Notes under the pieces: generated by a model
Seen by the model: only the letters and a program-made list of their open reading frames with translations
The model's database searches: none
What the model was told of the DNA's origin: nothing
Translations under genes and position numbers: made by a program
Shown here: one piece after another, positions 1-64,000 of the stretch
Position numbering within the stretch: the first letter of the stretch is position 1
Layout: every line of letters starts with the position of its first letter
Assembly (NCBI GenBank): GCA_964016885.1
Contig: OZ024743.1
Span: 231,818,001 to 231,882,000 of the forward strand
Length of the DNA stretch: 64,000 nt
Reading direction: 5' to 3'
Origin: Eledone cirrhosa
Taxonomy: Eukaryota

Positions 1-12164: not shown

Positions 12165-14969
12165 AATGAATAATAACAGGTAGACATCATAAAAAGGTAG
12201 TTTATTCCGTGTGCTTACAAGTGTTTCCACGGTGGTACTGCAGCCTAGTTCCGCTACGTGCAAATTCACAAGTATTTGCAGAACTCGAATATCCAATGCT
12301 ATCACTACATCTTGGATAATCCTATACCTAATATATATATATATATATATATATTATATACACTTATACATTTATATATATATTCGATGTATGTTTAATA
12401 GCTTTCAAAGTTAATCTTGATTCAATTTTAGCTGAATCTATTTGTAAATAACTTAGTTATGGTCTGCTTCAGCAAGAATCACATAACTGATTCTTAGATC
12501 TCTGCTTAAACCATTCTCCTAAGAATTTATCCACGAGGAAACATTATCTGTATTCTACTGCATTTTGCTATTCACCATTATATTGTTCATTCTAAAGTTC
12601 AATGCTATCTAGATGCGACACTTTTCAGAAACAATCAAGCTAATTTTACTTATTCCTCAAAACCACCCAATATTTTTTAACGAGAGAAATAAACATGTAA
12701 ATGCAGAGAGAATATAAAGGGACAGAGAGTGGGAGAACGTAAATAAGTTGTTCATGGATCCTAATTTCACTAATTTTCGCACAGGGAGCAGGGGGTTAAA
12801 TCGGGCACACACCGAATCAGATAATTATAAAAATCCCTCATAATACTGCCTGTTGAGATAACCTGATTAAATTGAACATCATTGAAATTTTTCACATTTC
12901 CTTCTAGTGCATATCATGAGTCTTTCATGATAGATATAAAAATATTGAGCTCAACCTTCGGTCTCCTACTGGATGTGGTGGAACTAAAAAAACTTAAATA
13001 TTATGAAAAGGAAATGCAGCAATCCGTTCAAATTAATTTACCTTTAAGAAAACCAAATATTATATCTTGTAAAAAAGCAAAGGAAAAGAGCTGGTCGTCA
13101 TTGGTTCTTCCATTGTTGATACTATCTATTGTGACAATTCCTAGCGAAAATTATTGGAAATTGAACTCAGGACCTACACAGCCGGATCAGCATCTTCGAC
13201 TGTTTATTAATTGCTTCAATACAACGCAGGGCTATCATCTTAATTATCGATCCTGGAATGTTCTCAATGTATTTAGAACATAGAACACAGTCAAATGAAA
13301 CCAATCCCAACGTCTCTGGCAATTCAGCTCCTGGTACAAGAACCAAGTATATATATCGACATATGAATGTATACATCTCTGCTAAGTCATTCAGTTCTGA
13401 AATAAATAGAAAATAAGGCATCAACTTACAATATTGGCAAACAAATTGCATTCGTTCTAAGTACCACCTCTCTCCCTCTCTCTCTCACACACATTCTCTC
13501 TCTATTTCTCTATCTCTATCACATTCTTTTTCAGTCTTATGAAAAAAAAAACAATTTCATAAAGATTCACTGATTCTTTCAGTTATTCACAAAGAATGAA
13601 TTAAAGGTGAGTAACACCTGATTACCCAAATTTTGAAATCACATATACAAATGCAATTCTATAAATTTAAGGGATGATAAAGACATTAATTTAGAGAGAA
13701 TTTCTTCTATCTTTTCAAGTTACATCAAGTGAAACTACGATTCAAAAACCAAAATCGAAGCGTTTTGTGGAAGCTCGTACTTGATCAAGACGACCATGTT
13801 AGGAAAATAATCTTCAAATCCACATCTTAAATCACGTCTTTAAATAGGGAAATACACAATATAAAGCATATAGAAATACGAAACATGCTTAACTTCCACG
13901 AAAACATTTTGGGCGTAAATTTGATATTTGCATCAGTTATTCTTCCAACCAAGCTGTGCTGCTCAAATAATATATTGCAAACAATACCAGGTTTCATACC
14001 TACCCCTCATTTTTCACAAGCGAATACAGTAAGTATCTGTTTGACGCTAGTTGTGAAAAAGCTGTTATGGATTAAGACTTCCAGATAAAGTATGAACACC
14101 GACACATACACACACGCGCGCATGGATCGGCACTCATATATATATATACATGTGTGTGTGAATGTGTGTGCATCAGCGTGTGTGTGTGAGTGCACTTGAG
14201 TGCGTTTGGTTGTCTGTGTATGTATGTATGTGTACGTGTGTTTTTCTGTAGACAGACATAAACTTGTATCGTTTGTTTTGTTTTTTTTTCAGCAGATTAC
14301 AAGACAGGAAAACGAATGAAAGCAATAGAAAAGTCATGGAGACAAGTATAAGCGACAGTTGAAAAACGACAACTAATCTTATAAAGCTGGATGTCTTTAT
14401 TGGACTTTCTATAATCGTGTTTGATTTTAACTATAAAATGCAAATATAGAGGATTAGCTTGTAAAAATCAGACACAAGCAAGTGTAAGTAACATTGTTTA
14501 AAATTATGCTTTTATTTCGGCACAAAGGTAATAGAATCAATGCAGAATACTGTGTATGCGAAATATTTACTCTTTGTAATTTCGGCTTTCATCTTCATCT
14601 TACCCAAGTTTGGAAATTAATGCAGCTGCGATGTGATATAAGTGAAATCCTACGTTAACGTATACACAGGATCAACCATTATATAGTGGCAACGTATCGA
14701 CAATATACTAATGCAATCTTTCAAGGAAAAGAGCTTTCGTAAATATTACCTGAATGGGAATTAACTATGAGGAATATAGCAATAAATTCTACCGGAAAAA
14801 TAACTCCATGACAAAATTGTCACAAAAGAAAATCCTCACCGGAATATATTCCCACCCCTACATGATAAAAACCACACATAGTAAAACGTTGAACACAATC
14901 TAATTGCACTTTTCAATGGCCAACATTATAGAATATGAAATACCAAATAAGAAAAGAAGACACGAAAAT

Positions 14970-15440
14970 CCCGGGACTTGATCGACTGCTTCCGCTTTGT
15001 TTCGGTCACTGTCGAGACCTCGGCGTCCTCGGGCCCAGTACAGCCGAGCTCCGCCACAAAATCGATACGGCAGCAGCCCGTCTTGGAAAGGAGCCCGGTG
15101 AGGTAGAGTGACTGTTACAACGGGTTTCAGTGGCCATTGTCAACGAAAATACCTTTACAATTTTGCCCGTAGAGAATAGCCGAAAACCCCGCTATGACCT
15201 ATTTGTAAAATGTGCCATCCTCACCGCTTCCCCATTTCTATCTACCGTTGCCTAATATCCCTTGTTCTTCCCCTCCTTTCCTCACATTTATGGCATTTAT
15301 AGTCCTTTATTTTACTTTCCTATACAGCCAGATCTGCTTTATTTTACCGCTTCCCTTTCCCGCCTTTTTTCATTTCTTGCTTTTATATATATGCTTTAGA
15401 ATATGTTCATCATTGTATAACTTTTGCTCAATAAATATTA
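14970..15440 (+). mobile_element. 3' fragment of a CRE-like RLE retrotransposon
   Basis: With one frameshift it reads RDLIDCFRFVSVTVETS/VLGPSTAELRHKI...GKEPGEVE*LLQRVSVAIVNENTFTIL, followed by a pyrimidine-rich 3' UTR and AATAAA. Confidence 0.65.
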
Positions 15441-15741
15441 TTCTAACAAAACAACCATATTATATATTCACATTCTGTTTTAGATCTCACTCTGTATGGC
15501 ATTTGTTTGGTTCAGGTGGATGTTTTGTCATAAGGGATTTGGTCCAATGATGATTTAGCCCAGTGGAATTGTCTGCATTGCATTCTGTGCCAGGTGTTTT
15601 TTTTCCGTGAGGTTTTTGTCATGAACATAAATAATGAGGCACACACTCCAACGTTACATCTGGGCTCATGTAGGAAAGAATTCTCGCCTAAGTACATAAT
15701 GCACAGCTATGTATATAACTCTCCCCCCTCTATCTCTCTCC

Positions 15742-15795
<54 letters not shown>

Positions 15796-16016
15796 ATCTA
15801 ACCTTCTTCTATTTTGGTTGCTTTGGTGTATGATGTGGCTAGGCCCTCTTGCCGCAGTTTTCAATGTGTCACGTTATCTAACGTATGAGCCTACCGACTC
15901 ATCGATACATCCTTATCGAGTGGTTGTGTGCAAACCTAATTGTATCTCGTTAGCTTGGCCGCCGCCATAACTTCGATTTTACTAAACTTCCATATATATA
16001 TATATATATATACATA

Positions 16017-16905
16017 TCTATATATATAAAACTGTGGTTGTCTGTCTGTCTATCGATTTTTGGCACACATCTCCTCTTAGAATCTCTCACGGAATTGCAC
16101 CGAAATTGCTATACTTCTACATTGAGCCCTAGCGAAAACATCGGAAAAAAAAAATTTCAAATTGACCAACCCTATGTGACGAAATCGAATATAATGTATC
16201 GATTTTTGAGCGTAAGTTATCAGTTATTTCCCTTTGTTCTGTTTACATTGAGCGTCTTACGTAAAAAATTACGCTCGCTTTCTCAGCGTTTCGAACAGTT
16301 GTCGAGCCAGCAAAATATTGACCTGCAAAATTCATCAGTTCGAACACTAAGCTTCCGTTTTGCTTCATTTCCATTTAAAAGCATTTTAAAACAATATTTT
16401 TACTTGAAAACAAGTCTATTTAAAGACTACGTAAAACAAGCAAATATTTCGTCGTTAGGCGTGCAGACAGACAGTCGTGCAGACAGACAGTCGTGCAGAG
16501 AGGTGATATAGGCGTGCAGACAGACAGTCGTGCAGAGAGGTGATATAGGCGTGCAGACAGACAGTCGTGCAGAGAGGTGATATAGGCGTGCAGACAGACA
16601 TAACTGATAATTTGGTTACGCTAATGTTTTTCTCTGCGTTGCAGTGTTTACATTTTCGATCTTTGTTAATAAATAACCAGTGCAGTTTCTATCCCCAGCA
16701 TCCTCTTTTGTTATAACATTCGGGTTATCGTTATGTTTTCTTAACTTCATAAGGCATATTGTTGGTTGAGGGAATATTAATCAAAAACACCACAAGCAAG
16801 TCTGCACAGTAGACACTACAGTTTTTAAGCCAAGAAAGAAACTTAACATTGTAACGTTAACACAGCTACTGAGCGACCCCGAGCAACGCCGGGCTTTACT
16901 GCTAG
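16017..16905 (+). mobile_element. Non-autonomous Helitron with internal 37-bp minisatellite (16457-16600)
   Basis: 5' TCTATATATATAAAACTG, 3' CCCGAGCAACGCCGGG hairpin then CTAG, A|T target site. Confidence 0.8.
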
Positions 16906-16954
16906 TATATATATATAAGTGTGTGTGTGTGTGTGTGTGTGAAACATCTCAAAT

Positions 16955-17325
16955 ACTTGATCGACTGAACCAAGGTGATGCCCCACCACGCCTGCACTCC
17001 GCAATATCGGAGCGTCGGCGGCCCATCTGAGGAGGGAGCTCCGCGATGTTGGGTGGCTGTTACAGTGGGTGTCACCGGCCATCGCACTGGGGAGAATTTT
17101 TGCCGTCTTGTGAGCGGGACGCAGCACACTACTGATCCCTTGTCCTAGTCCCAAAGGCTCCCTCCACACCTTTCCCCTTCAGACCTCCCCTCTCTTCTGC
17201 GTTCTTTTTCATATTTCATTCTCTGTTTATTTTTTCTATATTTCCCTATTCTTTCTTTCCTATTGAACCAGCCCCTTTTTTTCTTACTAAATAAGGTTTG
17301 TTTTTTGCTTATGAATAAATTTTGA
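16955..17325 (+). mobile_element. Second decayed CRE-like 3' fragment (related to 14970-15440)
   Basis: Shares ACTTGATCGACTG and reads LRNIGASAAHLRRELRDVGWLLQWVSPAIALGRIFAVL*. Confidence 0.55.
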
Positions 17326-17802
17326 AATGATTCATAAAAAAATCTAACAACAGTAATCAGTAAAAGAACAAACGAATTACGTTCTCTATGTATACAAACA
17401 TATTGTATTTATATATCCTATAAAGTATTCTTGATGCACTATATAAGAGTAAATGTCGGACAAATTAAAGATATAATTTGTTAGATAATTATTGATTTAT
17501 ATTAATCTTGTCTAGATTTGAATTTATATTTCATTTTGATTTGAAATTAACGTTGAACCAGATTCTATCAGTTGAATTGTATATGAAGTGATTATATCAT
17601 TTTAACTGTTGTTTATTTTGTTAAAGACAATCATTATTTATTATGTATGTATGTATGCATGTATGTGTGTATGTATGTATGTATGTATGTATGTATGTAT
17701 GTATGTATTATGTATGTGAGTGTGTGATGTATGTATGTGTATGAATGTACGTATGTATGCATTAAGTATGCATGCTTATATATATATATATATATACCTT
17801 TC

Positions 17803-17842
<40 letters not shown>

Positions 17843-17977
17843 TACAGAGAGATGCTTATATATATATATATATATAATGAATCAGTTCTAGTCCCGTAGA
17901 AGCCATTTCTTTCTCTCTCTCTCTCTCGCTGTATATATATATACAGAGAGAGCGAGAGAGAGAGAGAGAGAGAAATG

Positions 17978-18072
17978 GCTTCTACAGGACTAGAACTGTT
18001 GCATTCCGAGGAAATCATCAGGAAGCTTCCTATGATTTCTCCCGAATGAAACAGTTCTCGTCCTGTAGAAGC
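17978..18072. ncRNA. Back-to-back pair of Type I hammerhead motifs (17978-18026 minus, 18025-18072 plus) sharing a palindromic hinge
   Basis: Consensus is GCTTC CTGATGA T TTCC TC GGAA T GAAA CAG TTCTAGTC CTG TA GAAGC. The minus copy has GCAA for GAAA, and the plus copy lacks the first G of the core. Confidence 0.65.
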
Positions 18073-18171
18073 TATTTCTATATTAAATATTTATAGTCTG
18101 CTATGGATTGAGTACCTTACTTACTGGGGTTACCCCCGATTGAACCCGGGATAAATTTATATATACATATA

Positions 18172-18578
18172 TAGTGAAAACAATGAAATTAAATAAAATA
18201 CGGGTAATTCATAGTAAAACTCATTATTTTACGATCCTTTCTGGGGGGTAGTTCTCCGTATGTTCATTCTATTAGTGATATATGTAAAATATATTACAAA
18301 TTATCAAAGTAAGAAAATATACATAGGTCGTCCCTGCCCGCCTTCTTCAGAAATAATTATTTCTGTAGGGAAGACGTATGTATATTTTATGATGAGTGTT
18401 ACTATGAATTAACCGTATTTTGTTTAATTTCATTGTTTTCACTATTTGTATTATTTTCACTCTGCTTCCAATGAATTATATCGTTTAAATTTTGTATTTT
18501 AAACTTTGCTTCAAGACATCATCTACATACGGATTACATTGCGTTCTTCATGGACCCTACTATTGATTGGTGGATTTA

Positions 18579-18672
<94 letters not shown>

Positions 18673-18826
18673 TACACAGATAAACCCACCAATCAATGGT
18701 AGGGTCCAAGCCGTATGAAGAACTCAATGTAATCCATATGTAGATGATGTCTTGAAGCAAAGTTTAAAATACAAAATTTAAACGATATAATTCATTGGAA
18801 GCAGAGTCAAAATAATACAAATAGTG
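18172..18826. repeat. Family E zig-zag inverted repeats (18172-18226 vs 18389-18444; 18440-18583 vs 18675-18826 around (TA)n)
   Basis: Hinge CAGAAATAATTATTTCTG at 18348-18365. Shares ATTATTTCTGAAGA.GGCG and TACATTGAGTTCTTCATACGG with the PLE terminus at 56110-56445. Confidence 0.8.
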
Positions 18827-18833
18827 TATTTTC

Positions 18834-18879
<46 letters not shown>

Positions 18880-19405
18880 TGTATATATATATACATTGTA
18901 TATATATAGCCGTTGATGAGTAAGAAGAACTACTGCATATGAGAAGATTACACCTTTCCAGAACACAATACTTTTACAATCTTATTCAGCAGTTTAAAGA
19001 GGAGATTCATACCATCTACTTTTATTTCCAACGTTTGCTGAATTGTAAGAATGAGGCGTCGGAATTACAATTCAATATATTTTATTTAAATTCAGGCGTA
19101 AAACTTGTCTCACAAATTAATAGTTCTGAGCCCAAAATGGTTGCGTAATAGAGTGATAGCATGTACCTGTTCTAGTGGAGTCTGCAGAGCGGCAGGTGAA
19201 CAATTCGAATGAAGAATGTACATTTATATTAAAGAATCACTCCGTAACCATTTGTAGCTCTGCCCATTTCGAAACACGTTTTAGGCGTATTTACAAATAA
19301 TATACTGAATTGAAACTTCAAACTCTCATTCTTATAGAGTGGGTAATAGGAACGAGTAGGACCCCGACGGCTGAGCTCAAGCCGTTTCGACGGCTAATTC
19401 TGGAC

Positions 19406-19458
<53 letters not shown>

Positions 19459-19772
19459 CTTGTAAGCTTTATGCACTTATTGAGGGATTTTTTAAGGTGC
19501 TTCTACGAGATCCCAAGTCTTTTACTTTTAATGCGTAAATTATAAATTATCTAATTTTTAACCTTCAATCCCTGACTCTTAGGCCATTTTCAAATTCTCT
19601 TAACTCCCCATAACCCATTTATTTTACAATTCCGACAACTAATATAAAAAAGCCCCCTTAGAATATAGACACCAAATATAGAAGCGGAGCTGTTGATGTA
19701 TACCACAATTTCAAACTGCTAGTCTTAAGTGATACGTTGATGTAAATAATGAACTTACAATCACATGTTATA

Positions 19773-19819
19773 TGCCTTGAAAAGTCCCACCATATTGTCG
19801 GACGAAACGGCCGTCGGCA
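19773..19819 (+). ncRNA. Type I hammerhead motif, U3-A8 variant core
   Basis: TGCC TTGAAAA GTCC CACCATATTGTC GGAC GAAA CGGCCG TC GGCA. All three stems are intact, stem III is palindromic, triplet is GUC. Confidence 0.7.
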
Positions 19820-19857
19820 ATAAACTTGTTATAATGTCATAATAGTTCCTTTGTTCT

Positions 19858-19930
<73 letters not shown>

Positions 19931-19934
<4 letters not shown>

Positions 19935-20214
19935 AAAAAAATGTAATTTCAATTCTCACTCGTAGTACGGGTGATACTTAAATATAAGTATGTATACGTA
20001 CATACATATATGTATACAGACATACAGTAGTATATATATACAGTAGTATGTATATACATGCACATATATATATGTACGTTTGGGTTTACCGAACATTGAT
20101 AAATATTGCCCGATTTGTTTGTAAACAAACAGCCCGAATAAGCAGCCGTACAGCGTTCGGCAACCACCGTTGCCATTTTGTTCAACACTGACAAAGGAAC
20201 GATGAACTAGTTTC
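19931..20214 (-). repeat. Family A copy, 5'-truncated inside the HHR
   Basis: Diverged homologue of 271-538. Similarity stops at GAAACTAGT. Confidence 0.75.
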
Positions 20215-21800
20215 TATTTTTAGCGCCACGAGTATGAGACAAGCTAGGCGCTGTGACACATGTGCGTTCAACAACACATTTCTCTCAGTCTTCTTAAGTA
20301 TTTTGAAGTGAAACTTACCAATTTCTGGATACCTGCAGAAGAGCACAGGAATAGGAACATCAGCCCCGTATATATATGTGTGTGTGTGTGTGTTTGTGTA
20401 TGAGGCTGTGTGTCTCTGTGTGTATGGAGGTGTCTGTGTGTGTGTATGTGGTGGAGGGGGGGGGGACAGGGGGGGGGGGCTGTTTGTGTATCTGTTTATA
20501 GAGAAGAACCTTAAGGGATATGAAGCACTTAATGTAGCATTTTATGGTACCTTTTGTTTTTGCCTCCGTCAATTGTGTGACCTCAGTTCAAACATTCCCT
20601 ACAGTATTTGATCATAACAAAATTTACTTCGAAATTTTAAGTTAGCGTTTATCGAGTGTACTAAATTATTAACAAAGGATGAAGTGTTGCTTCTTTTATT
20701 TATTATTTCATTACAATGTATTTTGAGAGCTGCAGGAATTTTGTGAATTGTTCTGCCCTCAGCAGTAATGAAATTTTGCAGCTTCATATCTCATCAAAAT
20801 CGTTCGCGTTTTCAACATGTTCAAAGATATAGCTTCTTTTCAATTCCTAATCAGAATTTATCAACTATTTATTGGTCAACATATTCTAATTTCTCAAATA
20901 AAAGGAACAAGTATTTTCCCTTTATATATATATTTATGTATAAAGACTATTTGAGTTTATAACTCTATATATACTATTCTCGGCTCCAAACGTTCAACAA
21001 CACATTTCTCTCAGTCTTCTTAAGTATTTTGAAGTGAAAATTACCAATTTCTGGATACCTGCAGAAGAGCACAGGAATGGGAACTTTCACTTAATTGTTG
21101 CGAAACAAATTAAAAATTTGTCCTGGTATCACGGCTATTGCCAATATGTTTGTTTTTATTGATTTATTATTTTAAATCGAGACAGGCAAACCGTATTATT
21201 TTAATTAGTATTTCAAATCTAGCAAACTTGGTCATTTGCAATGCAAACACATGTATACTTGTATCAGTGTTTATCGCTATCATATATTCATTTGTATTAC
21301 ACGGCTCAGAAATATTCCTTTTTTTAGCTATTTAATTGTAAAAGACTATTTGAGTTTATAACTCTATATATAATATTCTCGGCTCCATACGTGAGCTAAT
21401 TTTTAGTCCAATAAAACCGGCTGCTATTTTTAGCGGCACGAGTATGAGACAAGCTAGGCGCTGTGACACATGTGCGTTCAACAACACATTTCTCTCAGTC
21501 TTCTTAAGTATTTTGAAGTGAAACTTACCAATTTCTGGATACCTGCAGAAGAGCACAGGAATAGGAACTTTCACTTAATTGTTGCGAAACAAATTTAAAA
21601 TTTAAAATTTAAAATTTGTCCAGGTATCACGGCTATTGCCAATATATGTTTTGTTTTTATTGATTTATTATTTTAAATCGAGACAGGCAAACCGTATTAT
21701 TTTAATTAGTATTTTTCAATCTAGCTAACTTGGTCATTTTCAATGCAAACACATGTATACTTGTATCAGTGTTTATCCCTATCATATATTCATTTGTATA
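20215..21800. repeat. Local duplications of a ~484-bp unit (partial 20215-20358; 20942-21340; 21341-21800)
   Basis: CGTTCAACAACACATTTCTCTCAG occurs at ~20266, 20991 and 21475. Confidence 0.85.
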
Positions 21801-22445
21801 TTTATGTATATACATTTATTTTGGATATATTTGAAATGATTGTGGCATACATCCTGCAAATTCCTTATATTTTCAGCTTATGGCTTTATTTTCTATAACA
21901 CATCATTATGCATCAGGTCCATTCCTTAAATTTTAATTTTTTGTCAAATATTATTCTCATATCCCTGCAATGTTTAGGTCAAAAATAAATGTTCAATATA
22001 TTTTCGTAGTAGTGTATATGTAATAAGAACTTTGTCGCATAATAAGAACAGTCTGACTTTCACGACGAACATATAAATCCAATTAGCAATACATTTGACC
22101 ACCTCCAGCTGCAATAAGATGTCAAAATACTTCGAACGAAGGGATACAATAACCTTTCCTCAAGTATGCACTACTTCTCAGACTATACGAATTGACATTT
22201 AAAGTGAATTAGGGATATAACTACTTCAATTAAATTAAACCTACACATATTTTAAACATGTTCAAACATTCATTCAAAATATACTTCAATCACAACGCAA
22301 CCAGCATGAATTCTGCAAAGTACCAAATACACACTATCATCCAAATTATGAAAATTCAACTAACAATAATAGCAATATTAATAATTTTCTAGTTTTGGCA
22401 CAAGGCATTACTGGTGCATTACTGGTGCTTTATGTTATCGACCCC

Positions 22446-23090
22446 GGATCTGTGGAGAGAGAGAAGAGACTGCGGCTCACATCGTATCCAAGTGTAAACA
22501 CCTAGCCCCGACTCACTATAAAGGCTGGAAACATGATACAATAGGAAAGGTGATCCAATGACATTTATGCAAACTGAATAATTTAACACATTCTGAGAAG
22601 TGGTATGAGCACAAGCCAGAGTCGGTGATAGATAACGATCAGGTGAAGGTGCTATGGGAGTTCAGGATACAGACAAACAAGAAATAAAAACACAATAGGT
22701 CTGACCTGGTGGTTTTTTAGAAGGAAAAAATATCGTTCCTGGTTGTAGATGTAGCCTCCTCCATTGACACAAGAGTGCAAGAAAAGGAGAGGGAGAAAAT
22801 TAACCGATACCAGGATTTAAAGAGGGATTTAAAAAGGATTTTGTACTGCTATGAGATCAAGGTCGTCCCGACTGTCATACGAGCACTAGGTACTGTTTCA
22901 AAGAGTTTTCAAATGTGGTTAAAGAACATTAGTCCAGCCCTGTTTTTTGAAACACTTCAAAAGGCATGCTTGCTGGGAACAGCAAGAAGCCTCCGATACG
23001 TGCTGAATATCTGAGACTGCAGGTAGTGGCTTGATGTTCATTTGAACAAACTTTACAGTTAAATAACATCAATGACTGAAACTCCAAGAG
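22446..23090 (+). mobile_element. 5'-truncated R4/Dong-type LINE (RLE domain) with (CAA)/(TAA)n tail
   Basis: Homologous to 29893-30532 and encodes KEREKINRYQDLK...LQKACLLGTARSLRYVLNI. Confidence 0.9.
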
Positions 23091-23117
23091 CAACAGCAAC
23101 ACAACAACAACAACTAC

Positions 23118-23211
<94 letters not shown>

Positions 23212-23213
<2 letters not shown>

Positions 23214-23914
23214 TTTCTTTATTAACCACAAGGGTTTACATAAAGTAGACATTAAGGACAGTGCAGGACAATGCAGGACGGTACAAATGGGCATTTCTGC
23301 GTGTAAAAAACAAAAACAGAGGATGTAACAATAAATAACAATGAAAAATTCCCCAATAGGGGGGAGACTTCGGAGGGACATTTGTGGAGAAAGCCCAGTA
23401 AAAAGCCACAATGACCCTGACCACCAAGGCAAGTGCCCTCTCCCAGTTTTCCACCTTTAATTTACAGATATATACTCAGAGTATTCATTCGGGCCATTCT
23501 TGCTTCTCTCACCCATCTTTCAACAAAATGCTGGGAAGAGAGCACTTCCCTCTCTACTCTGATTTTCCTTTTCAAATGAAATTTGAAAAAGTCAATCAGA
23601 GCATCACCGACGAGGTAAGTGCTCGTCTTCAGCCCTTTCAAACGTGTCCACCATACTATCTCTTTCGCCATGGCCACCAGACAGATAAAAACTGCCTGCC
23701 CTTCCCGGCTGAAGGAGGAGGGCGGGGCAATCCTCACGATGGACTCAGATGATAGCCGGATCCGTCCTAAACGCGACAGCAGGTGTTCGACATAAACCCA
23801 CAAGTCAGCAATTTTCGGACACTGGACGAGTGCGTGCAGGACGGTTTCGTCGCCCTGCGCGCATCTCGGACATGCCCGGCTGACGGCACCTCCATGCCTG
23901 TAGAGTTTATCCCG
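23212..23914 (-). mobile_element. 5'-truncated L1/Tx1-clade LINE 3' end inside (TAA)n
   Basis: ORF2 C-terminal CPRCAQGDETVLHALVQC zinc motif and a 3' UTR with AATAAA. Both ends abut TAA repeats. Confidence 0.8.
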
Positions 23915-23928
23915 AATAATAATAATAA

Positions 23929-24665
23929 TTGAAAAATTGAGCAAGTATAAGGACCTGGAGATAGAAATTGGAAAAATGTGGAAATTGAGAACTAAAACAA
24001 TACCGGTGGTTGTAGGCGCTCTAGGAATGATACCTAAGGGGTCTAACGACTACTTATCGCAAATCCCAGGAAACCCGCGTATAGGAGAAATACAAAAGAT
24101 AGTACTAATGGGAACTGCCCATATACTAAGGAAGATCCTGTCAATATTAGTACATCACAAGTCTAAACACTAAGGATGCATTTGTGAATATGTATGTTCT
24201 TTCTTGAACATGGCGGACCTTGTTGTCTCTTGAGGTCACTGGTTGTGACTTGGTGATAACTCGTATGAACATAAAGCAAGATAAATGCAAATAATAATAA
24301 TAATAAAAATTGAGCAAGTATAAGGACCTGGAGATAGAAATTGGAAAAATGTGGAAATTGAGAACTAAAACAATACCAGTGGTTGTAGGCGCTCTGTGAA
24401 TGATACCTAAGGGGGCTAATGATTACTTATCGCAAATCCCAGGAAACCCGCGTATAGGAGAAATACAAAAGATAGTACTAATGGGAACTGCCCATATACT
24501 AAGGAAGATTCTGTCAATATAAGTACATCACAAGTCTAAACACTAAAGATGCATGTGTGAGTATGTATGTTCTTTCTTGAACATGGCGGACCTTGTTGTC
24601 TCTTGAGGTCACTGGTTGTGACTTGGTGATAACTCGTATGAACATAAAGCAAGATAAATGCAACT
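23929..24665 (+). mobile_element. Tandem 373-bp duplication of the 3' end of a second R4-like RLE LINE family
   Basis: Encodes EKLSKYKDLEIEIGKMWKLRTKTIPVVVGALG...IQKIVLMGTAHILRKIL. The copies are offset 373 bp (23937 and 24310) and each is followed by (TAA)n. Confidence 0.85.
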
Positions 24666-24754
<89 letters not shown>

Positions 24755-25570
24755 TAGTACCTTCTTTGAGAAAACTGAATTTAGAGATCCACAGACATGG
24801 AACTGGTTGAAAAGAGGAGACCTTAAAAAGGCTACAGAAGGAATATTAATGGCTGCGCAGGAGCAGGCCCTCAAAGCGAAGTGGTTGAAACACCACATTT
24901 ACAAGGAGGAGGCTAGCCCACTGTGCAGGATCTGTGGAGAGAGAGAGGAGACTGTGGCTCACATTGTATCCGAGTGTAAACACCTAGCCCAGACTCACTA
25001 TCAGGGCTGGAGACATGATGTGATGGGCAGGGTGATCCACTGGCACCTATGCAAAGTAAACAACTTACCACATTCTGAGAAGTGGTATGAGCATAAGCCA
25101 GAGGCGGTGATAGAAAACGATCAGGTGAAGGTGCTGTGGGATTTTAGGATACAGACGGACAAGAAACTGGAACACAATAGACCTGACCTGGTGGTTTTGG
25201 ACAAAGAATATAAATCGTGCCTGATTGTGGATGTGGCCTGCCCATTCGACACGTGGGTGCAAGAGAAGGAGAGAGATAAATTTAATCGATACCAGGACTT
25301 AAAGTGGGAGGTAAAAAGGATTTGGAACTGCCATGAAGTCAAAGTGATCCCGATTGTCATAGGCGCACTAGGGACTATCTCAAAATGTTTCCAGGGATGG
25401 TTAAAGAAAATTGGCCCCTTCACGCTTTTTGGAACGCTTCAAAAGGCATGCTTTCTGGGAACAGCAAGCAACCTCCGATACGTCCTGAATATCTGAGGCT
25501 GCAGGTAGTGGCTTGATATTGATTTAAATAAACTTTCCAGTTAACTAACATCAATGACTGAGACTCAAAG
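24755..25570 (+). mobile_element. 5'-truncated R4/Dong-type LINE with open CCHC + RLE region (ORF 24807-25496)
   Basis: CRICGEREETVAHIVSEC, RHD and NRPDLVVLDK...IVDVACP...KE..K motifs, with (TAA)n on both sides. Confidence 0.92.
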
Positions 25571-25579
25571 ATTAATAAC

Positions 25580-25639
<60 letters not shown>

Positions 25640-25809
25640 GCATATGGTGGATATATATCGTTATGGAATCGCTCCCGTAAGTTTTTGATTTTTACTTCTT
25701 TAAAACAACTGTAATAGAATAATTTTGTATTATACATTTTATATTCAAAAAAGAAAATGGTTATAAATGGAAGAAAACCCCCTCTGACTACACTATATAG
25801 AACAGTCAA

Positions 25810-26660
25810 ATAACAGCAATTTCACCAACACCACAAACTTGATACACCACCTATCCCATCACTCCTCTGTGTACACTAAATACAACAGCTAGATAACGGC
25901 AATTTCACCACCACCACCACCAATCCCAGCATAATCATTATAATTACTGTTATTATTGTCTCAAGTTTTCACAATATGTTTAATTCCAATAATAAGGTAA
26001 TATGTCAACACATATATTAAACATACGCGACTAACCGCATAGATTCACCGATCAAACAAACTACAGTCTATTCAACAAAACTCAGTAACGACAACGCCAT
26101 CACTATAGTCACCGCCGCCACCACTCCATCCATCATTGCTACCACTATCCCATCACCGCCGCCACCACTCCATCCATCATTGCTACCACTATCCCATCAC
26201 CGCCACCACCACTCCTTCATTGCTACCGCCGCTATTCCCCCATTACCTTCTGTTAACTTACGAAAGGGGAAGGTGGCGGTATCACTAGACAATATTAATA
26301 AACAATATTAATATTTAATTTTGGATCAGTAATGTTGGAGTCGAAAAGGAGGAAAATGGCAAAATGACTAAATAGCTAAATAGCTAAATATAATTTCACC
26401 ACCAACACCAACACCACTACCACGCTAAAAACTCTGGTCAAGTTGCCTCAACCTCTATTTCTACTTCAACTTCAACACCATCACTACAGTACTACGATCA
26501 CATCACCACCACCATTGCCTCATTATCGCTACCGCCGCTATTCTCTCCCACTGCCTCCTGCTAGGTACTAATAGCACAGCACCACCATAACCACCACCAC
26601 CACTGCCTCATTATCACTACCGCCGCTATTCTCTCCCACTACCTCCTGCTACATCGTAGT
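25810..26660. repeat. (CCA)-rich low-complexity region with 44-bp and ~100-bp local duplications
   Basis: CACCGCCGCCACCACTCCATCCATCATTGCTACCACTATCCCAT is repeated at 26110-26200. Confidence 0.7.
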
Positions 26661-26944
26661 GTCCCCACTAAAAGAGGAAGGCATCAAATATATAAATAGA
26701 CTGAATTGATGACCCGGTCAAAATCAAAAAATCAAAATCAAAATCAAAGCAGCACAGCAACAACGAAAAACGTAAAGAAAAGAAAAATGAAAAGAAGAAC
26801 AAACAGGCGGACAGAGAAGGGGAAGGGAAAAACTAAGTCAGACATTCAAACATTACATTACAATGAAACTTATGCTTATTCATTTTGGGGGAGTTTTTTG
26901 CCTGTTTGTTTGTTTGTTTATTTATGTTCGTCTACAGCGTGATA

Positions 26945-29900
26945 ATGCCACACAAAAATCACCGGGAGTGACGAAATCACCGGAGGTGATGAAATCACCG
27001 GTGGTTATGTAACCATACATTCACCAATCCTCGATAAGAGTGTTTAAATGTCGAACCTAAACAGTTCGAATAACGGTGACGTGGAGACTGGAATGTCATG
27101 TGATAGACTCTCACCCAGCAGGTGCTCCCTGTTTCAGCAGCAGGGACCTGGCTGTCAACCAAATATTGCTGGTGTCGAAGGAAGAAGAAGAGGTAAGGGA
27201 CCAGAACCAACTGGACGAAAGAATTGAATAGAACTGTTATGCAATGTTACCTGAAGAGTAACGCCAAGGAGAAAGGCTATAGGAAACGGATGCATAACAT
27301 CTGGAACGAGATTGGTCTATTTAAATTAGATGAACAAAAATTGGCCGGGCAGGCTCGGGTAATAAGAACTAATGGGTGGATAAGCGAGCCGGAACTGGGG
27401 GAACTAAGCAGAGAGATTAGATTGGAAATGGAGAGTGGAGTATGCCAGGCAAACGAGCCAGTGGGAAATGAAGGTGAAGATATTGAGAGAACGGAGGAAC
27501 CATCCGAAGCAGACAATGATCTGAATGCTGGAATAAATAATACCTGGAACAAAGATACGGCCATTGAGGAGATGAATGCTGACGGGCTAGGACAAGATTT
27601 GGTTGATATCATAAACTTAGTGGTAGATGAATTGAACAATGATAGAGGGAAACCTATGAACATAAGATTTGTAGACAGGAAAGAGTTAAAAGAAACAACA
27701 GCTAAGGTAAACAAAGTCATCCAATAGCCCAGGAGCCTTCACCAGTGCAACAATATCCTCAAAGCAACAGCAAATGCGGTGAGTAAATTACTTGGCATAA
27801 AAGCGAGGGGAAACTACAAACAAGAAAGATCAGAGCCTTGGTGGAAGAAACGACTGAATGGTCAAATCAGGGAAATGAGAAATGAAATTGGAAAGCTTGA
27901 GTCCCTACTGAATGGGACACTAAAAAACATAGACACTAAAAGTAGACTGGAAATAAAGTACAAAACTAGGAGAAAAAAGCTAAATATTATCATAGAGGAA
28001 CTGAAGCAACGCATTGTAGCAAAGAGTGCAAAAATTAGGCGATACGAGAACAGAGTCAGTCAGTATAGACAGAACCGCATGTTTGACAACAAGCAGAAGA
28101 TGCTGTTTGGACAGCTTGAATCGAAAGAAAGAGGCAACGACTTGATCCCTGAGGCGGAACAAACTAAGACCTTCTGGAGAGGAATATGGGAGCAGCATGT
28201 TAAGCATAATGACCAGGCAGTGTAGATTGAGACAGTACAAAAGGAGATTAGTGAACAGGCACACCAACAAACTGATTTGAGTATCACAGTTGAAACTTTT
28301 AAGAGGCAGGCGAAAAAACTAACCAACTGGAAATCACCAGGCCCAGATGGTGTGCAGGGGTATTGGATTTAAAATATAACATCCCTCCACCCGAAACTGA
28401 CAAACATGTTCAATGACTGCTTGATGTCAGGTGAGGTACCAGAGTGGTGGACAAAAGGCACCACACTTCTGGTAATGAAAGACCGAATCACGGGTAATGA
28501 TGTTACCAACTATAGACCTATCACATATCTGTCCGTAATGTGGAAACTGTTGACAAGCATTATGTCTTAGGAAATCTACCATCACCTCCACACAAACAAC
28601 TTGTTACCGGATGAACAGAAAGGATGCCGAAAGAAGTCCCGTGGTACAAAGGACCAGTTACTTATTGATAAGATGGTAATGAGGAATTGCAAGAGGAGAC
28701 ACACTGGTCTTGCCATGGGATGGATAGACTACAAAAATGCATTTGACATGGTGCCTCATTCTTGGATCACCAAAAGCCTAGAGATCTTCAAGGTGGCAGA
28801 TAACATCATACAGTTGTTGGGCAAAAGTATGAAGTCCTGGAAACAGAGTTAACATCAGCTGGAGAATCCTTGGGAGGCGTGAAGATCAAGAGAGGTATCT
28901 TCCAGGGAGATAGTCTGTCCCCTCTGTTGTTTGTCCTTGCCCTGATGTCCCTGACCATTATACTTCGAAAAGTGAGAGCAGGATACAAGTTGGGAAAGGG
29001 AGAGCTTACCATCAATCACCGCCTCTTGATGGACGATCTTAAGCTCTTCGGTAAGAGTGAGAAGGAGATGGATGTGCTTGTTGACACTAGCCGTATTTTC
29101 AGCAATGATATATGTATGCAATTTGGTATTAGTTACTGTGGAGTCCTTGTGTGAAGAGGGGTAAATTGAGCAGAAGCAACGGAATCCAGGTACCAATAGG
29201 TGAGATGATAAAGCAAATTGACACTGAAGAAGGATACATGAATTTGGTTCTTCTGGAGGCTGATGACATCAAGAACAAAAATGAAGGAATTGATAAGATC
29301 TGAATCCATTCGGAGAGTAAGGAGCGTATTAAAGTCACATCTGAACAGTAGGAATGCCATAAGTTCAGTAAATTCCCGAGCTGTGTCTATTATTAGGTAC
29401 AGTGCGGGAATTCTTAGATGGAATGTTGCTGAACAAAAAGAAATGGATAGGAAGACTAAGAAGCTATTGACTATCTACAACATGTTCCACAAGAGGAGTG
29501 ATGTCGATAGACTCTACTTAAGGAGATCTGAAGGTGGAAGAGGTCTTATCAGCATAGAGGACTGTGTTCAGATGGAGAAAAACAACCTACACAAATACGT
29601 GACTGATAGTAAGGAGCCAATGCTCAGAACTGTACTGAAGGAGGGGACAATAGGCCAGGGGATGTCCAAGGAGGAAATAACAACAAGGAGAAAGAGCAGC
29701 CTTCATGAAAAGTCCCTTCATAGTACCTTCTTTGAGAAAACTAAATTCAGAGATCCACAGACATGGAACTAGTTGAAAAGAGGAGACCTTAAAAAGGGTA
29801 CAGAAGGAATGCTAATGGCTACGCAGAGCAGGCCCTCAAAAAGAAGTGGCTGAAACACCATATTTACAAGGAGGAGGCTAGCCCACTGTGTAGGATCTGG

Positions 29901-30535
29901 GGAGAGAGAGAGGCGACTGTGGCTCACATTGTATCCGAGTGTAAACACCTAGCCCAGACTCACTATAAAGGCTGGAGACATGATGTGATTGGCAGGTGAT
30001 CCACTGTCACCTATGCAAAGTAAACAATTTACCACATTCTGAGAAGTGGTATGAGCATAAGCCAGAGTTGGTGATCGAAAACGATCAGGTGAAGGTGCTG
30101 TGGGATTTTAGGATAGAGACGGACAAGAAATTATAACACAATAGACCTGACCTGGTGGTTTTGGACAAAGAAAAAAGATCGTGCCTGATTGTGGATGTAG
30201 CCTGCCCATTCGACACGAGAGTGCAAGAGAAGGAGATGGAGAAATTAACCGATAAGAGGACTTAAAGTGGGAGGTAAAAAGGATTTGGAACTGCCTTGAA
30301 GTCAAAGTGGTCCCAATTGTCATAGGCGCACTAGGTACTATCTCAAAGAGTTTCCAAGGTTGGTTAAAGAAAATTGGTCCCGCCGCGCTTTTTGGAATAC
30401 TTCAAAAGGCATGCTTGCTGGGAACAGCAAGAACCCTCCGATACGTCCTGAATATCTGAGGGTGCAGGTAGTGGCTTGATATTCATTTGAACAACTTTCC
30501 AGTTAAATAACATCAATGACTGAGACTCAAAGAAC

Positions 30536-30563
<28 letters not shown>
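26945..30563 (+). mobile_element. Near full-length decayed R4/Dong-clade non-LTR retrotransposon (RT + CCHC + RLE), (TAA)n tail
   Basis: N-terminal WTKELN..VMQCY..GYRKRMHNIW; RT motifs [52 protein letters not shown]; C-terminal RLE. It has many stops and frameshifts, and the 5' boundary is approximate. Confidence 0.93.
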
Positions 30564-30566
<3 letters not shown>

Positions 30567-31831
30567 TGAAATTATGATTATTTTCTCCCCAGTTAATAGC
30601 GCACATTTATTAATTAATGATAAGGATTTTCACCCCCAATTTATACATCTCGGCTCTTCTTAATACTAGTCGAGTGTTAATGCCTAGGACTATATTTTCT
30701 CCGCATCTAGTCACACACACACATACACACGCATACACATATATTTACACACTTACACTAACACACAAACAAACAATCAAAACATAAATCATACCGAAAC
30801 GCAAATACCAATCTGACACAATACAAATCTTGGTTTCTACCTAAAACTACAGAATTTAATACATCTAAAAGAAACCTCTTCCTCGGCCAAAAGGAATGCG
30901 TTGGAACTCCGTTGTTTACGACGGGAGTGCTATTTATAGTACATCTCCATCATGCAGAATTTTCAAAACGCATTTTGATTGTGCTCCAAAGAAGCTTTTC
31001 AAATATTACATGCAAAAGTACCTCTCGCAAATAGAGGTTCAGAGTGGTTAAATTCATGTAACCATAAAACGTCTTAGACATTCCACTATCTATATACGCA
31101 TATTCATTCATATATGTAGTGTATGTAAAACTTAAGTATTAATTCGTCGGAATTAGCAAGAATTTGCCAGGTTTAGGAAAAATACACAGTTTCGCACAAG
31201 CGAAACTTCTTATACGCAATGGAATTCGAATGGATCTTCCACGCTTTCGACGATGAGTCTGCCAGGCTGCTCGTGAATTCTTGAGTAAATGGCTAAATAC
31301 TCTGTAGACACATGTGCTCTTAACGTAGTTCTCAACAGATTATGCGTGCCACAGGATTTGTCATGGCTCTTAGGTTTAATATACAGGTATAGTCCATCAG
31401 ATAAGCTTGTAAACAGCTTGCGTTTACGCAGTTGCATTCACAGCACTTAGATCGCTACGAGGCCATTTTAAGTGACACTTAACCAAGATACCTTTCAGTG
31501 AGATCAAATCTGTATCATACCCGTGTCCTAATGATTGAGAAACGAACTCCTTAAGAATCCGACCATGCTACGTCCATTAGACACACATGCAAGAAAACTG
31601 ACAGATCTACAAAACTGCACATATCTGTTGAATATTATACTCAAGACAAATATTATGTGACATAAAAAAGCCAATGTGAAATAATCTGTTAATATTATTA
31701 AATGTTACTATTGGTTCTATAGCAAGTTTTCTAAACATCTTTATGGATAAATCGTGGCGTGTTGATGATAACATTACTTGGTCACACAAGCTATTACAAC
31801 ACAACGATATCTTCAGACAATCTATACTATA

Positions 31832-31832
<1 letters not shown>

Positions 31833-31904
<72 letters not shown>
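31833..31904. repeat. (TAG)n microsatellite
   Basis: Seen directly in the sequence. Confidence 0.95.
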
Positions 31905-31905
<1 letters not shown>

Positions 31906-33540
31906 CTGAAGATGCATAACTTTTGTAATGCGAGTTTTGATGATAGTATAGATTCATATTCAGCTACTATGAGAAGCCATTAAAGATTACCACTTCTTGT
32001 AGCTATACCGATATTGTACTCAATACCTTTCTGTATAGTGAAATGTGTCTATCTCCTCATATAGAAAAACTTGGTCTTCGTATATAAATTTGTCGACAAA
32101 GTTGAGGGACTTTCGTGACATATAACGTCCATTTACTTTAAGAAATTGAGTAGCTCTTTCTTCCACATGACGTTTGCAAATGGTGGAATGGGTCTATTTT
32201 CGTTATTGTTGACTGCACTTTTTTTCTTTTTTCTTTTCTTTTTTTAAAAATTATTTTTATATTCCTGACGCCATTTTGAATGCCTCTTCTATCGTACAAG
32301 TGTATATATTTATCTAATCATAACGATCTATTTCTGAATTTGTATATGCTTTCTTTTTGGAAATAATGAGGTGGTGTGTTAATTAAATTCATGCTTCAAT
32401 CAGTAGAGCGACTATTACTTCTTGCTGTTGGATCTTCTAGCTTCTAACAACTGTAAACTTTGGAAATGAGAATTGCCAACAATACTTGAGCAGTTTAAAA
32501 TTCCTAATAGCAAAGGTATCTTCCATTCAAGATAATGATGTAGACCCTAAAGAGATCCGAAAAGCACCTGTTAATTAATATTGAATGCAAATGAATTAAT
32601 ATTTACTTTCTCGCTTAGTAACATCAATTTGGTTCGAAATTCGAATTTTCTAATATAATGAGGTCTATAATGATATTTGAGCGATTGATAACATGAAGTG
32701 ACACATCGCTAAGTAATAAAAGCGAACTTGTGTCTAATAAGGTCAAAGGACCTAAAGCAAACTTAACACTCAAAGACTTGTTGTTGTTACTGTCTACTCC
32801 TATATCATGCTAACTTAGTAGAAATACGATGAATACATTCCATGCTATAATTAACGCATTCTCTTAGACATTACGTATCTAGAACAAATATTATCATTTT
32901 TCAAACCAAATGTTGCTGGTTTGTGGTTATTTTTTGTGGTGGTTTTTGGTGGTTTTGGTGGTCTTGGTCGTTGTTGGGGTGGTTTTAGTCTGGATTGTCT
33001 TGGTGGAGATGGTGTATGTGGTGGGGTGGAGATATTCGTTATGTAAATAGGTGTGATGGTTGTAGATGGGGTGATATACAAATCATAAATATTTCCTAAA
33101 TTACTAAGAGTTATTATTCAAAATAATATGGCATTTGAAATATCCATACATGTGAGTGATAAAAACAAACACCGAACAAATAAAGAAGCATGTAAACAGT
33201 TACCCGTCTGAAGTAGAAAACACTGTGTGCTAAACGAGGGAATGACTTATTCAACAGTACATTTTTGGAGTATTCCAGTAACCTAAACTTGAGTGCCGCA
33301 ACTAGGAAGACGTTGAATATTAATCTGCTCTAGATGATTCGGGTTTAAACAACAATGGTACCCCATCAGAAGAGCAATTTAATGACTGAAACATGTACAA
33401 GTGTATATAAAGGCAGCAAGCGCAATGTCTGAAATACAACAACATATGAAGAAGTCGAGATAGAAAAACATCAGTATCCTTACTATATTGAAAGCCCGTT
33501 GAAGCAGCAAGAAACAACTATCATTATATATGACTATATA

Positions 33541-33700
33541 GGCGGTGAATTGGCAGTATCGGTAATGGGTCGGACGCCATGGTTGGAGTATAGAGATATG
33601 GCCCGTTTACGGTCTGAGTTCAAATCCCGCCGAGGTTAACTTTGATTTTCGTCCTTACGGGGATGATAAAATAATGTACAAGCAATACACTGTGATAATG
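33541..33700 (+). mobile_element. tRNA-like-head SINE
   Basis: GGCGGTGAATTGG...GAGTTCAAATCCCGCCGAGGTTAACTTTG, same family as 8538. Confidence 0.75.
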
Positions 33701-33714
33701 GCTGACATTTTCAA

Positions 33715-35138
33715 TAAATTCTGTGGATGAATTTATATCCTGATTCTCTTTTGAGACGAGTTTGAATTATTTTTCCTACATCTTACGTTAACTATTTTTC
33801 CCATCTTGACGACATAGTCGCATATATGTTATGGAATACTGTTAGCTTCTCGCTAAAACAATTTCTATACCTTTCATTTATATATTTATACTCGGATTTT
33901 TTTCCTAGAGTGCTTAAATTATCTGTGACTAATCCCGGTTTTTTTAATAAAAACTGCGATAATATTGCTGTTTGCTGAACTCCTTTTGTAGAGTTTTTTT
34001 TCGGAATGTATTTGACTGTTATTTCTTGTAAACAAACATTCATTTCATCCTGACGTCACCAGCCCTGTTTTTCTTCATGTGCGTTTTTCATAATCACGCA
34101 TGATGGTGAAGTAGCCAGTTTTAGAATTACCTTTTTGGCTTATAAATCTGTGAGAGTCCTGGTTATCTGTTGAGCTCTGCTGACGATTGAATTCCAAACG
34201 TGACCACCTCCACTGAAAGTTTTCATGAAATGGTCTTTAAGACTATACAGAGCATTTGATGTTTTTCAAAATTGAAGGATAAGTATTTTAGACTTTATTT
34301 TATCATGCGTTAAGGCTCTATTGATTTTTCCCTGGATTTCACTAAATTCTGTGGATGAATTTATATCCTGATTCTCTTTTGAGATGAGTTTGAATTATTT
34401 TTCCTACATCTTACGTTAATTAGTTTTCCCAACTTGACGACATAGTCTCATATATGTTATGGAATACTGTTAGCTTATCGCTAAAACAATTTCTATACCT
34501 TTCATTTATATATTTATACTCGGATTATTTCCTAGAGTGCTTAAATTATCTGTGTCTAATCCCGGTTTTTTTAAATAAAAACTGCGATAATATTGTTGTT
34601 TGCTGAACTCCTTTTGTAAAGTTTTTTTCGGAATGTATTTGACTGTTATTTCTTGTAAAGAAACATTAATTTCATCCTGACGTCACTAGCCCTGTTTTTC
34701 TTCATGTGCGTTTTTCATAATCACGCATGATGGTGAAGTAGCCAGTTTAAGAATTCCCTTGTTGGCTTATAAATCTGTGAGAGTCCTGGTTATCTGTTGA
34801 GCTCTGCTGACGATTTAAATCTAACCATGACCACCTCCACTGAAAGTTTTCATGAAATAGTCTTTAAGACTATACAGAGCATTTGATGTTTTTTCCAAAT
34901 TGAAGGATAAGTATTTTAGACTTAATTTTATCATGAGTTAAGGCTCTATTGATTTTTCCCTGGATTTCACTAAATTCTGTGGATGAATTTATATCCTGAT
35001 TCTTTTTTGAGATGAGTTTGAATTATTTTTCCTACATCTTACGTTAACTATTTTTCCCATCTTGACGACATCGACGCATATATGTTATGGAATACTGTTA
35101 GCTTCTCGCTAAAACAATTTCTATACCTTCATTTATAT
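33715..35138. repeat. 628-bp tandem repeat, ~2.25 copies, ending at (TA)n
   Basis: TAAATTCTGTGGATGAATTTATATCCTG at 33715, 34343 and 34971. Confidence 0.92.
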
Positions 35139-35279
35139 ATATATATATAAATATATATATATAAACGGAAAAAATGAAACGAAATTTCGCTTCCAACTCT
35201 TAGTACGGCTGTTACTTAAATATAAGTATGTACACGTATATACATATATGTATACAGACGTACAGTATATGTATACATA

Positions 35280-35377
<98 letters not shown>

Positions 35378-35998
35378 ATACATTAACAGAAACAGCTTTA
35401 AGCAATACTCCGACCGTCTTCCGTCTCACTCAACAAACATTAGGATATACCTCAGTATAATCCCAATTATACGTTTGGGGTGCTAACTATACGTATTTTA
35501 TGTAGGTGGGCACTTATAAATCATCAGTGGATGCCCGACAAATATCGATATAAAAAAAACATTAACGATATTAATGTTCAGCGATGGTATCCCTGAGTGC
35601 TAGAATGACCGGCAAATTTGAAATTCCAGCAGTCTCACAATGAGAAATCTCACACTGCCATCAAGCGGAAAGGTGAGGTCATCGCAAAACATAAAATAAT
35701 AAAATAATATGCACGCGGGTCAATTAATTCTTTCAATAATTTTAACCATGCGTGAACAACTCAATTGGATATTAAAAAAAATTATATGCATGTATTATTT
35801 ATACACGCATGTAGGTATTTTCTTAGGCTAAAAACAGAGATAAGATACCGGAAGAACAATCAATATGTCATACAAAGGATAAATACGGAAAGTCATAACT
35901 AAAAAGTATCTGGAAATATTCATATGTATATATATATATTTATATATGTATATATATATAAATATATATATATATATGTACATATATATATGTATATG

Positions 35999-36065
<67 letters not shown>

Positions 36066-36074
36066 ATATATATG

Positions 36075-36133
<59 letters not shown>

Positions 36134-36357
36134 CAATTAAGTTAAAGATGTACATCCATATATGTATACTGAAATACTAGTATGTATATGAATACACACA
36201 CGTATACATATGTAGATGTACCAAGTTTTTTTCACTGGTCACTTTACTGTGAGTGGCCAGCTATTCTGTATGTAAACACACAGACAAACCGGTTTTTAGA
36301 GTCATACTGGTTTTTGAGGAAACACCTTTCCTCTATTCTCCAGAAAGCCAGACAAGG

Positions 36358-36402
36358 AATATTGAACTAGTTTCGTTGTTGTTACAACTCATCAGCAATA
36401 TT
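36358..36402 (-). ncRNA. Minimal Type I hammerhead ribozyme, unit 1
   Basis: AATATTG CTGATGA GTTGT AACA ACAAC GAAA CTAG TT CAATATT. Confidence 0.88.
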
Positions 36403-36825
36403 TACCTATCTTCCGGCCTCTCTAGAGAATCGTAAAAGCACATATCGTTATATGCTTTTTCTATGAAAATTAGTAGTGGGCAGACCAATTTGCATAGAGT
36501 GTGAGTAAGTACCGGTTCAACGGAGACGATAAAAACAAATAACGAAACGAAATTAAATTTCGTTTCGTTTGTAACTCACTTTTGTATGACTGACGCTTAA
36601 ACAATTAAGTTAAAGATGTACATCCATATATGTATACTGAAATACTAGTATGTATATGAATACACACACGTATACATATGTAGATGTACCAAGTTTTTTT
36701 CACTGGTCACTTTACTGTGAGTGGCCAGCTATTCTGTATGTAAACACACAGACAAACCGGTTTTTAGAGTCATACTGGTTTTTGAGGAAACACCTTTCCT
36801 CTATTCTCCAGAAAGCCAGACAAGG

Positions 36826-36870
36826 AATATTGAACTAGTTTCGTTGTTGTTACAACTCATCAGCAATATT
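36826..36870 (-). ncRNA. Minimal Type I hammerhead ribozyme, unit 2
   Basis: Identical to unit 1, offset +468. Confidence 0.88.
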
Positions 36871-37293
36871 TACCTATCTTCCGGCCTCTCTAGAGAATCG
36901 TAAAAGCACATATCGTTATATGCTTTTTCTATGAAAATTAGTAGTGGGCAGACCAATTTGCATAGAGTGTGAGTAAGTACCGGTTCAACGGAGACGATAA
37001 AAACAAATAACGAAACGAAATTAAATTTCGTTTCGTTTGTAACTCACTTTTGTATGACTGACGCTTAAACAATTAAGTTAAAGATGTACATCCATATATG
37101 TATACTGAAATACTAGTATGTATATGAATACACACACGTATACATATGTAGATGTACCAAGTTTTTTTCACTGGTCACTTTACTGTGAGTGGCCAGCTAT
37201 TCTGTATGTAAACACACAGACAAACCGGTTTTTAGAGTCATACTGGTTTTTGAGGAAACACCTTTCCTCTATTCTCCAGAAAGCCAGACAAGG

Positions 37294-37338
37294 AATATTG
37301 AACTAGTTTCGTTGTTGTTACAACTCATCAGCAATATT
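37294..37338 (-). ncRNA. Minimal Type I hammerhead ribozyme, unit 3
   Basis: Identical to unit 1. Confidence 0.88.
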
Positions 37339-37761
37339 TACCTATCTTCCGGCCTCTCTAGAGAATCGTAAAAGCACATATCGTTATATGCTTTTTCTAT
37401 GAAAATTAGTAGTGGGCAGACCAATTTGCATAGAGTGTGAGTAAGTACCGGTTCAACGGAGACGATAAAAACAAATAACGAAACGAAATTAAATTTCGTT
37501 TCGTTTGTAACTCACTTTTGTATGACTGACGCTTAAACAATTAAGTTAAAGATGTACATCCATATATGTATACTGAAATACTAGTATGTATATGAATACA
37601 CACACGTATACATATGTAGATGTACCAAGTTTTTTTCACTGGTCACTTTACTGTGAGTGGCCAGCTATTCTGTATGTAAACACACAGACAAACCGGTTTT
37701 TAGAGTCATACTGGTTTTTGAGGAAACACCTTTCCTCTATTCTCCAGAAAGCCAGACAAGG

Positions 37762-37806
37762 AATATTGAACTAGTTTCGTTGTTGTTACAACTCATCAGA
37801 AATATT
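37762..37806 (-). ncRNA. Minimal Type I hammerhead ribozyme, unit 4 (stem I mismatch at 37800)
   Basis: One substitution in the stem I pair next to the core. Confidence 0.8.
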
Positions 37807-38229
37807 TACCTATCTTCCGGCCTCTCTAGAGAATCGTAAAAGCACATATCGTTATATGCTTTTTCTATGAAAATTAGTAGTGGGCAGACCAATTTGCATA
37901 GAGTGTGAGTAAGTACCGGTTCAACGGAGACGATAAAAACAAATAACGAAACGAAATTAAATTTCGTTTCGTTTGTAACTCACTTTTGTATGACTGACGC
38001 TTAAACAATTAAGTTAAAGATGTACATCCATATATGTATACTGAAATACTAGTATGTATATGAATACACACACGTATACATATGTAGATGTACCAAGTTT
38101 TTTTCACTGGTCACTTTACTGTGAGTGGCCAGCTATTCTGTATGTAAACACACAGACAAACCGGTTTTTAGAGTCATACTGGTTTTTGAGGAAACACCTT
38201 TCCTCTATTCTCCAGAAAGCCAGACAAGG

Positions 38230-38274
38230 AATATTGAACTAGTTTCGTTGTTGTTACAACTCATCAGCAATATT
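38230..38274 (-). ncRNA. Minimal Type I hammerhead ribozyme, unit 5
   Basis: Identical to unit 1; lies 5 nt from the inversion junction. Confidence 0.88.
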
Positions 38275-38333
38275 TACCTTTTACGATTCTCGATGTGCTT
38301 TTACGATTCTCTAGAGAGGCCGGAAGATAGGTA

Positions 38334-38378
38334 AATATTTCTGATGAGTTGTAACAACAACGAAACTAGTTCAATATT
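38334..38378 (+). ncRNA. Minimal Type I hammerhead ribozyme, inverted unit (stem I mismatch at 38340)
   Basis: Carries the same substitution as unit 4. Confidence 0.8.
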
Positions 38379-38801
38379 CCTTGTCTGGCTTTCTGGAGAA
38401 TAGAGGAAAGGTGTTTCCTCAAAAACCAGTATGACTCTAAAAACCGGTTTGTCTGTGTGTTTACATACAGAATAGCTGGCCACTCACAGTAAAGTGACCA
38501 GTGAAAAAAACTTGGTACATCTACATATGTATACGTGTGTGTATTCATATACATACTAGTATTTCAGTATACATATATGGATGTACATCTTTAACTTAAT
38601 TGTTTAAGCGTCAGTCATATAAAAGTGAGTTACAAACGAAACGAAATTTAATTTCGTTTCGTTATTTGTTTTTATCGTCTCCGTTGAACCGGTACTTACT
38701 CACACTCTATGCAAATTGGTCTGCCCACTACTAATTTTCATAGAAAAAGCATATAACGATATGTGCTTTTACGATTCTCTAGAGAGGCCGGAAGATAGGT
38801 A

Positions 38802-38846
38802 AATATTGCTGATGAGTTGTAACAACAACGAAACTAGTTCAATATT
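38802..38846 (+). ncRNA. Minimal Type I hammerhead ribozyme, inverted unit
   Basis: AATATTGCTGATGAGTTGTAACAACAACGAAACTAGTTCAATATT; predicted cut after 38839. Confidence 0.88.
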
Positions 38847-39269
38847 CCTTGTCTGGCTTTCTGGAGAATAGAGGAAAGGTGTTTCCTCAAAAACCAGTAT
38901 GACTCTAAAAACCGGTTTGTCTGTGTGTTTACATACAGAATAGCTGGCCACTCACAGTAAAGTGACCAGTGAAAAAAACTTGGTACATCTACATATGTAT
39001 ACGTGTGTGTATTCATATACATACTAGTATTTCAGTATACATATATGGATGTACATCTTTAACTTAATTGTTTAAGCGTCAGTCATACAAAAGTGAGTTA
39101 CAAACGAAACGAAATTTAATTTCGTTTCGTTATTTGTTTTTATCGTCTCCGTTGAACCGGTACTTACTCACACTCTATGCAAATTGGTCTGCCCACTACT
39201 AATTTTCATAGAAAAAGCATATAACGATATGTGCTTTTACGATTCTCTAGAGAGGCCGGAAGATAGGTA

Positions 39270-39314
39270 AATATTGCTGATGAGTTGTAACAACAACGAA
39301 ACTAGTTCAATATT
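39270..39314 (+). ncRNA. Minimal Type I hammerhead ribozyme, inverted unit
   Basis: Identical to 38802-38846, offset +468. Confidence 0.88.
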
Positions 39315-39737
39315 CCTTGTCTGGCTTTCTGGAGAATAGAGGAAAGGTGTTTCCTCAAAAACCAGTATGACTCTAAAAACCGGTTTGTCTGTGTGTTTAC
39401 ATACAGAATAGCTGGCCACTCACAGTAAAGTGACCAGTGAAAAAAACTTGGTACATCTACATATGTATACGTGTGTGTATTCATATACATACTAGTATTT
39501 CAGTATACATATATGGATGTACATCTTTAACTTAATTGTTTAAGCGTCAGTCATACAAAAGTGAGTTACAAACGAAACGAAATTTAATTTCGTTTCGTTA
39601 TTTGCTTTTATCGTCTCCGTTGAACCGGTACTTACTCACACTCTATGCAAATTGGTCTGCCCACTACTAATTTTCATAGAAAAAGCATATAACGATATGT
39701 GCTTTTACGATTCTCTAGAGAGGCCGGAAGATAGGTA

Positions 39738-39782
39738 AATATTGCTGATGAGTTGTAACAACAACGAAACTAGTTCAATATT
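39738..39782 (+). ncRNA. Minimal Type I hammerhead ribozyme, inverted unit
   Basis: Identical to 39270-39314, offset +468. Confidence 0.88.
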
Positions 39783-40072
39783 CCTTGTCTGGCTTTCTGG
39801 AGAATAGAGGAAAGGTGTTTCCTCAAAAACCAGTATGACTCTAAAAACCGGTTTGTCTGTGTGTTTACATACAGAATAGCTGGCCACTCACAGTAAAGTG
39901 ACCAGTGAAAAAAACTTGGTACATCTACATATGTATACGTGTGTGTATTCATATACATACTAGTATTTCAGTATACATATATGGATGTACATCTTTAACT
40001 TAATTGTTTAAGCGTCAGTCATACAAAAGTGAGTTACAAACGAAACGAAATTTAATTTCGTTTCGTTATTTG

Positions 40073-40121
<49 letters not shown>

Positions 40122-40127
<6 letters not shown>

Positions 40128-40680
40128 TAATAATAATAAAATTGAAGACTAAAATCCAAAGAGGGCTCGATAAGGATAAATATATATCAAATATATAAGA
40201 ACCGTAGAGCAGATATTTATTAAAATAACAGATTAAAGTTTAAGCAAAGAATCGCTGCTTTCACCCTTAACGGGATCTTCTGAAACTAACAAAGTAAATC
40301 TGTAAACACAGAAGTGGGTATTTCAAAAAACGTTGCAACCGGAGGAAGACAGGAAGACGATACTTTGGTTCGTGGAAACGTTCCCTGGCAAAGAACGGCA
40401 AAAAAACGAATATAATACGTCATTAATAGGAGCGGTGAAAAACAATTACGCGCAAAGACAGAACCACGTTTATGGTATAAAAGAAGTCGTAGACTAATGT
40501 TCTCTTAGGTGGTTCATAGAGACGTTCTCTGGCTATGAACGGAAACAACGAAGATAATAAGTCATATGTGGAGCGTGGAGAACAATTGCACGCAAAGACA
40601 AAACCACGTAAATGGTATAACTGAAGTCGTAGACTAAAATTCTAACTAGGAAACCGAATGAATCTCCGCTTCAGAGTTAA
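40122..40680 (-). repeat. Family F repeat with HHR-like motif at 40237-40287 and internal ~145-bp duplication
   Basis: AGTTT CAGAAGA T CCC GTTAA GGG T GAAA GCA GCGATTCTT TGC TT AAACT; the core has A at position 4. Confidence 0.65.
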
Positions 40681-40898
40681 GAATAACGTAAATAAAATAC
40701 AATACAGAGGTAATAGAAATTAAATAAATACATACACGCATGCAAATACGTACATACACAAGCATACGCGAAAACACTCGCCATAGGTATACAAAACCAC
40801 GCACATATAAATATGTGTGTGTGTGTGTGTATACAAATAAATAAATAATTAAATAAACGTATATAAATAAATAAATACGTATATAACAAGCGCATACT

Positions 40899-40936
<38 letters not shown>

Positions 40937-40957
<21 letters not shown>

Positions 40958-41071
40958 ATGTTAGGTGAATCCATACGTACATATATATATGTGTGCATGT
41001 ATGTATATATATATACATACTACTGTACGTCTGTATACATATATGTATGTACGTATACATACTTATATTTA

Positions 41072-41169
<98 letters not shown>

Positions 41170-41690
41170 AATATAAGTATGTATACGTACATACATATAT
41201 GTATACAGACGTACAGTAGTATGTATATATATGCATACATGCACATATATATATATGTGTGTACGTATGGATTCACCTAACATTTATTATAATGCCTTGT
41301 GTGTTTGTAAACAAACATCCCGAATTAAGCCGTACAGTGTCTAGCAACCATCGTTGCTCATTTGTTCAACACTGACAAAGGAACGCTGTACTAGTTGCAA
41401 GCTTATTAGCTATCGTCAGCAACGTATACCTTCTTGCCAGATGATTGAACGTCTAAAAGTATATACTTTCCTTATGCATATTAACGGCTCAGCAGCCTAA
41501 TTTGCATATCGAGTGAGTTAATCGGCCGGGGTATCGAAAACGATAAACGGAAAAAATGAAACGAAATTTCATTTCTCACTCTTAGTACGGCTGTTACTTA
41601 AATATAAATATGTATACATACATACATACATATATGTATACAGACGTACAGTAGTATGCATATATATATACATACATGCAAACATATATA
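40937..41690. repeat. Family A: 435-bp-period tandem (minus, 41165-41690) directly 3' of the PLE ORF, plus an inverted partial copy (40937-41070) across (TA)n
   Basis: CAGACGTACAGTAGTATG at 41206 and 41641. The HHR at 41383-41425 (minus) has GCAA for GAAA. Confidence 0.85.
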
Positions 41691-41691
41691 T

Positions 41692-42471
41692 TATTATTGT
41701 TCATTTATTTTGGGTTGGAATTTATCAATAAAATTATTTTCTTTGATTTTTCTTTTGATTTTACTTGGGCTGTGTAATTTGTAGAATAGAAATTTTGTAA
41801 ATATCCTCTGACCACGTGTTGCTAGATGGTTATTAGGGGTATCTGACAGACATTTGGATCTCTGATTTGCTGTCGGTGTACCCGTGCACTTTCCGATAGT
41901 GCATTTCCAGTTTTACCGACATATAGTTCTTCACAATTCGGGCATTTAATGCAGTAAATTAGATTTCTGCTTTTGCAGTTCATATTTGCATTTGGGAATA
42001 TTTTTCCTGTGTTCATATATTGACCGGTGTGTATGGATTGACATGTGCCACATCGAATATCATTGCATTTAGATACAGTGAATGATTGGTCTTTGTTGTT
42101 AAGGTCAAAATTTGCTTTTGTTAGTAATTGCTTCAAATTTTTCGGCTGTCTTTTACTAAGAGTCAAAGATCGATCTGCGATTAAGCCTTTTAATTCATTA
42201 CTTTAAGCAATGATCGGTAGGTTTGCTTTGGCAGTGTTGAAGATATTCTGGTGACATGGGTCGTGTGTAATTATAAATGGTATGACCAGTTCGTGGTTTC
42301 TTCTTCCTAGGGTTGTCCTAAGTTCTTGTATAGGTATTTTTATAGCCCGCTGTATGCCATTTTCAAAAAGTAGAGATGGGTATTTTTGTTTGAGCAAAAA
42401 TTCTCTTAGTTCTGTTAGGCGTTTGTTCCTGGTATTCGTATCTTCTACAATGGTACAAATTATTACGGCTA
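41692..42471 (-). pseudogene. 5'-truncated Penelope-like element (Neptune-like): RT thumb, Cys linker and GIY-YIG endonuclease
   Basis: LLKQKYP, KRQPKNLKQLL, CNDIRCGTC, CKSRNLIYCIKCPNCEELYVGKTG..H and C-terminal FYKL..KENNFIDKFQPKIN*; frameshifted. Confidence 0.88.
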
Positions 42472-42481
42472 TACACACACA

Positions 42482-42519
<38 letters not shown>

Positions 42520-42524
<5 letters not shown>

Positions 42525-42736
42525 ATAATAGTAAATTTGAAGACTAAAATCCAAAGAGGGTTCGATAAGGATAAATATATATCAAATATATAAGAACCGT
42601 AGAGCAAATATTTATTAAAATAACAGATTAAAGGTTAAGCAAAGAATCGCTGCTTTAACCCTTAACGGGATCTTCAGAAGATCTCGTTAAGGGTGAAAGC
42701 ATGAATTCTTTGCTTAAACTTTAATCTGTTATTTTA

Positions 42737-42744
<8 letters not shown>
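42520..42744. repeat. Family F hairpin (arms 42608-42675 and 42677-42744) hinged inside the HHR core
   Basis: GATCTTC A GAAGATC centre at 42676, with (TA)n on both sides. Confidence 0.85.
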
Positions 42745-42808
<64 letters not shown>

Positions 42809-42843
42809 TATAATAACAGATTAAAGTTTAAACAAATAATTCA

Positions 42844-42890
<47 letters not shown>

Positions 42891-42971
42891 TAAGAAAAGC
42901 AGAACAAACAAACGTTAAACAATTCTTTAATAAGATTTAAAAAATAATTTAAATATTTACCCGTTCATAAT

Positions 42972-43051
42972 GCTATTACCGGCGGTTTCGCTTTACAAAA
43001 GGTTAGAGATTCAGAGAATTTCTAACGGAAAAGTAAAGTTCATCAGATAGC
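42972..43051 (-). ncRNA. Type I hammerhead motif with extended stem II
   Basis: GCTAT CTGATGA ACTTTAC..GTTAGA..TCTAAC..GTAAAGC GAAA CCGCCGG TA ATAGC. The first stem II pair is an A-C mismatch. Confidence 0.7.
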
Positions 43052-43142
43052 TATTCCCTTACAATAGGAACTAGTCCCACTGTCTGTAAATAATTTGCCA
43101 ACTACCAGCTAGCGTGAGTAGGCCGTTAGAATGATCCACACT

Positions 43143-43228
<86 letters not shown>

Positions 43229-43307
43229 TATGTACACGTACATACATATATGTATACAGACGTACAGTAGTATGTATATATATATATATATATACATACA
43301 CGCACAC

Positions 43308-43373
<66 letters not shown>

Positions 43374-43613
43374 AAAGGGTGAAGAATAACATGGTCGTCT
43401 CTAGAATAGGTCGGCTATAGTACAGCCGACCATTTTATTCTTCACTCTTTTACTATTATTACTCCAAGAACCGCCAACCTAGGAACTTTCTTAAACCGGC
43501 AACCCGACTAAGGAAACTTCTTGTCGAGTCAAACAACGCCGTACGTTAAAACTATCCCCGACACAGTACTCATAACCTCTAGCTGGATTACTTTAAACGA
43601 TATCTTGTTATGT

Positions 43614-43776
<163 letters not shown>

Positions 43777-44389
43777 ATGCATGTATATGAAAATTGATGT
43801 TAGTCGAATGCACGATGCTGCGGCCACAGGTAGTGTGTATTAGCCAAAGAGAGGAAATCAGATGTCTAATAAGGTCCTATAACTGTCAAACATGCGATAT
43901 TTCTCAGGATTCGATTCGACGACAAATAAATTTGTTTATATATATATATATGTCGGAAGTGATTGTTTGTGTGTGTGTGTATATATGTGTGTAAACTCCC
44001 CAAAAGAATGTAACACAGGTCAAAGTAGAATGCAGCCAGTGTACAACTGCCTCAGAATGATAAAGTACGCCGGAGAAAGTCCAGACGAACAGGCCACTGT
44101 ATATGCCTAAAAAAACTAATAATCTCTACTATGATATTAAAATCTCATTCTCCCTTTCGCCAGTAATTAATGAACGTATTTATCTGTTTGTACGTATGTA
44201 TTTATGTATGTATGTATGTCACCGACGACCCGACCTATGTGACTGGTTGTACATGTTACTTGTAGCATTCACACGAGCCGGAGAGAAATCGAGCCAACTA
44301 TGAGTATGGCTTAATTTCTAAGTTAGCGAGTGGACTCACCAGACATGGTAAGATGCATGAAGACACAGCCCAGCCTGTTTTACCAGGAG

Positions 44390-44525
44390 ACACACAGTGC
44401 ATGTTTCACATCCGCGAACGTACATGCAAACTAAAAGCGGGTCTGAAAAGTCGCTTGCGTGCCCATGATCTTGCAATGTTCAATGAAGGGACGGTACTCT
44501 TCTGACTAGAAGTAGCAATCAAAAT
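44390..44525 (+). mobile_element. Possible RTE-type LINE/SINE 3' end
   Basis: HIRERTCKLKAGLKSRLRAH resembles the decayed C-terminal C2H2 finger (R.C.S..GL.SH.R.H) of RTE elements and is followed by (TGTA)n. Confidence 0.4.
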
Positions 44526-45643
44526 GTATGTATGTATATATGTATGTATGTCGCATGGTTGGATCGTCAGCGACTAAACCGGCAACCCCACCAAGTTTAG
44601 AGGGTGATTTTGCACAGCCTGCAGGTCAAAAATCAAATCCTGAGAAAGGGCGGAAGAGCTCCTGAGAGATAACGGCCATCCACAAATGTGTAAATATGTG
44701 TATAGATGTGTATATATATATATATATGTATATATGTGTATACGTGTATGCAAATGTATATATATATATATGCGCAGGGACATAGAAATAGACTGGCTGG
44801 ATACCCGATCGCGCGGTTAAACCGCTGGGAATGAAGGACCTAGTCTTTGTCAGGGTATACTTCTAGGAGAAGGCAACTCAGGAAACTCAGATAACTGCGA
44901 CATAAAACCTGCGGCTCAACAGTTACCGATGATGTTGATCTTATCTTCTTTTCGAGTTATAGCTACTGTTGCTCAGAGAGTGGGATTGGCTCAGTGCACA
45001 GTCTTTCCTCACTTTAAAAGAATCTTCACGCACTGGAATTGCATGGTAGCATTAGTTAATAATTATTAATAATTTTATTTCGTGCAATGGCCATACTCAA
45101 TAACGAGGGGGCAGCCATCGTGTATGTATGTCTGTATGCATGTAGTTACGACGCGCAAACAAGAGCAAGCGTTTTGAATTCTTGTAGTAGAGTTTATTTA
45201 TTTATTCAAAAATAATATTCATTCCTTCGCTGTTATATAGCGTAATATTTCACATTATTTTTCCAGGGCAAAAAAGAAAGAGAAGAAAAATGCACTACAA
45301 CTATGTGTTAAATTAGCAGGAACATTCAGTGAATTCTTTTGTATGAATTTATTTTACGTATTATCCACCATTATATTTGTTCCTGTTTCAACACGCCACA
45401 TAAATAATGCTGTTCACCTAACTGCATTATACGTTTCTTCAAACGCTTATCTTACACTCAACAACTTCTGTGTCACTGCTTACTGTAGTAATACACTCAA
45501 ATTAGTATACCCATGTGACTAGATCAAGAACATCGACTTAATTTCCTTGGAGCCAATATTGAACCTGAAAACTTTATCATAGAAAAACGACATATATATG
45601 TGAAGAATATATTGTTTTAATAATAATGTTTTCTTTATTGTTT

Positions 45644-46020
45644 TAATAATAATAATAATAATAATGACACTATTGTGTACAGTGCTCAGGTGCACTACAA
45701 CTCATCAAATGTGCATCTATAGAATAATGTTAAAATGTCAGGAAAATGAACAGTGTATGAGTCATGATACACATGTGTACGTGTGTATGGAGGGGAGACA
45801 TCAGGTCCAGTGTTGGCGAAGCATGGAGGTTTTAAAGGATGCAGTGTCTCGTCAGCTAAAAACTGATGCAGATAGTTTGTTCCATGCTTCAGCAACTCTG
45901 AGCGTAAGAAAAAAAATGTTTCCAAAAGTCATGGGAGCTGTGCTGTTTTCTGACTTTGTAGGTATGCCCACGGGTGTTAGACACATGGAAATCAAAAAGG
46001 TGCTCAGGGTTGTTGTTTTG
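45644..46020 (-). mobile_element. CR1/L2-type LINE 3' fragment with (ATT)n tail
   Basis: NTRGHTYKVRKQ..WKHFF/LRVAEAWNKL..ASFK motif. Confidence 0.8.
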
Positions 46021-46403
46021 TTGCAGGACGAGGAACATATGAAGCGGGTGAAACACAAGTTTATGTGGCGTATATATCTGACTACGTCGTAGATTCTGGT
46101 GAAACGGAAGGGACATTCGACCAAGAACAAAAATATGATTACTGATAGAGGTATACATTCATCGTTCTCTGAATACTGCTTGATCCAGATAACCTAGTAC
46201 ACTTTGGTACAATTGAAATTAATTTAGAGTAAGTGGGGTGAACAATATACACGAAACATATATGTACATGAATGCACACACGCATACACATACACATATT
46301 TTCACATATCTTTTCAGGACAGATACACGCTAAATGTGAATCACACTCGCAGTATACGCAGCGCCGCCATATATGCGTATATTTATGCATATATATATAT
46401 TAT

Positions 46404-47240
46404 ACAATAATGAGAGGTACACAAATACATGTGTATACATACATATACATGCATATATACACATATACTTTTTTCACAAGTATGTGAGATTGTGTGTTGT
46501 CGGCCTTAACCAGTATTGCTCTATGATTATGAGAGACAAGATAATCGGAATAATTAAATTGACTCGATATCAGAGCTCTGTAATATATTATAAAGTAAGA
46601 AGAAATATTAGACATGAATAAATACCTATTTTTTCTTCAAATTCCCGACTGTACAGTTTCGTCGTTTCTGTGCAAAAATCCTATATCATAGAGATGTAAC
46701 ATTTTTGTGAGGTAGGCCAACTTTTCAAGGGAACACCTCAGGGAAAGAACAATTTCAAACAGGTCTGCATCGCGTGAGAGAATCTCGAAAAGGCGGAGGA
46801 AAACACTATCACGTGATATAGTGGTCAAGAAATGGGGTTAAATTCCTTGTAACAGGGAAAATTATTTCAGAAGGCCGAGGGGATATTGATATGATACAGA
46901 GGCTACAGAAGGGTGGTAAGGCTGAGTGGAAGTGTATATAGTATTTGCTTGAAAGCAGTCACTATACTTCCGTTGTTACTCTACGATGAGGTAGTTATAG
47001 ACAATAATGAGAAGTACACAAATACATGTGTATACATACATATACATGCATATATACACATATATTTTTTTCACAAGAAGATATTTTTCACTGCTACAAG
47101 GGATTTAATCTCATTTCTTGACCACTGTATCACGTGATAGTGTTTCCCTCCGCCTTTTCGAGATTCTCTCACGCGATGCAGAGATTTGAAGAAAAAATAG
47201 GTATATATTTGTCTAATATTTCTTCTTACTTTATAATATC
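46404..47240. repeat. Family H: 597-bp-period HHR repeat with terminal inverted, internally deleted segment
   Basis: ACAATAATGAGA..TACACAAATACATG at 46404 and 47001. 47100-47240 is the reverse complement of parts of 46580-46850. Confidence 0.8.
46641..46734 (-). ncRNA. Type I hammerhead motif, U3-A8 variant core, long stem II
   Basis: GTTCCC TTGAAAA GTTG..CAAAAAT..ATTTTTG..CGAC GAAA CTGTACAG TC GGGAAT. Confidence 0.72.
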
Positions 47241-47242
47241 AT

Positions 47243-47333
<91 letters not shown>

Positions 47334-47373
47334 GATATTAAATAAATGGAAATTATATTTATAAAAACATATT

Positions 47374-47439
47374 TATTTCATTATATATATTTCAGGGATA
47401 TCATATTAAAAATATGGTATGCCTTCTTCAGACAAAATA
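47374..47439 (-). ncRNA. Minimal Type I hammerhead motif (family I, related to 62547-62861)
   Basis: TATTTTGT CTGAAGA AGGCATACCATATT..AATATGATATCCCT GAAA TATATA TA ATGAAATA. Confidence 0.7.
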
Positions 47440-47695
47440 CAATATAAACAGTCTTATAAATAGATAGATTTGACATACCTTACAACTTCAACTTCCATTT
47501 AAAAAGTTGAATTGGTAGTGAAAAATGTTAGGGACAGTTATAAAAAGAAAGAAAGAAAAAAAGCGAAGAAAAAGAAGAAATGCATGCAACTAAATAGAGA
47601 GAGATAGATATAGAGAGATAGATAGAGAGAGGAAATTCATGTAAAGAAACAGAGAGAGATAGATAGAGAGAGAAAAAACACAGAGGGAGATAGAT

Positions 47696-47727
<32 letters not shown>

Positions 47728-48138
47728 AAAAAAAGTAGAGAGAGATAGATATAGATAGAGATAGGGAGAAAGAAAATAAAGAGAAAGAAAATAGGTAGTT
47801 GGGCACCAGTTGAATGACGTATCAATGATATATTTATTTATTTATTTATTTATTTAGTTCTAGTATTAAGGTAGAGAGAGATATATGTGGTTAGGAGAGA
47901 AAACAGCCGTTACATAGAGAGAAAAGAAAAATATCCAGAGATAAACGAGGCAGATTTAAAACATTATGTTTCATCAATGTAAAAATATCAATTCGTATGA
48001 ATTAGGTATTATAATGTAAATATCAGTATTCATGAATGAGACACGTATCAATAATATGTGTAAAATAATGATCATATGTCTAGTTTAAAATTCTTAGGTT
48101 TATATCAGAGCTGAGATAAAAAACTGAGATAAAATATA

Positions 48139-48178
<40 letters not shown>

Positions 48179-48223
48179 TAAACAAATAATGAATAAACAA
48201 TTCCTTATATTAAACAAAAAAAG

Positions 48224-48377
48224 TTCATTATTTAACGATCGTTTCTAGGATATATATGTGTTAGAATTGGTATGCATATTCAACAGATCTATGTACAAAA
48301 TTATACAAAATTATACAAATTATCAAGATTAAATATACATACCAACACATATATACGCCGTCTTCAGAAATAATGAA
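48224..48377 (-). ncRNA. Type I hammerhead motif with very long stem II
   Basis: Reverse complement of 56106-56259; same sense as the PLE ORF. Confidence 0.75.
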
Positions 48378-49046
48378 GTATATTTATTGATAATAACAAC
48401 AATTCAAAATTTCAGGTCCGTTTGGGAACAAAATTGACCAATGAAAACACAAAGGGTTAAATGCAGTTCGGTGTGTGTATATACATGTAAAACCCTTACA
48501 CATATTTTACAAAAATGTATGTATAATTTGTATACGCATACTAAAAGGATGGATGCAAATACAAAATTTCAAGGTTAATGTCTCTGTAGGTTTATAATGC
48601 ACAGATAAGATGCGTATTGACACTTTTGAAATTAAGTATATAAATATATTTTTTCATACACACACATATCCGTACAATCACACATACACGCGCGTATATG
48701 CATAAATATACATAACCACGAACATACAAACACACACACACCCCCACTCACATTTATATATGTGGATATAAAATCATAAGCACATGGATATTAATTCACT
48801 CACATAAAACACTGGCACACACATTTTTAGATCAAGATACAGAAATTAGGTGGGAGGGGGGGGGGAGAGGTCAGTGTTCAACGGTCTGAGCTGACTGCCT
48901 AATATAGATGTATCTATAAACTAAGAAAATAATAAATAAATAAACATTAAAGAGGAAAGAATAGAAAGAAAACAGAAAAAAGAAAAAAGAAAAAAGAAAA
49001 AAGAAATATATCAAGAAAATAAATATATATATATATATACATATAT

Positions 49047-49085
<39 letters not shown>

Positions 49086-49272
49086 TATATATATATATAA
49101 TATACATATATATACACATATACACACATACACACATACATAAATATACACACATATATACAAACACATACATACATATACACACATCCACACTAAGAAC
49201 ATACATACACACACATATATAAACATATACATATACACACATACATACATATACACATATACATACAAATAC

Positions 49273-49347
<75 letters not shown>

Positions 49348-49711
49348 TATGTATATACACGTACATATACACACACTTATACATATGATCACACATACTA
49401 TATAGACACAGATATATATAACCACACACATACATGCACATATACAATACTTACATACTAATATACATACAGATATACACATACATAGCTATATATACAC
49501 ACAAATATATACAGACTTACATATATACATACAGACAAATACTTACGCATCTATATATCGGTATATACATACAAACACCACTACACTATCACACAACTTA
49601 GAAATACAAAGAGAAAGGTATATACCTATACACACATACATATACAAATAGAAAAACATATAGATATATATATATATATACACACACATATACATACACA
49701 TATATATATAT

Positions 49712-49754
<43 letters not shown>

Positions 49755-49977
49755 ATATACACATACACACACATACACATATACACACATACATACATGT
49801 ACACACACATAGAAATATATACGCATACACACATACACACATACATATAAAGTCATATACACACATACACCTACACGAACATACACATACACATATATAA
49901 AGATATATATACACACACACACACACACACAACACATACACACATACATATATATATAAAAAAAATATAAATAATAA

Positions 49978-50048
<71 letters not shown>

Positions 50049-50423
50049 CATACACACAAATATACATACACATACATACACACATACATATACATACATG
50101 TACATACATACACGTACATCAATATACATACATATATATATACACACATAGACATATACATACATACACACACATCTTACATACACACATATATATACAT
50201 GTATATTCATACATAGAATTAGATATATAATCATACATACATATGTACTTACTTATACTCATATATACAAATACATACGCATCCATATATGCGTATATAC
50301 ATAAAAACACCACTACAACCTCACCTAACTCAGACATACAAATAAAAATAAAAAGGCATATGCATATACATATATACACGCATTAATAGAGATATATATA
50401 TAGATACATACATATATATATAT

Positions 50424-50467
<44 letters not shown>

Positions 50468-50712
50468 ATTCATACATATATATATATAGATACCCACACA
50501 CTCATACCACCATAAATACACATACAAACACCCACATATACATATATATATACACACGCATATATATATATATATATACACACACATAAAAAACAGACAT
50601 GCACATATATATATATTTTTTTACACTTATATATACACATATTATATACACATACACAACCTCACATATACACACATACACATAAGTTATATTATAATAA
50701 TAAAAAATAAAA

Positions 50713-50759
<47 letters not shown>

Positions 50760-50845
50760 CATATATATATATATATATATACATATAAACATATACATAC
50801 ATATATACACACATACGAATATAGACATATATTCACACATAGACA

Positions 50846-50893
<48 letters not shown>

Positions 50894-51199
50894 TACATAT
50901 ACACAGACATATATACACACTCACATATATATGTGTGTGTGCACACACACATATATACACACATACACATATATATACATAAACACATATATGTGCATAC
51001 ATGCACACACACACACATATATCACATAGATACGAAGATAGACATATAAATAGAGAGACATACATATATATACAACACACATACACACACATACATACAC
51101 ACACATATACATATGTTCTAGTCGATCGACTTTCGTCAAATCGGACCGAGGAAACTATGTTTCCGTTGGTCTTTCCAATTGCTAATACTATCTATCGGT

Positions 51200-51335
51200 C
51201 GCAACTCCAGGTAGAAGGAGCAACGTGAAATAAAGTGTCTTGCTCAAGGACATAACGCATCGCCTGGTTCAGGAATCGAACTCACAACCTCACGATTGTG
51301 AATCCAATACTCTAACCACTCAGCCACACGCCTTC
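51200..51335 (-). mobile_element. tRNA-derived SINE (second family)
   Basis: A box TGGCTGAGTGG, B box GAGTTCGATTCC, then TGTCCTTGAGCAAGACACTTTA body. Confidence 0.8.

Positions 51336-64000: not shown

Follow-up and report, generated by a model that had tools for sequence, protein, structure and literature searches.

Background

In the accessible part of a recent preprint, animal retrozymes are treated as non-autonomous derivatives of Penelope-like elements (PLEs), and a link between pLTRs and retrozymes is already argued (bioRxiv 10.64898/2026.07.22.740005; Li, Clavereau and Pollet 2026). According to the accessible parts of this preprint and of PMC7229834, animal non-LTR retrozymes are ORF-free tandem units of a few hundred bp that co-occur with PLEs, and each unit carries a type I hammerhead whose helix III is short and palindromic (PMC7229834). 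The elements that we describe here share these traits. The link to PLEs is drawn in those accessible parts from the shared ribozyme, from co-occurrence and from pLTR similarity, whereas here it comes from the anatomy of the insertions, no homologous pLTR having been found; fold-back arms, paired end sites and a 13-bp duplication are not described there.

Among the PLEs themselves, the available portions of PMC3846280 and PMC8557442 report that EN+ elements insert with a head-to-head inverted, 5'-truncated arm, a tail at one end and a bias towards (TA)n, and that the target duplication is about 10 bp, all of which resembles what is seen here. Unlike the EN+ PLEs of these portions, our elements are ORF-free, have a tail of 56 to 69 nt rather than 30 to 40, and form multimeric arms of up to ~31 units. 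A self-priming model has been put forward for PLEs (PMC3846280, available portion). In vitro, as far as the accessible text of PMC11167929 reports, two internal start sites define the tail and both strands are extended; the PLE is predicted to form a dimer, and insertion does not require the ribozyme. The start sites of that PLE lie inside a structured region, as do those described below. Ribozymes are not mentioned in the available part of PMC13282606. Non-coding, PLE-mobilised elements that insert as head-to-tail multicopies, as ours do, are known from Chlamys, MRC1 being an example; their 3' ends are generally similar to those of the autonomous partner (PMC8557442), while our elements resemble none of the PLE families examined.

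Results and discussion

A stack of elements directed into (TA)n tracts

The window, that is, the whole 64,000-nucleotide stretch of DNA that was analysed (G000:C4:231818001-231882000), belongs to a 3.0-Gb animal assembly rich in (TA)n. From 35.9 to 43.4 kb it holds a stack of elements in which every 3' end is directed into (TA)n tracts. A retrozyme array with a 468-bp unit is made of a left arm of 4.6 units (36132..38279, minus strand), with its outer end at a proximal site (unit position 397), and a right arm of 3.8 units (38293..40079, plus strand), which ends at a distal site (unit position 468) past a long tail hairpin. The arms meet head to head at a 13-nt linker (38280..38292) similar to unit positions 93-105. 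The (TA)n target flanks this insertion on the left (35922..36131) and on the right (40080..40124), the right tract being common to the 3' end of family C, a second, Nematis-like PLE. Its 3' UTR/pLTR, with a hammerhead-like motif, occupies 40125..40830 (minus strand) and is not homologous to the retrozymes. In the copies of this UTR that were read (40125-40830 in the window; L192-L220), the hammerhead-like fold has CAGAAGA instead of CUGANGA and a helix III of 4 bp.

Two 3' ends of a second retrozyme, family A, are directed into the next tract (41075..41169). A short plus-strand arm with a proximal end (40949..41074) lies tail-to-tail with the main copy and is probably a separate insertion. The main copy (41170..41693, minus strand) is a single-arm insertion of ~1.2 units whose 3' end, at the proximal site, faces the (TA)n tract; its end class matches that of other family A copies. 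Its type I hammerhead (41379..41431, minus strand) has the palindromic ACTAGT helix III and is predicted to be inactive, the GAAA core being changed to GCAA. Next to it lies a broken, 5'-truncated fragment of a PLE, family B (41694..42471, minus strand), comprising the RT thumb, a CX4CXXC linker and GIY-YIG, in which a single internal stop and, towards the end, a frameshift interrupt the reading frame. RVT_1 and GIY-YIG domains were found on a longer copy of this family. The order RT, CX2-5CxxC linker and C-terminal GIY-YIG with CCHH makes the ORF Neptune-like; the linker, as defined in PMC8557442, is shared with Nematis. A small family C fold-back insertion with one distal and one proximal end follows at 42515..42744. 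At the left edge, 1..540 (plus strand) is part of a fold-back family A insertion with one proximal and one distal end (L130), which extends beyond the window and contains an intact hammerhead at ~238-295 with an AACA loop and a GAAA core.

Elsewhere in the window, further inverted duplications surround microsatellites at 48949-50913, 54457-55533, 18513-18753 and 9760-9859. A 373-bp tandem duplication was seen in a LINE-like 3' end (23915-24685), with zf-RVT matches nearby that fall below the curated cut-off, and a 42-bp minisatellite at 6830-7282.

A clan of ORF-free retrozymes

Family A (~424-443 bp) and the 468-bp unit belong to a clan that also includes families A2 (472), 466 and 469, all ORF-free. 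The longest Met-started frames in clan units are of 62, 64 and 114 amino acids, the last one in an array with TA-rich tracts, and no PLE protein match was found inside clan arrays. The units stand in tandem, measure a few hundred bp and each carry a type I hammerhead; copies are dispersed and have target duplications longer than 4 bp (12-13 bp in five informative insertions). By unit structure, ribozyme type and absence of an ORF, the clan members are, on sequence grounds, animal non-LTR retrozymes. In family A, helix II has a U-U mismatch at its base, which resembles that of the axolotl HHR_Amex2, as far as the latter's accessible description goes.

One tight pattern detected 37,531 ribozyme cores genome-wide, and the reversed control none. 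For the 468 family, 99 full units at 20 loci differed from the window unit by a mean of 0.34% substitutions, a figure biased towards young copies since the 20 loci are the best matches; the family is very young. The 468 unit was also encountered, at 62-86% word share, in runs X1, X4, X5 and X6, which are labelled as four organisms from four studies. Among the longer arrays, one (L301, G000:C1:95645000-95654999) has a nine-unit, 4226-bp higher-order period marked by a short deletion, and at C3:12.27 Mb (L313) an A2-like array, now decayed, extends over more than 20 kb.

Homology and hammerhead covariation

The preliminary description had proposed that family A is collinear with the 468-bp unit, and this proved to be real. 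The local alignment score was 72, compared to a mean of 21 and a maximum of 36 over 300 dinucleotide shuffles (z 19), and global identity was 0.57, above the shuffled maximum of 0.51; these scores are conservative, because the family A copy used began with ~50 nt of inverted arm. Of the five motifs given there as shared, one could not be matched, in the form given, to any of the three copies tested. The 435-bp repetition reported for this part of the window was not found: only 1.2 units and one hammerhead are present, and TRF gives no 435-bp array there. Tandem arrays with a period of 424-459 bp are present elsewhere in the genome.

Compensatory changes had likewise been reported in the hammerhead stems. 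Over 13 representative units, two-sided changes were observed at 6 of the 17 pairs, and 92% of cells pair, compared to 34-49% for slid structures. The covariation score, 0.379, was equalled by none of 500 shuffles; as the 13 rows form two related groups, this amounts to about six or seven events and is not a p-value. A sister family shows an independent swap from U-A to A-U in helix II. Covariation thus supports selection on the ribozyme, as had been suggested. Rfam HH9 matches six of nine 468-unit hammerheads (E 6e-6), the score of 37.7 bits lying under its gathering score of 52, and in cofolding models a dimer would permit helix III pairing. The AACA loop said to be common to both families is not that of the hammerhead at 41379-41431, where the loop is AATA and the core GCAA; the AACA/GAAA form is found in the copy at ~238-295. 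A propagated, ribozyme-dead GCAA subfamily was considered and rejected, with 44 GCAA cores compared to 116 for G and T together at the same base.

A GUGAG/CUCAC helix is nearly invariant in the 13 units and spans the distal site, which makes priming at this site internal; its invariant pairs do not count as covariation evidence.

Family A is not the regular end of the adjacent PLE

Family A starts 0-4 nt past the TAA of the broken GIY-YIG ORF, on the same strand and with a pLTR-like end, much as first described. From this it had been proposed that family A is the true pLTR of a Neptune-like PLE, and that the 468 unit is its emancipated derivative. The other copies of the PLE speak against such an attachment. 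All 29 other top family B copies, as judged from alignment tables, continue into an unrelated 3' UTR that has a minimal hammerhead of its own, and 28 of these reach one of the two 3' ends of that UTR, which are 49 nt apart; the claimed attachment is thereby refuted. Among ten further family B loci with long open frames, nine have this other UTR and its hammerhead; at the tenth, no UTR match was obtained. Conversely, none of 29 family A loci other than that of the window adjoins a family B ORF, and a query joining ORF and family A found both only in the window among the best 40 of 3322 candidates. Alignment of the clan with the family B UTR gave only TA-repeat or 14-nt matches; a z of 6.6 for A2 against B was an artefact of this kind, due to a TA-repeat match. 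A pLTR origin of family A is accordingly exceedingly improbable. Family A and the 468 unit are sister, protein-free hammerhead-ribozyme elements and not the natural end of the neighbouring PLE gene.

Since the joining was met only in the window among these candidates and other family B copies have their own UTR, the B-A junction is a one-off, produced either by a later single-arm insertion with loss of target or by a template switch. It is possible, if rather doubtful, that reverse transcription switched from family A RNA to family B mRNA within one insertion, which would make family B the helper. In agreement with such a switch, neither the window nor 8.6 kb of adjoining sequence contains the family B UTR; family B targets (TA)n, has its two ends 49 nt apart, follows the end rule described below, and keeps open RT-EN frames of 774-775 amino acids in 10 of 150 scored copies; and the divergence of the two pieces (4.4% for B, 2.5% for A) is not significantly different (Fisher P = 0.16). 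The microhomology is only 2 nt, however, in a single case; at L077 and L088, single-arm copies are likewise joined to family C or to unrelated DNA, and family B and the clan have no common cis sequence. The alternative to a switch is a later family A insertion at (AAT)n behind the stop, with loss of the B UTR. Family A arms joined directly to family C sequence, in a manner analogous to the B-A junction, were observed at L077:1759-1853 and L088:1475-1557.

Search for an ORF-bearing parent

Clan homology was not detected in the 3' UTRs of PLE families B, C and D by alignment, nor in those of families E and F by eye and by profile scan. As possible parents of the clan, family C was discarded for its non-homologous UTR, family D (30 loci) for having neither hammerhead nor homology, and families E and F on reading by eye. 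A clan profile run on 153 redundant ORF-end rows matched directly behind an ORF only in the window; other hammerhead-bearing profile matches begin at least 700 nt downstream of ORF ends. Out of 330 matches to a variant-hammerhead pattern, 49 places were fetched, and no ORF-attached clan member was present among them. One variant-hammerhead pair 4.2 kb apart turned out to be a nine-unit higher-order repeat, and an ORF near L315 is separated from the clan sequence by a TA tract.

No autonomous partner was found among the PLE families examined. Family B is a candidate helper, as it has the same target, the same end rule and open frames; family C and others target (TA)n as well, and in none of them was sequence in common with the clan found. 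Family B copies (L329, at G000:C4:323944000-323953999; L117; L321-L328) appear to contain two overlapping frames, an upstream one of at least 426 amino acids and a 775-amino-acid RT-EN frame in -1 phase. The overlap is ~90 nt long, with a TTTTTTAAC run in all seven family copies examined. This may suggest a programmed frameshift in an element class described as having a single ORF. The upstream frame gave no clear Pfam or Atlas match.

One proximal and one distal end per insertion

Most clan insertions are head-to-head, with both 3' ends directed outward into (TA)n. In each family a hairpin is flanked by two ends, fixed and homologous, which are designated proximal and distal: positions 394-399 and 468 in the 468 family, ~413 and 472 in A2, and ~371 and 427 in family A, the distal site lying 56-69 nt beyond the proximal one. 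Among 107 insertion blocks, we counted 71 fold-backs, 35 single arms and one other. Leaving aside 12 fold-backs in which one end, truncated or chimeric, was unclassifiable, 58 of 59 had one proximal and one distal end, one had two proximal ends and none had two distal ends (binomial P = 2e-16 for a 50:50 expectation). The single arms ended at the proximal site in 15 cases, at the distal site in 15, and elsewhere in 5. The autonomous PLE families behave similarly, with one end of each kind in 17 of 19 fold-backs (5/5 for B and 12/14 for C, after four family C rows, in which a motif mismatch had mislabelled the ends, were re-read by eye). An inverted, 5'-truncated arm with a tail on one end and a microsatellite or AT-rich target are marks of PLE-mobilised elements. 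The rule is nearly strict in the clan, while the accessible portions of PMC3846280 and PMC8557442 qualify it as 'often' or 'optional' in EN+ PLEs. We found no statement of it for retrozymes in the accessible literature on Penelope twin priming and retrozyme insertion anatomy.

Of 21 insertions examined, five had informative flanks, and their target duplications were 13, 13, 13, 13 and 12 bp; for families B and C the length was unreadable, the flanks being pure (TA)n. In X1, an independent contig set that possibly comes from the same species or sample, (TA)n loose ends occur at exactly both sites.

At one chimeric locus (L103:4317-5909; G000:C3:124.4 Mb), a 468 arm passes without a break into three A2 units, the transition lying at the tail hairpin that both have in common; both outer ends are proximal, which goes against the end rule. 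This locus was not retained as proof of template switching between 468 and A2, as a nested single-arm insertion resolved at the shared hairpin explains it equally well.

Helitron-like rolling-circle elements are not known to make target duplications and give arrays of single polarity. Here, duplications and inverted arms speak against a Helitron-like identity. Taken more broadly, the proposal that unequal crossover built the arrays in place, as satellites, out of solo pLTRs, that they are fold-back artefacts of assembly or reads, or that they are Helitron-type rolling-circle products is very unlikely to be correct. Growth after insertion does happen, as very long arrays with higher-order repeats indicate (the nine-unit period of L301), and local amplification is proposed in the accessible part of Li et al. 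2026; but ends are fixed at every locus, target duplications are present, the flanks differ on each side, the arms are not mirror images, near-identity extends across many contigs, and the same ends recur in the independent contig set.

Origin of the two arms

Inner junctions vary between loci, so that each insertion is made anew; arm lengths are independent, and either arm may be the longer. Locus-private variants are common to both arms of an insertion; in the 468 array of the window, for instance, both arms carry 133G>T in their fourth unit. Where a site varies within one insertion, counting units from the outer ends gives agreement between the arms in 17 of 26 comparisons, compared to 7 of 26 when counted from the junction; the sample is small, its sites are not independent, and one locus, L095, fails (0/3). 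Period-2 alternation was seen in six arms, the pattern expected if the template was a dimeric circle or if the source repeat had two units. From this register, the varying junctions and the common private variants, we infer twin priming by a dimeric PLE enzyme, each strand using one of the start sites.

Alternatively, the inverted arm could be made by self-priming (snap-back), with the second end set by endonuclease cleavage at the tail, in line with PMC3846280 and PMC8557442. Six of 35 junctions are symmetric, and L096 is an exact mirror except for a 69-nt tail. Most junctions, however, are asymmetric with either arm longer, variants match in mirror order in only those 7 of 26 comparisons, and single arms use both ends equally. 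As the general source of the arms, self-priming is therefore unlikely; but the symmetric junctions exceed the expectation for two independent cDNAs, so snap-back priming contributes at least sometimes.

We consider it probable that the clan consists of sister ORF-free retrozymes copied into (TA)n by a PLE enzyme, with the family A copy behind family B as a one-off; the asymmetry of proximal and distal ends in mirror-image insertions likely records a PLE-type enzyme copying from both DNA strands at once. Under such a twin-priming scheme, arrays would be transcribed as multimers, which a dimeric hammerhead with its palindromic helix III could cut to monomers and circles. A PLE RT/GIY-YIG dimer would bind the tail hairpin domain and nick both target strands ~13 bp apart; one cDNA would be primed at the proximal and the other at the distal internal start site, each running through a multimeric or circular template, and the two would be joined head-to-head by microhomology. 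Where only one arm was made or kept, its 5' end would be joined to another RNA or to the flanking DNA; the family A copy of the window may be such a single arm, joined to the family B fragment. The preliminary description had suggested an emancipated terminal unit mobilised in trans: insertion anatomy supports movement in trans by PLE machinery, while an ORF-bearing parent was not found among the PLE families examined.

Conclusions

The element class and the PLE hypothesis are already known, and the specific pLTR link first proposed for this locus is wrong. The lasting value of the analysis lies in the near-strict rule of one proximal and one distal end which, with the 13-bp stagger, ties retrozyme movement to PLE chemistry. 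The questions addressed are the inverted terminal repeats of PLEs, their one-sided tails and the mobilisation of animal retrozymes. A further-reading proposal, to which we give an even chance, is that the clan is a genome-scale footprint of PLE integration, in which a dimeric enzyme would use the two internal start sites asymmetrically, each target strand receiving one of them and both often lying on a single multimeric or dimeric-circle RNA. In vitro, the accessible text of PMC11167929 reports no difference between strands in the choice of start site, and this counts against one site per strand.

With tens of thousands of copies, integration models become testable by counting, and the in vitro PLE assay that already exists gains a compact substrate in the 468-nt template, which is young and has both start sites mapped, its target defined and a stagger of 13 bp. 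If the footprint proposal is true, one twin-priming event would account for both the inverted pLTR and the one-sided tail in all EN+ PLEs, and retrozyme arrays would be multimers from the outset, exploiting a structure-based signal without pLTR homology to their helper.
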